DNA of 64,000 bases. Origin: a virus (Duplodnaviria; Caudoviricetes). This document shows, piece by piece, positions 1-64,000 of the stretch. Positions within the stretch are counted from its first letter, which is position 1, and each line of letters starts with the position of its first letter. A program made the position numbers and the translations under genes. The notes under the pieces were generated by a model, which worked only from the letters and a program-made list of their open reading frames with translations, did no database searches and had not been told where the DNA came from. The stretch lies in IMG/VR virus record IMGVR_UViG_3300043473_000069, positions 36,669 to 100,668 of that record; one strand, given 5' to 3'.

Positions 1-513
1 GGCATCTACACGGAGGTCACGGCGATGGGCGCCGTGGTCCGTGCGCTGTGGTCGCTGGCTCTGGAGTTGTCACTCGACATCGACGTCTCCACGCCCGAGG
101 GCATGTACATCCCGGCACGCCAGCGCTACCAGCAGGTGATGCAGATGATGCAGTACTGGGAGAACGAGTACGCCACTCGTGCCCAGGCGCTCAACATCGG
201 CCTCGGCCAACTGGAGCAGTTCCAACTGCGTCGGGTGGCGTATCTCACGAACCGCTACGTGCCGGTGTACAAGGCCCGTGAGGTCGATGACCCACGCTGG
301 CCGCAGCGGCTCTACCCGCCCATCCCTGACGGCACGATGAACACCCCCACCCAGGCTGACTGGGACATCGTGGAGGTGGTGGCCGAGTCGGAGCCCGGTG
401 ACCTCGCCAACCGTGCCGTGACCGGTCCCACCGGCCGCTGGTACGGCGGTCAGGACATCGGCTGGACGTCCATCGGGACCCGTGGTGATACGGAGTACCT
501 GGAGGGCCGCTGA
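1..513 (+). CDS. Virion neck/head-tail adaptor-like protein (probably 5' truncated)
   Basis: Reading frame is open to the window edge. It lies upstream of the neck and tail genes and its stop overlaps the next start (TGATG). Confidence 0.45.
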   Translation, partial: GIYTEVTAMGAVVRALWSLALELSLDIDVSTPEGMYIPARQRYQQVMQMMQYWENEYATRAQALNIGLGQLEQFQLRRVAYLTNRYVPVYKAREVDDPRWPQRLYPPIPDGTMNTPTQADWDIVEVVAESEPGDLANRAVTGPTGRWYGGQDIGWTSIGTRGDTEYLEGR

Positions 514-1031
514 TGGGCAAGCGCAAGCAGGCCGATCCCAACCAGTTGCGGATGTTCATGTCCGCCCACGAGATCATGCAGAGCCACGCTCCCAACGAGC
601 CCGACCGGCTGTGGCACGGCACCCGCTTCGGTGTGCGGGAGGCGATGGGTGGGGCGTACGCACGGGAAGAGACGGCAGGCTTCGGCCGACAGACCCAGCG
701 CTCGTCACGGACTGACGGTGGTATCAACTTCGTGCACCCTGAGGGCGGCTACTCACGGGCGCCCAAGCGCACAAAGGCCCCGCCTGAGACAGACGAACAG
801 TTGTACTCCCGTAAGCGCACTGAGGCGGAGGAGACGGGGCTGGCTACATCGATCGCCCAGCACGGTGTGCAGGTGCCGATCGCTCTTGGTCAGACCGAGA
901 GCCCGAGTGGTCGGCCCAGCCTCGCTGGCGGTCACCATCGTGTTGCCGTGATGGCGCACCTCAGTCCCGACCAGTTGCTGCCCGTCACGCACGTCGCTGA
1001 CGTGCTTGAGGCCAAGAAGTTGAAGCTCTGA
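513..1031 (+). CDS. ParB/Srx-like N-terminal domain protein
   Basis: C-terminal SIAQHGVQVPI...LAGGHHRVAV matches the ParB-like G(H)HR motif. Confidence 0.6.
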   Translation: MGKRKQADPNQLRMFMSAHEIMQSHAPNEPDRLWHGTRFGVREAMGGAYAREETAGFGRQTQRSSRTDGGINFVHPEGGYSRAPKRTKAPPETDEQLYSRKRTEAEETGLATSIAQHGVQVPIALGQTESPSGRPSLAGGHHRVAVMAHLSPDQLLPVTHVADVLEAKKLKL

Positions 1032-1555
1032 TGGACACTCGACGTGAGGTCCGTGAGATATGGCGGCACTTCGGCCGCTACCAGGACGACATCGGTGAGG
1101 CATGCATCTACTTCAAGTTCGACGCCGACACCTCCAAGTACGACGACGTCTACGACGAGGGCTTCCGGCGTTACGAGACGGGCATCCGGATCCCCATCCT
1201 GTGGGTGGACCAGAGCGAGAGTGCCGAGGACTACAGCCCCGAGGGTCGTCGGCCCACCATGCGGGTCCGCTTCGCTGTGTCGGCTCTTGACCTGCACGAG
1301 GCGGGCATCTCCGTCACCGAGGCGCACGGCAATCGGCTCACCGATGGCAGCCCGTCGTTGGTGTGGAGGTATGACCGTGTGCACGACATCGTGTACTACG
1401 ACAACCGTTACTACGAAGTGAGCGCCTTCCAGATCCGAGGGCGGGCCAAGGGCGAGGACGTCATCATCGGGATCACGGGCATCGAGACGTTCCCGGCCGA
1501 CGACATGCTCTTCGACTTCCAGCCCGGCTCGATCTTCCCCGAGGTGACCCCATGA
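1031..1555 (+). CDS. Putative head-closure/head-tail connector protein
   Basis: Translationally coupled. Beta-rich C-terminus (DIVYYDNRYYEV) and position before the tail genes. Confidence 0.5.
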   Translation: MDTRREVREIWRHFGRYQDDIGEACIYFKFDADTSKYDDVYDEGFRRYETGIRIPILWVDQSESAEDYSPEGRRPTMRVRFAVSALDLHEAGISVTEAHGNRLTDGSPSLVWRYDRVHDIVYYDNRYYEVSAFQIRGRAKGEDVIIGITGIETFPADDMLFDFQPGSIFPEVTP

Positions 1556-2547
1556 GTGTTGACCAGTCCCTACCCACCACAGCGCCCTACGGCAAGGCGA
1601 CGTGGACCGACTACGAGGACAACTGGCGCAACAAGGACGCCAACTGGCTGCAGACCCGATCGATCCTGCGCTACGCCAACCCGGCCGCTCGTGACGCCGA
1701 CATCACGTCGCCGGAGGTCGGCCAGTTCGTCTTCTCCGCCGACGTGGACATCCTCACCTACCGCTCCGGTACTGGGGTATGGAAGTACTACAAGCCGCTT
1801 CCGCAGTTCACGACGACGACGCAGGACGACGCCGCTGGTGTGGCCCTCAGCCACCTCAACGCTGGCGGCAAGGGCGTCATCCTCGGTCCTGGCTCACCGG
1901 CTGGCACCGGCCTGGTGACGCTCAACGCTCCGCTCACCGTGATGGGCGGCGTGCTCACGGTCGGGGACACCACCGCTGGCGTCACGATCAAGACCGGCAC
2001 CAAGACGGTCAAGCTCACCACGAGCGCCACTGACCTCGTCAGTGACTCGCCGCTCACCGTGCCCAGCATCACGCTCGGTGGCACGGGCACTGTGATCTCC
2101 GCTGCGGGCAAGGTGGTGTCGGTCGGCACCATCAACGCCGACACGGGCACCATCACCAACGTCAACGTCTCGGGCATCGTGCAGGGCGGTACCTACAAGG
2201 GCGCCGTGGATGCCACCACGGTGAATGCCTCGACGGGTGGGACGATCGGCGGTGTCGCCATCAGTGGCAACACCGTGGTGGCGCCCGGTGGGTTCATCGG
2301 CCAGGGAGCGTTCCTGCGAGGTGACGCTGGAAGCGGCATCCTGAGCTACCGCAACCCCAGCGGTGGTGCGGTCGCAACGTCGGCCGTGACCGTGGACGCC
2401 ACGTACCTCCGCTTCCGTGCGCCCAACGGCATCCCTCTCGACAAGGGCGATGGTGCACACACCGGGGCATGGGTCGGCGGCGCTGTCGTCTCGGCCTCCG
2501 ATCCCGGCGCTGGCAACTTCCCCAACGGGACCATCTGGGTGTCGTAG
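1552..2547 (+). CDS. Virion fibre/structural protein
   Basis: Gly/Thr/Val-rich beta repeats. C-terminal VSASDPGAGNFPNGTIWV motif is typical of fibre proteins. Confidence 0.5.
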   Translation: MSVDQSLPTTAPYGKATWTDYEDNWRNKDANWLQTRSILRYANPAARDADITSPEVGQFVFSADVDILTYRSGTGVWKYYKPLPQFTTTTQDDAAGVALSHLNAGGKGVILGPGSPAGTGLVTLNAPLTVMGGVLTVGDTTAGVTIKTGTKTVKLTTSATDLVSDSPLTVPSITLGGTGTVISAAGKVVSVGTINADTGTITNVNVSGIVQGGTYKGAVDATTVNASTGGTIGGVAISGNTVVAPGGFIGQGAFLRGDAGSGILSYRNPSGGAVATSAVTVDATYLRFRAPNGIPLDKGDGAHTGAWVGGAVVSASDPGAGNFPNGTIWVS

Positions 2548-3447
2548 ATGGGCGTCTACGTCAAGCAGGGCGGGCTCGGCGGTGGCTCCTGGAAGGGGCC
2601 GATCGCTGCTGGCCTGCTCCGTGTGAAGTGGGGCAGTGACTGGTACACGCCAGCGGCGCTCTACGCCCGGCCGACGCCCGGCATCGGCAGCAACAGCAGT
2701 GGTTGGTACGACAGCGGATACCGGGGTTACCCGGCCACGCCATCGGCGCCGTGGGTGCACGCCTGGGACTACAACAACGTCGCCATCGGCTGGAACGCTG
2801 GCGGTGGTGGTGCTCCGGTAGCGGCGTATCAACTCGTCCAGACCGACTCCAACGGCAACTGGATGAACGCCCCCGAGGTCGGCGGCTCACCGTGGGGCAA
2901 CTTCTCGGTGGGGCCGGGTGGCTACTACCAGTTCTTCGTGCGGGCCAAGACGGCCGCTGGCCTCTACAGCCCTTTCGCTGGTCCGCTGCGGATCTACATC
3001 GGCCAGCCCAGTCAGTACTACGAGACGACCGAGACGGGCACCCGAGGGTGGTCGGAGTGGCACGACGTGGCCGGGTGGGGAATCAAGGACAACCTCGTCG
3101 GGCCTCGGCCACCGGGCGACGTCATCGTCTCCCAGATCCACTGGGATCTCGGCTGTCCCTACGGCATCTTGAGCCCGTTCAACAACCGCTCGATCGACAT
3201 CGTCGGCAACGAGGGTCAGTACGTGTGGCCCTCAGTGAGTTGGCAGGCCCAAGAGGTCCACGGTGATGACTACTTCTGGCACCAGAGCAACGGTGGACGG
3301 TGGGGGTTCATCTGCAGAGGTGCTGGCTGGACTGTGAGCTACGGCGGTGCGTCACGGGTGTGGGGCAGCTTCACCGTCTACGGCAGCCAGACGTATCAGT
3401 ACCAGCAGGGCCACTGGACTGCCGCCACCGGCAACGGCTACTGGTAG
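2548..3447 (+). CDS. Structural protein with FnIII-like domain
   Basis: Trp/Gly-rich; PATPSAP...YQFFVRAKTAAGLYSPF pattern resembles FnIII. Confidence 0.5.
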   Translation: MGVYVKQGGLGGGSWKGPIAAGLLRVKWGSDWYTPAALYARPTPGIGSNSSGWYDSGYRGYPATPSAPWVHAWDYNNVAIGWNAGGGGAPVAAYQLVQTDSNGNWMNAPEVGGSPWGNFSVGPGGYYQFFVRAKTAAGLYSPFAGPLRIYIGQPSQYYETTETGTRGWSEWHDVAGWGIKDNLVGPRPPGDVIVSQIHWDLGCPYGILSPFNNRSIDIVGNEGQYVWPSVSWQAQEVHGDDYFWHQSNGGRWGFICRGAGWTVSYGGASRVWGSFTVYGSQTYQYQQGHWTAATGNGYW

Positions 3448-3465
3448 CCGTGTCATAGTTACGGA

Positions 3466-3732
3466 GTGATTGACCGCATCGGACAGACCGCCATCCGCTC
3501 GCTCGGCGTGGACGTCGCCAACCTGTCGTCCCGCCTGGCGTTGACCCAGGCGATCATGGAGGAACTGTGCGAGATCGCTGCCTCCCTCAACATGCCCGAG
3601 TGGGATCACAAGCCGATCCCCAACGATGACGGCAGCCAGTCGAACGCCTACATGACGATCATCCCCGGCACGGAGATGGAGAAGGTGCAGGCGATCCTGA
3701 CGATCCTCTGGCGGGCAACGCAGGAGGGCTAG
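3466..3732 (+). CDS. Hypothetical protein
   Basis: Fills the gap between genes with phage-typical codon usage. Confidence 0.55.
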   Translation: MIDRIGQTAIRSLGVDVANLSSRLALTQAIMEELCEIAASLNMPEWDHKPIPNDDGSQSNAYMTIIPGTEMEKVQAILTILWRATQEG

Positions 3733-3790
3733 TGTGGCGGCGTCCGGCGTCGAGCGATGTCGGACCCCAACTGCCAGGAACGGAGCCCGA

Positions 3791-4198
3791 GTGGCCTCGA
3801 TTGAGATCGCCTCTGGATGGATTGATGCCGTCCAGCGATACGTCGATGGACTCATGGTTGATTCGATCCTGGCGGCGGAGAACGCCACGCAGTTCTTCCA
3901 CGAGCAGGTCGTCGCTCGTGCTCGTGAGGATGAGCAGTGGGCGTCACTTGCTGACAACATCGAGGTCTGGTCGCAGGACGGCCGACTGGTGATCGGCGTG
4001 CAGAACCCACTGTTCGCCTCCCAGGCGATGCTCCTGGAGTACGGCGACCTGGAGGCTCCGCCCAACCCGCTGTTCCGCACGCTGACGAGCGCCACCCGTG
4101 ACGCTGCTCAGCACATGCAGGACGAGATCGACTCCAAGTACGGCCCACGCATGGACGTGGGCGGTCCGAAGATCGAGGGGGTGCTCCGTGCCGGTTAG
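3791..4198 (+). CDS. Neck protein (HK97 gp10-like)
   Basis: GTG start after a GGAG RBS; SLADNI...LLEYG...PPNPLFR motif. Confidence 0.55.
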   Translation: MASIEIASGWIDAVQRYVDGLMVDSILAAENATQFFHEQVVARAREDEQWASLADNIEVWSQDGRLVIGVQNPLFASQAMLLEYGDLEAPPNPLFRTLTSATRDAAQHMQDEIDSKYGPRMDVGGPKIEGVLRAG

Positions 4199-4991
4199 GC
4201 CGCTCCGTGACAAGCCCAGCGTCTACGAGCACACCGGCTTCATCCTGGCCGAGGACGAGATGTTGAAGGCTCACCTCACCGGCATCACGGTGCCGGGACG
4301 AGAGCCCACCGATCCTGAGGTGGAGGTGGGCTGTTGGTTCCGCTGGCCCGAGGGCGAGCGCCAGATCAAGTACCCCTTCATCGCCATCGACCTGCTCTCC
4401 GCCGACCCGGCCTTCGACCTGTTCCACAGCGATCACCTGGAGCCCACCGAAGGGCTGTATCGGCCGGACAAGAGCCCCTACCTGCCACCGCCCCCCGGTG
4501 GCTGGGGTGTGGCGAACTACGCCGTCCGCAACTACCTCCCGTTCCGCCTGCAGTACCAGGTGGCCGTGCACACCCGCAACGCATTGCACGACCGCTACCT
4601 GCAGTCGATCTTCAAGACCGACGTCTTCCCGGTCCGGCCGTTCTGGCTCTGGATGGACGTCGATCAGACGTGGCGACGCACCGAACTGGTGGAATCCATC
4701 GCCTCAGATCTCTCGGAGACGACCGAGTCGGGCACCAAGCGGATCTTCCGCAAGGTGTACACCGTCTCGGTCCTGGCCGAGGTCCCGCAAGACCGCATCG
4801 TGGACTCCTGGGTCTACAAGGTGCTGCGGGTGTTGATCCCGGTCGTTGACCGGGACTGGTTCGACTCGTACTACGAGGAAGTCCTCAAGGGCGAGCCGGA
4901 CCCACTGGGTATCTCACAGGCCACTCGGGATGCGGAAGGCGAGTACTTCCACATCTGGCACGAGGGTCATGAGATGCCCGCCCCATCGTGA
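4188..4991 (+). CDS. Tail terminator/completion protein
   Basis: GTG at 4188 after GAGGGG; YPFIAIDL motif; directly upstream of the sheath gene. Confidence 0.55.
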   Translation: MPVRPLRDKPSVYEHTGFILAEDEMLKAHLTGITVPGREPTDPEVEVGCWFRWPEGERQIKYPFIAIDLLSADPAFDLFHSDHLEPTEGLYRPDKSPYLPPPPGGWGVANYAVRNYLPFRLQYQVAVHTRNALHDRYLQSIFKTDVFPVRPFWLWMDVDQTWRRTELVESIASDLSETTESGTKRIFRKVYTVSVLAEVPQDRIVDSWVYKVLRVLIPVVDRDWFDSYYEEVLKGEPDPLGISQATRDAEGEYFHIWHEGHEMPAPS

Positions 4992-5062
4992 CACTGCCGC
5001 CTGGCTCGTAGAACTCATCGTCGCAACTCTCTGGAACCCACGTCTATGAGCCAAGGAGCGAC

Positions 5063-6712
5063 ATGCCCATCACCTATCGACGGCCAGGCGTGTACCTGGA
5101 AGAGAGCCTGCTGGTCAACAGCGCTGACACGGCGTCCACCTTCACGGTGGCGGCGTTCATCGGAGTTGCTGGCAAGGGTCCCCTCAACACGCCGGTCCGT
5201 GTGGACTCCTGGAGCGACTACGTCAACATCTTCGGCGGCTTCGCTCCGATCCAGCCCCCAGGCACCTCCCCGGTGCCACCGAAGGTCCTCTCATACCTGC
5301 CTTTCAGCGTCTACTCGTTCTTCCAGAGCGGCGGACGCACAGCCTGGATCATCCGTGCCGCACCCACGGCGACGATCGATCAGGGCACGGCAGCCAAGAT
5401 CGCCGTCAACGGTGGGGATGCCTCTGAGACGCCCTTGATGGCGTTCCAGTTGAACGCCCTGTCGGCAGGTGTGTGGGGCAACAAGATCAAGTACAACCTC
5501 AGCACGCAGTCCACGGTGGGCACGGCGCCCAACGCCGACAACGTCTTCGCCCTGCAGATCCTCGTGGTCAACGCTGATGGCCGGGACGAGGTCGTGGAGA
5601 CGTTCAGCGGCCTCTCGGTGAAGGGTGAGATCCCCGGCTCCCGGCCGGTCGCCGCCACGATCAACGACCCCTCGGCGGGGTCGCAGTACGTCACCGTCAC
5701 CGACGTCAGCCCCGGTCAGGGTCAGCCGGTGGTGACGACCAACGCTGTGGCGCTGGCCGGTGGCATCGACCCCAAGATCCCCGACGCTTCGGCACTCACG
5801 TCTGCGTGCTCGTACGTGTCGCAGATCGAGGGTCCGGTGATCGTCAACATCGTCGGGTACCACAGCGACGTCTCCAAGGTCGAGACGTCAGAGGCCGTGA
5901 CCACCTACGTCTCGGGCACGGTGCCCTCCACGACGTGGGTCGATCGCCAGGACATCTTCGTGGTCAACGACTCGGCGCCACCCCGGCTCCCGAACCAGTC
6001 GTCGGCGGCGTACCTGTCCTCGATCACGACGAGCCTCGGGGCCAACACGGGCGACAGCTACAGCGCCAGTTACGGGCCGTGGATCATCGTCCCCAACCCG
6101 TCCGCTGTCGGTGAGACGGTCGCCATCCCGCCGGGTGGAGCGATGATGGGCGTGACGGCCCGCATCGACGCCACGGTCGGCGTGTTCCGGGCTCCGGCCG
6201 GGATCATCGCTGGCATCAGCAACGCCGTGGGCGTGCAGACGAAGTTCAGCGACACGGAGCTTGGGACGCTCAACTCGCAGAACATCAACGTCGTCCGCTC
6301 GGTGGTGGGCGCTGGCATCTGCGTCATGGGTGGCCGCACCCGCAAGACGTTCGGTGCCGACCGCTACGTCAGCGCTCGGCGCACGCTGATCTACATCAAG
6401 GAGGTGGTGCGTCGCTCGACGCAGTTCGCCGTCTTCGAGAACAACGATCAGCGTCTGTGGGCGTCGCTGAGGATGAGCGCAGAGCGCATCCTCCGCCCGC
6501 TGTGGGAGGCCGGGGGGCTCAAGGGCTCCAACACCAACGAGGCCTACTACATCCGGTGTGACGACACCATCAACACGCCCTCCGTCATCGCCTCCGGTGA
6601 GGTGCGGATGGAACTGGGCGTGGCCCTCCAGTACCCGGCTGAGTTCGTGATCATCCGGCTCACCCAGTACGACCAGGGCACGTTCACGACCGAAGTCCAG
6701 CCAGCGGCATAA
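5063..6712 (+). CDS. Contractile tail sheath protein
   Basis: N-terminal YRRPGVYLEE; C-terminal GVFRAPAG, RYVSARR, FAVFENND and VALQYPAEFV motifs; AGGAG RBS. Confidence 0.95.
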   Translation: MPITYRRPGVYLEESLLVNSADTASTFTVAAFIGVAGKGPLNTPVRVDSWSDYVNIFGGFAPIQPPGTSPVPPKVLSYLPFSVYSFFQSGGRTAWIIRAAPTATIDQGTAAKIAVNGGDASETPLMAFQLNALSAGVWGNKIKYNLSTQSTVGTAPNADNVFALQILVVNADGRDEVVETFSGLSVKGEIPGSRPVAATINDPSAGSQYVTVTDVSPGQGQPVVTTNAVALAGGIDPKIPDASALTSACSYVSQIEGPVIVNIVGYHSDVSKVETSEAVTTYVSGTVPSTTWVDRQDIFVVNDSAPPRLPNQSSAAYLSSITTSLGANTGDSYSASYGPWIIVPNPSAVGETVAIPPGGAMMGVTARIDATVGVFRAPAGIIAGISNAVGVQTKFSDTELGTLNSQNINVVRSVVGAGICVMGGRTRKTFGADRYVSARRTLIYIKEVVRRSTQFAVFENNDQRLWASLRMSAERILRPLWEAGGLKGSNTNEAYYIRCDDTINTPSVIASGEVRMELGVALQYPAEFVIIRLTQYDQGTFTTEVQPAA

Positions 6713-6724
6713 GGAGGTACCGAT

Positions 6725-7342
6725 ATGCCAACACCATCATTGGCTGACCGCACTCGGCTCCGTGCCGACCCGGTCCGCAACTTCAAGTTCCAGGTCCAGT
6801 TGTTCCACTCGGACGCCCAACTCCAGAACCAGATCGCAGAGATGGGGTTCATGACGGTGGAAGGCCTCTCGATGACGACCGAGATGGTTGCCTACCGAGA
6901 GGGTGGGTGGAACACCAACCCGCACAAGCTGCCGGGCATGACGGACTTCTCGCCGCTCACGATGAGCGCCGGGGTGTTCTACCGCAAGCCCGGCATGTGG
7001 AACCTGGCGAAGCAGATGTTCGCCGTCCAGTGGGGCCAGGGCACCATCGGCATGGGCGAGGAGTTCCGCTTCGACATGGCCGTGCGGATCATGGACCACC
7101 CGGTCACCGACAACCCCGGCTCGGGCTCGCCCGGCGACGGGATCAACGGTGCCGTGGTCGCCTTTGCGTTCTACAACGCCTGGGTGGCCTCGGTGGGCTT
7201 CAACGGCCTCAACGCCATGGACAACAGCGTGCTGATCCACCAGATGACGGTGCACCACGAGGGCTTCGACGTCTTCTACGGCACCTCCGACGCCATCAAC
7301 CTCCGCCACGGCGGGGCGATTGCTGGGTCCCGGCTCGTCTAG
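6725..7342 (+). CDS. Tail tube protein (T4 gp19-like)
   Basis: DPVRNFKF, YREGG..HKLPG and YNAW motifs; follows the sheath gene; AGGAGG RBS. Confidence 0.9.
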   Translation: MPTPSLADRTRLRADPVRNFKFQVQLFHSDAQLQNQIAEMGFMTVEGLSMTTEMVAYREGGWNTNPHKLPGMTDFSPLTMSAGVFYRKPGMWNLAKQMFAVQWGQGTIGMGEEFRFDMAVRIMDHPVTDNPGSGSPGDGINGAVVAFAFYNAWVASVGFNGLNAMDNSVLIHQMTVHHEGFDVFYGTSDAINLRHGGAIAGSRLV

Positions 7343-7378
7343 TCCCCATACCCTCGTATCACACAGGAGCATGACATC

Positions 7379-8215
7379 GTGACAGACGTCCGAGATGACC
7401 TCTCGACGGCAGAAGAACTCTTCCGGGACAAGGAGACGAGTCTGCAGCAGGCTCGTGAGAAGATCGCAGGTCCGGTGCCGCTCATGGAAGCGGCGCCGGA
7501 CTGCCATCTCACCCTCCCTCGTGGCCTCTTCGTACGAGGGGTGTTCAAGACCGACGTGGTGGTCCGGGAACTCAACGGCCTGGACGAGGAGGCCCTGGCG
7601 AAGCACCGGGATCCCTCCGACTACTACGACATGGTGGTGGCCCTCGGCACGGAGCAGGTCGATGACTTCGACCTGACCACCCTGCCGTTGGCCGACCGTC
7701 AGGGCTGGCTCCGCAACCTGCTCATCGGGGAGCGGGACCAGATCTACATCGCCATCATCAAGGCGACGTTCGGAGACTCCAAGACTCTCTCCTTCACCTG
7801 CATGCACTGCAGTCAGGAGCAGGAGATGGAACTGGTCCTCTCCGAGGACTTCAAGCCCAAGATCGTGGCCGACGTGGACAACGACGTCTTCGTGTTCACC
7901 ACGTCCAAGGGCGACGAGTTGCAGTACCGGCTCGTCACCGGGGAGGACCAGCGGGAGGCATACGCCCGTAAGGGCGCCACCACGGCTGAGCAGAACACGA
8001 TCCTGCTGAGCCGCTGCATCACCAAGGTCAACGGTGGGCTCATCCCCGACCCGCTCAACTACGTCCGCCACCTATCGATCCGTGATCGGCAGGCGGTGCT
8101 CACCGAGTTGGTCGATCACCAGCCCTCGATCAACCTGCGACTGACCACCACCTGTGTCGCCTGCGGTCTGGAGGTTCCGCTGGCCCTCGGATGGGGCGAC
8201 CTGTTTCGCACCTGA
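7379..8215 (+). CDS. Tail assembly chaperone / gp26-like baseplate hub assembly protein
   Basis: VRELNGLDEE motif and two CxxC pairs; lies between tube and tape measure genes. Confidence 0.75.
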   Translation: MTDVRDDLSTAEELFRDKETSLQQAREKIAGPVPLMEAAPDCHLTLPRGLFVRGVFKTDVVVRELNGLDEEALAKHRDPSDYYDMVVALGTEQVDDFDLTTLPLADRQGWLRNLLIGERDQIYIAIIKATFGDSKTLSFTCMHCSQEQEMELVLSEDFKPKIVADVDNDVFVFTTSKGDELQYRLVTGEDQREAYARKGATTAEQNTILLSRCITKVNGGLIPDPLNYVRHLSIRDRQAVLTELVDHQPSINLRLTTTCVACGLEVPLALGWGDLFRT

Positions 8216-8363
8216 CGAGCAGACCCTCTACCTCAACTACGACATCATTTCCGCCCACAACATCGGCTGGACCCTCAGTGAGATACGGCTGATGACATAC
8301 AGACAGCGGAACTACTGGCTCAAGATGATCACCTGGAAGCGGGACAAGAGAGCGAATGCCTGA
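8204..8363 (+). CDS. Second frame of the tail assembly chaperone, probably reached by a programmed frameshift
   Basis: Open in the +1 frame across the chaperone stop; GWTLSEIRLMTYRQRNYW motif; no clear start or RBS of its own. Confidence 0.55.
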
Positions 8364-11280
8364 CGAGCCGTCGGCTGCTGGCAACCCGCCAGGGCCGAAC
8401 ATCAACGTGAACATGCCCGGCATGGAGGGTGCCGCACGGGTCGTGGACTCCGTGAAGGACGCCCTCAACGGCCTCAAGGCCGCACTGCGGGACATGGGTT
8501 GGCAGACGGCGGCGTCCTCGCTCAACTCGATGCTGGATGGCATCACGAAGCGGGCCACCGAGGCTGCCGATGCGCTCGGCAAGGCCTCAACCGCTGCCAA
8601 CTCCGGTGGGTTCGCTGGAGGAGGCGGCGGTGGTGGGGGCGGAGGCGGTGCTGGCGGCGGTGGCGGCGGTTCGGGACCCCCCGCCTGGCAGACCGCTGCC
8701 GTCGCCAGCGCCACTGGTGCAGCAGGTGGGAGCGCTGGTGGAGGTACGGCTCCCGGTGGCCTCGACCTGACGTCAGCGATGATCGGCTCCGGTGCGGGCG
8801 GTGACTTCTCCAAGGCCCTCGCCCTGTTCCCGCTGCGCTTCATGCGGGACCAGATCAACACCAACCGGGCCAACGTCCTGACCCAGTCGGCGGCGCTCGG
8901 GCAGCAGGGCTTCGCCACGCACACCATCGATCAGTCGTTCCAGAACCAGTTGGCGACGATGCCTGGCTCAGTGCTGGGCACGGTCGGTGACCAACTGTCC
9001 CTCTTCGGCATGGCCCCGCAGTACGGCGCCATGTACGGCTGGGGCACGGGCGCCAACGCACCACGGGCCAAGGGCTACCTGGAGAGCGTCCGCCAGGCGC
9101 AGATGATCAACCCTGGCGCCCAGGTGTCCGAACTGGCCGGGATGATCGGTGAGCAGGGCCGTGCGCCCCGCCAGCAGCAGGCCCAGATGATGACCGGTGG
9201 GGCCTTCGGTCTGGTCAAGGCCGGTGGTGGTCAGAAGACGCTGCAGGAGTGGGCTGAGTCCATCCTGCGCTGGTTCGAAGGCCTCCGTGGTGGTGACGAC
9301 CGGGGCAAGCCGTTCAGCTACGGCCAGTTGATGGCGCAGTACTTCCCCGGCTCCAACATCGACGCCTGGTTCGACGCCAACGCCGTCACCGAGGACATGA
9401 AGTCGTACTGGTGGAGCTACGCCCTGGCGAAGACCCAGAACGGCAACGCCGACACGCAGTCCGAGTTCCAGATCACGCCGCAGACGGAGAACCTGGCGCA
9501 GAACCGGCTGCGAGCCACCACGGCCATGACGGTTGGACAGTTCCAACTGGGCGGCACGATGGGTGGCGCCTACAACAACCGAGAGCAGTCGAACCGCTGG
9601 TTCAACGAGATGTTCTCGTCCTTCATCAACAAGGTGATCCCGACCGCCACGTCGTCGGGTCCGCTCCAGAGCCTGCAGTACATGCCGGACACCATGGAGC
9701 AGATCCTCATGACGATGATGGAGAACTCCGGCAAGTTCGGTGAGATCTTCGGCGGCATCCTCGGCTACGGCCGGGCCGGTGGAGGTGTGGCCCAGGGCAT
9801 CGCCAACTGGGGCCTCGACGCACTGGATCCGCTCGGCCTGGTGCCTGGCAACACGGGTCGCTTCGGCATCGACCTGCCTGACGTCGGCAACCTGTGGGAC
9901 TCGCTCACGCCTGGCGACTACGACGTCGGGGACTACGGCCAATACGGGGGTACCACCACCGCCGGGCTGCACCCTGACATGCAGTCGAAGCTCGGGGCGA
10001 TGATGCGGGACAACCCGAAGCTCCGTATCACAAGCGGGCTGCGGGACAACGCCATGCAGAAGCGCCTCAAGAAGAAGGGCGTGGGCAGGGTGTCGGGGAA
10101 GCCCTCGGCGCACACCAGTGGCCTGGCTGCCGACCTCGGCCCGAAGAACCAGTACGACTGGATCACCAAGAACGCCAGCCGCTACGGCCTCAAGTCCGGC
10201 AAGAGCAAGGGCGAGCCGTGGCACGTCGGCATGGGCGACATGTCGAGCCCGTGGGTGGGCGACTACGACGCAGGCATCGGTGACCTCGACATCACCGACT
10301 GGATCAAGAGCATCAAGGACCTGCTCACCGGGAGCGACCCGATCGGTGGCGTCTCGGGGATGGCGACGCCGATCTTCGAACTGCTCGGCGGGCTCATGGC
10401 CGGTGGCGACGCTGACTTGAGCAAGCTGCAGTTCAAGGGCGACGTCTACTTCCAGTTGTACGAGAAGAGCAAGCAGGTCAGCTACGGCAAGGGCCTCGTC
10501 GCCAAGGTCTGGGACACGCTCAATCCGTTCGACCAGGGCAAGTCGTGGGGCTCGGACACCGGCCCCGGCTCGGGCGCCTCCGGCGGCGGTGGTGCTCGTG
10601 GAGCGGCATACGGGGCTTTCGAGTCAGCACCCCCGGACATCCTCCAGGCGCTCTCGTCCGGCGACCAGATGACCCGAGGCAAGGCCGTGGCGAAGTCGCT
10701 GTACCAGGCGGGCTTCCGGGGCACCGACCTCAAGAACATGACGGCCGTCTCCTTCCGGGAGAGCAGTTGGACCTCCAACGAGGCCGACAACTGGGTGGAG
10801 GACAGCGACGACGTGGGTGGTGGCCTGCTCGGCATCAACCAGTTGCCGTTCATCCGGGCCGGGATGACGCCGCCCTACACCAAGGGCGACATCCTCGATC
10901 CGTACATCAACGCCCGCATCGCCTACGACATGTTCACCCGCAGCCCCGAGGCCAAGGGCCGCATCGGTGCCGGACCCAAGGGCTACACGCCCTGGGACTT
11001 CCCCGGTGCCCCGGACTGGAAGCACAACGTGGACTTCGCCAAGGGCACGGCGGCGGTGCAGGCGGCAGGGCTGGGTGACATCGACTACGGCGCCATGCGC
11101 TACGACGACCTGATGGGGCACGCCAAGCCCGTCGAGCAGAAGCAGACGGTTGAGTTCCACAACACGTTCCAGATCGGTACCGGTGTATCAAACACCGGTA
11201 TCGACCTTCGGCGCACCGCTTCGACGATCGCCGATCACCTCGAAAACGAGATGAAGCAACGACTGCAGAGGGTGTCGTGA
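8356..11280 (+). CDS. Tape measure protein with C-terminal M15-like peptidase and SLT-like transglycosylase domains
   Basis: Position and helical Ala/Gly-rich N-terminus; ITSGLR..SAHTSGLAADL..EPWH (M15-like); FRESS..GGGLLGIN..DPYINARIAY (SLT-like). Confidence 0.85.
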   Translation: MPDEPSAAGNPPGPNINVNMPGMEGAARVVDSVKDALNGLKAALRDMGWQTAASSLNSMLDGITKRATEAADALGKASTAANSGGFAGGGGGGGGGGGAGGGGGGSGPPAWQTAAVASATGAAGGSAGGGTAPGGLDLTSAMIGSGAGGDFSKALALFPLRFMRDQINTNRANVLTQSAALGQQGFATHTIDQSFQNQLATMPGSVLGTVGDQLSLFGMAPQYGAMYGWGTGANAPRAKGYLESVRQAQMINPGAQVSELAGMIGEQGRAPRQQQAQMMTGGAFGLVKAGGGQKTLQEWAESILRWFEGLRGGDDRGKPFSYGQLMAQYFPGSNIDAWFDANAVTEDMKSYWWSYALAKTQNGNADTQSEFQITPQTENLAQNRLRATTAMTVGQFQLGGTMGGAYNNREQSNRWFNEMFSSFINKVIPTATSSGPLQSLQYMPDTMEQILMTMMENSGKFGEIFGGILGYGRAGGGVAQGIANWGLDALDPLGLVPGNTGRFGIDLPDVGNLWDSLTPGDYDVGDYGQYGGTTTAGLHPDMQSKLGAMMRDNPKLRITSGLRDNAMQKRLKKKGVGRVSGKPSAHTSGLAADLGPKNQYDWITKNASRYGLKSGKSKGEPWHVGMGDMSSPWVGDYDAGIGDLDITDWIKSIKDLLTGSDPIGGVSGMATPIFELLGGLMAGGDADLSKLQFKGDVYFQLYEKSKQVSYGKGLVAKVWDTLNPFDQGKSWGSDTGPGSGASGGGGARGAAYGAFESAPPDILQALSSGDQMTRGKAVAKSLYQAGFRGTDLKNMTAVSFRESSWTSNEADNWVEDSDDVGGGLLGINQLPFIRAGMTPPYTKGDILDPYINARIAYDMFTRSPEAKGRIGAGPKGYTPWDFPGAPDWKHNVDFAKGTAAVQAAGLGDIDYGAMRYDDLMGHAKPVEQKQTVEFHNTFQIGTGVSNTGIDLRRTASTIADHLENEMKQRLQRVS

Positions 11281-12806
11281 CAGGCAACAAGTACGGGATC
11301 AAGAACGTCTACCGGCCATCACAGTTGGCCCCCAGGGCTTACGGCTGGTCCACGGCCCCTCCGTACACGAGGGCTGACGTGCCCACGGCGCTCATGGAGC
11401 GACCGGCCAACATCACCTCGGACCAGTTGGCCCAGCAGTTCGCCTACGAGTGGTTCCAGAGCGGCGAGTCATCGATGGGCCTCTCCAACCCGCCCTTCGT
11501 GAGCGGCGCTGCCGGGCGTCTCCTGCCTGGCCTCAACGAGGGCTCCGGTGGACCGGCACGGATCCTGCGGGGCTACATCCGGCGCTCCCAGTACGAGGTG
11601 GGTGATGCCAAGAGCCGGGCTCGGCTCTACTTCATGTACAACCCCGAGATCATCAGCCGGGACTACGTGAGCTACCTCGACCAGGGAGCGCTCGACCCCT
11701 TCAACACCGTGTACCAGAGCGGCAACCTGGTGGCGCCGCCCAGCATCCTCGACTTCTCCTTCGACCTGTTCTTCGACCGCCAGGAGGAGGCGACGCAGAA
11801 GAGCCACCCTGGTGTCTTCGTGGACTACCAGTTCTTCGACCTCGTGGTCCGCAACGTGGTGCCCACCGACGTCAACGCCACCAGCAACACGCTCCCCGAC
11901 AACGGCGTGATGATGGTCAACCCCCGCAACATCACGGTGGTGTTCAGCCCGCAGTTGACGGTGGAGGGCCGACCGCTCAACGCACGGGTGACCTTCGAGA
12001 AGTTCACCCACCGTATGACACCGATCCGCATGCGTATCTCACTGACGATGCGTGCGGTGTACATGGGTCCGATCAAGGACATGACCGAGTACCGGGCCGA
12101 GGTCTTCCAGGCGGAGGCGTCCATCCCTACGGGTGAGGTCTTCAACCCCCCCTACATCTGGAACATGGAGGGCCTGCAGGAGGCTCAGGAGGCCTGGGCG
12201 GCTGACCCCACGGGCGCTGGGTCGTCCACCAACACCAGCACGCAGAACTACGGCAGCCAGCAGAGCTTCGCCAACACCAACAACGGCCAAGCCCGCAAGA
12301 ACGCCCTCGACTACGCCAAGGCCCACATCATCGAGGGCACCACTCGCTACGCCTCGGAGGGCTCGGGCCTCGGGCGCAACAACCTGCCGACGTCGGCGGA
12401 GTGCTCGGGTCTGATCACCGGGTGCTACAAGGCGGTGGGTCTGGCGGACGGGATGGGCTGGAGCGACCTGCCGGGCACTCACGTCATCATCTCCCGGCTC
12501 AACTCCAGCAACTACAAGAACGCCCAGAAGTTCTCCTACGACGACATCTACGCCGGGAAGCTGCAGTACGGGGACATCATCATCCGACCCGGCCACATGC
12601 GCTGGTTTGAGGAGTACACGGGTGGTACCGGGATACGGCTCACCGACGCCGCCTCGGCCTCGTCGTCCCCCCAGGTGGGCTCCCGTGTCCAGAACAGCAA
12701 GCTGACGACGGACTACTTCGCCTTCCGTCCCATGCCCCTGGGTGCCGACATGTCATACAACGCCACGAACAACCCCGCCTCCAGCAACGCACCGAGGGCT
12801 GTCTGA
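11277..12806 (+). CDS. Tail tube initiator fused to an NlpC/P60-like domain
   Basis: LYFMYNP and FTHRMTPIR in the N-terminal half; ECSGLI...YGDIIIRPGH in the C-terminal half. Confidence 0.7.
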   Translation: MTGNKYGIKNVYRPSQLAPRAYGWSTAPPYTRADVPTALMERPANITSDQLAQQFAYEWFQSGESSMGLSNPPFVSGAAGRLLPGLNEGSGGPARILRGYIRRSQYEVGDAKSRARLYFMYNPEIISRDYVSYLDQGALDPFNTVYQSGNLVAPPSILDFSFDLFFDRQEEATQKSHPGVFVDYQFFDLVVRNVVPTDVNATSNTLPDNGVMMVNPRNITVVFSPQLTVEGRPLNARVTFEKFTHRMTPIRMRISLTMRAVYMGPIKDMTEYRAEVFQAEASIPTGEVFNPPYIWNMEGLQEAQEAWAADPTGAGSSTNTSTQNYGSQQSFANTNNGQARKNALDYAKAHIIEGTTRYASEGSGLGRNNLPTSAECSGLITGCYKAVGLADGMGWSDLPGTHVIISRLNSSNYKNAQKFSYDDIYAGKLQYGDIIIRPGHMRWFEEYTGGTGIRLTDAASASSSPQVGSRVQNSKLTTDYFAFRPMPLGADMSYNATNNPASSNAPRAV

Positions 12807-13141
12807 TGACCGTGCAGTCGGGTTCCCGCTACCAGGACGCTGAGCACCAGTTCACGGGCAAGCACTACTACGACATGTGGAGCCACCCGCTGCTGCACAG
12901 CGAGGACGGCACGCTGCGCTTCATGGACACGAGCGTGGACACGCTCTACATGCTCACCACTCTTCCCCTCCCGCCCCCACCGCCAGCGGAGTACTACGCC
13001 AAGGACGGTGAGCACTTCCCGTTCCTGGCCTTCAAGTTCATGCAGGACTCCACCCGGTGGTGGGAGATCGCTGAGGTCAACCCAGGCGTGTGGTACCCGC
13101 TCGACCTGGAGATGGGGATGTACCTCCGGGTGCCGTCATGA
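12806..13141 (+). CDS. LysM/P2 gpX-like baseplate protein
   Basis: SRY N-terminus; LAFKF..WWEIAEVNP..GMYLRVP motif. Confidence 0.8.
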   Translation: MTVQSGSRYQDAEHQFTGKHYYDMWSHPLLHSEDGTLRFMDTSVDTLYMLTTLPLPPPPPAEYYAKDGEHFPFLAFKFMQDSTRWWEIAEVNPGVWYPLDLEMGMYLRVPS

Positions 13142-14313
13142 GCCTGACCGACCTGCTGTCGCAGCCTGACGCTCGCTCGACCAAGGGCAGGGTGCCGATC
13201 TTCCGGCCCATGCTCAACGGCGAGGAGTTCGACGTGACGTTCCAGGAGGCCGGGATCCAGATGGGCGAGGGCGCCCACGACACCGTGATCGTCCAGTGCC
13301 AGTCGTCCACGTTGACCGACACGGACGGCATGCTCAACTCGGCCATCAGCTTCTACTGGGGCCAGGCACCACGGACCGAACTGTTCTGCGGCTACATCGT
13401 GGGCGTCGGCATCACCAAGTCCGGTGAGGGCTCGCTCTCCTTCGGCCTGATCATCCTCGGTGCGACCAAGGTGATGCAGGAGGGCAAGCCTCGCTTCTGG
13501 ACCAACCGCACGGTGCCCTCTGCGATCACGACGTTGGCCTACTCCAACAACCTCGGCGTGCACACCCACCAGCACGACTTCGTGTGGGGCTCGATGGCGC
13601 AGACCGATCAGTCTGACTGGAAGATGCTCGACATCCAGGTGGGTCGGCTCGGCTGGTCCACCTTCAACCGGTACGGTGTGATACTCGCCTATGACGCACT
13701 GCAGTTGTTCCAGGACTCGGGGAGCTACTGCACCCTCCAGTCGTCGCAGGACCAGGACTTCGATCCCACGGCGGAGCGGCGGCTGATCGAGTTCTCACCC
13801 AACGAGGAGTCGGACGAGAACCCTGACTCGATGGGCACCAAGGTCGCCTACTTCACCGACCGCAACGACGTCCAGGTCACCAAGCAGGCGGGTGACCACA
13901 GCAGGTACAAGTTCATCACCCAGTGGGTGCTGCGGAACGCCGAGGAAGCAGCCCTCTACGCCAACGCTCCGACGGTCAAGCCTGGCTCATGGGACCAGAC
14001 GGCCACGGCCCGCATCTGGGGTGACTCCGACATCTACCCCGGCCTGTGCGTGGACGTCGTCACGACCAACAACACCTACCTCAAGAACAAGTACGACGGG
14101 CGCTGGCTCGTGCTGGCGGTGCAGCACAAGATGGACCGCCAGTCCTTCCAGACGCAGTTGGCGATGGCCCGCCCAGCGAGTGATACACGGGTAACACAGG
14201 AGTCCTACCGTCCGTTCTGGGCTGTCGCTGGGAAGCCCCGCCCAGGCCTGTCGCTGCTCGATGGCGTGTGGACGTCGTCGTGGACCGACCCACGAGTGCA
14301 GAGCGTGATGTGA
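13138..14313 (+). CDS. Baseplate hub protein (gp27/P2 gpD-like)
   Basis: QTDQSDW motif; GDSDIYPG...YDGRWLVLAVQH C-terminus; ATGA overlap with the upstream gene. Confidence 0.75.
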   Translation: MSLTDLLSQPDARSTKGRVPIFRPMLNGEEFDVTFQEAGIQMGEGAHDTVIVQCQSSTLTDTDGMLNSAISFYWGQAPRTELFCGYIVGVGITKSGEGSLSFGLIILGATKVMQEGKPRFWTNRTVPSAITTLAYSNNLGVHTHQHDFVWGSMAQTDQSDWKMLDIQVGRLGWSTFNRYGVILAYDALQLFQDSGSYCTLQSSQDQDFDPTAERRLIEFSPNEESDENPDSMGTKVAYFTDRNDVQVTKQAGDHSRYKFITQWVLRNAEEAALYANAPTVKPGSWDQTATARIWGDSDIYPGLCVDVVTTNNTYLKNKYDGRWLVLAVQHKMDRQSFQTQLAMARPASDTRVTQESYRPFWAVAGKPRPGLSLLDGVWTSSWTDPRVQSVM

Positions 14314-14747
14314 GAGCGATCCAGTACCCCTTCCATCTCGACCGCAACAAGAACGTGGCCGAGTGCGTGAGCTACGACGACGTCGTCCGTGGACAGGTCA
14401 TCGATGCTCTCATGACCAACCAGGGCGAGCGTGTGTTCCGCCCCCGCTACGGCTGCGACGTGCAGGCGGCACTGTTCGACCCCACCGACGAGTTGGTGCG
14501 CCGGGACGCAGCGGCCTTCCTCAAGACCAAGCTGGAGAACACGGTGACCCGTGCCATCATCCGCTCGGTCACCCTGGACCCGCAGTTGGGCTTCTCCCAG
14601 CCGACGCCGCTGTATCACAGCGACCCCTCTGCTGTGGTCATCACCGTCGTCTACCGGGCCTCGCTCTACGCCACCGACACAACGATCAACATCCCCGTGG
14701 CGTCTGAGTACGTCCGCCGACAGCTTGAAGGAGGGGTCTTCGAATGA
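14310..14747 (+). CDS. Baseplate wedge protein, gp25/GPW family
   Basis: TNQGERVFRPRYGC motif. Confidence 0.9.
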   Translation: MRAIQYPFHLDRNKNVAECVSYDDVVRGQVIDALMTNQGERVFRPRYGCDVQAALFDPTDELVRRDAAAFLKTKLENTVTRAIIRSVTLDPQLGFSQPTPLYHSDPSAVVITVVYRASLYATDTTINIPVASEYVRRQLEGGVFE

Positions 14748-16645
14748 GTGATACAGGGATCCTTGTCTCACTGGAGAACGAGGACGCCTACCGCTCCAGC
14801 GTCGTCCTCGACTACACGAGCCGTGACTTCACGGCCATCCGTGCCCAGTTGGTGGGCCTCGCCCAAGGACTCATGCCCGACTGGGAGACGGTCGGGGAGG
14901 CCAGCGACTTCGGGACGCTGCTCCTGGAGTTGTTCAGCTACATGGGCGACGTCATGCACTTCTACATCGACCGGACGGCGTCGGAGGCGTTCCTCGGTAC
15001 GGCACTACGGCGGCAGAGCGTGCTCTACATCGCTGACATGCTGGGATACCGCCCTATCGGTCAGCAAGCCGCCTCGGTGATGGTGGAGTTCACGCTCGAC
15101 GCCAACGCCACGGAGCAGATCGTCATCCCCCAGGGCGCTCGGGTCTACAACGAGGCGAGCAACGCTGACGATCTCATCGTCTTCGAAACTGACTACCCGA
15201 TGAAGGTGACACCGGGCGAGACGCTGGGTGTGTTCTGCACCGAGGGCATCACCCAGCACGACCGCCTGCTCGGCGTGAGCAAGGGCGCCCCCAACGCTGA
15301 GTACGTCATCCCCGACAAGGGGATCGTCTTCAACACGGTGAGCATCCGCAGCAACGAGGCCGGGCAGACGTTGCCGTGGGCCTTCGTCACCGACCTGTCG
15401 CTGGCTCGTCCCACGCAGCCAGCGTTCACCACGTTCCTGGACGACGCCGACTTCACCCACGTCATCTTCGGGGACAACTCTGCTGGCCGCATCCCACCAG
15501 TCAATGCCGAACTGTTCGTGACATACAGGTTCGGTCGTGGTGCCCAGGCGAACGACCTTGCCTCCGACTCCATCAACTCACTGGCGGCAAGCTCGGCGCC
15601 CGGTGTGGACCTGTGGGGTGTCACCGTCCGCAACCCCGAGAGCCCGACCGGTGGCACCGACCCCGAGACGGTGGACGCCATGCGTCAGTCGATCCCCCGT
15701 GCCGCTGCCCGCATCAAGAGCCGGGCTGTGACGCTCAACGACTACGCCGACCTCGCCATGCAGGTGCCCGGCGTCGCCAAGAGCGTGGCCCACGGCACCG
15801 TCTACACGGCCGTGCACGTTCGCATCGCACCGACCGGTGGCGTCGCCAGCCAGAACACGATGACCCGCCTCATCGCCTCGGTCGAGGACTACATGAAGGA
15901 CAAGATCATCGTCGGCTCGACGGTGTACGCCGACCCCGAGGACGTCGATGACCTGTGGCAGCCCATCTTCATCCGGGTGCTCGTGCACGTCACCGAGGGC
16001 TTCAACCAGACCAGCGTGCGGCTGCAGGTGGAGTCGGTCATCCGCCAGATGCTGAGCTTCGATGCCGTGGACTTCGGCCGGGCGGTGACGATCGGCAAGG
16101 TCTACCGCTCGGCCCTCGCTGTGCAGGGTGCGGACTACGCCGAACTCATGTGGCTCGACACCACGGAGCCCACCGTGGCCCAGGACAAGGCGATGGCACC
16201 GATCGACACCACCGCTGACCCCACGCCGAACCCCACGCACATCAAGGACATCCACACCGACCCGCTGCTGATCCCCCGCATCCAGCCCCCGCTGGAGATC
16301 AAGACGGGCAACGTGAGCAACAAGGCGCTGACGTCCAACGTCGCCACGTTGACCTACAGCACCGCCGACATGCTCAACCCGACGTTCAAGGTGGGCGACC
16401 TCGTGGACGTGTCGGGCGTGGACGCCACCTTCAACGGGCGCTTCACCCTCACCGCTGCCACCGGCACGACGGTGAGCTACGCCAAGACCAACGCCAACAT
16501 CACAGCGGTTGCTGCGACCGGCAAGATCACGCTGGTCGATCCCCATGCCCCCGAGTTGGAGACGGACTTCCCCGGCCTCGATGAGGTGGAGCGCACGCAC
16601 GACGGCCTGTGGGTGTGGGCTGATGGAGGTGTGCCCGGCACATGA
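14744..16645 (+). CDS. Baseplate J-like wedge protein
   Basis: DYTSRDF, DFGTLLLELF, FGDNSAGRIP, GGTDPET and RAVTLNDY motifs. Confidence 0.9.
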   Translation: MSDTGILVSLENEDAYRSSVVLDYTSRDFTAIRAQLVGLAQGLMPDWETVGEASDFGTLLLELFSYMGDVMHFYIDRTASEAFLGTALRRQSVLYIADMLGYRPIGQQAASVMVEFTLDANATEQIVIPQGARVYNEASNADDLIVFETDYPMKVTPGETLGVFCTEGITQHDRLLGVSKGAPNAEYVIPDKGIVFNTVSIRSNEAGQTLPWAFVTDLSLARPTQPAFTTFLDDADFTHVIFGDNSAGRIPPVNAELFVTYRFGRGAQANDLASDSINSLAASSAPGVDLWGVTVRNPESPTGGTDPETVDAMRQSIPRAAARIKSRAVTLNDYADLAMQVPGVAKSVAHGTVYTAVHVRIAPTGGVASQNTMTRLIASVEDYMKDKIIVGSTVYADPEDVDDLWQPIFIRVLVHVTEGFNQTSVRLQVESVIRQMLSFDAVDFGRAVTIGKVYRSALAVQGADYAELMWLDTTEPTVAQDKAMAPIDTTADPTPNPTHIKDIHTDPLLIPRIQPPLEIKTGNVSNKALTSNVATLTYSTADMLNPTFKVGDLVDVSGVDATFNGRFTLTAATGTTVSYAKTNANITAVAATGKITLVDPHAPELETDFPGLDEVERTHDGLWVWADGGVPGT

Positions 16646-18222
16646 GCAACGACTGGTGGCCGCTCGACTACGCCAACCCGGCGTTCCAGGTCCAGCGTCA
16701 GGAGTACGGCCTGGCGACGGGCGGCGACTACGTCCGTGGCTCGTCGGTGTCCACGCTGCCGAACACAGCGCTGCGCTACCCCACGTCGAAGAAGGGCTAC
16801 GACGCTGTCCGCAACAAGGGGTACCTCACGATCCGCCCCTTCGACTACTTCACGGCCGAGATCGCCTGGGGCTGGCCGCTCGGTATCACCGAGGAGTGGC
16901 TGGAGATGGCGCTCGTGCGCTCCGGCTTCGGTGACCCGGTCACGGTGAACGATGGCGAGACGGTGCTGTACGGCAACCGTGCTGCGTTCACCGCCGACGC
17001 CACGCTGATCCCGCCACCCATCGTGTACGACCAGCCGCTGCAGCCCGGCCACTGGTACTACTACTCGCTGTTCTTCAAGACGACGCCGCTCGACTGGGTC
17101 CAGGCGATGACCGGCAACGTGCTGATCCCCCGCAACTACGGCCACGCCGACCACCTGTGGAACGCCGTGCCGCCCTTCTACCAGACCACCGACTCCAACC
17201 TCCGTGAGGGCAACGGGCCACTGCGCCAGTTCCTCACGGTCTTCGGTTTCGAGATGGACCAGACCCGCTCCTTCGTGGAGTCGTGGCAGGAGACGTATCA
17301 CATCGACACCTGTCCCATGCCGTTGCTCAAGCGGGTGGGCGAGAACTTCGGTGAGCCCTACGCCGGGGGTATCGGTGGTGTCCGATACCGGGGTTTGCTG
17401 GCAGCCCTGCCGGAAGCCCTCTCGATGCGTGGCACCACGGTGGCGCTGCGTCAGATCATCGAGGCGGCATCGAAGTACGACTGCGACCTCTCGGTCGGCG
17501 GCAACCTCTTGCTGCTGCCCGACGACAGCGACTTCTACTACGGCACCGGGTCGTGGGCGGCGCTCAACCCCACCGTGGGCTATCCCAACCCGTACACGGT
17601 CTACACGTCGGTCTTCCTGTCGAGCACGTCACCCGGCATGGTCGCACCACCAACCAACGCTGGACGTGGATCGATGCTCGTTCGCACGACCAAGGCCGCA
17701 GCGACACAGGACCTCGTGATCACCTGCGGCGACGGCATCAACACGGAGCGCCAGATCATCCCGCTCTACACAGGCGTGCCGGTGGAGCCCAACGCCACGT
17801 ACGGCTTCTCGGTCCAGGTGAAGATGGAGAACCCCTCGGCGGTGGTGGCGGAGCTTCTGTGGTTCGGGGAGGGAGGCAACCCCTCGGACTACCTGGGCTA
17901 CACCCCCGGTGTCTCCAGCGCTCCCGCCAACAACACGGCCTGGTTCACCTACCAGGCACAGGGCGCAGCCCCGGCGGGCGCTGTCTACATGGTGCCTGCG
18001 ATCCGTGTCACCAACCGCATCTCCGGGTCGGATCCCAACTACTCGTCCTCGCTGTGGATGGCCGGGGCGATGTCGTACCTGCTGGCTGCGGGCGGCGAGG
18101 TCACGGTGCCTCCGCCGGACTCGTATCTCACGATGGGCGATCCGGCGGAGCCCCTGGGTGCGCTCGACGCCTCGGGTCACCCGACCTTCAAGCCCTACAT
18201 CATCGGGACTCCGAACACATGA
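16642..18222 (+). CDS. Baseplate wedge/tail protein (P2 gpI-like) with a carbohydrate-binding-like domain
   Basis: LWNAVPPFY..GPLRQFL..MRGT motif; follows the J-like gene. Confidence 0.7.
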   Translation: MSNDWWPLDYANPAFQVQRQEYGLATGGDYVRGSSVSTLPNTALRYPTSKKGYDAVRNKGYLTIRPFDYFTAEIAWGWPLGITEEWLEMALVRSGFGDPVTVNDGETVLYGNRAAFTADATLIPPPIVYDQPLQPGHWYYYSLFFKTTPLDWVQAMTGNVLIPRNYGHADHLWNAVPPFYQTTDSNLREGNGPLRQFLTVFGFEMDQTRSFVESWQETYHIDTCPMPLLKRVGENFGEPYAGGIGGVRYRGLLAALPEALSMRGTTVALRQIIEAASKYDCDLSVGGNLLLLPDDSDFYYGTGSWAALNPTVGYPNPYTVYTSVFLSSTSPGMVAPPTNAGRGSMLVRTTKAAATQDLVITCGDGINTERQIIPLYTGVPVEPNATYGFSVQVKMENPSAVVAELLWFGEGGNPSDYLGYTPGVSSAPANNTAWFTYQAQGAAPAGAVYMVPAIRVTNRISGSDPNYSSSLWMAGAMSYLLAAGGEVTVPPPDSYLTMGDPAEPLGALDASGHPTFKPYIIGTPNT

Positions 18223-19619
18223 CCGCTGTCTTCTCCAACTTCTTCCGCACGCAGTTGGCGACCACGCCGACGCTCATGGACACGGCCAAGATCACGATGC
18301 TGTTCTTCAGAGAGGCCCCTGACTTCAGCGGCAACGATCCTCGATACGCCGGTTTCGATGAAGCCGAGGACCTGTTCAACCAGTCGGGTTGGGTCCCCGC
18401 TGCTGGCACCGGCCTGCCCCTCCCGTCACCGGCCAACGACCTCACCGTCAGCGTGCGCCCGCAGGGTGTGAACCGCTACGTGATGTGGTCGCAGTACCTC
18501 CTGCCTGCCAACGTCTCGCCGGTCGAGGTGAAGGCGGTGGCCTTCGTCTACAAGGGCACCGTCGCTGGCGTCTCGGACCCGGTGATCTTCATCTCCAACA
18601 CGCCGTTCGGTGATCGTGAGGTGGTCAAGGGCAACGATGGCATCACGTCGGCGCCGGACCCCACGCTCACCGGCTCCAACCGGTGGCTGTTCTCGTGGGC
18701 CATCCCAGCCGGTGGTGTCACGCAGGTGACGGCGATCGAGGGCTCGCTGGCCCTCACCAAGAGCCCGCCGTCTTTCGAGACGAGCCACACTCAGCACGTC
18801 TGGCTGTACCCGCAGCGGGCCAACATGATCGCCAACCCCAGCTTCGAAGCGCCCGGCACCAACTTCTGGTCCTGTAACGGCAGTATCACACGAGTCGCTG
18901 AACCGGCTCCTCTGGGCGACGGTCGTCAGAGTGGCGGCGCCTGGGCAGGGCGGTTCACCGGCACGTCCCCGCTCATCCTGGAGTCCAACGTCTTCCCGAC
19001 CCAGCGGGAGGAGTACTGGACGGTGCAGTTCATGGCGAAGGGTGCAGGCACCGTCAAGGTGGGGCTCGTGTGGTGGGACGACGACTACGCCGAGACGGCG
19101 GTGGACTGGGGCACCGAGACGTGGACGCTCAACACCGCCAGCTACATCCACGTCGTCATCTGCCGCACGCTGTACCAGACCTACCAGGCGATGCTCCGCA
19201 TCGAGGTCCAGGGCACCTCCATCACGCTCGATCGTGTGCTCGTGGAGCGGGGCTTCCTCAAGGACTGGCCGTACTTCGACGGTGGCACCACCTACGGCGC
19301 CCGTGATGACTTCTCCTGGTACGGCGGTGCCGCTCGCCAGGGTGCGACGTACTCCCTCTGGTACAACAACAAGCGGGCCACCTACGGTCGGCTGTTCCAG
19401 CGGGACGTGGCTGACAACGTGCTGCTCACCGACGAGGTGGAGGCGGCGCAGGGCAAGGTCTACCAGTGGGTGCCCGCCGGGACCATCGTGGTGCCGCACA
19501 TCGACGTGCTCTACCCCAACGACCTGCAGGCCCCGGTGATCCCCAAGACGCCCGGCGTGGTCATCCCCTACCGCAGCAACATCTCGGACGCTGACAAGGT
19601 ACGGAACCCTTGGGTGTAG
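18219..19619 (+). CDS. Tail/baseplate structural protein with a CBM-like domain
   Basis: True start is probably ATG 18219 (overlap); NMIANPSFE...YFDG motif. Confidence 0.65.
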   Translation: MTAVFSNFFRTQLATTPTLMDTAKITMLFFREAPDFSGNDPRYAGFDEAEDLFNQSGWVPAAGTGLPLPSPANDLTVSVRPQGVNRYVMWSQYLLPANVSPVEVKAVAFVYKGTVAGVSDPVIFISNTPFGDREVVKGNDGITSAPDPTLTGSNRWLFSWAIPAGGVTQVTAIEGSLALTKSPPSFETSHTQHVWLYPQRANMIANPSFEAPGTNFWSCNGSITRVAEPAPLGDGRQSGGAWAGRFTGTSPLILESNVFPTQREEYWTVQFMAKGAGTVKVGLVWWDDDYAETAVDWGTETWTLNTASYIHVVICRTLYQTYQAMLRIEVQGTSITLDRVLVERGFLKDWPYFDGGTTYGARDDFSWYGGAARQGATYSLWYNNKRATYGRLFQRDVADNVLLTDEVEAAQGKVYQWVPAGTIVVPHIDVLYPNDLQAPVIPKTPGVVIPYRSNISDADKVRNPWV

Positions 19620-19632
19620 CCTCGCCCCCTTC

Positions 19633-19896
19633 ATGGTGGAGCAGGTCGTCGTCGTCTTCGGTGTGTGGGCTCTGTGGAGCCTCATCGCTGCGTTCTGGGA
19701 GGCCTCACCGTGGGTGTGGATCGTCGTCCCGCTGGCCCTGGGGGTCGTTGGACAGGTCCTGATCGACTACGACAGGTGGTGGCTGGGGATCGGCCTCGGA
19801 GGCGCAGCACTCTTCCTCATGCGACTAGCAGACCTGTTGCTGGTAACTACCGACTGGATTAGGGTCCTCGTGCTGCGGGCGCAGAGAACGAGATAG
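19633..19896 (+). CDS. Small multi-pass membrane protein
   Basis: About three hydrophobic segments and a basic C-terminus. Confidence 0.6.
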   Translation: MVEQVVVVFGVWALWSLIAAFWEASPWVWIVVPLALGVVGQVLIDYDRWWLGIGLGGAALFLMRLADLLLVTTDWIRVLVLRAQRTR

Positions 19897-19907
19897 GAGA
19901 ACCCATC

Positions 19908-20786
19908 GTGGCAATGCATGTGGTACTCGGTGACGGGGAGATGACCCGCAAGGAACTCACCGAGACGTTGAAGGACCTGTGGGACAAGGCGGGCGACGAG
20001 GCCTTCTGGTTCGTCCTGCTCGGCAAGAGCGAGCCCAGCGACACCGATCAAGCCCTGGTGTCGTGGCTGCACAAGAACGAGATCTACTACGAGATCGTGA
20101 CCGACGACGCCGACTCGGTGTCGGACGTCTACTCCCAGGCGCAGGAGACGCACACCGCCAAGAGGCTGGCGCAGAAGATCGGGAACCTCCTGCAGACCAA
20201 GCCCGAGGACGATGAGGACGCCCTGATCCTGGCTCTCTTCGTGTCGGAGGATCCCTCGGCCGAAGAGGACCGGTGGCTCAACACCATCATCCGCTCGGCC
20301 ATGGACGAGGGCTTCCGTGCTCTCGCCCTCAACGACGGCCTCGTGGAGGTCCAGGTGGATGGCGGTGCTCCCGCCAAGGAAGAGGAAGCAGTGGCCGAGA
20401 CGCCCAAGAAGACCCCGGCCAAGAAGGCTGCTGCCCGTCCGGCGGAGCCGGAGCCGGAGACGGAGCAGATGACCCTGCCCGGCACCGGGGGCTACACACG
20501 GGAGCAACTGGAAGACCTGGACATGGGGGCGCTCAAGGAGATCGCCGCCGGGATGGGCATCGAGTTGCCGCCCAGGACACGGATGAACACCTACATCGAC
20601 CACATCCTGGGCGAGGTCAAGGGCGAGGCCCCGGCCGTCGAGGTGACGGAGCCGCCCGTGACGAAGGTGATCGAGCACGAGGTCCCGCTGTCCGGCTCGT
20701 CCGGCACCAACGGTGACCTGCCCCCGGTCGATGAGATCGTGGAGCAGGTCCTGGATCGACTGGCGAAGCTCCTCCAGGAGCGGTAG
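19908..20786 (+). CDS. Hypothetical protein with a Rho-N/SAP-like helical motif
   Basis: AGGAG RBS; YTREQLEDLDMGALKEIAAGMGI motif. Confidence 0.6.
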   Translation: MAMHVVLGDGEMTRKELTETLKDLWDKAGDEAFWFVLLGKSEPSDTDQALVSWLHKNEIYYEIVTDDADSVSDVYSQAQETHTAKRLAQKIGNLLQTKPEDDEDALILALFVSEDPSAEEDRWLNTIIRSAMDEGFRALALNDGLVEVQVDGGAPAKEEEAVAETPKKTPAKKAAARPAEPEPETEQMTLPGTGGYTREQLEDLDMGALKEIAAGMGIELPPRTRMNTYIDHILGEVKGEAPAVEVTEPPVTKVIEHEVPLSGSSGTNGDLPPVDEIVEQVLDRLAKLLQER

Positions 20787-20817
20787 GCGTCACCCACCAC
20801 GCTGAGCCAGTACGGCC

Positions 20818-20852
20818 AACAGCCCCCTGCCCCTTCCGGCGGGGGGCTGTTT
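20818..20852 (+). terminator. Intrinsic terminator
   Basis: AACAGCCCCCTGCC-loop-GGCGGGGGGCTGTTT directly after the stop codon. Confidence 0.75.
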
Positions 20853-20975
20853 GCGTTCTCCGGAGGTTTCGGAATCGAAATCTCCAAGAAGGCATACCTC
20901 TGTATCACACGTAGACGGACCCCCCAAGGATCGTTGCGTCCTGTGGTGTCAATGTGACGTAGGTCACTGTCGCTT

Positions 20976-21002
20976 CTGTCAAAGATACGGTATCTTTGAC
21001 AG
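20976..21002. promoter_or_regulatory. 27-bp palindrome, candidate operator/promoter
   Basis: CTGTCAAAGATAC-G-GTATCTTTGACAG; contains TTGACA on both strands. Confidence 0.65.
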
Positions 21003-21022
21003 TGACACACAGCCGAGCAAGG

Positions 21023-22129
21023 ATGGGCGACGTGGATCTCTCCGAACTGACCTCACAACTGAACCAGGGGTACGACGTCCCCGACGATGTCATGGAGTCG
21101 ATCCTCAACCGGGACGTCCGGGCCATCGCCCTGATCGCCATCGGACTCGGCTGGCGGGTCGGCAAGGCCAAGGGGATCAACCTCACGGCCGAGGACGGCA
21201 CTGCCGTACAGCTTCCGACCAACGCCGGGCTCAACTTCAAGGTCTTCCGCTCTCGCATCCGCACTGTCGTCCGCCACGGCGTGATCCGCACCCGTCTCCC
21301 CTTCACCGAATGGGTCGAGCAGTGCATCGTGATCACCAAGCTGGAGCACTCGCACGCCAACCTCGTGCGGGAGGCAGTCGCTGCCATCACGTCGGAGCAG
21401 CACTGGCAGAACGTCGGCGGCGGTGTCCTGGAGAAGGACGACATCGTGGTCACCCACGGGAAGCCGACTCGGTCAGAAGCGAATCGGCCAGATGTGGCCG
21501 ATTCCCCTGCCCCTGACCACATCACTCGGGAAGAGCCGTGGAGCGCCCATGGTCGGGTCCGCTCCGGTGGTTCCGAGACGTACCCCAGCGACGCCGTGAT
21601 GGAGCGGGTGTGGAGCAGCGGCAAGCACGACTACATCTGCCGCTGGCCCGACTGCGACTACGTCAGCGACATCCCCCGCTCGACGGCTGCCCACTACGGG
21701 TCGCACGTCCGGGGTCAGGGCAAGGCGCCGCAGCCCGAGGCCGATGGCATCGACCCGGCGTGGGCGCCCCGCCAGACTGCTCGTATCACACGGTTGCGCC
21801 GTGAACTTGACGGAGCCCTGCTCGCCGCCCTCGCTGCTGGGCTGGACCTGCGGACCCCGGAGTTCTCCCACTTCCTGGCGCAGTGGATCATCGACCACCG
21901 CATCGAGTCAGCCGGTGGCGATGTCGATGGCGGCGAGGACGAGGGACCTCTGTCCACGGAGCAGATCCTGGACAAGATCTCCGCTCTGGCCGACCGTGGC
22001 CGCTCCAAGATCCTGCGTGAGCAGTTGGACACCCTGAACGCCCTCCTGGACGAGAGTGAGGGAGCCCGCCGCAAAGCCGAGGGGAACCTCCATGCTCTCC
22101 GGGACCTACTGAACGAGGAAGAGAACTGA
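21023..22129 (+). CDS. Hypothetical protein with a C2H2-like zinc finger
   Basis: YICRWPDCDY...AAHYGSH; coiled-coil C-terminus. Confidence 0.65.
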   Translation: MGDVDLSELTSQLNQGYDVPDDVMESILNRDVRAIALIAIGLGWRVGKAKGINLTAEDGTAVQLPTNAGLNFKVFRSRIRTVVRHGVIRTRLPFTEWVEQCIVITKLEHSHANLVREAVAAITSEQHWQNVGGGVLEKDDIVVTHGKPTRSEANRPDVADSPAPDHITREEPWSAHGRVRSGGSETYPSDAVMERVWSSGKHDYICRWPDCDYVSDIPRSTAAHYGSHVRGQGKAPQPEADGIDPAWAPRQTARITRLRRELDGALLAALAAGLDLRTPEFSHFLAQWIIDHRIESAGGDVDGGEDEGPLSTEQILDKISALADRGRSKILREQLDTLNALLDESEGARRKAEGNLHALRDLLNEEEN

Positions 22130-22284
22130 TGGCGAAGATCCGACTTGTCCTGAGCATCGACTGCGAGAACGAGCAGATGGCGACCAAGGTGCAGGACCAG
22201 TACCTGCCCAACCTCAACGACCTGCTGCAGGTCGATGGCATCTTCGCCGTCAAGGCCGAGTGGCTGGCCGAACGTGAGCAATGA
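22129..22284 (+). CDS. Small hypothetical protein (51 aa, not in the ORF track)
   Basis: MAKIRLVLSIDCENE...; TGATG coupling and GAGG RBS. Confidence 0.6.
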   Translation: MAKIRLVLSIDCENEQMATKVQDQYLPNLNDLLQVDGIFAVKAEWLAEREQ

Positions 22285-22660
22285 CGTCCGGGCCAAGCCC
22301 TGCCTGGCCTGCCCCTACCGCATCGACGTGCCCTCCGGGGTGTGGTCGTGGTCCGAGTACGAGAAGCTGCGGCCCTACGACAACCCCACAGGGGAGCAGC
22401 CGTTCGAACCGTTCGCCTGCCACGCCGGATCCGACCAGTTGTGCAACGGCTGGGCTGTGTGTCACACGACGAGGGGCAACGAGCACGACCTTCTGTCGTT
22501 GCGCCTGATCGGATACCCCGATATCCCCGTCAGCAAGATCCCCCTCCACCCGTCCGGCAACGACGCCGCTGACTTCGGCCAGCAGGACATCGAAGAGCCG
22601 ACCGACGAGGCCAAGGCCGTCGTGGACAAGCTCATGCAGCGTCACGAACGGCTGCGATGA
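22274..22660 (+). CDS. DUF6283-like Cys-rich protein
   Basis: PCLACPYRIDVPSGVW..EYEKL..YD..FACH..LCNGW pattern. Confidence 0.7.
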   Translation: MSNDVRAKPCLACPYRIDVPSGVWSWSEYEKLRPYDNPTGEQPFEPFACHAGSDQLCNGWAVCHTTRGNEHDLLSLRLIGYPDIPVSKIPLHPSGNDAADFGQQDIEEPTDEAKAVVDKLMQRHERLR

Positions 22661-22739
22661 AGACCGACTACTACCGGCTGACGCTGCTGGCCCTGCTCTT
22701 CGGCCTCCTGGCCGTTGCCTTCGTCATGGTCCTAGCGTT

Positions 22740-22958
22740 GTGACGGTGTCCTACTTCCAAGACGACGAGCACGCACTGCACACAGGGATGTTCATCGGCT
22801 CGCTGATGAAGGCCGGATTCCAGGTCATCGTGGAGATGGACGCCGAGCAGAACTACACCAACCTGATGACGATCGTCTTCCCCGGCGATCGCTTCGTGGA
22901 CGAGTTCTCCCTGCATATTGCGGTGATGCCGGGTCCAGCGGAGCCGCCTCCGGCCTGA
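22740..22958 (+). CDS. Hypothetical protein
   Basis: Coupled ORF with typical codon usage. Confidence 0.5.
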   Translation: MTVSYFQDDEHALHTGMFIGSLMKAGFQVIVEMDAEQNYTNLMTIVFPGDRFVDEFSLHIAVMPGPAEPPPA

Positions 22959-23162
22959 CCTTCGTGTGATACAGGCGTATGCCTGGAGAGTTGCTGGCAA
23001 CAATTTCGCTCTTCGTCTTGCTTCGCTCTTACCCATCGTCTACGGTGTCCCCCGTGCCGGGCGGCACAGAGAGGGAGGGAGGCGGGACGTGAACAACACT
23101 CTCGGCGGACCTCTGTTCTGCGATGCCTGGTACTTCCAATCCAACCCATAGGGAGTAGCTAC

Positions 23163-24221
23163 ATGCATCGCAGGAACACGAAGCGGGTCGCCGCAGTGCT
23201 GGCGGTGGCTGGCTTCGGCCTCGCCACCGCACACGGCGCCAACGCCGCAGACGCAGTCGCCCAGTCGCAGGGCCACCACGACGAGGAGGTGGCGCCGACC
23301 GAGTCGAGCGTCGATGACCTCGTCGTCCAGGATGCCGACGTCAGCGTGGAGGTCGATCAGTACGACCACGCCAACTCGGGCGACAACGTGGCGTTCAACT
23401 GGACGGACCAGTACAACGACTCGTGGCAGCACTCGGACTCGGATGCCAACGGCGGCGACAGCTACGCCGACGCCTTCGACTTCGACTTCGATGAGGCTGC
23501 CGATGCGTCGGCGGCGGGTTCCCCGGCTGCGGCCGAGGCCACCGCCACGGCCGACTCGACCGGCGGCGACGCCGGGACGGCCGACTCGTCCAACGGCAAC
23601 GAGGGCACCAACGACGCCACGGTGGACAACACCATCTCGGCGGGCGCTGCTTCGGCCACGAACACCATCACCGGTGGCGTGACCCAGACCCAGGACAACA
23701 CGTCGGCCAACACGGCGACGGCGACCGGCGGAGCGGCCACGTCGGCCTCCTCGGCCGGTGGCGCCACGGCTGCGTCCAGCACCCCGACCCCGGCCTCGGC
23801 CGAGGTCGAGGCGACGGTCATCCAGAAGGCCAGCACCGACATCTACGTCAGCCAGGGCGCCAGCGCCAACAGCGGTGGCAACGTGGCGGTCAACGTCACG
23901 TCCCAGGGCAACTCGTCGGGCCAGGGCTCCAGCAGCGATGCCAACGGCGGCAACTCGTCCGCCGAGGCCTCGACGCCGGAGGCCAGCACGGCCAGCACGG
24001 GCGCCTCGTCGGCGTCCGCCTCGGGTGAGGCCACGTCGGCCGGTGGTGCGGGTGGCGAGTCCACCAGCGCCAACACCAACGTGGGCGCCAACACGGCGGC
24101 GGCGACCAACAGCATCACGACGGGTGCGGCCACGGCCAGCAACTCGGCGTCGTTCACGGTCAGCCAGAGCCAGACCAACAGCAGCACCAACACGGCGGAG
24201 GCCACGGCCGACGGCGGCTGA
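23163..24221 (+). CDS. Secreted Ala/Ser/Thr/Asn-rich repeat protein
   Basis: Signal peptide; duplicated ANSG(D/G)NVA(F/V)N..SDANGG..I(S/T)xGAA repeats; GGGAG RBS. Confidence 0.75.
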   Translation: MHRRNTKRVAAVLAVAGFGLATAHGANAADAVAQSQGHHDEEVAPTESSVDDLVVQDADVSVEVDQYDHANSGDNVAFNWTDQYNDSWQHSDSDANGGDSYADAFDFDFDEAADASAAGSPAAAEATATADSTGGDAGTADSSNGNEGTNDATVDNTISAGAASATNTITGGVTQTQDNTSANTATATGGAATSASSAGGATAASSTPTPASAEVEATVIQKASTDIYVSQGASANSGGNVAVNVTSQGNSSGQGSSSDANGGNSSAEASTPEASTASTGASSASASGEATSAGGAGGESTSANTNVGANTAAATNSITTGAATASNSASFTVSQSQTNSSTNTAEATADGG

Positions 24222-24240
24222 TCTCTCTCCACTGTGAGGT

Positions 24241-24273
24241 GACAGGGGCGGGGGCTTCGGCCCCCGCCCCGTC
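24241..24273 (+). terminator. Strong hairpin (terminator or attenuator)
   Basis: GGGGCGGGGGC-TTCG-GCCCCCGCCCC with a cUUCGg loop. Confidence 0.7.
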
Positions 24274-24295
24274 TCTGTTGAAGGGCGGCTACGAC

Positions 24296-26395
24296 ATGTA
24301 CAGGACCAAGACCATCGTGGGGGCGGCGCTCGTCGCCACGATCACGATGTTCACGACGACCGTGGCACGGGCCGAGGGTGAGGATCCGGCCCCCACGACC
24401 ACGGTCGTAGAACAGGAGGAAGCTCCCACCACGACGATGCAGATCGTCGTCCCCGTGGCTGATCCGGAGCCTCAGGCCGCTGAGCCTGAGCCCGCACCGG
24501 CCACCACCACGCCGACCACGGAGGACACCAAGCCCCCCGTGGTCGAGCCGGACCCCAACATGGAGCAGATGCCGGTCATCGTTGATGACTCGGCCACCCC
24601 GGCGACGGGGTCCATGGTGGAGGTCACGGCGCCGCCGACGACCAACGTCCAGCAGACGCATGATCAGGAGACGGTGATCACCGGGACCCAGGTGGCGCAG
24701 GCCACCACGGGGAACAACACGGCGATCAACGACCAGGATCAGCCGAGCGGGGTTGCGGTCGGGGCTGGTACCTCCGTATCGACCGGCGAAGCCGATGCCA
24801 TCGGCAGCCGGGACGAGAACACGGTGACCCAGACGGCGGACGTGGTGCTGACCGGCGAGGCCGTCGCCAACCTGCTGCAGATCGCTCTGATCCTCAACAT
24901 CGGAGCGGCCCTGGCGAACAGCGGGTCGAACGGCGTCCTCTCGACACCAGGAGGCTCCAGCAACCCTGGGGCCATCGGTAGCGGTGACGCCACGGCGATC
25001 GGCAACTCGATCGCCAGCTACATCACCCAGGCGGCGAACACGACGGCCGACAACGCCGTCGATGACTCCGCCTCGCAGTTGGCGATCAGCCTGTTCCTCG
25101 GGCTGGCGATCGCCAACAGTGGTACCAACTCGGTCCTCGGGAACGGCGTCGCCGGGTCCGGTGGCGGGATCGGTACGGGCGATGCGATGGCGATCGGGAA
25201 CGACTCCATCACCGACATCACGCAGCGGGCCATCCTGCTGGGTGCTGATCAGGCGACGCTGAACGTGCTGCAGCGGGCCACGGTGCTCAACCTCGGGTTC
25301 GCCCTCGCCAACAGTGGCCTCAACGACATCTCAGGTGTCGCTGGGAGCCTGCTGGCGGCGAGCGACGAAGAGGATGACCTCCTGGCCCAGCAGTTGTTCA
25401 GCATGCTCCTGCCAGCGCTCCTGCAGAGCTACGGCTATGGCGCAGGGTCGGGCACCATCCAGAGCGGTGACGCCGCTGCCATCGGCAACCAGAGCGACAC
25501 GCAGATCCTCCAGACGGCTGGGGCGATGGCGACGGGGGACGGGATCGCTTCCATCCTCCAAGACGTCCTGGTGGCGAACGTGGGTGGCGCTGCGGCCAAC
25601 TCAGGGCTCAACAGCCTCGGGTCGGCCAAGACGCTGGACCCGCAGACGGCCACAGCGGTCGTCCAGATGGCTGCGTTCCTCGCCCAACTGCTGGCGATGG
25701 TGCACCACTCATCGAGCACGGCCACGCAACTGGCCGCTCAGACCCAGAGCATCCAGATCCCCTTCGGGGACCTGATCTTGACGCTCGACGGTCAGTTCGG
25801 TGCGATGGACACCTTCCTGCAGCAGGGTGAGGCGAGGGCCAACATCCGGCAGATCAGCATCATCGTCAGCCTCGGTGTGGCGCAGGCCAACAGCGGCCTC
25901 AACGCCGTGGCGACGATGTCGGACAGCAGGTTGCTGGCGGCGGTGAACGCCGTCCTCCCCGATGTCATCGGGTCGGGCGACGCCGACGCACGCAACCGGA
26001 CCGTGGTCCAGATCTGTCAGCGGATCAACTCCATCAGCGTGGAGTGCCTGGCCCCGCCGGTCGATGAGCCGGAGACACCGGTGACTCCTCCGACGCCAAC
26101 GGGTGATACACCGGTTACGCCACCGTCTGACCCCGGTATCCTCCCGGACACAGGCGAGGCTCCCAACACGGTGATCATGCTCGATCCCGAGCCGATCCCG
26201 CAGGGGTTCCGGGCGCCGACTGCGGTGCCCACGTCGGACTCGTCCACGCACGGACGGCAGGGGCTGCTGGCAGTCAGCGGCTCCAACGTCGGCAACATCC
26301 TCTGGGGTGCCAGCATGCTGGTCCTCCTGGGTGTGCTGCTGGCGTGCCTGGGCATCCGGCGCAGGCCGGTTGTCGGTACTCACTTCCGCAGCTAG
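24296..26395 (+). CDS. Secreted repeat protein with a sortase-type C-terminal anchor
   Basis: Signal peptide; repeated ANSGxN / IxSGDAxAIGN units; C-terminal LAVSG, TM helix and RRR. Confidence 0.75.
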   Translation: MYRTKTIVGAALVATITMFTTTVARAEGEDPAPTTTVVEQEEAPTTTMQIVVPVADPEPQAAEPEPAPATTTPTTEDTKPPVVEPDPNMEQMPVIVDDSATPATGSMVEVTAPPTTNVQQTHDQETVITGTQVAQATTGNNTAINDQDQPSGVAVGAGTSVSTGEADAIGSRDENTVTQTADVVLTGEAVANLLQIALILNIGAALANSGSNGVLSTPGGSSNPGAIGSGDATAIGNSIASYITQAANTTADNAVDDSASQLAISLFLGLAIANSGTNSVLGNGVAGSGGGIGTGDAMAIGNDSITDITQRAILLGADQATLNVLQRATVLNLGFALANSGLNDISGVAGSLLAASDEEDDLLAQQLFSMLLPALLQSYGYGAGSGTIQSGDAAAIGNQSDTQILQTAGAMATGDGIASILQDVLVANVGGAAANSGLNSLGSAKTLDPQTATAVVQMAAFLAQLLAMVHHSSSTATQLAAQTQSIQIPFGDLILTLDGQFGAMDTFLQQGEARANIRQISIIVSLGVAQANSGLNAVATMSDSRLLAAVNAVLPDVIGSGDADARNRTVVQICQRINSISVECLAPPVDEPETPVTPPTPTGDTPVTPPSDPGILPDTGEAPNTVIMLDPEPIPQGFRAPTAVPTSDSSTHGRQGLLAVSGSNVGNILWGASMLVLLGVLLACLGIRRRPVVGTHFRS

Positions 26396-26417
26396 AGTTG
26401 CTAGCAAGCGGGAACCC

Positions 26418-26453
26418 AAAGAGGCCCACTCCCAATCGGGGGTGGGCCTCTTT
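26418..26453. terminator. Intrinsic terminator, possibly bidirectional
   Basis: AAAGAGGCCCACTCC-loop-GGGGTGGGCCTCTTT. Confidence 0.8.
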
Positions 26454-26549
26454 CGTGTCCGGGGGTATGTGCGGTACCGTGCCCGGACAAGCAGAGAGGC
26501 CGGGATGTTCACGGCCCGGCCTCTCCAAGATCCCGAAGGACCCAACTCG

Positions 26550-27461
26550 ATGGCAGAACGTACTAGAAGGCCGACCCGCTCACAAGTCTTCCGCTTCCTG
26601 AGAGAGCTTCAACGACCTGAGAGCATCAGCCGACGCCAGTGGCCGGGCGTCAAGGCCTTCCTCTACGTCGTTGCAAGGGCGTACCCGCACCCCTACAAGA
26701 GCCAGGCGACCCTGGCTGACGAGATGGGTGTGACGGTCCGTTCAGTGAAGCGGTACGTCCGGTTGGCGAGAGACGCAGGGTTGCTAGTAGTAGAGGCAGA
26801 CGCCGGGATGAAGCGTCCCTGGAGCCCTCGTCGGACCAACCTGTATCACATCATGTGTGATACGAAAATGTCCCCTTCCAAACAGGGCAAATTGTCCCCC
26901 AAAGAAGAAGGGATACTGACGTATCCCTCCCGCCCAGCGAAAGGTCCTCCGGACCAGACTTCGTCTGGTCCATCGGCCCGGCCCGGCCAAGCCGGGCCAA
27001 CAAGAGTCCGTAGGATCCCCCGGATGCCAGAGCCCGCCCGCACGGCCAGTGAAGCCATCGCAGCAGCCAACGAGAAGGGTCGTATCACACGGCGTCCGAG
27101 GAAGGGCGACAAGGATCCCTCACGGCGGATGGAGGAGCACTTCCTCAACCAGTGGGACTGGGTGGTGGAGTCGGTCCCCTCCCTGGCGCCAGTGCGAGTG
27201 CTCGACAACCGTCACGAGCCGAGGGGGTACCTCCGTGCGACCTTCTTCGCTCCCTCGGCCGGACGGACGTACACCGAGGACGAGGTGCACGAGTTCATCG
27301 ATGAGTTCATGAAGGCCGTGGTGCGAGGGCTGCGGCCGAGGCCGCAGCAGTCGGCGTGGAAGCTCTTTACCGGGTGGTGGGGGCGCAAGCCCGTCGCCAC
27401 GGACGCCGCCGCCGTGGCCGGTGAGTACTTCCGCTTGACGGGTCCCGCCGACCCGGCGTAG
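26550..27461 (+). CDS. HTH replication initiator-like protein
   Basis: SQATLADEMGVTVRSVKRYV..ARDAGLL..TNLY winged-HTH pattern; first gene of the replication module. Confidence 0.7.
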   Translation: MAERTRRPTRSQVFRFLRELQRPESISRRQWPGVKAFLYVVARAYPHPYKSQATLADEMGVTVRSVKRYVRLARDAGLLVVEADAGMKRPWSPRRTNLYHIMCDTKMSPSKQGKLSPKEEGILTYPSRPAKGPPDQTSSGPSARPGQAGPTRVRRIPRMPEPARTASEAIAAANEKGRITRRPRKGDKDPSRRMEEHFLNQWDWVVESVPSLAPVRVLDNRHEPRGYLRATFFAPSAGRTYTEDEVHEFIDEFMKAVVRGLRPRPQQSAWKLFTGWWGRKPVATDAAAVAGEYFRLTGPADPA

Positions 27462-27571
27462 CGTCACAACCCTTCACCGAGTACCAGTCCCCCCAGGGCC
27501 AGCGAGCGATTGCAACGGTCCTGGGGAAACCCCTGGGGGGCGTCTCGGCTGAGGCCGACAGAAAGGTACTG

Positions 27572-28111
27572 GTGAAGATGACCGTCACGTTCAAGACGCT
27601 GCATGCCCATCAGCAGGAAGCACTGCGGGAGTGGCGGCGCAACGTCGAGGCGGGCAAGGGCCAGGTCGGCCTGTGGGTCTACGGTGCACGCCGTGCTGGG
27701 ACCACATCGATCGCCTTGCTGGCTGCCGAGTCGGCCATGAGGGTGGCGGATCTCGACACGCTGCAGGTGATCACCGCCCACCGGCTGTGTGGCTCCATCA
27801 GGCAGGGCTGGTCGGCCGATGGGGTGTCGAGAGCCCTCCCGAACGACTACGACCTGTACGTCGAGGCACAGCGGGCACAGGACGCCGTGCTGTCACTCTG
27901 GGACGCCGACATGCTCGTGGTGGACGACTTCCACGAGGAGACGACCGACATGCCGTTCTGGCGCAAGCATGTCCAGGCTGAGATCAACGAGCGCATGAAG
28001 GTACGCAAGCCGCTCGTGGTCGCCACCGACATGGCGCCGAACCATCCGTATCTCTCGGGCCTCCAGGGCTTCATCGAGGATCTGTTCGTGACCTGCTATG
28101 CAGAACGGTGA
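27572..28111 (+). CDS. DnaC/IstB-like helicase loader with a degenerate Walker A
   Basis: GLWVYGARRAGTT, LVVDDF, INER..KPLVVATD motifs. Confidence 0.7.
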   Translation: MKMTVTFKTLHAHQQEALREWRRNVEAGKGQVGLWVYGARRAGTTSIALLAAESAMRVADLDTLQVITAHRLCGSIRQGWSADGVSRALPNDYDLYVEAQRAQDAVLSLWDADMLVVDDFHEETTDMPFWRKHVQAEINERMKVRKPLVVATDMAPNHPYLSGLQGFIEDLFVTCYAER

Positions 28112-28514
28112 CCTGGAAGCCCACGACCGGGACCGCATCATCGTGGTCGTGGAAGGCGTGCTTTGCCTCCCGATCCAGGAGCACGCTCGCAAGTGGGGCC
28201 GTGACAAGGTCGTGGCGTATCACATCAACTGGTACGAGGTGCCGATGAAGCGGCTCATCGTCATCAACGAGCGCAACCCTGAGCTTGACGTGGAGTTGGT
28301 CAGCTTCCTCAGTCAGGATTTCGTGGACCGAGCAGCCGAGTACCTGGATATGGCGGGCATCCCATACGCCGGTATCAAGTTCTGGGACTTCAAGACATTC
28401 GTCGACCTGCTCAAGTTCCAAAGGAACCTGCGGGCCATCTACGACACCGATCCCGATCAACTGGACCGGTACGGCCAAGTGGGCGTGCAGGTGCAGCAGG
28501 GCGCCGACTTCTAG
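28098..28514 (+). CDS. HAD-fold-like hypothetical protein
   Basis: IIVVVEGVL resembles a degenerate HAD motif I. Confidence 0.45.
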   Translation: MQNGDLEAHDRDRIIVVVEGVLCLPIQEHARKWGRDKVVAYHINWYEVPMKRLIVINERNPELDVELVSFLSQDFVDRAAEYLDMAGIPYAGIKFWDFKTFVDLLKFQRNLRAIYDTDPDQLDRYGQVGVQVQQGADF

Positions 28515-29833
28515 TGGCTGACTGGCAGGCAGCGTTCCTCTCCAAGGTGATCCTGGACGAGGAGATGCAGGCGGCGGTGGCCGCTGGCATCACCACGGAG
28601 TTCTTCCGGGACGAGCGCTACCAGCGGGTGTACGAGTTCCTGACGGCCCACTACGGCAAGCACGGCACGGCGCCGGACACCGAGGTGGTGGCCCAGGCCT
28701 TCCCCACGATGGAGTGGAAGCCCCAGCGCCAGGCACTGAGCTACCTCATTGAGCAGATGCGGCGGGACCGCAAGTTCGTGCTGCTGACCCAGGGCCTGAC
28801 CATGGCTGCCGACCACATCGAGTCCGAGGATGCGGACGAGATGGAGGTTGCCATGCACTCCGCCCTCGTGCAGGCCCGGCTGGAGACGTCGCAGTCCCAG
28901 GACGCCGACTTCACGGAGCGGCAGGTGCACGTCGAGGAACGTCTGCTTGACCGCATGGACAACCCCGGCATGCTGCGTGGCATCAGCACGGGGTTCAAAG
29001 GAATTGATTTCGTGACCGGTGGTTTGCAACCGGAGCAGTTCATCGTCTTGCTGGGCACGCCCAAGTCATTCAAGAGCGCCACGTTGCTGGCAATGGCACT
29101 GGCTGTGCATGCTCAGGCCAAGTCTCCGCTGTTCATCGGCTTTGAGATGTCCGGCATCGAACAGGAGGACCGCACGACGTCGCTCCTGTCCGGTGTGGGG
29201 CTCACGAAGATCATGAACGGCACCCTGTCCCAGAAAGAGTTTGATGCTGTTCAGCGAGCGCTACGGGCCATTGAACCAATGCGCCCATTCGTATTCTCGA
29301 CGGACATCTCGTCGGCCACCACCGTTTCCGGCGTACAGGCCAAGATCCAGGAGTACCAACCCGACGTGGTGTTCGTGGACGGTGCTTATCTCATGCAATC
29401 GGAGATCCAAGGGGTCGAACAAGGATCACCCCAAGCCCTGACATCAATCAGCCGTGGGTTGAAGCGGTTGGCGCAGTCGAGCAAGATCCCGATCGTCGTC
29501 ACCACTCAGGCCTCCCTCGTTCGCTCCCGTAGCGGGCTATCACTAGCCTCCGGGATGTACACGCAGGCCTGGGGGCAGGACTGCGACGTGTTCCTCGGTG
29601 TGGAGCGGCAGACCGAGGACAAGGACAGGGAGCCGGACCACGCTGGCCCGGCCAAGGTGAAGTTCAGGGTCATCGAGTCCCGCTCGGGACCCCGCAAGGA
29701 CACGCTGCTGGAGTGGGACTGGGCTCACGGCAGCGTCACGGAACTGGACCCGGAGGCCATCCGGGCGATGCTGAGTACGAAGCGCCGCAAGCAACTGGCG
29801 CACGAAGACGACGACGACGACTGGAACCCCTGA
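28514..29833 (+). CDS. dnaB: DnaB-like replicative helicase
   Basis: GISTGF..GGLQP, GTPKSFKS, FEMS, VFVDGAYLM and ISRGLKRLA motifs. Confidence 0.9.
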   Translation: MADWQAAFLSKVILDEEMQAAVAAGITTEFFRDERYQRVYEFLTAHYGKHGTAPDTEVVAQAFPTMEWKPQRQALSYLIEQMRRDRKFVLLTQGLTMAADHIESEDADEMEVAMHSALVQARLETSQSQDADFTERQVHVEERLLDRMDNPGMLRGISTGFKGIDFVTGGLQPEQFIVLLGTPKSFKSATLLAMALAVHAQAKSPLFIGFEMSGIEQEDRTTSLLSGVGLTKIMNGTLSQKEFDAVQRALRAIEPMRPFVFSTDISSATTVSGVQAKIQEYQPDVVFVDGAYLMQSEIQGVEQGSPQALTSISRGLKRLAQSSKIPIVVTTQASLVRSRSGLSLASGMYTQAWGQDCDVFLGVERQTEDKDREPDHAGPAKVKFRVIESRSGPRKDTLLEWDWAHGSVTELDPEAIRAMLSTKRRKQLAHEDDDDDWNP

Positions 29834-30753
29834 TGGACCTCACAGCGGTACTTGAACAGGCAGGTATCACACCCCTGCGGACGAACAGGCAGGAGGTCAT
29901 CGCTCGCTGTCCGCAGCATGAGGTTCGTACCGGCAAGGCCGACGTCCACCCCTCGTGGTCGATCAACAGCGTGACATACACGCACTTCTGCTTCTCATGT
30001 GGTTACCGAGGGACGCTGACCAGCCTGCTCATCGACATGACGGGCTCAGCACCAGAGGACCTGGAGAAGACGCTCGCCAAGGACTCGTTCCTGCGGAAGA
30101 TGGCGGGCGTCCGGGCCGACCCCGAGACGACCCTGGCTCCGGTCATCCCACTGCTCACCGAGTGGGTGCTGCTCAACATCATGGGCGACGTGCCCGCCAA
30201 GCTGCTCAGCTTTCGGCACCTCCAGCGGGACGCCGTCGATGCGTACCAGGTGCGCTGGGACACGGACACGCACCGCTGGGTGCTTCCTCTACGCTCGACG
30301 GCTGGTGACCTCCTGGGCGCTCAGTACAGGCAGAAGGGCAGCGTCTACACGCTCCCCGAGGGCATGGAGAAGAAGAAGACGCTCTTCGGCTTCGCCCAGT
30401 GCTGCGATCATTCGTACTGCGCCATCGTGGAGTCGCCACTGGACGCCGTCCGTCTCTTCGGACTGGGCATACCGGCGCTCTCTCCACTCGGGGCGTGGGT
30501 CAGCAACGAGCAGGTGCGTCTCCTGGCTTGCACGTTCACCCGTGTGTACATGGCTCTCGACAACGACAAGGCGGGACGTGAGTCTGCTGAGCGGTTGGCT
30601 CCGGCTCTCCGCAAGGCGGGCACGGTCCCGATCCCGTGGTCATACGAGGGCCTGGTGGACGAGGACGGCGACCCGGCCAAGGACCCCGGCGACGTAGACG
30701 ATGATGACCTGCTGCTAGCAAGTTGGAGTCGCACCCTGCGTATGGGACTATGA
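29833..30753 (+). CDS. DNA primase (CHC2 zinc finger + TOPRIM)
   Basis: CPQH..CFSCG; IVESPLDAV; LDNDKAG; KDPGD. Confidence 0.9.
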   Translation: MDLTAVLEQAGITPLRTNRQEVIARCPQHEVRTGKADVHPSWSINSVTYTHFCFSCGYRGTLTSLLIDMTGSAPEDLEKTLAKDSFLRKMAGVRADPETTLAPVIPLLTEWVLLNIMGDVPAKLLSFRHLQRDAVDAYQVRWDTDTHRWVLPLRSTAGDLLGAQYRQKGSVYTLPEGMEKKKTLFGFAQCCDHSYCAIVESPLDAVRLFGLGIPALSPLGAWVSNEQVRLLACTFTRVYMALDNDKAGRESAERLAPALRKAGTVPIPWSYEGLVDEDGDPAKDPGDVDDDDLLLASWSRTLRMGL

Positions 30754-30762
30754 TTCCGATTC

Positions 30763-31044
30763 ATGGCCGACCCGTACATCCGTAGCACGCCAGGGTCTGA
30801 CCGCACCAAGAGCGGCGGCGGCATCCGGCAGAAGCGTGAGGTACGGGTCGATGAGCACACGATGCCGACGACGGTGGAGGACATCGTCAAGGACATCGAG
30901 TGGCTGGTGGAGCACGAGTTGCAGTTCCTCTGGGGCAAGGACCGCATCGCTGACCCCGACCTGCAGCGGGCAGTGAACGTGCTCGTCGCCGTGCACCGCC
31001 GCCTGCGGCCGCAGGAGCGGCGCCGTAGCATCCCTCGGCAGTGA
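30763..31044 (+). CDS. Hypothetical protein
   Basis: Fills the operon gap and overlaps the next start. Confidence 0.5.
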   Translation: MADPYIRSTPGSDRTKSGGGIRQKREVRVDEHTMPTTVEDIVKDIEWLVEHELQFLWGKDRIADPDLQRAVNVLVAVHRRLRPQERRRSIPRQ

Positions 31045-32600
31045 CACTGGAGCTTCGGCCGTACCAGGAGGAAGCGGTCGAGCGCATCCTCGATCGCAGC
31101 AGCCTGCTGCTCGCCCTCACGATGGGTGCTGGCAAGACCGCCACCTCGATCGCTGCCATCCGCAAGCTGCGGCGTGAAAGGGCGGTATCACACGGCGTGG
31201 TCTTCGCTCTCAAGTCGACCAAGTGGCAGTGGGTACGTGAGATACACAAGTGGGACCCTCGGGCACGGGTGCAGGTGGTGGACGGCGACAAGGCTGAGCG
31301 CACCAGGGCCATCAAGCGAGCCCAGCACTACGAGTACACGATCCTCCACTACCAGTGCCTGATCCACGACTGGGACGTCATCACGACGCACCTGCCGATC
31401 GACTTCGTGGTGCTGGACGAGGTCACCACGATCAAGAACTTCTCGGCCAAGACCACCAAGCGAGCCAAGATCCTGGGGAAGCATACGGAGGTACGGCTCG
31501 GGCTCTCCGGCCAGCCCGTGGAAGGGGTGCCCGAACACCTGTACTCCATCATGGAGTTCATCGACCCTGACGTGCTGGGTGGCTTCCACAAGTTCGACCG
31601 CACCTTCATCGAGCGGGACCACTGGGGCAAGCCTGTAAGATACAAGAACCTCCACCTGATCAAGGACCGCCTCGGGCCTGCGATGTACCGCAAGAGCCGG
31701 GAGGACATCAGCGAGTGGCTGCCGGACATGATCGAGCTACCGATGCCGGTGGAGCTAGAGCCTGAGCACATGGCGCTGCACGACCTGGTCAAGGACGAGT
31801 TGAGTGCGGCCATCGACAAGGCCCTGGCGGCAGGGGCCAGGGGAGGGAGCTTCGACATCCAGGCGCACTACGGCCGTACACCTGGAGGACATGACGCTGG
31901 GCTCATGGGTGCTGTCATGTCACGGATGCTCGCCATGAGGATGCTCAGTAGCCATCCGGCTCTCCTCAAGGTGTCGGCCGACAACTTCGATAGCCCGGTA
32001 TCGAGGTCTGGCAGCCAGTACGCATCTGAACTGCGAGCCGCTGGGGTTCTCGACTCCCTCCCTCCGACTCACGCCAAGTTGGACTCCCTACTGGAGATGG
32101 TCAGGGAGATCGTGGACGAGGACCCTCGGCACAAGGTGGTGATCTTCTCGTTCTTCAAGCCGATGCTGTCGATCCTCGGTATCGAGCTACGAAAGCTCGG
32201 TATCACACACTCGACCATCACCGGCGACGTGTCAGGGCTGGAGCGGGACAAGCGGATCCAGTCCTTCAACACCAACCCCGACCACCGTGTGTTCCTGTCG
32301 TCGGACGCAGGCGCCTACGGCATCAGCCTCGGTGCTGGCAGCCACCTCATCTGCTACGACCTGCCGTGGAGCAGTGGAGCCCTGGCTCAGCGCATCAGCC
32401 GCATCGATCGGACCGACAGCCTCTTCGACCAGATCATGATCGGCTACATGTTCGGCCAGGACACCATCGAGGAACGCATGTTCAACATGCTCCAGCAGAA
32501 GCGCAAGATCGCTCGTGCGTTCATCGACGGGGAGTTCGACTACAAGAGCGGCACGCTGACGCTGGACCTGCAGAGCCTTCGTGAGTTCCTGGATGCCTGA
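31041..32600 (+). CDS. SNF2-family helicase
   Basis: LRPYQ, MGAGKT, LDEV, LSGQP, DLPW..QRISRIDR motifs. Confidence 0.9.
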   Translation: MTLELRPYQEEAVERILDRSSLLLALTMGAGKTATSIAAIRKLRRERAVSHGVVFALKSTKWQWVREIHKWDPRARVQVVDGDKAERTRAIKRAQHYEYTILHYQCLIHDWDVITTHLPIDFVVLDEVTTIKNFSAKTTKRAKILGKHTEVRLGLSGQPVEGVPEHLYSIMEFIDPDVLGGFHKFDRTFIERDHWGKPVRYKNLHLIKDRLGPAMYRKSREDISEWLPDMIELPMPVELEPEHMALHDLVKDELSAAIDKALAAGARGGSFDIQAHYGRTPGGHDAGLMGAVMSRMLAMRMLSSHPALLKVSADNFDSPVSRSGSQYASELRAAGVLDSLPPTHAKLDSLLEMVREIVDEDPRHKVVIFSFFKPMLSILGIELRKLGITHSTITGDVSGLERDKRIQSFNTNPDHRVFLSSDAGAYGISLGAGSHLICYDLPWSSGALAQRISRIDRTDSLFDQIMIGYMFGQDTIEERMFNMLQQKRKIARAFIDGEFDYKSGTLTLDLQSLREFLDA

Positions 32601-32637
32601 GCTAATCTGTCTCTCCTACTAGTAAGGGGAGGAACCA

Positions 32638-33219
32638 GTGAAGAGAGTCCTAGCCATGAGCGTGCTCGTGGTATCGGCGGTGGGCCTCGTTGCCTGCGGT
32701 GACGACGACGATGACGGTCCCGATGCCATCACGACGGAAGCGGGGACGGTGCCTGTAGCGGCGTCGATCCCAGGCACCAACATCGTCACCGTGGTCGCCA
32801 CCGACTACAAGTTCAGCGAGCTTCCGGCCGAGGTCCCGGCGGGCACCAAGTTCGCACTGCAGAACGACAGCACGGCCGAGGCGCACGAGATGATCGTGAT
32901 CCGCATCCCCGACGACGAGAAGCGCACCATCGGCCAACTTGCTGCGCTCCCGGAGGCCGAGAGCGACGCTGTGTTCGCAGGAGTCGAGCCCTCCACGGTG
33001 ATCGTGGCGCTACCTGGTGAGACAGGCCAGGCCGTTGAGGGTGACGGCACCGTGACGGAGCCCGGCCGCTACGCCGTGGTGTGCTTCATCCCCAAGGGCG
33101 CCGACCCTGACGTGCTGGCCGAGGCGATGAGCAACACCGCCGCCACCGGCCCGCCCGACATGGGCACCGGCCCGCCCCACATCACGCAGGGCATGTACGC
33201 CGAGACGGTGGTCAAGTAG
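32638..33219 (+). CDS. Cupredoxin-like lipoprotein
   Basis: Lipobox LVAC; HEM...GRYAVVCFIP...PHITQGM supplies His, Cys, His and Met type-1 copper ligands. Confidence 0.75.
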   Translation: MKRVLAMSVLVVSAVGLVACGDDDDDGPDAITTEAGTVPVAASIPGTNIVTVVATDYKFSELPAEVPAGTKFALQNDSTAEAHEMIVIRIPDDEKRTIGQLAALPEAESDAVFAGVEPSTVIVALPGETGQAVEGDGTVTEPGRYAVVCFIPKGADPDVLAEAMSNTAATGPPDMGTGPPHITQGMYAETVVK

Positions 33220-34656
33220 TCAGACCCGCTTGCGCCTCGCCACGACGGCCAGCGTCGCTCCAGCAGCGAGCACGAGGGCTGCCGTGGCGGGGATGAGCGG
33301 GTCGTTGCCGGTGGGAGGCAGGCCGGGCTTGGGAGGCGTGCCAGGCCGTGTGGTGGGCGCTCCCGGAGGCGCAGGTGGGTTCTCCGGGTTGGCGCAGGCG
33401 CTCGACTCGGGCGGGTAGGTGATGAACGCCGTGGCCGTGGGGTTCACCGTGTAGGTGAGTCGAATGCCGTCACGGAGATATTCGTCAGAGGGATCACGTA
33501 CCCAAAGACCAGCATCCGTGAGTATCCATCCAGGGACGTCATCGATGCTCCCGTCAGCATTGACGGTGGTGCCAGGATACAGAAGCTCGACATGACCACC
33601 GGGCTGGTAGACGAGGGGCTGGGTGGAGACGACGTTGCCGTTGATGTCACTCATCGTCAACGTACCGGTCTGCCCAGCCAGCGAGGGGAAGCCAGGTGTG
33701 GCGAAGTCGATGACGATGGTCGGGACCTCAGCCCGGCAGACCGTCGCCGCCCCGCTGAACTGGAACGTCGCCGGGAGGGTCGTCGTGGTTCCTGGCAGGG
33801 TGGTTGTAGTGGTGCCAGAGATCGTCGTCGTCGTCACGCCAGTGGATGTCGTGGTAGAGCCAGGCATCGTCGTCGTCGGCCCAGTCGTAGATGTGGGGCT
33901 GGTCGTCGTCGTCGTTGTCGATGGCGTGCTCGTTGTGGTCGTGGTGGTCCCACAGTTTGGTGTCAACTCCACCGTGGCGGTCGCTGTCTGACCCTGGATC
34001 CGGTAGGTCAGCGTCAGCGGTGACTGGAGGCTGGCGGGCCAGGGGATCGTGATGCTCCCCCCGGAGCGGTACACGAGCGGGCCGTACGACGTGCCATCCG
34101 AGAAGTCGAGGATGCCTGACTGGCCGTTGAGGGCGGCGTTGACCGGGAAGTTGATCTGGATGCCGGGCAGGAAGTCCGAGGTGCAGACAGCGAAGACGTT
34201 GATCCCGAACGGCGTGATGACCGGGCCGGTGGTTGTGGTGCCCGCCTGCGTGGTAGTCGTTGTCCCACCACCGCCCGTCGTCGTGGTCGTCGCCAGCGTT
34301 GTCGTCGTCTGCGATGGGGCGGTGGTCGTCGTCTGGTGAGGTGGCTTGGTGGTCGTCGTGGCTGCCGCAGTGGTCGTCGTCTCGTGAGGCGGCTTCATCG
34401 TCGTCGTCGGATGAGGCTTCTCCGTCGTCGTCGGGTGCTCGCAGCCGTGACCACCTCCACCGGATCTGTAGCCATCCGGACACTCGGTCGTCGTTGGGTG
34501 CTCGTACGGCTTCGTCGTTGTCGTTTCGTGCGGCTTGGCCGTGGTCGTTGTGTTACCGCCGTATCCACCGTCGTCGGGAGCATCGTTCCCGGTGGCTGCA
34601 GCCTGGGCGGCACACCCTGCTAGCAGAACAGCGAGTAATACGAGTGCTCGGCGCAT
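33220..34656 (-). CDS. Thr-rich cell-surface protein with an LPXTG anchor
   Basis: N-terminal signal/lipobox LAGC; poly-Thr linkers; two related beta domains; LPPTG, TM helix and RRKR. Confidence 0.8.
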   Translation of the reverse strand: MRRALVLLAVLLAGCAAQAAATGNDAPDDGGYGGNTTTTAKPHETTTTKPYEHPTTTECPDGYRSGGGGHGCEHPTTTEKPHPTTTMKPPHETTTTAAATTTTKPPHQTTTTAPSQTTTTLATTTTTGGGGTTTTTQAGTTTTGPVITPFGINVFAVCTSDFLPGIQINFPVNAALNGQSGILDFSDGTSYGPLVYRSGGSITIPWPASLQSPLTLTYRIQGQTATATVELTPNCGTTTTTTSTPSTTTTTTSPTSTTGPTTTMPGSTTTSTGVTTTTISGTTTTTLPGTTTTLPATFQFSGAATVCRAEVPTIVIDFATPGFPSLAGQTGTLTMSDINGNVVSTQPLVYQPGGHVELLYPGTTVNADGSIDDVPGWILTDAGLWVRDPSDEYLRDGIRLTYTVNPTATAFITYPPESSACANPENPPAPPGAPTTRPGTPPKPGLPPTGNDPLIPATAALVLAAGATLAVVARRKRV

Positions 34657-34678
34657 GAACCGGGACCTTATAACGCAG

Positions 34679-34708
34679 AGAGCCCCCGCTCCGAAGAACG
34701 GGGGCTCT
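34679..34708 (-). terminator. Hairpin downstream of Ro60
   Basis: AGAGCCCCCG...CGGGGGCTCT, a 10-bp inverted repeat. Confidence 0.6.
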
Positions 34709-34736
34709 ACTCCTGAACTTGGGAGGACAGGGGTAC

Positions 34737-36329
34737 TCAGACCCTACCCGCCGAGAAGTCAGCGATCAGGGCCGGGGCTGCGTTGTCGAAGCCCACGACG
34801 TCCAGCATTCCAGCGTCGCTGGGGTCAGCGATGCTGAACTGGTTGGAGCACATGCCGACCACGACCAGCTTGGCCGGGATGCCGGAGAGCTTGCGGTACT
34901 CCTGCAGCGCCTGCACCGGGTGCGACCGTCCGGCGTACGTCTCCGAGTCCGTGTAGATCACGAAGGTGTCCACGCTGACACCGTTCTTGATCGCCCACAG
35001 CATGGGGAGAGCGCAGTCCGTCCGGTCGAACGGCAGACGGCGGGTCATCTCCACCGTCTGGGCCAGGGACATGCCCTGATGGAGGGCCAGGGGGATGAAG
35101 CCCCCCGAGAACGCCATCACAGCCGTCTGCGGCTCGGTCGCCAGCGTCACCAGCGCCATCGCACTCGACGCCTCACGGGCCGAGAGGAAGGTGCCAGCGA
35201 TCTGGCTGCCGTCCATGGAGCCCGACACGTCGAGCGCCACGAGCGTCCGCTTGTTGGCGGGCTCGACGTTGGCGAACGCCATGCCGAACGTCTTGTCCAG
35301 CGAGGCCAGCACCTTGCCCGAGGGCTGCCAGGTGAGGCTCCCCTTGAAGCCACGCCCGTGGGCGTAGGTCACCGCAGCGGTGAGGACGTTGAGCGGGTGG
35401 ATCCGGCTGCCCTTCACCATGCGCTCCGCCACCAGTCGCTCGGCCACCATGGCCTCGGCCCCCGACATCGGCTTGATGGTGCCGTTGGCGGTGAGCCGAC
35501 CGAGGTTCCGCACGAGTGCGCCCATACCGAGGTTCGGGAGCATGGCGTGCCAGACCTTGGGGTCAGCCAGCATCTCGGACGGCACCACCTCCCAGGGGAG
35601 GCGGTACTGCTCGATCAACTGGACGGCCTCGTCCACCGTGGTGCCGTTGTCGTGGAGCTTGTCCACGGCGCCGAGGAACGTGCCCTCGACTCCCGGCACC
35701 TTGTTGACGGCCCAGCCCAGCGCCTTGGCCTTGGACGAGCCCACGGTGGGGCGGGGCTTGGACAGGCGCAGGAGGTCACGGTGCGACCAGCCCTCACGGC
35801 TCTGGTACTTCGCCACCTGGAGGCACAGGTCATCCAGGTCACGATTCATGTACCAGTCACCGATGGCCGTCCGCAGCGAGCGGCCCCAGCCCCGGAACTG
35901 CTCGACGTAGGAGGCGAACAGGAAGAGGTGGGTACCGGTGCGGCAGACCAGCGGCAGTGCATCGAGCGCCGCCTGACGCACGGTCAGGTCCTCGGCCCCG
36001 GCGCACGCAGCGAGGGCGAACATCGTCGGGTGCTGCTTGGGCGCCCGTCCGTTGACGGAGATGTCCACGATCGTCTGCACGACACGGTCACCGTCCTTGG
36101 CGATGCAGCGCAGGAGCGCAGCGGCGGCGTCCTTGGTGAGCTTCTGCTCCGACGTGTAGTACGTCCCGCCCTCCGTGCCCAGCACGAGGAAGCGGTTGAG
36201 CAGCGTCCAGTCGTCCACCTTGAACGACCAGCCACCGGCAGCGTTGGGCGCCTGGTCGAGGATGCGACCGGGCAGCGGCTCCGTCTGCGGCGTGGCTCGG
36301 GTGGAAACGTTGTGATACGGCGTGGGCAT
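34737..36329 (-). CDS. rsr: Ro60/TROVE-domain RNA-binding protein (Rsr orthologue)
   Basis: NAAGG..RFLVLGTEGGTYY, VCRTGTHLF, KYQSREGWSHRDLLRL, ALVRNL, RIHP, vWA MIDAS DVSGSM, TDCALPM, TDSET and IADP..MLDVVGFD. The ATG at 36329 has GGAGG 7 nt upstream. Confidence 0.97.
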   Translation of the reverse strand: MPTPYHNVSTRATPQTEPLPGRILDQAPNAAGGWSFKVDDWTLLNRFLVLGTEGGTYYTSEQKLTKDAAAALLRCIAKDGDRVVQTIVDISVNGRAPKQHPTMFALAACAGAEDLTVRQAALDALPLVCRTGTHLFLFASYVEQFRGWGRSLRTAIGDWYMNRDLDDLCLQVAKYQSREGWSHRDLLRLSKPRPTVGSSKAKALGWAVNKVPGVEGTFLGAVDKLHDNGTTVDEAVQLIEQYRLPWEVVPSEMLADPKVWHAMLPNLGMGALVRNLGRLTANGTIKPMSGAEAMVAERLVAERMVKGSRIHPLNVLTAAVTYAHGRGFKGSLTWQPSGKVLASLDKTFGMAFANVEPANKRTLVALDVSGSMDGSQIAGTFLSAREASSAMALVTLATEPQTAVMAFSGGFIPLALHQGMSLAQTVEMTRRLPFDRTDCALPMLWAIKNGVSVDTFVIYTDSETYAGRSHPVQALQEYRKLSGIPAKLVVVGMCSNQFSIADPSDAGMLDVVGFDNAAPALIADFSAGRV

Positions 36330-36336
36330 GGTGGGT

Positions 36337-36424
36337 CCTCCGGTCAAGTGAGTGACGGCCCTACAGGCGGGGCTTTGAACCCCGGACCTCTCCCAAAGAG
36401 AACAGGCCGTCTCCGGCCCGAAGG
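36337..36424 (-). ncRNA. Y RNA element 5, overlapping the Ro60 RBS
   Basis: CCUUCGG/CCGGAGG stem and Ro helix; T-like arm CGGGG-UUCAAAG-CCCCG. Confidence 0.82.
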
Positions 36425-36439
36425 TGGGCCAGACTGAGC

Positions 36440-36562
36440 GCTGCGGGCAAGTGAGTGCCAGCCGGTATCCCCAGCCGAAGCTGGGGTCCCGGTTCGGTAG
36501 ATCCGGGTTGGCGGATTCGAAACCGCCTGGTACCTGGTAACCGGATGACTCCGGCCCGCAGC
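36440..36562 (-). ncRNA. Y RNA element 4
   Basis: GCUGCGGG/CCCGCAGC stem and Ro helix; T-like arm GGCGG-UUUCGAAU-CCGCC; two further hairpins, one with a cUUCGg loop. Confidence 0.85.
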
Positions 36563-36574
36563 TATGAGTTGTGT

Positions 36575-36683
36575 GTTACGGACAAGTTGTGCGACCCGAG
36601 TCCCCAACCAACAGGGGTTCGGGAGCCTTGCGGCCCCCGGTAGGAATCGAACCAACGATGAACGGACCACTCCGGCCCGTAAC
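36575..36683 (-). ncRNA. Y RNA element 3, YrlA-type
   Basis: GUUACGG/CCGUAAC stem with GCCGGAG/ACUUG; T loop UUCGAUU; CGGGGGCC-GCAA-GGCUCCCG; D-like arm CCCC-UGUUGGUU-GGGG. Confidence 0.87.
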
Positions 36684-36691
36684 GAGTAGGT

Positions 36692-36818
36692 GCTGAGGTC
36701 AAGTGATGCTGCTCGGGGTTTGCCGCTCTACCAACTGAGCTAACGGGTTGCCCCGTACGGGATTCGAACCCGTGACCTGCCCTTTACAAGAGGTAACCGA
36801 ACTGCTCCGGCCCTCAGC
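36692..36818 (-). ncRNA. Y RNA element 2, YrlA-type permuted tRNA mimic
   Basis: GCUGAGG/CCUCAGC terminal stem and Ro helix; T arm ACGGG-UUCGAAU-CCCGU; GCAA-capped acceptor stem; D arm GCUC-AGUUGGUA-GAGC. Confidence 0.92.
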
Positions 36819-36833
36819 GAGATCTGTTGTCAA

Positions 36834-36908
36834 TGCTCCGGTCAAGTGAGTGCCAGCGGGGTGGATGTGTTTCAGATACAGGTAACCCGCTAGCTCCGGC
36901 CCGGAGCA
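36834..36908 (-). ncRNA. Y RNA-like element 1 (short, no T/D arms)
   Basis: UGCUCCGG-GCCGGAG...CACUCACUUGA-CCGGAGCA: terminal stem plus Ro60-binding helix; starts just after a sigma70-type promoter. Confidence 0.8.
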
Positions 36909-36914
36909 CTGCAC

Positions 36915-36943
36915 AAGATACGGGATCTTTGAGCGAAGCGCAA
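36915..36943 (-). promoter_or_regulatory. Sigma70-type promoter for the Y RNA-Ro60 operon
   Basis: TTGCGC-17 bp-TATCTT on the minus strand, 6 nt before element 1. Confidence 0.65.
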
Positions 36944-36947
36944 CCCC

Positions 36948-36969
36948 AATCGGCCACATGTGGCCGATT
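36948..36969. promoter_or_regulatory. Perfect 22-bp palindrome next to the -35 element
   Basis: AATCGGCCACATGTGGCCGATT. Confidence 0.55.
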
Positions 36970-37429
36970 ACTGAGGACCCGGTGGCAGCGCCCTCGGCTG
37001 CGTCTTCCGGCGCAGCTTCAACTTCGCTTCGATCTCAACGAGGCAACGCTCGATGACCCCGACTCGATCGGGGATGCCCTGTAGGGCGGTATGGATCGAT
37101 GCGAGTAGCGCCTCACGATCAGCCAGCCTGTCACTCAGGGCGCCGGTCTGAGCCAGGAGTTCTTCGTGCCGGTCGGAGGCAGCCTTCAAGGCGATGGTGG
37201 AGCGGGCGATCTCGCCTCGCCAGATGACGGTGGCGGCGGCGTGCTCGGCGTACTTGGTCTGCTGCGCCTCCAACTCCACCAGGCGAGCTTCCACCTGCTC
37301 CAGCCTGGTCAAGGGGGTGACCACCGGGTCCATCTCGTGGTCGTCCCACGGACAGCACACCTCTCCGGTGTCGGTCAGCTTCTCCGTGCAATCAGCGAGA
37401 CTCATTCCGCAGACCGTGCAGTAACTCAA
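36968..37429 (-). CDS. Coiled-coil hypothetical protein with N-terminal Cys motifs
   Basis: CTVC...CC motifs followed by heptad repeats. Confidence 0.5.
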   Translation of the reverse strand: MSYCTVCGMSLADCTEKLTDTGEVCCPWDDHEMDPVVTPLTRLEQVEARLVELEAQQTKYAEHAAATVIWRGEIARSTIALKAASDRHEELLAQTGALSDRLADREALLASIHTALQGIPDRVGVIERCLVEIEAKLKLRRKTQPRALPPGPQ

Positions 37430-37564
37430 CTTGCTCGCCCTCCCCAGGCTTCACCTGCTCCGACACCGGATCCTTCGTGTTCCAGACGTAGTCGTCCAGC
37501 ACGCACGCAGGGCTAGTCGGTCTACCCGGCTCCCAGGGAGGACGAGCGAGTTGATACTAACTGG

Positions 37565-37957
37565 CTAGCGCCACGCTGCCAGTCCCCGTGCGTTGTACTC
37601 CGTGGCGGCGCACTGCATCTGCAGTTCGACGTTGCCCTTGATGGAGTCGATCGTGGCTCCGCACAGGTTGAGCCAGTAGCCCTTCATGCCTCCGATGAAG
37701 TTCAGCCCGAACAGCCCGCCCCCGTTGTCGTCGTGATCCACGACCCACGAGTGAGGGTTGCAGCCCGACTCTCGCCAGGCGATGCGGCTGAACGTGTCCC
37801 ACGGCAGGCCAGCAGCGGCAGCTTCCTCAGCGAAGCTGCCACAGTCACCTGCCGTCCACTCGGACACCACTGCAGCGGGCTCGGCCACTGGCGTGCACTC
37901 GGGAGCGCACTGGGTGATGAGGAGTGCTGGGCTCAGCGCCAGCAGTCGCAGCCTCAT
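37565..37957 (-). CDS. Secreted SLT-like lytic transglycosylase
   Basis: Signal peptide MRLRLLALSP; IAWRESGCNP..GGGLFGLN..GLAAW; ATGA overlap with the Rpf gene. Confidence 0.75.
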   Translation of the reverse strand: MRLRLLALSPALLITQCAPECTPVAEPAAVVSEWTAGDCGSFAEEAAAAGLPWDTFSRIAWRESGCNPHSWVVDHDDNGGGLFGLNFIGGMKGYWLNLCGATIDSIKGNVELQMQCAATEYNARGLAAWR

Positions 37958-38664
37958 CCGACCGGGCACTGCCAGGCACGGGCAGCCCCTACCTCGGCGG
38001 CGATCCGCTCGGCCACGATGATCTGCTGACCACGGCTGGCCTGTCCTGCGGTTGGTGCGAACTCCTGACCACCGAACTGGCGCCATGCGCTATTCATGAT
38101 CATGAGTCCACCGCTGAACGTGCCGTAGCTGTTGGTCACGTTGCCGTGGCCCCACTGCTGTCCGCTCTCGCACTGAGCGACACGGTCCCAGTTGACGCCG
38201 CTGGCGCCACCGCCACCGCCTCCACTGTTGCTGGACCTGTTGCTGCCACCGCCGCCGTTGGACCTGCCAGATGTGGCAGGTTGCGGCGCCGGGTCTGGTG
38301 ACGGGTCCTCGGCCACGCCCGTGTAGGCGCTGACCATGTCGGCACCGAGGGCCGTGGCCGTCTCGGGTCCGACCTCACCGTCAGCGACGATGCCCGCCGC
38401 TTGTTGGAAGGCCGTGACGGCCCTCTCAGTCACTGGACCGAACCAACCGTCGATGGGACCGGTGTCGATCCCCTTGGCGGTGAGCACGGTCTGGAGGCAG
38501 AGCACATCGGCACTGTCTCGGATGCCGTTCTCCAGCCACGCACCGATGGCGCATGGCGTGGCGACGGCGGTCGGCGGCACCTCTTGGGCGCTCACGAGGG
38601 AGGGGACTCCTGCACAGAGTGCGGCAACAGCCGCCCCTGTGAGCAGTCGTCTCGTTCGTCTCAT
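37954..38664 (-). CDS. Resuscitation-promoting factor (Rpf) with a peptidoglycan-binding domain
   Basis: Signal peptide; DGWFGPVTERAVTAFQ..ADGEVGPET (PG_binding_1); WDRVAQCESG..GGL..W..GG..ASRGQQIIVAER (Rpf domain); AAGGAG RBS. Confidence 0.88.
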   Translation of the reverse strand: MRRTRRLLTGAAVAALCAGVPSLVSAQEVPPTAVATPCAIGAWLENGIRDSADVLCLQTVLTAKGIDTGPIDGWFGPVTERAVTAFQQAAGIVADGEVGPETATALGADMVSAYTGVAEDPSPDPAPQPATSGRSNGGGGSNRSSNSGGGGGGASGVNWDRVAQCESGQQWGHGNVTNSYGTFSGGLMIMNSAWRQFGGQEFAPTAGQASRGQQIIVAERIAAEVGAARAWQCPVG

Positions 38665-38746
38665 GTTGTCTCCTTACGGTTCCGTTACGAAGTCGGTACC
38701 GTAGCGTGTCGAGGGTGGTGTGGGGCAAGGTGCTACGTTGTGGGGC

Positions 38747-39223
38747 ATGCCCGCCCGCAGAGTCCTCCCCCGCCGCACCCCCTTTGACCTGGTGACGAAG
38801 CTCCAGGACTACCTGCAGAACCGGACGATGAAAGAACGGTCCTCGTACCACGAGGACACCGGCAAGAAGGACCTGATGGCCTACATCGAGACGACCGGCG
38901 AGTTGGAGGAAGGAGGCCACCGCCGGGTCGATCTCGACACCCCGCTGCCCCATGTGACATACAAGGGCGGCAAGCCGAAGGAGCAGTTGGTGACGGGCCT
39001 GCGGCGCCAGCGGCGACAGTCCACCACGCTCAACGAGGACCGCACGATGGCCTTCCTCAAGGAGATGGATCTGCTCGACGCCTGCACCGAGGTCGCCGTG
39101 ATCCTGAACGAGGACGCCGTGCTGGCAGCGAACTACGAGGGCAAGATCACCGACGAGCAACTGGCGGCGCTCTACGACGACAGCGAGACGTTCGCCTTCT
39201 ACCTGATCACCGAGGACGTGTGA
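38747..39223 (+). CDS. Hypothetical phage protein
   Basis: ATG preceded by TGcTACGTT, an extended -10, so probably leaderless. Confidence 0.65.
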   Translation: MPARRVLPRRTPFDLVTKLQDYLQNRTMKERSSYHEDTGKKDLMAYIETTGELEEGGHRRVDLDTPLPHVTYKGGKPKEQLVTGLRRQRRQSTTLNEDRTMAFLKEMDLLDACTEVAVILNEDAVLAANYEGKITDEQLAALYDDSETFAFYLITEDV

Positions 39224-39414
39224 GCGCCACCCCTCACCGGTCGTACCGTCGCTCCGTCAGCGACGATGAGGTCCAACTGCAGATCCGTCTGCCCCAGTCG
39301 CTCCGTGACCGGCTGATCGCTGAGGCGACCCGGCGCACGGTGTCCACCAATCTCCTGGCAGAGCGAGCGATCGAGCAGTCGGTCGCCGCCTGGGAGAAAC
39401 AGAAGCTCCCATAG
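39220..39414 (+). CDS. Ribbon-helix-helix (Arc-like) DNA-binding protein
   Basis: QLQIRLPQSLRDRLIAEA..VSTNLL pattern. Confidence 0.75.
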   Translation: MSATPHRSYRRSVSDDEVQLQIRLPQSLRDRLIAEATRRTVSTNLLAERAIEQSVAAWEKQKLP

Positions 39415-39429
39415 AGAGGTATCACACAC

Positions 39430-40140
39430 ATGCGAGACGCCACCCACATCACCCTCGTCATCGACCGCTCCGGTTCGATGTCTTCGATCAAGACCGACGC
39501 CGAGGGTGCGATCAACAGCTTCGTTGGGGAGCAGCAGAAGGTGCCCGGCGACTGCCGGTTGAAGCTGGTCGAGTTCGATGCGCCCGGCCACGGTGCTGAC
39601 TGGTACCACGTCGTCACCGACGCCGACCTGGCGAAGGCTCCGACGTACGTCCTCAACCCACGAGGCAACACGGCGCTGCTCGACGCCGTGGCCCGTGCGA
39701 TCAACGAGACGGGTCAGTACCTCGCCAACCTCAGCGAGGACCTGCGGCCCGACAAGGTCATCTTCGTCATCCAGACGGACGGCCAGGAGAACTCGTCCAA
39801 GGAGCACACCTGGGAGCAGGTGGCCGAGATGATCAAGGTCCAGACGGAGCAGTTCGCCTGGCAGTTCGTCTTCCTCGGCATGGGCCAGGACTCCTGGGGC
39901 CAGGGTCAGCGCCTCGGCGTGAGCAACGTCGTCCGGGCGGGGGGCACGGGTGAGGCCCATGCCCACACGCACTCGGTGATGAACGCCTACGCCGCCGACT
40001 ACCGAGTGGGTGCGGCGGCGACCATGGACAGCATGGCGGACCTGACGGTGGACGACCACGGTCAGGTGACCAACGCCCGTGGGCAGCGGGTCAACTCCGC
40101 CACCGGCAAGGTCGAGGACGACGACACCGCCAAGTCGTGA
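39430..40140 (+). CDS. vWA-domain protein
   Basis: DRSGSM, TALLDA, TDGQEN and FVFLG motifs. Confidence 0.9.
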   Translation: MRDATHITLVIDRSGSMSSIKTDAEGAINSFVGEQQKVPGDCRLKLVEFDAPGHGADWYHVVTDADLAKAPTYVLNPRGNTALLDAVARAINETGQYLANLSEDLRPDKVIFVIQTDGQENSSKEHTWEQVAEMIKVQTEQFAWQFVFLGMGQDSWGQGQRLGVSNVVRAGGTGEAHAHTHSVMNAYAADYRVGAAATMDSMADLTVDDHGQVTNARGQRVNSATGKVEDDDTAKS

Positions 40141-40161
40141 CATGACCTGCTAGCAACTGTA

Positions 40162-40202
40162 AGGTGTCTCTCGTGAGCGACCGTCGTTCACGGGAGACAC
40201 CT
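40162..40202 (+). terminator. Long RNA hairpin
   Basis: About 19-bp stem with two G-U pairs that form only on the + strand. Confidence 0.6.
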
Positions 40203-40257
40203 GCATCTGCAGTACCGGACAACCACGCAAGGAACAACCGATGATCAAGTTGGGGCT

Positions 40258-40566
40258 GTGAGCCTGGCTGCGTTCGAAACGACATGGGAGCACGAGAGGC
40301 GGGGCTACATCAAGTGCCGTGCGATCGGGCACTCGTGGCACGACTACGACAGCACCTGGGAGCCGATGTATGGCTTCCCTCTCACGCTGAGGTGTGAGCG
40401 CTGCGGCACTGAGCGGCGAGACTCCATCGGCACGAGCGGTCAGCTACTGAACCGGCACTACGTCAAGCCGGACAACTACGACCTGGCTCGTGACGACTTC
40501 AAGCCGACCCGTTCTGACTTCCGGCTCATGCTGCTAGCAGTACGAGGTGAAGTGGAGATCAAGTGA
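40258..40566 (+). CDS. Zinc-binding hypothetical protein
   Basis: CRAIGHSW...RCERCG. Confidence 0.6.
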   Translation: MSLAAFETTWEHERRGYIKCRAIGHSWHDYDSTWEPMYGFPLTLRCERCGTERRDSIGTSGQLLNRHYVKPDNYDLARDDFKPTRSDFRLMLLAVRGEVEIK

Positions 40567-40931
40567 GCGATCCCAGCGAGGTCCCGGAGTCCGCACCTCC
40601 TGAGGTGATACAACAGGAGGACCCATCACGGGAGCCGTGCCCTCACTGCGGTAAGTCGTTGACGCACAAGAGCCTGCCTGGTCACATCCGCAAACAGCAC
40701 GGGATCTACATCCGCCGACCACGGGGCCGTCCACCTGGCTCCACCAACAAACCGAAGGCGCCGCTCTCCCTCTTGCCCCGCCGACCCGACCCACTCACTG
40801 CCGAACAGATCACCCACGCCACTGCTGCCATGCTGTGGCCGGACGGGGTGCCGCTGGATCGACTGGAACGACTGCTCCGTTGGCACACTCAGACTGCCGT
40901 GTTCTTGGACATGGTGCAGGACAGCGAGTAA
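40563..40931 (+). CDS. C2H2 zinc finger + AT-hook protein
   Basis: CPHCGKSL..HIRKQH followed by RPRGRPPGSTNK. Confidence 0.7.
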   Translation: MSDPSEVPESAPPEVIQQEDPSREPCPHCGKSLTHKSLPGHIRKQHGIYIRRPRGRPPGSTNKPKAPLSLLPRRPDPLTAEQITHATAAMLWPDGVPLDRLERLLRWHTQTAVFLDMVQDSE

Positions 40932-40948
40932 CACACAGGAGCAACGCC

Positions 40949-41395
40949 ATGAGCAACCCAGCGGAGAAGTTCGCAGACCTGGACTACCCCGGAAGGAAGA
41001 GGCCGATGAACCGTGACACACAACCGGCCTCCACTGATACGGAGCTATGGGACGCCAAGCCCGTGTACTACCTGATCGGCGGCGAGCGTCAGGAGTTCTT
41101 CCTGATCAGCCACCTCGCCAAGGCACTGGACTACAGCGTCCAGAGCATCCGGGCGTGGGAAGCGCAGGGGTTGCTGGCAAGGACGCCGTACCGTTCGCCT
41201 CGGACGGCTCGACCGGTCGCTGGTGGGCGCAGCGACAAGGGCAAGCGTCTCTGGACACGGGAGCAGGTGATGGGTATCGTCCGGATTGCGAAGAAGCACA
41301 AGGTGATCTTCCCGGACCGCAAGGGCGTGAAGCACCCACCGACGCCAGCCTTCGCAGCCGAGGTTGGGGAGTTCTTCAACAGCCTCACCAAGTAA
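40949..41395 (+). CDS. MerR-like HTH DNA-binding protein
   Basis: ISHLAKALDYSVQSIRAWEAQGLL..RLWT; AGGAG RBS. Confidence 0.75.
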   Translation: MSNPAEKFADLDYPGRKRPMNRDTQPASTDTELWDAKPVYYLIGGERQEFFLISHLAKALDYSVQSIRAWEAQGLLARTPYRSPRTARPVAGGRSDKGKRLWTREQVMGIVRIAKKHKVIFPDRKGVKHPPTPAFAAEVGEFFNSLTK

Positions 41396-41434
41396 CACAC
41401 ACTGCACCCTGCACCTGACACACGAGGTCACAAC

Positions 41435-42166
41435 ATGCCGCCCACCAAGAAGCCTGCTCGACGCATCGTCGCCCAGGATCCGTTGACCGACGCCATCGAG
41501 CCCGATGACGACGCTGACGACGAGCGCCCAGAGCCGCAGATGAAGGCGGCTGCCAACGGGGAGGGCGCCATCCGTGGCGGCTGGACCGATGCCCAACGGC
41601 AGATGGACTCCACCTCCAGCTTCGCTCAGACGTTGAAGCTGGAAGAGAAGTCGATCTTCATCAAGTTCATGGACGACCTGCCGTACGCCAACTTCCGGCG
41701 TCACTGGATCGAGCGCTCCACCAAGGAGGGCAAGAGCCTGCGGGCCTACACCTGCCTCAAGACCATCGACAAGGACTGCCCGCTGTGCGACGGCGGCGAC
41801 CGGGCCTCGGCGGTGGCAGCGTTCAACGTGGCGCTGATCGGAGACGACGGGCAGTTGCTGCTCAAGTCCTGGGACTGTGGTCCCCGCCTCTACAACGTGC
41901 TCAAGGGCTACGCCAACGACCCCAAGATCGGCCCGCTCTCCCGTGGCTTCTTCATGGTGAGCAAGACGGGCAAGCGGGGTACGACTCAGCACAACGTCTC
42001 GCCCATCCGAGGCACGTCGCTGGAAGAGGACTACGACATCACGCCGCCGACGCAGGAGGAGATCGCTGCGCTCGGCAAGAACAAGTACGGACCGGAGATC
42101 ATCGAGATCCCGACCGTCAAGACGCTGCGAGAAGTGGCGGCGGAGCTTGACGACTACGACGGGTGA
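41435..42166 (+). CDS. Single-stranded DNA-binding protein (gp32-like, zinc-binding)
   Basis: HWI..YTCL..CPLC motif; directly upstream of the polymerase. Confidence 0.7.
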   Translation: MPPTKKPARRIVAQDPLTDAIEPDDDADDERPEPQMKAAANGEGAIRGGWTDAQRQMDSTSSFAQTLKLEEKSIFIKFMDDLPYANFRRHWIERSTKEGKSLRAYTCLKTIDKDCPLCDGGDRASAVAAFNVALIGDDGQLLLKSWDCGPRLYNVLKGYANDPKIGPLSRGFFMVSKTGKRGTTQHNVSPIRGTSLEEDYDITPPTQEEIAALGKNKYGPEIIEIPTVKTLREVAAELDDYDG

Positions 42167-42171
42167 TGACC

Positions 42172-42208
42172 GTGGGGTAGCCGACCTGGGGGGTGTCGGC
42201 TACCCCAC
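42172..42208 (+). terminator. Hairpin between SSB and polymerase genes
   Basis: GTGGGGTAGCCGAC-loop-GTCGGCTACCCCAC, 14-bp perfect stem. Confidence 0.65.
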
Positions 42209-42227
42209 TTCCCGTAGGCAGCCACGA

Positions 42228-44240
42228 GTGTTGCTGACACGGCGGGAGGTCGAGCGTGCGGTGGAGGACCTGCTCCAGGAACCGGCGTTCGTCATCGACA
42301 TCGAGACGACCAAGGCCCGACCCCGGCTGAACGAACTGCTGTGGGTCGGGCTCGGTGCTGCCGGTCGTACGTACCTCATCCCTTGCGGACATCCGAAAGG
42401 GTTGATCGTCCAGCCTGAGCACAAGGAGCGAACACCAGCGTGCGTTTTGTACGCAGGAGACGATAGGGGGCTAACGAAGGGCGGTAAGCCCAGTATGAGG
42501 ATGGTCGAGCACACGGTGCCTGCGACCTTCGACTCGCCTCCCAAACAACTGTTCCCCCATGAGGTCTGCGAGATCATCCAGCCCTTGCTGTGGTCGGACG
42601 CCGCCAAGATCGGGCACAACGTCAAGTTCGACCTGATGTCCCTGGCGAAGTACTACGGCCATGTGATACCGCCTGGCCCGTATCACGACACGATCGTCCT
42701 GCGGCATTGCCTGGCCGAGGACCTGGATCAGTACGACCTCAAGACTCTGACGTGTGAGTGGTTCAAGATCCACTGGAAGAAGCGGGCTGCCTTCTACCCC
42801 AACCTGGGAGACAAGGGCATCGAGAACTTCGGCCTGGACGAGGTAGCCCGGTACCTCAGCAAGGACCTGCGCTACTGCTGGCTGATGTTCCAGTCCTTCC
42901 ACCCCATGCTCACCAGGCGTGGGGTGCAAGACGTCTACGACTTTGAGATGTCCATCTACCCCGTGATCATGGACATGGAGTACGAGGGGTTCCCGGTGGA
43001 CCCGTCCAAGCTCGGCGTGGTCAAGGACTACCTGCAGGACACGATCGCTGGGGTCGAGCAGAAGGTGTGGTCGATGGCGGGCGACAAGTTCCCGCTCTCC
43101 AACACCGAGGCCAAGCGCTGGGTCATGTTCGGGGAGGGCGTGCCGGTCTTCGGTGAGTCGAAGCGCCAACTCAAGAGCCAGAAGCTCAAGGTGCGGGACC
43201 GCACCAAGGAGACGAGGAAGCCCTCCGTCACCCAGGCCGTGCTGGAGTACTACTCCGACCGAGGCAAGAACATGGCGACCTGGCTGCTGGAGTGGTCAGC
43301 GCTGGAGAAGATGCGAGGCACCTTCATCGAGGGTCTGTCGGCCCACCTCCGATACCCGGCTAAGGGACTACCGACCATCCACACCTCCTTCAAGCAGCAT
43401 GGGACGGTGACGGGACGGCTGTCTGCCTCGGAGCCCAACCTCCAGCAGCTACCTCGGGGCACCCTCATCCGTGATCTGTTCGTGGCCGACGAGGGCTACT
43501 CCCTGATCGTGGCCGACTACGACCAGATCGAACTGCGCTGCGCTGGCTGGGCCTCCCAGGACCCCGAGATGATGCGGGTCTTCAAGGCGGGCCAGGACAT
43601 CCACGCCCTCGCTGCCTCGGCCATGTTGCAGGTACCCATCGATCAGGTGACGAGGGACCAACGGCAGGTTGGCAAGACGCAGAACTTCGGCACGCTGTAC
43701 GGCGCTGGGCCGGAGAAGATCGCACAGGTGGCAGGTGTCAACGTGCGACGTGCCGAGGAGTTCATCGCCAACTACTTCGCCATGTTCTACGGCCTGGAGG
43801 ACTGGAAGGCAGAGGAACTGGCACTGGCTCGGGCCAGGGGAGACAAGACAGATCCCCTGGTCAGACCCCCCTACGTGGAGATCCCACCCAACGGGAGGCG
43901 ACGACGGCTACCTGATCTGTATCACATCGATGACTGGCTCCGATGGAGGGCTGAACGACAGGCGATCAACGCTTACGTCCAGGGCTTTGCCAGCAACATC
44001 ACCAAGCTGGCGATGCGGGACCTGCACCCGAAGCTCAACGAGTACGGCGCCAAGATGGTGGCTCAGGTGCACGACGAAATCGTTGTGCGAGTTGCTAGTG
44101 AGTCCGCTCAGGAGGTGTTGGGCCTGGTTGAATCGGTTATGGGAGACGTCCGTAACCCAGAAGGAGAGCCGATCCTTGGTGAGATACCGCTGGTGGCCTC
44201 GGCTTCCATCGGGCGGAGTTGGGCCGAAGCCAAAGGTTGA
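42228..44240 (+). CDS. polA: Family A DNA polymerase with 3'-5' exonuclease
   Basis: DIETT, GHNVKFD, TGRLS..PNLQQLP, ADYDQIELR, KTQNFGTLYG and VHDEI motifs. The start codon is uncertain. Confidence 0.95.
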   Translation: MLLTRREVERAVEDLLQEPAFVIDIETTKARPRLNELLWVGLGAAGRTYLIPCGHPKGLIVQPEHKERTPACVLYAGDDRGLTKGGKPSMRMVEHTVPATFDSPPKQLFPHEVCEIIQPLLWSDAAKIGHNVKFDLMSLAKYYGHVIPPGPYHDTIVLRHCLAEDLDQYDLKTLTCEWFKIHWKKRAAFYPNLGDKGIENFGLDEVARYLSKDLRYCWLMFQSFHPMLTRRGVQDVYDFEMSIYPVIMDMEYEGFPVDPSKLGVVKDYLQDTIAGVEQKVWSMAGDKFPLSNTEAKRWVMFGEGVPVFGESKRQLKSQKLKVRDRTKETRKPSVTQAVLEYYSDRGKNMATWLLEWSALEKMRGTFIEGLSAHLRYPAKGLPTIHTSFKQHGTVTGRLSASEPNLQQLPRGTLIRDLFVADEGYSLIVADYDQIELRCAGWASQDPEMMRVFKAGQDIHALAASAMLQVPIDQVTRDQRQVGKTQNFGTLYGAGPEKIAQVAGVNVRRAEEFIANYFAMFYGLEDWKAEELALARARGDKTDPLVRPPYVEIPPNGRRRRLPDLYHIDDWLRWRAERQAINAYVQGFASNITKLAMRDLHPKLNEYGAKMVAQVHDEIVVRVASESAQEVLGLVESVMGDVRNPEGEPILGEIPLVASASIGRSWAEAKG

Positions 44241-44270
44241 GAATCAGAGGCGTGTGATACCGTCATACGT

Positions 44271-44471
44271 ATGGGCAGCGTGATGGCTATCCGAGAGCGT
44301 TCTGTGCTCGACCAGGTCGTGGACCTGGCCGATGGGTATGCCGATGCCCTCATCGCCTCGCTGCCTGCTGTAGCTTCGGAAGAGATGATGCACCAGGTAG
44401 TCGCAGGTACTCTGCTGGCCTTCCTGGCTGAGGCTCTGACGAAGGCGCAGATCGATGAGCGACACCGCTAG
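44271..44471 (+). CDS. Hypothetical protein
   Basis: Short ORF within the operon. Confidence 0.5.
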   Translation: MGSVMAIRERSVLDQVVDLADGYADALIASLPAVASEEMMHQVVAGTLLAFLAEALTKAQIDERHR

Positions 44472-44901
44472 CTGGTACCAACGCAAGCTCGCTCAGATGC
44501 GAGGAGGGCCACAGCAGCAGCCCTACCCGCAGGCCAGGGCAAACCCCGGTATGCCCCCTCAGCAGTGGGCACCTCAAGTACAGCCCGTACAAGCTCCCGT
44601 ACAGCAAGGGCAGTTCGTACCGCAGCAGTACGCCCAGCCTCAGCAGACGTACGACGAGACGCAGAAGATGGAAGGTGCGTCTCTGACCACGCTTCTGGAC
44701 GTCCAGCGTGCGACGGGTACAGCAAGGCCTGGACAAGGTGAGCGACTGAACCCAGACCCCTGTCCCAACTGTGGCAAGGGCCTCTTCTACGCCAACCTCG
44801 GCAAGACCAGACGTGGTCCGCCGCCTGCCCCGCACTGCTTCAACTGCGGCTTCAACGGGCTGTTCGAACAGGGCTTGGAGTCCTCCTGGGGAGGCCAGTA
44901 G
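44455..44901 (+). CDS. Gln/Pro-rich protein with a zinc ribbon
   Basis: CPNCG...CFNCG. Confidence 0.6.
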   Translation: MSDTASWYQRKLAQMRGGPQQQPYPQARANPGMPPQQWAPQVQPVQAPVQQGQFVPQQYAQPQQTYDETQKMEGASLTTLLDVQRATGTARPGQGERLNPDPCPNCGKGLFYANLGKTRRGPPPAPHCFNCGFNGLFEQGLESSWGGQ

Positions 44902-45052
44902 AACTGGCTGGACGACTGGACCAAGGTTCCGTATCTTGGTAGGCTCCCACTGCAGGCACCGGGGGCCTTGATACCCGGCGTGACGTGGGGGCCTCGCTGT
45001 CTTGGACTCCCTCCCAGACGGCTGAGGCCCCCGCCTCTCCGAGTACGGAAGG

Positions 45053-46123
45053 ATGGTGAGCATGCCCAACGAGATCGACGCCCTCATCGCTTCCATCAAC
45101 CGCAAAGCGAAGGAGGACGTCCTGGTCAGGGGCTCAGCGCTCCGCCACCTCACCTGGCAGAGGGCCACGACGGGGGCTCTCGCCTTGGATCTGGGGCTTG
45201 GCGGAGGCTGGCCTCTGAACTGCTGGAACGAGGTCATTGGCAACGAGTCCTCGGGCAAGACCAGCCTCATCCTCAAGACCATCGCCGCCCAGCAGGCAGC
45301 GAACCCGGAGTATCACACGCTGTGGCTCGCCAGCGAGGACTTCGACCCGGAGTGGGCAGCCACCCTCGGTGTGGACGTGGACCGCATGACGTTCGTGATG
45401 ACCAACGTCATGGAGTTGGCCTACGACGCAGCGCTGGCCGTGATGGAGGAGCGAGCGACCGACGCCGTGGTGCTCGACTCGTACCCCGCTCTGGTCCCGT
45501 CCGACGAGGACGAGAAGACGATGCAGGAACTGACGGTGGGGCGGGGTGCGTACTACACCAACAAGTTCATGCGGAAGTCGTACGCCGCTATGAGACGGAG
45601 CCTCAGCGAGTACGACCGTCCGGTGCTGGGCCTCTTCGTCAACCAGTGGCGGGAGCGCATCGGTGTGTTCCAGGGTGACCCCCGTATCACACCGGGAGGG
45701 AAGGGGAAGAACTACTCCTTCCTCACCCGCTTGGAGGTGGCCCGGCTGGAGTGGATCTCCAACTCGGCCAAGCTCAAGGTCGGCCAGGTCATCCGCTGCC
45801 GCACGATCAAGAACAAGACGGCACCGCCGCAGCGTGACGCTGTCCTCGACTTCTACTTCGATGACCACAAGGCGCACACCGCTGGCTCGTATGACACACT
45901 CAAGCAGGTGCACTCCATCGCCCTCGTCACCGGGATCCTGGAGCAGTCCGGGTCCTGGTACAAGTTCCGGGACCGCAAGTGGCACGGCGAAGAGAAGGTG
46001 CTGGCCGACATGCAGGGCGACCAACTGCTCACCGCTGCGCTGACCAACGAGGTCCGTCACCTGCTCCTGGGTGAGCCCCTGGTTGAGTATGAGCCAGCAC
46101 CCAAGCGTCGGCGCACGGTGTGA
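45053..46123 (+). CDS. RecA/UvsX-like recombinase
   Basis: TGALALDLGLGGG, GNESSGKT, VLDS, NQWRE and TPGG motifs. Confidence 0.92.
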   Translation: MVSMPNEIDALIASINRKAKEDVLVRGSALRHLTWQRATTGALALDLGLGGGWPLNCWNEVIGNESSGKTSLILKTIAAQQAANPEYHTLWLASEDFDPEWAATLGVDVDRMTFVMTNVMELAYDAALAVMEERATDAVVLDSYPALVPSDEDEKTMQELTVGRGAYYTNKFMRKSYAAMRRSLSEYDRPVLGLFVNQWRERIGVFQGDPRITPGGKGKNYSFLTRLEVARLEWISNSAKLKVGQVIRCRTIKNKTAPPQRDAVLDFYFDDHKAHTAGSYDTLKQVHSIALVTGILEQSGSWYKFRDRKWHGEEKVLADMQGDQLLTAALTNEVRHLLLGEPLVEYEPAPKRRRTV

Positions 46124-46404
46124 AGGAGTGGGAGCGCCAGGAGCAGCGCATCGCCAAGCAGTACGGGGGCAGGAGACAGCCGGGCTCTGGCTCCGGCTGG
46201 CTGCACACCAACGACGTGGTGGACGAGCGGTACCTGCACGAGGCCAAGCAGGGCGCCAAGATGGTCACCATCAAGGCGGAGGACTGGGAGAAGCTGCGGC
46301 GCAACGCCATGCTGATGGGCAGGGAGCCCCTGTTCCACATCCAGGTGGGCAACAGGCGCCTGGTCCTGCACGACGAGGGCACTCCGTATGATCCACCCGA
46401 TTGA
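46120..46404 (+). CDS. PD-(D/E)XK resolvase-like nuclease
   Basis: QE..IAK..QPGSG..ND...EAK. Confidence 0.65.
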   Translation: MKEWERQEQRIAKQYGGRRQPGSGSGWLHTNDVVDERYLHEAKQGAKMVTIKAEDWEKLRRNAMLMGREPLFHIQVGNRRLVLHDEGTPYDPPD

Positions 46405-46615
46405 GGTCCATGACGAGCAGGGCCTCAGGGCCTGGGCCTTCGAAGCCGACACCGACCCGGACATGGTGCTGTGGGCGGTGATGATGACCTACGCCAAGGG
46501 CCTCGGGTCGCTGTGCAACTGGGACTGTCCGGCCAGGACGGGCGGCTACTGCCTGGAGTGCCACGCCACGGCGTACGTAGCGAAGGAAGAGCTTGGACGC
46601 CGGGGCTACAAGTGA
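46388..46615 (+). CDS. Hypothetical Cys-containing protein
   Basis: Coupled ORF. Confidence 0.45.
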   Translation: MIHPIEVHDEQGLRAWAFEADTDPDMVLWAVMMTYAKGLGSLCNWDCPARTGGYCLECHATAYVAKEELGRRGYK

Positions 46616-46620
46616 GGGAG

Positions 46621-47592
46621 ATGAAGGCGTCCGCCCTCAAGCGCCTCAAGGACACCTACAAGTCCGACGATGTGATACTCCCGTATCTGCAGAGGCATGT
46701 GATGCGGTCGCTCGACGGCGAGAGCACACGCTCCCCGCTGATGCACCCCTCCGACATGTCACACAAGGAGTGGTGCGGGCGGCACGACTACTACCGCATG
46801 GTGGGCACCCCGGTGGAGCGCAAGGGCCAGGCCAACCCCAGCTTCACCATGGAGAACCTGTTTGCCGAGGGCCACACCATCCACGCCAAGTACCAGACGT
46901 GGCTGTGGGAGATGGGCGTCCTCTTCGGCCAGTGGTACTGCCACAACTGCACCAACCTCTGGGAGGGGCTGTCGCCCAAGGGCTGTCCGAGGTGTGAGTC
47001 ACTGCGTCTGTCCTATAGGGAGGTACCACTGCGGAGAGCGGGGTATCTGATCGAGGGCCACGCCGATGGTGCGGTGCACAACCTCGACGGGTGGTCGGGG
47101 CTGATCGAGATCAAGTCCATCGGCATCGGCACGCTGCGCTTCGAAGCGCCCCGGCTCTACAACAGGTACCAGGACGGCGCCGAGACGCTGGAGAACGTGT
47201 GGTGGAAGATCAGCCGCCCCTTCGGCAGCCACGTCAGACAGGGTCAGTTGTACCTGTGGATGGCGTGGCCCAAGTACGAGTGGATCACGTTCATCTACGA
47301 GTCGAAGTTCCACCAGCAGACCAAGGAGTTCAAGGTTGCCTACAACCCCACACTCATCGCCCCCTTGCTAGAAACTGCCCGTGAAGTAACATCGGCGGTG
47401 ACGACAGGGATCACACCTCGCAGGCCGACGTGGGCCGAGGACGCAGTCAGTAAGGTCTGCGTCTCCTGCGAGTACCGGAGAACATGTTGGAGCATCGATG
47501 ACGACACGAACCAGGACGATCCCACCGGGTCCGTCAGAGTTCGACGGGTCAGAGCCCCCGCTCGCAAGCGTCAGCTTGGGCGCCCAGCCTGA
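46621..47592 (+). CDS. Cas4/RecB-like PD-(D/E)XK exonuclease
   Basis: HPSD..C, GHTIH, GHADG, IEIKS, QGQLY and CVSCEYRRTC motifs. Confidence 0.85.
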   Translation: MKASALKRLKDTYKSDDVILPYLQRHVMRSLDGESTRSPLMHPSDMSHKEWCGRHDYYRMVGTPVERKGQANPSFTMENLFAEGHTIHAKYQTWLWEMGVLFGQWYCHNCTNLWEGLSPKGCPRCESLRLSYREVPLRRAGYLIEGHADGAVHNLDGWSGLIEIKSIGIGTLRFEAPRLYNRYQDGAETLENVWWKISRPFGSHVRQGQLYLWMAWPKYEWITFIYESKFHQQTKEFKVAYNPTLIAPLLETAREVTSAVTTGITPRRPTWAEDAVSKVCVSCEYRRTCWSIDDDTNQDDPTGSVRVRRVRAPARKRQLGRPA

Positions 47593-47995
47593 GTACGAGA
47601 TCCCCGACGTCCCTCGGGACATCACCGTCATCTCCGACAAGAAGCTGATGACCCTGTTCAGCGAGTACGTGTCGTGGCAGAACTACGCCGCCACTCGCCT
47701 GGCCGAGTGCGAGGTCGAGGAAGAGCGGGCCGGTGCCGCTGTGAGATACGAAGAGGCCATCGCCATGTCGATGGCGCCCGCCAACGCCAAGGTCACCGTG
47801 ACCCGAGCGAACATGGCGACGTCGAAGACGATGCAGACAGCACGGGAGCGGGCCTTGGAGGCCTACGCCGCCCGCAAGCTGACGCAGGTGGTGTACGCCA
47901 ACTGCGAGCGTGTCGTAGCACTGATCAGTAGGGAGTTGACCCGGCGTGTCGGCCGGGAAGGACCAGAGCGGAGGAACGCACGGTGGAATCCATGA
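47498..47995 (+). CDS. UvsY-like helical recombination mediator (tentative)
   Basis: All-helical with a C-terminal ISRELTRR motif; near the RecA gene. Confidence 0.5.
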   Translation: MTTRTRTIPPGPSEFDGSEPPLASVSLGAQPEYEIPDVPRDITVISDKKLMTLFSEYVSWQNYAATRLAECEVEEERAGAAVRYEEAIAMSMAPANAKVTVTRANMATSKTMQTARERALEAYAARKLTQVVYANCERVVALISRELTRRVGREGPERRNARWNP

Positions 47996-48288
47996 CCGTC
48001 AACGAGAAGTACATCGTCTTCAAGCGAAGAGAGTTCATGCAGACGGTGGGTGACATCGACGGCCTGACGGAACGCTACGAGGGCTTGGAGGTCCCTGACG
48101 CTGTTGTGATACGGAGGCAGGACAAGTTCGCCAGCCCGTGCCTCGCCACGTACGCCAGCATGATCGCTCTCGTGGCGCAGAACATCAGCGACACCAACGT
48201 GGGCAAGGAACTGCTCGCCATCGCTGACTACTTCGAAGACCAGGCGCAGTTGGCTGCCGCCGAGGGCTACAAGCTGCCGGACCGATGA
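47983..48288 (+). CDS. Hypothetical protein
   Basis: KYIVFKR..VVIRRQDKFA motif. Confidence 0.6.
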   Translation: MESMTVNEKYIVFKRREFMQTVGDIDGLTERYEGLEVPDAVVIRRQDKFASPCLATYASMIALVAQNISDTNVGKELLAIADYFEDQAQLAAAEGYKLPDR

Positions 48289-48443
48289 CCCGGCACCTCA
48301 CCTGCGCCCAGCTACTGGAGCAAGCCCACGCCCTGCTCACCCGGATCCACGAGGATGATCTGGGCTGGCAGGACGAGTCGGTGCTGTGGGCCAGACGTTA
48401 CGAGGACTGGAAGGCGGAGCAGAGTCTTGCCGGGTCTGACTGA
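48285..48443 (+). CDS. Small hypothetical protein (not in the ORF track)
   Basis: ATGA overlap; 52 aa. Confidence 0.45.
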   Translation: MTRHLTCAQLLEQAHALLTRIHEDDLGWQDESVLWARRYEDWKAEQSLAGSD

Positions 48444-48714
48444 CACCACCGACGCCATGGTGTGGGCGGAGGAGTTCTGCCGCATCTTCACCGGCCACAC
48501 GATCTTGCCCGAGGGTGCCGCCGCCGAGAAGTTCAAGGAGACTCGGGGTGTCGTGGACGAGGGTGGGATGGTGGCTTGGTTCGCCAGTGCCATCGAGACA
48601 GGGCGCAACGCTGGCCGCAAGGAGACGTGCCCCCACCCCACCTACCACGTCGTGTCGGAGGAGATGATGCTCTGCACCACCTGTGGGCTGGCCGTGTATG
48701 GCGAACCCGACTAA
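48427..48714 (+). CDS. Hypothetical protein
   Basis: DAMVWAEEF..MVAWFASAIETG motif. Confidence 0.55.
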   Translation: MPGLTDTTDAMVWAEEFCRIFTGHTILPEGAAAEKFKETRGVVDEGGMVAWFASAIETGRNAGRKETCPHPTYHVVSEEMMLCTTCGLAVYGEPD

Positions 48715-49114
48715 GGGTCTGGGCACTGGGCACGAGACAGCCATCGTCCGCTGGCTCAAGGAGCACGGCTGGCCGTGGGCTCATCGCCGCACGCAGAAGG
48801 GCAGCGCCGACGAGGGAGACGTGTGTCTCTCGGAGCGCATCCCGTTCACGATCGAGGCCAAGACGGCACGCAAGACGACTGACCGCATGGCTGTCGGTAC
48901 CTGGGTACGAGAGCTTGAGGCGGAGGTCACCGCCGTCGGTGACGTGGCCGGTGCGGTCATCTTCAAGCGCCGGGGTACCACCGACGTGGGCGAGTACATC
49001 GCCATCATGCCGGTCAAGTACCTGAACCACCTGCTAGAGGCCACCTTCGGTGAGGATCAAGTTCCTCTAGAGAAATCTGCGAAGCGGGTGAGAGTCATAC
49101 CTCGGTACCAGTGA
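48698..49114 (+). CDS. Holliday junction resolvase (Hjc-like)
   Basis: GTGHE..DEGD..IEAK..KRRG. Confidence 0.8.
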   Translation: MANPTKGLGTGHETAIVRWLKEHGWPWAHRRTQKGSADEGDVCLSERIPFTIEAKTARKTTDRMAVGTWVRELEAEVTAVGDVAGAVIFKRRGTTDVGEYIAIMPVKYLNHLLEATFGEDQVPLEKSAKRVRVIPRYQ

Positions 49115-49155
49115 TGGCGTACGCTCCTATCGGACCTTGTCCCTTAGGAGCATCC

Positions 49156-49443
49156 GTGGCTGTAACAACCGAGCCTGTCGAGAACCTGCTGCGGGTGTCG
49201 GCCACGACTCCACCGCAGGCCATCGCCCAGTCCATCAACCGAGCGCTGATGGACGGTGGCCCGCCCATCATCCGTGCCATCGGTGCTGGCGCCGTGGCGC
49301 AGGCCTGCAAGGGCATCGCCATCGCTCGTGGGATCGTCGCCACCCGAGGGCGTGACCTCGCCACGACGATCGGCTTCGACACGGTGACCGGTGACTCGGG
49401 ACAGGAGATCTCGGCACAGACCTTCCACCTGTTCCTGCGGTAA
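49156..49443 (+). CDS. spoVS: SpoVS-family (Alba-fold) protein
   Basis: LRVSA..AIGAGAVAQACKGIAIARG..ISA; AGGAG RBS before GTG. Confidence 0.85.
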   Translation: MAVTTEPVENLLRVSATTPPQAIAQSINRALMDGGPPIIRAIGAGAVAQACKGIAIARGIVATRGRDLATTIGFDTVTGDSGQEISAQTFHLFLR

Positions 49444-49449
49444 CACACG

Positions 49450-50454
49450 GTGGCCTACCCGTCCATCTACCGGGCGAAGGCCGTCCAGTACGACGGCACC
49501 ACGCTCATCGCCTACGTCCCGCAGGTGTTCGGTGACGTGACGATCGAGATCACTGACCTCATCGGTGAGATCGAGCAGGGCATGGGCTGGGTGTTCTTCC
49601 AGGCTGGCAACCCCGAGTTCCCGGTGTGGATGTCGGGCGTGTTCGCTGGCGCTGCCTTCGAAGGCGGCGGGGAGGTGGACGAGGGCGGGACCGTCTTCAT
49701 CACCCGTGACTACCGCTGGCTCAACAACGTCACCGCCACCGATCCCGGCAGCGGCAGGGTCAAGGTCAACAACCTGGACCCAGCGCTGGCGACCGAGGTG
49801 TACATCTCAGCGTACGACCAGAACGCCACGGCGTATCTTACGCTGCTATCGCTGACTCCTGGTGACCTGTTCGCCGTGTACCTGCAGGGCAACGTTGGCA
49901 CTCGCATCGAGTACAAGTTGGCCGGTCCTGCCGTCAACAACACGGGCTGGCTGACGATCCCGGTGACGGTGGGCGCCAACTACGGCTTCGCTTCGGGCAC
50001 GCCGGGCAACAACGCTCAGGTCAAGGTGACCGTGCAGACCACGGGCAGCGTCATCGCACCCAACGAGGTGTGGATCAGCCCCAACGAGCCCACGGACCCC
50101 AACGTGGAACTCTGGTATGACACGGACGAGTACATCCCGACCTCTCGTCAGGTGGTCGAGCCCAAGGGAACGATCACGTCATACACGGTGCAGTTGGCTG
50201 ACGAGAACAAGGTGCTCTGGTTCACATCGTCCACGGCGATCGCTCTCACCATCCCGACGTTCGCCACGACGGCCTTCGGTGACGGTGTTCGCATCGACAT
50301 CCTGCAGACCGGTGCCGGTCGCATCACGGTCAGCGGTGCTGGCGGCGTGTCGGTCATCGCTACACCTACCGCTGTCCTTCGGGCCACGGGTTCGGTGGCG
50401 AGCCTGCTCAAGCTCAGCACCAACACCTGGTTGGTCACGGGAGACATGGGCTGA
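49450..50454 (+). CDS. Baseplate spike-like protein (gp5/gpV N-terminal OB fold) with a fibre-like C-terminus
   Basis: YRAKAV..VPQVFG..WVFFQAGNPEFPVW.G motif. Confidence 0.65.
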   Translation: MAYPSIYRAKAVQYDGTTLIAYVPQVFGDVTIEITDLIGEIEQGMGWVFFQAGNPEFPVWMSGVFAGAAFEGGGEVDEGGTVFITRDYRWLNNVTATDPGSGRVKVNNLDPALATEVYISAYDQNATAYLTLLSLTPGDLFAVYLQGNVGTRIEYKLAGPAVNNTGWLTIPVTVGANYGFASGTPGNNAQVKVTVQTTGSVIAPNEVWISPNEPTDPNVELWYDTDEYIPTSRQVVEPKGTITSYTVQLADENKVLWFTSSTAIALTIPTFATTAFGDGVRIDILQTGAGRITVSGAGGVSVIATPTAVLRATGSVASLLKLSTNTWLVTGDMG

Positions 50455-51137
50455 TGCCTTTCACCCTTGGTGTCGAGGCGTCGGCCATCTCAGCGCTGAT
50501 CGCTGGCGGTCCCTACCTGGACCCCGCTGTGGGATACGCCGCTACCCCTGACGCAGCAGCGTTCACGATCTTCGGGGACTTCTGCCTCACGGCACGGGCT
50601 GTCCTCCCGGCAGCGGTCGGTGCCAACAGGATGCTCGCCTGTCAGTGGCCGACCGGCCCGTCGTCAGACCAGGCGTTCCTGTGGTTCATCACCACGGCGG
50701 GCATCATGCAGATCACACTGCGTGCCCCCAACATCACGCAGTCCACGGCCAACGTCCTCACCGCCGCCGAGGTCAACGCCTTCGGTGGGAGCCCGGTGTA
50801 CATCGGCGTGCGGTGTCGAGCCAGCACCGGACGATTCGCTGCCATCACGTCGACCGACGGCATCATCTGGAACGAGGTCGGTACCCCGGTAACGACGACG
50901 TCGTTCCCGAGCGGCGTCATCAACTCCACCACGCCGCTGCACATCGGGAGCCGTTCGGTGTCCGGGGCTGACCGGTGGAACCAACCCATCTTCTGGGCCG
51001 AGATGAGGATGAGCCTCAACCCTGGTACGGGGACCCGAGCGTTCCGGTTCGACGCATCGGAAGCACTAGGAACATCTTGGACCGATCCCCGTGGGATCCC
51101 TTGGTCCCTCAGCGCAGCAGGAGCGATTCACTCATGA
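50454..51137 (+). CDS. LamG/concanavalin-like structural protein
   Basis: Beta-sandwich pattern; INSTTPLHIG motif. Confidence 0.55.
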   Translation: MPFTLGVEASAISALIAGGPYLDPAVGYAATPDAAAFTIFGDFCLTARAVLPAAVGANRMLACQWPTGPSSDQAFLWFITTAGIMQITLRAPNITQSTANVLTAAEVNAFGGSPVYIGVRCRASTGRFAAITSTDGIIWNEVGTPVTTTSFPSGVINSTTPLHIGSRSVSGADRWNQPIFWAEMRMSLNPGTGTRAFRFDASEALGTSWTDPRGIPWSLSAAGAIHS

Positions 51138-51403
51138 GCTATTCAGCACAGGCCCTACTCTCGGCGGACGGTGACTTCCTCAACCGTGTGATGGCGTGCG
51201 CCGCCGTCGAGGTGCCGATGACACATTCGCCCACGGTATGGGCGACCGACCACATCTGGCGTGTGTCAGCGGCGCCTGGCTTCGCTGACGCCTACGAGTA
51301 CGCCATCAACACCGACGTCGAGCGTCCCGGCAACGACCCGGCGGTGATCACCGACGCACAGATCCTCGGTGCGGTGCAGTACCAGTTGTCGCAGGAGACG
51401 TGA
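51134..51403 (+). CDS. Small fibre-associated protein
   Basis: DFLNRV..ITDAQILGAV motif; located among the fibre genes. Confidence 0.55.
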   Translation: MSYSAQALLSADGDFLNRVMACAAVEVPMTHSPTVWATDHIWRVSAAPGFADAYEYAINTDVERPGNDPAVITDAQILGAVQYQLSQET

Positions 51404-51407
51404 GCAC

Positions 51408-52319
51408 ATGCCGGGAGCGTTGAAGGCCAAGGTCGCCGGGAACTGGGTGCTGGCATCCAGTGCTGCCGGTGGTGGCGGTGCCGAAGAGGTCTACGTCGGT
51501 CCCATCGATCCCGGTGCTGCCTATGACCTGTGGATCGACACCGGCACGGCACAGACGTTGCCCCAGGACGCTCGATGGAACACGGCATGGGGTCAGGTCG
51601 CTGTCTCAGGTGGCTGGGACGCTGCGCTGGGTGCTGCGGGCAACGGCGTCTACACGTACGTCGGCACGATCACTGCTCAGTTGACGGCTGGACGGCAGTA
51701 CGTCCTCTCCCTCACGCAGAACTCCTCCTACGGCAGCGGTGTCGGTGAGACATGGGGGTGGCGCCCAGAGATCGACGCTGCACCTGTCGGCGGTGAGTTC
51801 TACTGGCAGATCGCCGTCGCTGGTGCGTACCTCGGTCCGAGCACGCAGGACATGCCCTTCACGGTGGCAACGACCGGCTCCAAGTCATTGCGGGTCGGCA
51901 TCCGTCGTGTCAACGGGGGCGGCACGTTGCAGGCCCGAGGTGCCTTCGTCATCTACGACACCGGTCCCGTCACTGGTGCGTTGGTGTCGCCTGAGCCAAC
52001 CCCACCCTGGATCTCGCTCCCCTACGCCACCGGCTGGCTGCACTATGACGCCAACACCTTCTACGGTGGTGCGTACCGCAGGATGGGGGACCTGGTGTAT
52101 CTCCGTGGCCTCGTCACCCAGGTTGGCGGGGCAGCAGCAACCATCGGCACGTTGCCTGCGGGCTATCGACCTGCTCGTCAAGTCATCCAGTCGCAACTGT
52201 GCTCGACCGGTCAGGCCCGCTATGACATCACCACGTCTGGTGTGATCACGACTTCGACGACCATCAGTGCTGGCAACTGGGTCTGCTTCGACGGCGTCTA
52301 CTTCTCGGTGACGGCATGA
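51408..52319 (+). CDS. Tail fibre/receptor-binding protein
   Basis: C-terminal YRRMGDLVYLRG..IGTLPAGYRP domain. Confidence 0.7.
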   Translation: MPGALKAKVAGNWVLASSAAGGGGAEEVYVGPIDPGAAYDLWIDTGTAQTLPQDARWNTAWGQVAVSGGWDAALGAAGNGVYTYVGTITAQLTAGRQYVLSLTQNSSYGSGVGETWGWRPEIDAAPVGGEFYWQIAVAGAYLGPSTQDMPFTVATTGSKSLRVGIRRVNGGGTLQARGAFVIYDTGPVTGALVSPEPTPPWISLPYATGWLHYDANTFYGGAYRRMGDLVYLRGLVTQVGGAAATIGTLPAGYRPARQVIQSQLCSTGQARYDITTSGVITTSTTISAGNWVCFDGVYFSVTA

Positions 52320-53128
52320 CTGTCGTCAAGGCACGGCTCAACAACCAATGGGTTGACGTCTCCGGCGGCAGCCAGTGGGACACAGCGTGGGGCATCCTGG
52401 CGGTGGGTTCGATCTTCGCAGCGAATCCTGTTGCCCTCGCCGGATCGTTCTCCAAGATCACCAACCCCATCAGCATCACCCTCCTCGCCGGTCGGCGTTA
52501 CCGCATCGTGTTCCAAGCTCGTGCAGTTGTCACCGCCTCGACAGGTGGACCAGATGCCTCAGCCAACTTCGCCCTCTACGACGGAGGTGCGCCGAGGCTC
52601 GATCTGGCTGACTGGTACTGCCTTACCAGTGAGGCCAGTGGCACTGCTTACAACGGTACCGAGTGGGGCACGATCATTGAAGGTGATGGGGCGGCGCACA
52701 ACTGGGAGATTTGGGGTCGAGCGTGGGGGACCAACGCCAACGTCCATGTCTCATCGAACTGCCGTTACTACATCGAGGACATGGGTCCGATCACTACGCT
52801 TTCGACGCAGTCCTTGACCACACCGTGGACGGGCGTCACATTCCAGGGGGGCTGGTATCAGTACCCTGATCCACAGTTTGCTCCCGTGCAGTACCGCAAG
52901 ATCGGTGACATCGTGTTCCTTCGTGGTCTGACCGCAGGTGGTACGCCGACGTTGCCGATCTTCACGCTCCCCGCTGGCTTCCGCTCTCCCTACACCCTCC
53001 ACGTTGCTTTTGCTAGCAACGCTGCGGCTGTCTACGGCCATGTGAAGAACAATGGAGAGGTGACGCCTTCGGGCGGTGCCACAGCGTGGGTGGATCTCAG
53101 TTCAGTACAGTTCTCGACCACACCGTGA
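52316..53128 (+). CDS. Tail fibre/receptor-binding protein (paralogue)
   Basis: YRKIGDIVFLRG..IFTLPAGFR domain. Confidence 0.7.
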   Translation: MTVVKARLNNQWVDVSGGSQWDTAWGILAVGSIFAANPVALAGSFSKITNPISITLLAGRRYRIVFQARAVVTASTGGPDASANFALYDGGAPRLDLADWYCLTSEASGTAYNGTEWGTIIEGDGAAHNWEIWGRAWGTNANVHVSSNCRYYIEDMGPITTLSTQSLTTPWTGVTFQGGWYQYPDPQFAPVQYRKIGDIVFLRGLTAGGTPTLPIFTLPAGFRSPYTLHVAFASNAAAVYGHVKNNGEVTPSGGATAWVDLSSVQFSTTP

Positions 53129-53138
53129 GGAGCAGGTC

Positions 53139-53696
53139 ATGACCGACTGGCAGCGCCACGACTACCCAGGCAGCGACGCTCCCTTCCGCATCGCTGAGAC
53201 GTTGGGGCCACGTCCGTACGCCCACGACCACCTCGATGCCCTCAGGATGAACTGGCGCCGGACCCCGGAAGCTCAGTACCCCGACGGCTACCTTGGCACC
53301 GTCCCCTCTCGGCGTGGCGACCGTCTCATGGACGGGCTCAAGGCACGCACGACCAACCGACCCAACACACGGGGCATTCACAAGGGTGAACGCCTCGACA
53401 TGCGAGACTACTTCTGGCCTGCCGAGTTCAACCTCTGGTCAGGCTTGGAAGCTGAGGCAGCCGGTGTGAAGTTCGTATCACCCGGCATCGGAGAACTACT
53501 GCAAGACGAGCGCTACCCCACGAACCGTCGTGTCGGACCACGCAGCGTCCCAGTTGGAGCCCGGTACCAGAACACCGGAGTCCCGCCAGCACCAACGAAC
53601 GCTGATCGCAACCCCGTTCTGAGGAGCCAGGCACCTCCCTGGGCAACCGGCATCCGAGGGAACCCAGGAATGGGAGTGCCCTACCCCGGCCGATAA
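53139..53696 (+). CDS. Hypothetical phage protein
   Basis: GAGGAG RBS; YPDGYLGT...RGIHKGER motif. Confidence 0.6.
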   Translation: MTDWQRHDYPGSDAPFRIAETLGPRPYAHDHLDALRMNWRRTPEAQYPDGYLGTVPSRRGDRLMDGLKARTTNRPNTRGIHKGERLDMRDYFWPAEFNLWSGLEAEAAGVKFVSPGIGELLQDERYPTNRRVGPRSVPVGARYQNTGVPPAPTNADRNPVLRSQAPPWATGIRGNPGMGVPYPGR

Positions 53697-53868
53697 CGAG
53701 GTAACAACTGATGGAGAGCACCGGCGCCGCCTACTCACCGAGGGCGACCAAGGCGACCGTGCAGCCGCCCGCACAGACGTCGTATCTCATGCCGTCTGTC
53801 GGATCCCGTCCGCCACGCCAGGCCCAGCCCGGCATGGACGCACAGGCATCCGAGCAGCAGGTGCAGGG

Positions 53869-54117
53869 ATGAGCGACGAGCCTGTTGAGTCCGAGGAGAC
53901 TCCCGAGACACCGGAGACACCGGAGACGGAGGAGACTCCCGAGTTCGGGGACATCGATCCCGACGATGCCGTCGATGACGGCGACGACGCCACCGACTGG
54001 TCCAACCTCGATGCCCTGCAGGTGCAGGTCGATGCGATCAACGCTGTCGAGGACGACGACGAACGTGTCGAGGCAGCGCAGCGGTGGGCCAGGGAACTGG
54101 AAGGCCAAGAGATCTGA
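53869..54117 (+). CDS. Small acidic protein
   Basis: ETP repeats; coupled to the endolysin start. Confidence 0.5.
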   Translation: MSDEPVESEETPETPETPETEETPEFGDIDPDDAVDDGDDATDWSNLDALQVQVDAINAVEDDDERVEAAQRWARELEGQEI

Positions 54118-55214
54118 TGGGATCCATCTGGCTCCACAACCTGCCCCAGGTCTTCGCTGGTCTGGCCGTCACCTGGTACCCAGGCTGGGAGACACGCTCC
54201 CGGTCCTCGGGCGGCTACGACGGGCTGTATGGCATCGCTGTGCATCACACAGCCAGCAGCACGACCACTGACCGTGACACTCGGTACCAGTGGGTGACGT
54301 GCCCCGAGCGGCCAGTCGGAGCGATGCTGTTGGGTCGTGCGGGCGAGATCATCGTCGGCGCTGCCGGAGCGACCAACTGTCAGGGCGTCGGCGGTCCTCG
54401 TAACACATCGAAGGGCACCATCCCGGCGAACCGGGGCAACCAGTACGCCTTCGCCATCGAGGCTGCCAACAACGGTGTCGGGGAGGCGTGGCCCGACATC
54501 CAGCAGGACAACTACATCGCCGTCGTGCAGCGCCTGTGCAATGCGTACGGCTTCATCGCCAGCGATGTGTTTGCCCACCGGGAGTGGACCACGAGGAAGA
54601 TCGATCCAGCAGGTCCGTCCCGCTGGGGCAGCGTCAATGCCAACCAGTCCTGGAACATGGACTCGTTCCGCAACGACGTGTCCGGTGCGCCGCCAGTTGT
54701 CACTCCTCCGCCGGTCATCCCTCCTCCGTCCGTACCTTGGTATGACACGCTGATGCAGCAGATGCCCGTGCTCACGCCTGGCATCGACAACCACTGGTTC
54801 GTGAAGCGAATGCAGCACCTACTTGCCAGCAACGGCTACATGAACGAGGCCAACGTCAGCAACTACGACGGTGCGTTCGGCAATGGCACGGCCAACGCCC
54901 TCAACAACTTCAAGGCTGCTGCTGGCGGCGGACGGGACAGCACCTGCGACTCGTGGACGTGGGGTGCGCTTATGCACACCGTGGACGGCATTCCGACGCT
55001 GACCAAGGGCATGAAGGGCTCCGACGTCAAGCGCATGCAGCACCTGCTCGCCGCCAACGGGTACATGGACGAGGGCAACACGAAGAACTACGACGGTGTC
55101 TGGGGCAACGGCACCGAGCAGGCCAAGATCAACTACGACAACGCCGCCGGACTCGTGCCGTCGCCGCCGTCAGACTGTGGGAAGAAGTCATGGACGTACC
55201 TGCTGACGGTGTAG
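54117..55214 (+). CDS. Endolysin: amidase_2 plus two peptidoglycan-binding repeats
   Basis: HHTA, IEAAN, HREW..RKIDP; two VKRMQHLL..DG.(F/W)GNGT repeats. Confidence 0.9.
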   Translation: MGSIWLHNLPQVFAGLAVTWYPGWETRSRSSGGYDGLYGIAVHHTASSTTTDRDTRYQWVTCPERPVGAMLLGRAGEIIVGAAGATNCQGVGGPRNTSKGTIPANRGNQYAFAIEAANNGVGEAWPDIQQDNYIAVVQRLCNAYGFIASDVFAHREWTTRKIDPAGPSRWGSVNANQSWNMDSFRNDVSGAPPVVTPPPVIPPPSVPWYDTLMQQMPVLTPGIDNHWFVKRMQHLLASNGYMNEANVSNYDGAFGNGTANALNNFKAAAGGGRDSTCDSWTWGALMHTVDGIPTLTKGMKGSDVKRMQHLLAANGYMDEGNTKNYDGVWGNGTEQAKINYDNAAGLVPSPPSDCGKKSWTYLLTV

Positions 55215-55489
55215 ATCCACCGCTCCCCGGTGAGCCGGTCCCCGTCCCGATCCGCTCCATCTGGCAACGGGAGCCGGTGCGGGTGATGAACGCCGTCTTC
55301 ACGCTGCTCGCCGGGATCAACGCCATCCTGATGGGTGCCGGGGTCTACGACGGCGGTGTCGCTGCAGCCATCACCGGGGTCATCGCTCTGCTGGCAGCGT
55401 TCACCAACGAGATCTTCACTCGTGCCGAAGTCGTGCCCCTTCGGCCCTTGGAGGACCTTGCCGCTGCGGAACTCCCGCCAGCGGCCTAG
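55190..55489 (+). CDS. Holin-like protein
   Basis: REPV motif, two TM helices and R..V.P; directly after the endolysin. Confidence 0.7.
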   Translation: MDVPADGVDPPLPGEPVPVPIRSIWQREPVRVMNAVFTLLAGINAILMGAGVYDGGVAAAITGVIALLAAFTNEIFTRAEVVPLRPLEDLAAAELPPAA

Positions 55490-55498
55490 GACTGATGT

Positions 55499-55864
55499 GT
55501 GTTGCTGGCGCTCAGCTTTGGAGAGGTCGCTGCCTTCCTGCCCCTCGGGGCGGTACTGGGCTTCGCCGCCCTGTTCCTCAAGCGCTGGTGGAAGCAGCAG
55601 GATGACGCCATGGCCGCAGCCATCGCTGCCAGCGACAAGGAGGGCGCCAAGTGCGAAGAGCGCATGCGGCGGCTGGAGGCCGAGCACGACGCTGACATGG
55701 CGCAGATCCGGGAGGACTTGGCTCGCACCCAGGCAGCCGTGCGCCAACTCATCCCGATGGTCCCCCCTGAGGCCCAAACCCAGCTATGGGACCTGATGTG
55801 GACGAGGAACAACAGTGACCAGTCCAACGCCCTTGCACCCGGACCCCCCGCCCCAACTGGATGA
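55499..55864 (+). CDS. Membrane-anchored coiled-coil protein (lysis cassette)
   Basis: N-terminal TM helix followed by a coiled coil. Confidence 0.6.
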
Positions 55865-56813
55865 GGTGCTTGACACCTCCACGCCGGAGGTTGAGAAGTA
55901 CCTCCAGATCCGCAAGCGCAACTTCCGGCTGTTCATCCTCGTTGGCGTTCTCGTCACCCTCTTCTTCACCGGTTGGGTCATCTGGCGCATCGCTGATCGT
56001 GCCAACGACAACTCCGATGCCATCGACGCCGCCGAGGCGCAGAACGTTGCCCAGCAGGAGTTGATCGACAAGCTCTCGGTGGCCGTGGACGAGGCCATCA
56101 ACCAGGGCGCTGCCGTGCAGACCCCGGAGGAGATCGCCAGCGACGTGCCCGACGCCGAGGTCACACCGGTTGCTCCCTCAGGAGGCCGTGGTGAGGCTGG
56201 CCCGCCAGGTCCTCAAGGAGAGCCCGGAGTCGTGTCCACGGCTGACGTCGAAGCGGCCGTGGCGTCGTATTGCGCCGGGGGACGTTGTGTCGGCCCGGTG
56301 GGTCTGACTGGCCCCTCCGGGGTAGACGGGAGTGATGGAGCCGCCGCCCCGCCCCCCACGGACGCCCAAGTGGCGGCGGCGGTCACGGCGTACTGCGCCA
56401 ACGGAGCCTGCATCGGACCACAAGGAGCAACGGGAGCGCAAGGGCCTCCCGGACCTCAAGGCAACACCGGAGATACCGGAGATCCCGGCAATCCTGGAGC
56501 CACAGGTAGTCAAGGCGATCCGGGACCGCCGGGTGCAACGGGTGATCCAGGGCCTCAAGGCCCGCAGGGCGCAACGGGCCCTGGACCGAGCGACCAGCAG
56601 GTAGCCGATGCCGTCGCTTCATACTGCTCTATCAACGCTTGTGCTCAAGGTCCGCCAGGTCCGCCAGGTCCACCAGGTGATCCCAGCACGGCGCCTGGAC
56701 CTCCCGGTCCGCCAGGCCCACCAGGTCCGCCAGGTGATACACCCTCCAACTTGTCGTGCACTCCCTCCAATCCTGCTGATCTATCCGCTCCGTGGTCCTG
56801 CACGGCTTCATAA
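55815..56813 (+). CDS. Membrane-anchored collagen-like protein
   Basis: TM helix, coiled coil and Gly-X-Y runs interrupted by three VAxAVxxYCxxxxC units. Confidence 0.8.
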
Positions 56814-56825
56814 GGAGATACACCC

Positions 56826-57026
56826 ATGCTGTTAGCACAAGCTGCAGAAGATGCCGAAGGCTTCGTCTCGCACAACGGAGACGTCGTTGACATCTTTCTG
56901 CTCGTCGCCACGATCCTCTTCCTGATCGCAGCGTTCTTGACGTTCCCGATCCAACCTCGCCCGTTGTGGGCGACGCTGATCGCCGTCGGCCTGGCCGCAA
57001 CGTCATTCGCACTGCTGTTTCTCTAG
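56826..57026 (+). CDS. Small two-TM membrane protein
   Basis: AAGGAG RBS; two hydrophobic helices. Confidence 0.65.
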   Translation: MLLAQAAEDAEGFVSHNGDVVDIFLLVATILFLIAAFLTFPIQPRPLWATLIAVGLAATSFALLFL

Positions 57027-57078
57027 CAGCGCTGTAGCTACAGTTCCCATACCGCCTTACCAGCAAGGAGAGCCAACC

Positions 57079-57309
57079 ATGGCAAAGGACAAGGACGTGG
57101 AGTCGAGGGAAGTGGTCGAGGACGAGGGTCCCCGCCAGAAGGTCGAGCGCATGCCCACCGAGGACACGACCGGCCCCTACTTCCCGAGCGGGATGAGCGC
57201 TCCCGAGGCGGCGCTCGCCGGAGCAACGGCCGACATGTCCGATGAGGACGTCGCCAAGCTCAAGGGCGAGACGCCCGAGGCCCAGCAGGAGCAGGTCGAG
57301 GACTCATGA
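57079..57309 (+). CDS. Small acidic hypothetical protein
   Basis: AAGGAG RBS. Confidence 0.6.
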   Translation: MAKDKDVESREVVEDEGPRQKVERMPTEDTTGPYFPSGMSAPEAALAGATADMSDEDVAKLKGETPEAQQEQVEDS

Positions 57310-57385
57310 GCAACGCCCCCGATCCCACCGAAGACCTCCCCGATCCGGAAGTTCCGGACGAGGAGGAGGACGACGACGAGGCCTG

Positions 57386-57628
57386 ATGGCAGCCAAGTCA
57401 CCACCACCCCCGGAGCCGGAAGAGCCTGCAGGCGGCACGACGGACGAACGTGAGGCTGAGACGCCCGAGCCCGACTCGGGTGAGCAGCGTCAGGAGACTC
57501 TGATCGCTGGCGTGCCCGAGGACCGGCCCGCACCCGAGGACTGGAAGGAGCCGGGCTGGAAGGAAGGGATGTTCCCAGGGGACCCCAACACCTATCCGGA
57601 CCCGGAGAACCCCCAGCAGTCGTACTGA
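57386..57628 (+). CDS. Small Pro/Glu-rich hypothetical protein
   Basis: TGATG coupling to a 26-aa acidic ORF at 57306-57386. Confidence 0.5.
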   Translation: MAAKSPPPPEPEEPAGGTTDEREAETPEPDSGEQRQETLIAGVPEDRPAPEDWKEPGWKEGMFPGDPNTYPDPENPQQSY

Positions 57629-57646
57629 GACGAGTAGCCTCCAGCC

Positions 57647-58060
57647 GTGGTTGTCCGTGTCGATCGAGAGATCTTCGACCCTGTCGGAGCGGGCTCGACG
57701 GCTGGGGGTTCGTCTTTCTATGAAGACGGGACCCGTCCGGCGCCTTGGCAGCCACGACCGTTCACGTCGAAGACGGAGTACATCGTCAGCGAGGCCATGC
57801 GTCTGATGTCGGTACCGGCGGATGTCATCCGCCAGCAGGTGCCGCCGCAGTCTCCCATGGGACTCTTCCCGCCCCAGGAGGGCTACGGCCCCGAGGTGCA
57901 GTTGACGATCGAGGATGTGTTGAACACCGACCGCTGGACGCCACAGCGCCGGTCGTGGGTGTCTGGGACCGTCCGACAACCACGCATGGTTGACTACCAA
58001 GAGGACATGTGGTCAGGAACCCTGCGTGGATTCAACGCCTCACCGAACTTTGCGGGGTAA
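57647..58060 (+). CDS. Hypothetical protein
   Basis: TAGCCT 6 nt upstream suggests a leaderless start. Confidence 0.55.
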   Translation: MVVRVDREIFDPVGAGSTAGGSSFYEDGTRPAPWQPRPFTSKTEYIVSEAMRLMSVPADVIRQQVPPQSPMGLFPPQEGYGPEVQLTIEDVLNTDRWTPQRRSWVSGTVRQPRMVDYQEDMWSGTLRGFNASPNFAG

Positions 58061-58064
58061 CACC

Positions 58065-58307
58065 ATGGCAGTCAACGACACCGAGAGCATGAACCTGGCC
58101 TTCGCCCAGGGCAGCGTGGATCGCACGTACATCCAACTGGCTCCCGATCGCAAGAACGTCGAGAACCCACCGCTCGACCGCTACTCGTGGCCGACGTACG
58201 GCCAGGCCGAGCGCCACATCGACCCACCGTTCATGGAGGCCCACCTCCGTCAGGCCTTGCGGCCCGTAGAGCACAAGGTCCGTACGGGCTCTGACCCCCG
58301 GTTCTAG
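58065..58307 (+). CDS. Hypothetical protein
   Basis: Tiles the operon. Confidence 0.5.
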   Translation: MAVNDTESMNLAFAQGSVDRTYIQLAPDRKNVENPPLDRYSWPTYGQAERHIDPPFMEAHLRQALRPVEHKVRTGSDPRF

Positions 58308-58309
58308 TC

Positions 58310-58522
58310 GTGCCCAGGACAGGGCGGAACTTCGACGCCTTCCAGCAGGGTGCTGGAACGGCCCCTGAGACGACGTCGTACTGCTGCGCCGAGTGTGGGT
58401 ACGCCTCGGACAACCGTCGCCACTTCAAGAGCGCCGAGGGTGGCAAGACCTGTTCCACGGGCCACTATGAAGACAAAGAGGGCAACGTCAAGCGGGCTCG
58501 CAACCCGTATGCCCACCGATAG
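58310..58522 (+). CDS. Small zinc-binding protein
   Basis: CAECG...CSTGH. Confidence 0.5.
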   Translation: MPRTGRNFDAFQQGAGTAPETTSYCCAECGYASDNRRHFKSAEGGKTCSTGHYEDKEGNVKRARNPYAHR

Positions 58523-58534
58523 GAGTATCACACA

Positions 58535-59164
58535 GTGCCACGTCTCGTCTGCTGCCACTTCTGCCATGTGCTACAGCGCATGCCGGACATCCCGCCTGAC
58601 ACTCCCAAGATCCCGTACATCTTGGAGTACACGACGGGAGAGCGCTTCGTGGTGCCAGACGACACCGGGCTCCCGCAGATGGTGCCTGCGTACGACCCGG
58701 TCCTGGAGGACTTCGTCACCAAGCACGACCACGGCATGCCCGATACCGCCGTAACACACGGCCAGATGATCGAGTCGTGGCAGGTCGACCAGAAGACCTG
58801 GGAGGCCATGGATGTGGTCACCAAGATCAAGAGTGAGTTGCAGAAGCAGCACAACACCGTCTACGAGGAGTCCGACGAGTACAAGGACGCCGCCCTTCGG
58901 TGCTACAACGCCCACAACAACCCCGATCTCGCCAGCGGCTGCATCGACTACATGGACGATTCCAAGCGGATCGGCCAGGCGACGTACGACGACGGTGACG
59001 GCCACACCATCACCGTGCCGCCCAAGTTCCGCCAGTACCTCTGCTACGTATGCCCGTATCAGCAGAGTGTGATACAGGTCGAGATCCGCCGTCGTAAGGG
59101 CCTCTACGACGACAACAAGAACCTCGCCCAGCGTGCCAAGCGACGCAAGCGCCACCGCCGATGA
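58535..59164 (+). CDS. Cys/His-rich hypothetical protein
   Basis: AGGAG RBS; CHFC and YLCYVCP motifs. Confidence 0.65.
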   Translation: MPRLVCCHFCHVLQRMPDIPPDTPKIPYILEYTTGERFVVPDDTGLPQMVPAYDPVLEDFVTKHDHGMPDTAVTHGQMIESWQVDQKTWEAMDVVTKIKSELQKQHNTVYEESDEYKDAALRCYNAHNNPDLASGCIDYMDDSKRIGQATYDDGDGHTITVPPKFRQYLCYVCPYQQSVIQVEIRRRKGLYDDNKNLAQRAKRRKRHRR

Positions 59165-61080
59165 CCGAAACCTACGTCAACGTCCCAGCGCCCCTCGGGG
59201 CGACCGAGCCCGGAGCACCAGTAGCACTGGCGACTTCGACGGAGCCGATCGTCCACGGGCTCGTGGGCGCCTACTACGGCGACTGGGAAGTGGACGTGGG
59301 CAAGAGCGTGCGGTGGTTGGAGTTCTACACCGACGACATCTTCGTTACCGACATCAACACAGGTGAGCAGCGGTACTGGATCGTCAACTGGGCGGAGAGC
59401 TTCCCGTTCTCGGAGCACGTCGTCACCGGCCGCAACTTCTTCCTCGACAACACCCTCTGGCGCAAGGAGCAGTTCCTCGCCGGGGACGCAGCGTTCCACT
59501 ACAACGACGAGGACTGGTGCCTCTTCATCGATGGGACCGAGGCGATCAGCTTCGACAACCGCTCGCTCCCCACCGACTACAACACGGCGCCCTTCATGTC
59601 CTGGGTCTACAGGGAGATCGCCCGTGCGGTCGCTGCGACCAAGGACGAGGTCGTGTTGCCGTTCTTCGCCTACCTCAAGAACAGCGACCTGCAGAACATC
59701 ACCTACGGCACGCAGGCCAACCAGGACAACCAGGTCCTCGGCATCCCCGACGTGCAGCAGGCTGTCTCCGTACCCTGGTATCTCCCCAACCTGGGCCTGC
59801 CTCGCCTGTTCAAGGTGAGCAAGCTGCGTCAGCCCGGCTTCGACTGGTCCAAGCTCGACAAGTTCGTGGCGCCCGATGCGGGAGCCAAGGCCCAGATCGT
59901 GAGTTACGCCTACGCTCACTGGCAACCCCTGGACGTGCCACCTGGTCAGATGACGGTGCCGCCGCTCGACGCCAACAACGACCTCGGCTACAAGATGCGG
60001 AACCTGATGTCGCTGCTGCGGCCTCTGCCCGGCGTGCCGTACGGGACACCTTGGAACGACCCAACCACCGATCCCACGACGCTGCCCGGCCCGTGGTGCA
60101 TCGACACCGTGGTCAGCACCGATCCATCGATCGTTGGAACGGTCGAAGAGGACGGCCACACGCCTCCCAACGCCGCCACGGCCGGTGTGACGACACCGCT
60201 GTATGACACGGTGATCCGCCTCAACCTGCGTGACGGACTGTGGTACCAGCAGGGCTCAAGCGGCAACATCCCGCTGGCTTGGGACGACGTCACACAGACC
60301 TGGGTACCCCGGTACAACCCCGATGAGTGGGAGAAGAGCGGTGTGGGCTCCTCACCCGAGGCGCCGCCGGATCCGTCCCCCATGTCGGTGCGCCTCGACG
60401 GTGCGTCCGGCACCTACATCCGCACAGCCGACGCCAACTACTTCGACTTCCAGTCGGCCATGACGCTGCTCACCGTGATGCGCTTCGATGACTGGACGCC
60501 CACGGCCCGCAAGGTGATCGTGTCGAAGTGGGGCGCCTCGGGGCAAAGGTCCTGGTACTGGGGTATCGAGCCCAGCGGCAAGCTCGTCTTTGTGATCTCC
60601 CGAGACGGCATCAACCCCATCGAGTTCGTGCAGGTGTCACCCTTCGGCTTCGTGGACGGGCACTCGGTGGCGATGGGTGTGAGCTTCGTGACACACGAGA
60701 CAGACCTCACCAACCCCGAGGTCCCGGAGTACTACGACCGGGTGCGGTTCTGGCTGTATGACAACGGCATCTGGATCCAGCAGGGTGTGGTGGTCCAGCA
60801 GGCCAACCCGGACGACCTCAAGATCTTCAACTCGAACGCCCAAGTGCAGATCGGGGCATACCTCGGTACCAACGGCAATGCCCCGTCGCTCTACCGGCAG
60901 GTGAGCTTGCGGGCTGGTGTGGCTGACGTTCCCACTGAGGTCGGCGGCGAAGAGGTGGGACTCATGCGTGGTGACCTCACCAACAACCCGACCTACGACC
61001 GCTACGGCAACCTGTGGACCAACGTGGGCGGCTGGACGTACGTGGAGATGGACGACTTCGATGAGATCGCCCACCCATGA
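59161..61080 (+). CDS. Large protein with a GT-A-like N-terminus (tentative) and a LamG-like C-terminus
   Basis: DWCLFIDGTE resembles the GT2 DWxLxxDxDE motif; C-terminal IVSKW..FNSNAQVQIG resembles the 50454 protein. Confidence 0.55.
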   Translation: MTETYVNVPAPLGATEPGAPVALATSTEPIVHGLVGAYYGDWEVDVGKSVRWLEFYTDDIFVTDINTGEQRYWIVNWAESFPFSEHVVTGRNFFLDNTLWRKEQFLAGDAAFHYNDEDWCLFIDGTEAISFDNRSLPTDYNTAPFMSWVYREIARAVAATKDEVVLPFFAYLKNSDLQNITYGTQANQDNQVLGIPDVQQAVSVPWYLPNLGLPRLFKVSKLRQPGFDWSKLDKFVAPDAGAKAQIVSYAYAHWQPLDVPPGQMTVPPLDANNDLGYKMRNLMSLLRPLPGVPYGTPWNDPTTDPTTLPGPWCIDTVVSTDPSIVGTVEEDGHTPPNAATAGVTTPLYDTVIRLNLRDGLWYQQGSSGNIPLAWDDVTQTWVPRYNPDEWEKSGVGSSPEAPPDPSPMSVRLDGASGTYIRTADANYFDFQSAMTLLTVMRFDDWTPTARKVIVSKWGASGQRSWYWGIEPSGKLVFVISRDGINPIEFVQVSPFGFVDGHSVAMGVSFVTHETDLTNPEVPEYYDRVRFWLYDNGIWIQQGVVVQQANPDDLKIFNSNAQVQIGAYLGTNGNAPSLYRQVSLRAGVADVPTEVGGEEVGLMRGDLTNNPTYDRYGNLWTNVGGWTYVEMDDFDEIAHP

Positions 61081-61523
61081 GCGGCGTCGCCATCTTCACG
61101 GTGGAGCATGTCCTCGCTGACGGTGACGACCTGCGCTCTGTGTTCCCACTGCCCTGGGGCAAGACGCTCTACGACGGCATTCGCAGCCAGTGCCGCACGG
61201 TGGCGTTGACCCGTGCCACCGACGAGATCGCCCGCTGGTGGCTGAGACGAGACGGCTTCGACAGTTGGTCGAGCGTGCTCTGTTGGAACCAGTCCATGTC
61301 ATACGAGGACTGGCGTGTGGACGTCATCCGGGACTTCCTCGCCAACGGCTGGGAGATCGACTTCTTCATCGACCCTGACCCCGATGTCGCCATCATTGCC
61401 CGTTCCATGGGCGTGCTGACGCTGTACGTCGGAGCGCCCCTCCAACGTGCAGGCTTCAAGGCCGAGGACACGTCATTCCGGTCCTGGGACGAAGTGGCAG
61501 CTACTGTGGACCCACGTCCCTAA
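61077..61523 (+). CDS. HAD-fold-like hypothetical protein
   Basis: IFTVEHVL..FFIDPDP..GVLTL. Confidence 0.55.
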   Translation: MSGVAIFTVEHVLADGDDLRSVFPLPWGKTLYDGIRSQCRTVALTRATDEIARWWLRRDGFDSWSSVLCWNQSMSYEDWRVDVIRDFLANGWEIDFFIDPDPDVAIIARSMGVLTLYVGAPLQRAGFKAEDTSFRSWDEVAATVDPRP

Positions 61524-61535
61524 GGGGGGTATGAA

Positions 61536-62270
61536 ATGTCCGACTGGGGCAACCTCGCATCCGGTGCTGCAGGTGACGCCGCCATGTCGGCCTACGGGAC
61601 CTACGGGCGGCACAAGAGCTTCATCCAGGGCTCGATCGACTCCGCTCAGGGCGCCATGCTGGGCGCAGACGTCGGCGGGCTCGCCACGGGTGGACCGACG
61701 ACGTGGGGCCTCGCCAAGGCTGGCTTCGGCGCTGCACGGGCTGGACTCGGGGCGGCGTTCAGTTCTGGTGCGAGCAGCGCAGCCGCAACTGGGGCGGCTG
61801 CTGCGTCCTCGGCCGGGGGTGGGGCTCTGGCGGCGCTGCCTGCCGCTGGGGCCACCACCATTGGCACCGGAGTGGGCTCAGGACTGGCCGCTGGTGCCGG
61901 TGGAGCGATCGCTGGAGAGGCTGCTGCGGTTGGAACGGGCTTGGCCCTGGCCGAGGGCGCAGGCCTCGCAGCGGGCGCTGCAGGAGGCGCTGCGGCCGGT
62001 GCAGCCGCTGGCTCCGTGGTGCCCATCGTTGGAACGGCCATCGGCGCCGTGGCTGGTGCGCTGCTGCCTCACGTCCTGCCCAAGATCCCGGTCGTGGGTG
62101 ACGCCGTCAACAAGATCCCCCTCATCGGCGGCATCCTCTCGCCCAAGAAGAAGCAGGCCGGTGGTGGGCACTTCGTGGCCCCCGCTGCGCCCAACCCGCA
62201 CCTCAAGTCCGGGGCGGAGTACGCCATGGGTGAGCGCTCCAAGTACGCCGCCGGAAGGGGCTACCGATGA
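61536..62270 (+). CDS. Gly/Ala-rich glycine-zipper protein
   Basis: GSVVPIVGTAIGAVAGALL motif. Confidence 0.6.
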   Translation: MSDWGNLASGAAGDAAMSAYGTYGRHKSFIQGSIDSAQGAMLGADVGGLATGGPTTWGLAKAGFGAARAGLGAAFSSGASSAAATGAAAASSAGGGALAALPAAGATTIGTGVGSGLAAGAGGAIAGEAAAVGTGLALAEGAGLAAGAAGGAAAGAAAGSVVPIVGTAIGAVAGALLPHVLPKIPVVGDAVNKIPLIGGILSPKKKQAGGGHFVAPAAPNPHLKSGAEYAMGERSKYAAGRGYR

Positions 62271-63217
62271 GCATCTTCGCTGAGATCGCCGGGATGGCTG
62301 CCCGTGAGGGCGCTGAGGCTGCCGGTGGTTGGGCGCTGCGTCGCCAGGCCGGGAAGATGGCGGCGGATCAAGCAGCCAAGTTCGCAGCGTCCAAGGTCGG
62401 CCAGCGTGCCGCCGCCCGTGTCGTGGGTGAGCGTGGAGCGAACTACCTCGCCTCGCAGAGCGGCCAGCGGGCCACCAGGTTCGTGGTCAACCAGGGCACC
62501 AAGTCGGTGCTGAGGGACGGCGGCGGGGGTGGTGGTGGAGGAACTGCCGCACCGAAGACCATCACCCCCGCACCGCCGTCCGACCCGTCCATGACCGCCT
62601 CGTCGCCCAGCACGACCAACCGCAAGAGCGACCAGACGAAGGGTCCGGGCTTCCATCCCCTCGGCGCCGGTACGCCGTGGTGGCAGATGGACACGCTCAA
62701 GGCCCCGCAGCAGGCGGGCTACAACTGGCGCACCTTGGATGACTCCACCGTGGCGAAGGGTCAGTCCCGGCCGTGGGGCCTCGGCACCGCTTTCAAGAGC
62801 GGGCTCAGCAAGGCCGTTCGCACGGGCTACTCACGGCCCGTGGACGAGGTCGAGATGCCTGCAGCCCAGGGCGCCATCGGACCCGCATCCATCGGCGCCC
62901 TGGGTCAAGGCAACCGAGAAGGACGACGAGTGACGTCGTTCCCGGAGCTTGGCCCCGGACCGTCATACGAGGGTTCCAGCAGCCGTAACGGCGCTTTCAA
63001 CGACGGCCGAGTGAACGGCGCCATCCCCGTGGCCCCACCGGCTGGCCTGGCTCGTGGTCCGCTCGTGGTGCCCCCGCCTCGTGCACTCGGTCCTGGTGCC
63101 ACCGCTCCGGTCGTGGATCCGGTGGCAGCGGCACGGGACCGTCCGGCCGGAGCCAATCCGCTGGCGATCAAGAAGGCTCGCACCGAATGGCCCGGCAATC
63201 CTGGCGTGAGGTACTGA
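62267..63217 (+). CDS. Ala/Gly/Pro-rich hypothetical protein
   Basis: ATGA coupling to the upstream gene. Confidence 0.55.
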   Translation: MSIFAEIAGMAAREGAEAAGGWALRRQAGKMAADQAAKFAASKVGQRAAARVVGERGANYLASQSGQRATRFVVNQGTKSVLRDGGGGGGGGTAAPKTITPAPPSDPSMTASSPSTTNRKSDQTKGPGFHPLGAGTPWWQMDTLKAPQQAGYNWRTLDDSTVAKGQSRPWGLGTAFKSGLSKAVRTGYSRPVDEVEMPAAQGAIGPASIGALGQGNREGRRVTSFPELGPGPSYEGSSSRNGAFNDGRVNGAIPVAPPAGLARGPLVVPPPRALGPGATAPVVDPVAAARDRPAGANPLAIKKARTEWPGNPGVRY

Positions 63218-64000
63218 GTGCAGATCTACTTCGCAGGGGTTGAGTCACCGACGCACTTGTCCTTGCTCAAGGCCTGTGGTGTGGAGCGGGTGGCGGTCAG
63301 CATCAACAACCTGTCTCGCCACACCAAGGCCTATGCCGAGTGGGCCAACAAGCAGCGCCTCGGAGGGCTCGACTGGATCTGCTACGCCGATAGCCCGACA
63401 TGCCCGGTGGACCCAGCGCTGCAGTTGCTGGCAGGTGCCGACGTGCAGTGTGAGTGGGTCGCTGGACCTGAACGGTGGGCCACCGACACCTGGCTCAAGG
63501 ACTCAGATCACGGGTTCCTCCCGATCTGGGACGGCCACGATGCGAGTGTCTTACGGCAGTATGCCGAGGACTATGAGGGAATTGTCCTGCCCGATTCCGT
63601 GGTCGACAACTCGACCGCTGTCCGCACCGCCAAGGCAGCTTTGCCCAGCATGGGGACCCTGGCCGGGCTGACCGGACGCTCCAAGGGCGTGGAGCGCTTC
63701 GACGTGCTCGTATCGAGTGCATGGTGGGCGGTCCAGAAGCATGGCGAAACCCAGGTATGGACTGGCAACAGGCTGGTACGCCTCAACAGCGAGGACAAGC
63801 ACCTCAAGCGGCAGCGCTACGCCGAGGCGATTGCCGCCCTCGGATGCGACGTCTCAGCCGTCCTGGCCGACGACCCGACCGAGACGGTGCGCTGCGCCGT
63901 GCTCTCCTGGATGAAGCTGGAGCAGCACGTCAACGCTCTGGGCAAGCACCCAGTAGTAACTAGCCACCCGTCAGCGCACCCTCCAGCAGTGGTGACGCCG
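63218..64000 (+). CDS. Hypothetical protein, possibly a degenerate TGT-like TIM barrel (3' truncated, not in the ORF track)
   Basis: GTG start giving MQIYFAGVESPTH...; open to the window edge. Confidence 0.55.
   Translation, partial: MQIYFAGVESPTHLSLLKACGVERVAVSINNLSRHTKAYAEWANKQRLGGLDWICYADSPTCPVDPALQLLAGADVQCEWVAGPERWATDTWLKDSDHGFLPIWDGHDASVLRQYAEDYEGIVLPDSVVDNSTAVRTAKAALPSMGTLAGLTGRSKGVERFDVLVSSAWWAVQKHGETQVWTGNRLVRLNSEDKHLKRQRYAEAIAALGCDVSAVLADDPTETVRCAVLSWMKLEQHVNALGKHPVVTSHPSAHPPAVVTP

What the first reader, a model, noticed from the sequence alone, without database searches (positions are those of the whole stretch)
36692..36818. Y RNA that is a complete circularly permuted tRNA-Thr(UGU), anticodon loop included
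Seen on the minus strand: Ro stem, then CCU-CUUGUAA-AGGGC, AGGUC (variable loop), a T arm (ACGGG-UUCGAAU-CCCGU), an acceptor stem sealed by GCAA, UA, a D arm (GCUC-AGUUGGUA-GAGC), G-GC, and back to the Ro stem. Joining the final GC to CCU rebuilds a perfect 5-bp anticodon stem (GCCCU/AGGGC) with the canonical 7-nt loop CU-UGU-AA. The Ro-binding stem is therefore inserted between tRNA positions 28 and 29. Known: described YrlA RNAs keep the D, T and closed acceptor arms but replace the anticodon arm with the Ro60 stem. Inference: this is an unchargeable full tRNA mimic that could decoy anticodon nucleases (VapC/PrrC/RloC-type) or tRNA-modifying enzymes. It may also be an evolutionary intermediate between tRNA and YrlA.
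Basis: partly seen in the sequence, partly recalled or inferred. Interest (0 to 1): 0.9.

Follow-up and report, generated by a model that had tools for sequence, protein, structure and literature searches.

The report
Phage Y RNA with anticodon-arm mimic
A phage-encoded Y RNA next to a Ro60 gene really does fold into a rearranged, almost complete tRNA with an anticodon-like loop. The same loop occurs in about two thirds of the related bacterial and phage Y RNAs surveyed, so it is a family trait that seems to have been overlooked rather than a unique intermediate.

Summary
Window 36692-36818 (minus strand) is the second of five Y-RNA-like units upstream of a phage Ro60/rsr gene. When permuted in silico, ARAGORN calls it tRNA-Thr(UGU) with a clean cloverleaf.

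The anticodon stem is split. Three pairs come from a local hairpin (CCU/AGG, loop CUUGUAA). Two pairs (GC/GC) form between the nucleotides after the hairpin and those after the D arm.

This layout is not special to this RNA:
- 52 of 76 YrlA-like elements from many phyla and phages have exactly 2+3 pairs and a 7-nt loop (shuffles give 3.7 ± 1.8).
- Both helices covary.
- The loops keep U33, R37 and A38, while the "anticodon" varies (29 triplets).

The hairpin is the "V stem-loop" already drawn by Chen et al. 2014. Their M. smegmatis probe sequence reads CCA-CUUCUAA-UGG. Wang et al. 2018 already describe YrlA as circularly permuted tRNAs.

So this is a new member of a known class, not an evolutionary intermediate. 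No paper I could read treats the V arm as an anticodon-arm mimic. A decoy role is untested. GenBank and ARAGORN mislabel such RNAs as tRNAs, and Rfam's YrlA threshold misses them.

The parts
36692..36818 (-). Y RNA unit 2 (YrlA class), 127 nt: the finding
   Evidence: Sequence read. Local match to Rfam YrlA at 36722-36780 (40.4 bits). Model R1 scores 81.8 bits at 36722-36793.
36812..36818 (-). 5' strand of the closing stem (GCUGAGG); pairs with 36692-36698
36805..36813 (-). Candidate Ro60-contact motif GGGCCGGAG on the 5' strand of the Y-RNA helix; its partner CACUUGACC lies at 36697-36705
   Evidence: Aligned to the conserved stem of the stem-bulge/Y-RNA family RF01656. The same motif occurs in all five units.
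36794..36798 (-). Conserved GGUUA (the YUAY motif of YrlA) at the three-way junction
   Evidence: Nearly invariant in alignment A3. Chen 2014 places YUAY at the start of the V region.
36781..36793 (-). Anticodon-like hairpin CCU-CUUGUAA-AGG (tRNA positions 29-41)
   Evidence: 94% paired with compensatory changes in 57 homologues.
36779..36780 (-). GC (tRNA positions 42-43) pairing with GC at 36722-36723 (positions 27-28)
   Evidence: 94.6% paired in 57 homologues, with changes on both sides in 24-28 of them
36774..36778 (-). Variable loop AGGUC (positions 44-48)
36757..36773 (-). T arm ACGGG-UUCGAAU-CCCGU
36743..36756 (-). Closed acceptor-stem hairpin ACGGG-GCAA-CCCGU (5 bp)
36725..36742 (-). 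U8 and A9 plus the D arm GCUC-AGUUGGUA-GAGC
36692..36721 (-). 3' strand of the Ro stem (AAACCCCGAGC...CACUUGACCUCAGC)
36835..36908 (-). Y RNA unit 1 (short, no tRNA-like domain)
   Evidence: RF01656 at 43 bits, above the gathering score
36573..36684 (-). Y RNA unit 3 (divergent YrlA-like unit without the hairpin)
   Evidence: RF02553 at 27.7 bits; R1 at 27.5 bits. Absent from the close relative L003.
36440..36563 (-). Y RNA unit 4
   Evidence: RF01656 at 41.1 bits, above the gathering score; fold z-score -5.8
36337..36425 (-). Y RNA unit 5 (hairpin CUC-UUUGGGA-GAG plus a T-like arm)
   Evidence: RF01656 at 25.3 bits and Deinococcus Y RNA at 24 bits, both below the gathering score
34737..36347 (-). 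rsr (Ro60 orthologue), 536 aa
   Evidence: Pfam TROVE 3.5e-37 and vWA_Ro60 1.1e-64

Best explanation
This is a YrlA-class Y RNA of an actinophage-like virus. It is one of five tandem Y RNA units, probably co-transcribed with the phage's own Ro60 (rsr) gene.

Its paired 5' and 3' ends form the helix that Ro60 binds. The other end is a circularly permuted tRNA body with a T arm, a closed 5-bp acceptor hairpin, a D arm and a 5-nt variable loop.

The body also carries an anticodon arm built from two parts. Two base pairs form between the nucleotides after the hairpin and the nucleotides after the D arm (positions 42-43 with 27-28). Directly abutting them is a 3-bp hairpin with a 7-nt loop. No unpaired nucleotide separates the two helices, so they most likely stack into a 5-bp anticodon-stem look-alike. 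The Ro stem then leaves as the third arm of a three-way junction between positions 28 and 29.

The RNA cannot be charged. It most likely presents an almost whole tRNA shape, anticodon loop included, to one or more tRNA-binding proteins. It would either tether them to Ro60 or compete with real tRNAs for them.

Shown here: the sequence anatomy, the permuted tRNA call, and the conservation and covariation of both helices and of the loop signature.

Inferred: coaxial stacking, Ro60 binding, and any effector or decoy activity.
For: - **Context.** The Ro60 gene lies immediately downstream on the same strand. Five units carry the Y-RNA helix motif.
- **tRNA core.** The core aligns to Rfam YrlA positions 24-84.
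- **Permutation.** The permuted sequence is called tRNA-Thr(tgt). Read off that cloverleaf, it keeps U8, A14, G15/C48, G18G19, G26/A44, G46, G53/C61, U54/A58, U55 and C56.
- **Compensatory changes.** The M. abscessus prophage homologue has CCA/UGG and CU/AG where the window has CCU/AGG and GC/GC, with the identical loop CUUGUAA.
- **Geometry.** 52 of 76 YrlA-like elements fit 2+3 bp plus a 7-nt loop, against 3.7 ± 1.8 in shuffles.
- **Covariation.** In 57 elements found through the Ro60 gene, the hairpin is 94% paired and the 2-bp helix 94.6% paired, with compensatory changes at all five pairs. None of 500 shuffles reached the observed values, and slid controls gave 38-49% pairing.
- **Loop signature.** U33 in 47/52, R37 in 48/52, A38 in 47/52 and Y32 in 44/52. 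This matches 1087 real tRNAs from the same loci.
Against: - The MFE fold uses a different local hairpin and is 4.9 kcal/mol more stable than the proposed fold.
- In the only solved YrlA structure (S. Typhimurium, which has no hairpin), the Ro-side stem itself continues under the short anticodon-stem top with a kink (Wang 2018). The hairpin could therefore project sideways instead of stacking.
- The alignment used for the pair counts was fitted to the model.
- The sequences are related to one another, so nominal p-values overstate significance.
- No expression, Ro60-binding or effector data exist for this RNA.
Confidence: 0.75

Rival explanations
1. Variable-arm reading, as drawn by Chen et al. 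2014. The hairpin is an extra or variable arm that sticks out, while the Ro stem stacks under the 2-bp helix as in the Salmonella crystal structure. The anticodon-loop look is an inherited relic of a tRNA ancestor with no role of its own.
For: - Chen 2014 orient this stem-loop as 'V'.
- The S. Typhimurium structure shows the Ro-side stem continuing from the anticodon-stem top through a UA kink at the same YUAY motif.
- About a third of YrlA-like elements lack the canonical hairpin, or have 3-5-nt or 8-10-nt loops.
Against: - A relic would decay, yet U33, R37 and A38 are each kept in about 90% of 52 loops from many phyla, while the stems covary and positions 34-35 vary freely.
- Stem length is fixed so that hairpin plus 2-bp helix equals 5 bp in 52 of 76 elements, with a 7-nt loop far more common than any other length.
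- No unpaired nucleotide lies between the hairpin and positions 42-43.
Confidence: 0.2
2. The RNA is a dedicated decoy for a tRNA-Thr(UGU)-specific anticodon nuclease or modification enzyme, protecting phage translation.
For: - The loop CUUGUAA is identical in the window, a relative with 86% Ro60 identity, an M. abscessus prophage and three unrelated viral or MAG loci, despite changed stems.
- Hughes et al. 2020 suggested that YrlA might competitively inhibit an anticodon nuclease.
- A Ro60-like phage protein counters a defence system in phage Bas63 (PMC11482910).
Against: - The next closest relative by Ro60 (59% identity) has UCC, and prophiT37-1 has an 8-nt loop CUUGCUAA.
- 29 different triplets occur.
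- Chromosomal YrlA RNAs of many non-phage lineages carry the same feature, so it is not a phage-specific counter-defence.
- No nuclease is known or linked here.
Confidence: 0.1
3. A permuted pre-tRNA that is matured into a working tRNA-Thr. The Ro stem would be excised, the ends ligated, and the acceptor opened, as in red-algal permuted tRNA genes.
For: - The gene order matches permuted tRNA genes, and Wang 2018 raise this possibility for YrlA.
- M. smegmatis YrlA is cut by RNase P and receives CCA.
- RtcB ligase genes are often linked to rsr in bacteria.
Against: - The acceptor stem has only 5 bp, with no discriminator base or CCA.
- No RtcB gene is found in the phage record.
- No splicing endonuclease is reported in bacteria.
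- Family members carry triplets such as AUU, ACC and UCA, and Ser, Leu or Tyr triplets without a long variable arm.
Confidence: 0.03
4. An ordinary tRNA-Thr gene, as ARAGORN and GenBank annotators call such loci.
For: ARAGORN calls tRNA-Thr(tgt) at 36749-36823. Homologues are annotated tRNA-Thr(tgt) and tRNA-Arg(tct) in GenBank phage records.
Against: - The unpermuted call has no proper acceptor or D arm.
- Rfam tRNA scores only 19.4 bits against a threshold of 29.
- The true D arm lies 3' of the T arm.
- ARAGORN finds nothing in the isolated 127-nt unit.
Confidence: 0.01

Closest known systems
YrlA Y RNAs (Chen et al. 2014, RNA 20:1715; Wang et al. 2018, S. Typhimurium YrlA structure, PDB 6CU1)
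   Same: - Encoded next to rsr.
- A terminal helix that binds Ro60.
- A tRNA-like module in the order T arm, closed acceptor hairpin, D arm.
- The conserved YUAY motif and the nucleotides for tRNA tertiary contacts.
- Already described as circularly permuted tRNAs.
- Many members, including M. smegmatis YrlA, have the same hairpin, which the authors call the V stem-loop.
   Different: - The crystallised Salmonella RNA has no hairpin and is stated to lack the anticodon loop.
- In the papers I could read, the hairpin is treated as a variable arm or loop. Its anticodon-loop signature and the 2+3 split stem are not mentioned.
- This copy is viral, has a 5-bp acceptor hairpin, and sits in a five-unit array.
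Mycobacteriophage and prophage Y RNAs beside 'Ro-like RNA binding protein' genes (prophiGD43A-5, prophiT37-1, cluster C phages such as ET08 and Flabslab, Microbacterium phage Magritte)
   Same: - A tandem Y RNA array upstream of rsr.
- The same hairpin geometry.
- prophiGD43A-5 unit 1 has the identical loop CUUGUAA, with compensatory stem changes.
   Different: - DNA identity is only about 69-76%.
- Triplets differ: UCU in Magritte, UGA in Flabslab, and an 8-nt loop in prophiT37-1.
- These RNAs are annotated in GenBank as tRNAs, as hypothetical proteins, or not at all.
Circularly permuted tRNA genes of Cyanidioschyzon merolae and some archaea
   Same: [quoted passage not shown]
   Different: Those genes are processed through a bulge-helix-bulge motif into functional tRNAs. 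Here there is no such motif, the acceptor stem is short, Ro60 is linked, and there is no evidence of maturation.
Other tRNA mimics with anticodon-arm look-alikes (TYMV tRNA-like structure; tmRNA with SmpB)
   Same: An L-shaped tRNA mimic that includes an anticodon-domain equivalent.
   Different: Those have a free CCA end and are aminoacylated. This RNA has a closed acceptor and a Ro60-binding arm.

Membership tests
YrlA Y RNA (literature definition, Chen et al. 2014) | Encoded adjacent to a Ro60/rsr gene | tested here: met
   rsr lies at 34737-36347 on the same strand, 345 nt downstream of the unit's 3' end. Pfam TROVE and vWA_Ro60 both match.
YrlA Y RNA (literature definition, Chen et al. 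2014) | 5' and 3' ends pair into a helix carrying the Ro60-contact motif (GNCGAAN0-1G, or GGUCCGA-like) on the 5' strand | tested here: inconclusive
   The helix is present. The motif here reads GCCGGAG, one mismatch from GNCGAA(N)G. The stem aligns to the stem-bulge/Y-RNA family RF01656 at 24.3 bits, below its gathering score of 38. Sister units 1 and 4 pass that score. Ro60 binding was not tested.
YrlA Y RNA (literature definition, Chen et al. 2014) | Conserved T arm, then a closed 'acceptor' hairpin, then a D arm, with the nucleotides for tRNA tertiary contacts | tested here: met
   Local alignment to RF02553 positions 24-84. ARAGORN gives a cloverleaf for the permuted sequence.
YrlA Y RNA (literature definition, Chen et al. 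2014) | Conserved YUAY preceding the V region, with an optional V stem-loop upstream of the T arm | tested here: met
   UUAC at RNA positions 23-26, followed by the hairpin. Conserved in alignments A3 and A4.
Rfam RF02553 (YrlA covariance model) | Score at or above the gathering threshold of 69 bits | tested here: not met
   40.4 bits, as a local match only. No RF02553 hit at gathering in the window or in 20 loci holding hairpin-bearing homologues. The model's consensus has a 3-nt bulge where the hairpin sits.
Canonical tRNA gene | Arm order acceptor 5', D, anticodon, variable, T, acceptor 3', with an open 7-bp acceptor stem | tested here: not met
   The order is anticodon hairpin, variable loop, T, closed 5-bp acceptor, D. 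Rfam tRNA scores 19.4 bits against a threshold of 29.
Circularly permuted tRNA genes that mature into tRNA | A bulge-helix-bulge processing motif at the paired termini and maturation to an aminoacylatable tRNA | not testable with these tools
   Maturation cannot be tested in silico. The indirect evidence is negative: a short acceptor stem and no RtcB gene in the phage record.

The most novel reading that the evidence does not exclude
Most YrlA Y RNAs, not only this one, carry a selected anticodon stem-loop mimic, so the published 'V arm' would be a split anticodon arm. The 3' side of the loop falls into two classes.
- U36-A37-A38 occurs in 25 of 49 loops.
- G36-G37-A38 occurs in 13 of 49 loops.

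From my own knowledge of tRNA biology, these match the recognition contexts of t6A37 synthesis (TsaD complex) and of TrmD (m1G37). If so, Ro60/YrlA particles would engage enzymes or nucleases that read the anticodon loop. Phage arrays with different triplets could then act as panels of decoys or sensors in phage-host conflict.
Probability: 0.3. Interest if true: 0.75.

Novelty: new member of a known kind. Interest (0 to 1): 0.55.

Why it matters
The effector that YrlA's tRNA-like domain recruits to Ro60 is still unknown. Published work points to the tRNA elbow as the contact site.

If most YrlA RNAs also keep an anticodon-arm look-alike, with U33, R37 and A38 conserved and a free triplet, the candidates widen. 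They would include proteins that read the anticodon loop, such as position-37 modification enzymes, anticodon nucleases and perhaps synthetases. This gives a concrete, testable handle.

There are also practical consequences for annotation:
- Phage annotators and ARAGORN label these RNAs as tRNA genes, or lay hypothetical ORFs over them.
- Rfam's YrlA threshold missed the hairpin-bearing form in all 20 loci tested, so Y RNAs are under-annotated in phage and actinobacterial genomes.

Tried and rejected
- **MFE folding**. It does not reproduce the proposed junction and prefers ACCUCUU-GUAAA-GGG(C)AGGU. That alternative is not conserved in homologues, so I rejected it.
- **Promoter scan**. No sigma-70-type promoter passed the scan upstream of the array. 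A hand-read TTGCGC-17-TATCTT before unit 1 stays unverified.
- **Pseudoknot between the loop and GGUUA.** I considered pairing between the loop 3' side (UAA or GGA) and the conserved GGUUA or following nucleotides. I rejected it because both loop classes occur with the same upstream motifs.
- **Decoy panel in this window.** In the 86%-identical relative L003, unit 1's 7-nt loop is 6 nt, unit 5's hairpin has diverged, and unit 3 is absent. Only unit 2 has solid support.
- **Recent derivation from tRNA-Thr.** I rejected this because the body is the constant YrlA scaffold whatever the triplet.
- **Energy-based hairpin parsing**. It gave ambiguous registers, so I replaced it with a fixed-geometry test and shuffles.
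- **Literature I could not read.** The supplement of Chen 2014 and the reviews by Sim & Wolin 2018, Sim et al. 2020 and Boccitto & Wolin 2019 could not be opened. An earlier remark on anticodon-like V loops cannot be excluded.
- **RtcB.** A search of the phage record found none.

Full report
**What is there.** The window is part of a 100.7-kb IMG/VR virus record. It carries primase, SNF2 helicase, DNA polymerase and muralytic genes. On the minus strand, a 536-aa Ro60/Rsr gene at 34737-36347 matches Pfam TROVE and vWA_Ro60. Five tandem structured units precede it:
- Units 1 and 4 pass the gathering score of the nematode stem-bulge (Y RNA) family RF01656.
- Units 2, 3 and 5 match the same helix model or the YrlA/Deinococcus Y RNA models below threshold.
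- The finding is unit 2, at 36692-36818.

**Checking the observation.** I opened the closed acceptor hairpin in its GCAA loop and joined the 3' GC to the 5' CCU. ARAGORN then called tRNA-Thr(tgt), with a 4-bp D stem, a 5-bp anticodon stem GCCCU/AGGGC, the loop CU-UGU-AA, the variable loop AGGUC and a standard T arm. Only the acceptor stem is short, at 5 bp. Read off that cloverleaf, the nucleotides for the tRNA tertiary contacts are all present. ARAGORN also calls tRNA-Thr(tgt) on the native strand at 36749-36823. That is the only tRNA call in the whole virus record. The nearest-neighbour MFE fold prefers another local hairpin, at -49.4 against -44.5 kcal/mol. The case for the proposed fold therefore rests on comparison with homologues.

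**First comparative evidence.** The closest named relatives are M. abscessus prophages and mycobacteriophages that carry 'Ro-like RNA binding protein' genes. In prophiGD43A-5, the first Y RNA reads CCA-CUUGUAA-UGG, then AG, and has CU after the D arm. Both helices changed on both sides while the loop stayed identical. GenBank annotates it as tRNA-Thr(tgt). Microbacterium phage Magritte has UCA-CUUCUAA-UGA with CG/CG, annotated as tRNA-Arg(tct).

**Wider survey.** I collected loci in three ways:
- 80 bacterial and MAG loci found through the Ro60 protein.
- 8 viral loci found the same way.
- About 120 viral loci found with a pattern that specifies only GGUUA, the T loop and the D arm.

A parser required a T arm, a closed acceptor hairpin and a D arm. 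It gave 76 unique YrlA-like elements. Of these, 52 satisfy 'positions 27-28 pair with 42-43, followed directly by a 3-bp stem and a 7-nt loop'. Shuffles give 3.7 ± 1.8, and other loop lengths give 5-15.

I then built a covariance model from 32 of the elements and used it to align 57 elements from Ro60-anchored loci. The results were:
- The hairpin is 94% paired.
- The long-range 2-bp helix is 94.6% paired.
- All five pairs show compensatory changes.
- None of 500 shuffles reached the observed values.
- Slid-partner controls gave 38-49% pairing.

In that alignment, 44 of 57 elements have a 7-nt loop and 31 are fully canonical. Two caveats apply: the alignment is fitted to the model, and the sequences are related to one another.

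**The loop looks like an anticodon loop.** The table compares the 52 canonical loops with 1087 real tRNAs called by ARAGORN in the same loci.

| Position | YrlA loops (n = 52) | Real tRNAs (n = 1087) |
|---|---|---|
| 32 is C or U | 44 (85%) | 97% |
| 33 is U | 47 (90%) | 94% |
| 37 is a purine | 48 (92%) | 98% |
| 38 is A | 47 (90%) | 71% |

Positions 34-35 vary freely, and 29 different triplets occur. After three doubtful parses were dropped, 49 loops remained:
- Positions 36-38 are UAA in 25 of 49 and GGA in 13 of 49. In real tRNAs the shares are 29% and 5% (nominal p = 1e-3 and 1e-6).
- All 14 loops with G36 have G37, against 45% of real tRNAs with G36.

From my own knowledge, U36-A37 and G36-G37 are the contexts for t6A37 and m1G37. 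That link is a lead, not a result.

- The hairpin is the majority state in YrlA-like RNAs of Actinomycetota, Chloroflexota, Verrucomicrobiota, Armatimonadota, Proteobacteria and many phages. This RNA is therefore not an intermediate between tRNA and YrlA.
- The triplet switches between close relatives. It is UGU here and in L003. The next-closest relative by Ro60 has UCC, Flabslab has UGA, and prophiT37-1 has an 8-nt loop.
- Elements with Ser, Leu or Tyr triplets keep a 4-6-nt variable loop. The body is a constant scaffold, and 'Thr' describes only the triplet.

**Comparison with the literature.**
- Chen et al. [quoted passage not shown]
- Their M. smegmatis YrlA-5' probe is complementary to UUA-CCA-CUUCUAA-UGG-AA-UGGUC, which is the same hairpin.
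- Wang et al. 2018 state that the crystallised S. Typhimurium YrlA 'lacks the anticodon loop'. They place the conserved UA at a kink in the anticodon-stem equivalent. They already describe YrlA as circularly permuted tRNAs and discuss red-algal permuted tRNA genes.
- Hughes et al. 2020 suggested that YrlA may competitively inhibit an anticodon nuclease.
- None of the texts I could open notes that the V hairpin has anticodon-loop features or that it completes a 5-bp stem.

**Mechanism.** The junction has no unpaired nucleotide between the hairpin and positions 42-43. It has one to four nucleotides (UA, or UAY plus more) between the Ro stem and the hairpin. Stem length and loop length are conserved to tRNA values. 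I therefore think the hairpin stacks on the 2-bp helix and the D stem, giving a full L-shaped mimic with the Ro60 arm branching at 28/29. This is an inference, not a demonstrated structure. The alternative is that the hairpin projects sideways, as a variable arm would. Ro60 binding and any effector or decoy role are also inferred.

**Annotation side-results.**
- ARAGORN called 29 YrlA-like elements as tRNAs.
- Rfam's YrlA model reached its gathering score in none of 20 loci with hairpin-bearing elements.
- In phage Flabslab, two hypothetical CDSs are annotated over the Y RNA.

**Verdict.** The object is a new member of the known YrlA class. The family-wide anticodon-arm mimicry appears not to have been described in the literature I could read, and it deserves experimental follow-up.

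Noticed in passing
L001:3009-3087 (MW584167, prophiGD43A-5) and L011:2491-2567 (OR553905, Magritte): GenBank features 'tRNA-Thr (tgt)' and 'tRNA-Arg(tct)' directly upstream of Ro-like genes are YrlA-type Y RNAs, not tRNAs. Across all fetched loci, ARAGORN made 29 such calls on YrlA-like elements.
   Followed up: yes
L212:617-956 (MK359337, phage Flabslab genes 227 and 228): Two short 'hypothetical protein' CDSs are annotated over a strong YrlA-model hit (L212:709-795, 72.8 bits; hairpin CUC-AUUGAAA-GAG) just upstream of the Ro-like gene. They are probably spurious ORFs.
   Followed up: partly
window 36835-36908 and 36440-36563 (minus strand); also L053:3694-3759 and L076:3697-3762: The Rfam nematode stem-bulge RNA family RF01656 passes its gathering score on phage and bacterial Y RNAs. 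The dedicated YrlA model RF02553 hit none of 20 loci that hold hairpin-bearing YrlA-like RNAs.
   Followed up: yes
L021, L022, L024, L025, L034, L044-L047, L054, L057, L062, L067, L081, L086 (mostly upstream of rsr): Many Chloroflexota and other MAG loci have dense arrays of real tRNA genes right next to rsr. These tandem tRNAs also score with the permuted YrlA model.
   Followed up: no
L213:913-988 (prophiT37-1) and L168 (minus strand, T arm at about 4227 of the reverse strand): These variants have an 8-nt loop, CCA-CUUGCUAA-UGG, in place of CUUGUAA. This is a one-nucleotide insertion in an otherwise conserved anticodon-like loop.
   Followed up: no
L014:1633-1703, L018:1801-1874, L019:1632-1709, L012:1703-1774, L078:1240-1317: A second YrlA subclass lacks a separate hairpin (CGGUUAUCGGAUCGGG-type). 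It often sits in the same locus as a hairpin-bearing copy, so many genomes carry one YrlA of each kind.
   Followed up: no
window 36337-36425 (unit 5) and 36573-36684 (unit 3), compared with L003:1990-2560: Array content evolves fast. The relative with 86% Ro60 identity has unit 2 identical base for base, lacks unit 3, has an insertion in unit 4, and has a diverged unit 5. Unit 5 here has CUC-UUUGGGA-GAG followed by a T-like arm but no D arm.
   Followed up: partly
window 33220-34656 (minus strand): A 478-aa ORF immediately downstream of rsr on the same strand has no Pfam or PHROG match.
   Followed up: no
L001:1897-2330 and L213:1-211: In the two M. abscessus prophages, a BrnT-like toxin gene lies just upstream of the Y RNA array on the opposite strand. 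In prophiGD43A-5 an antitoxin gene is annotated beside it.
   Followed up: no
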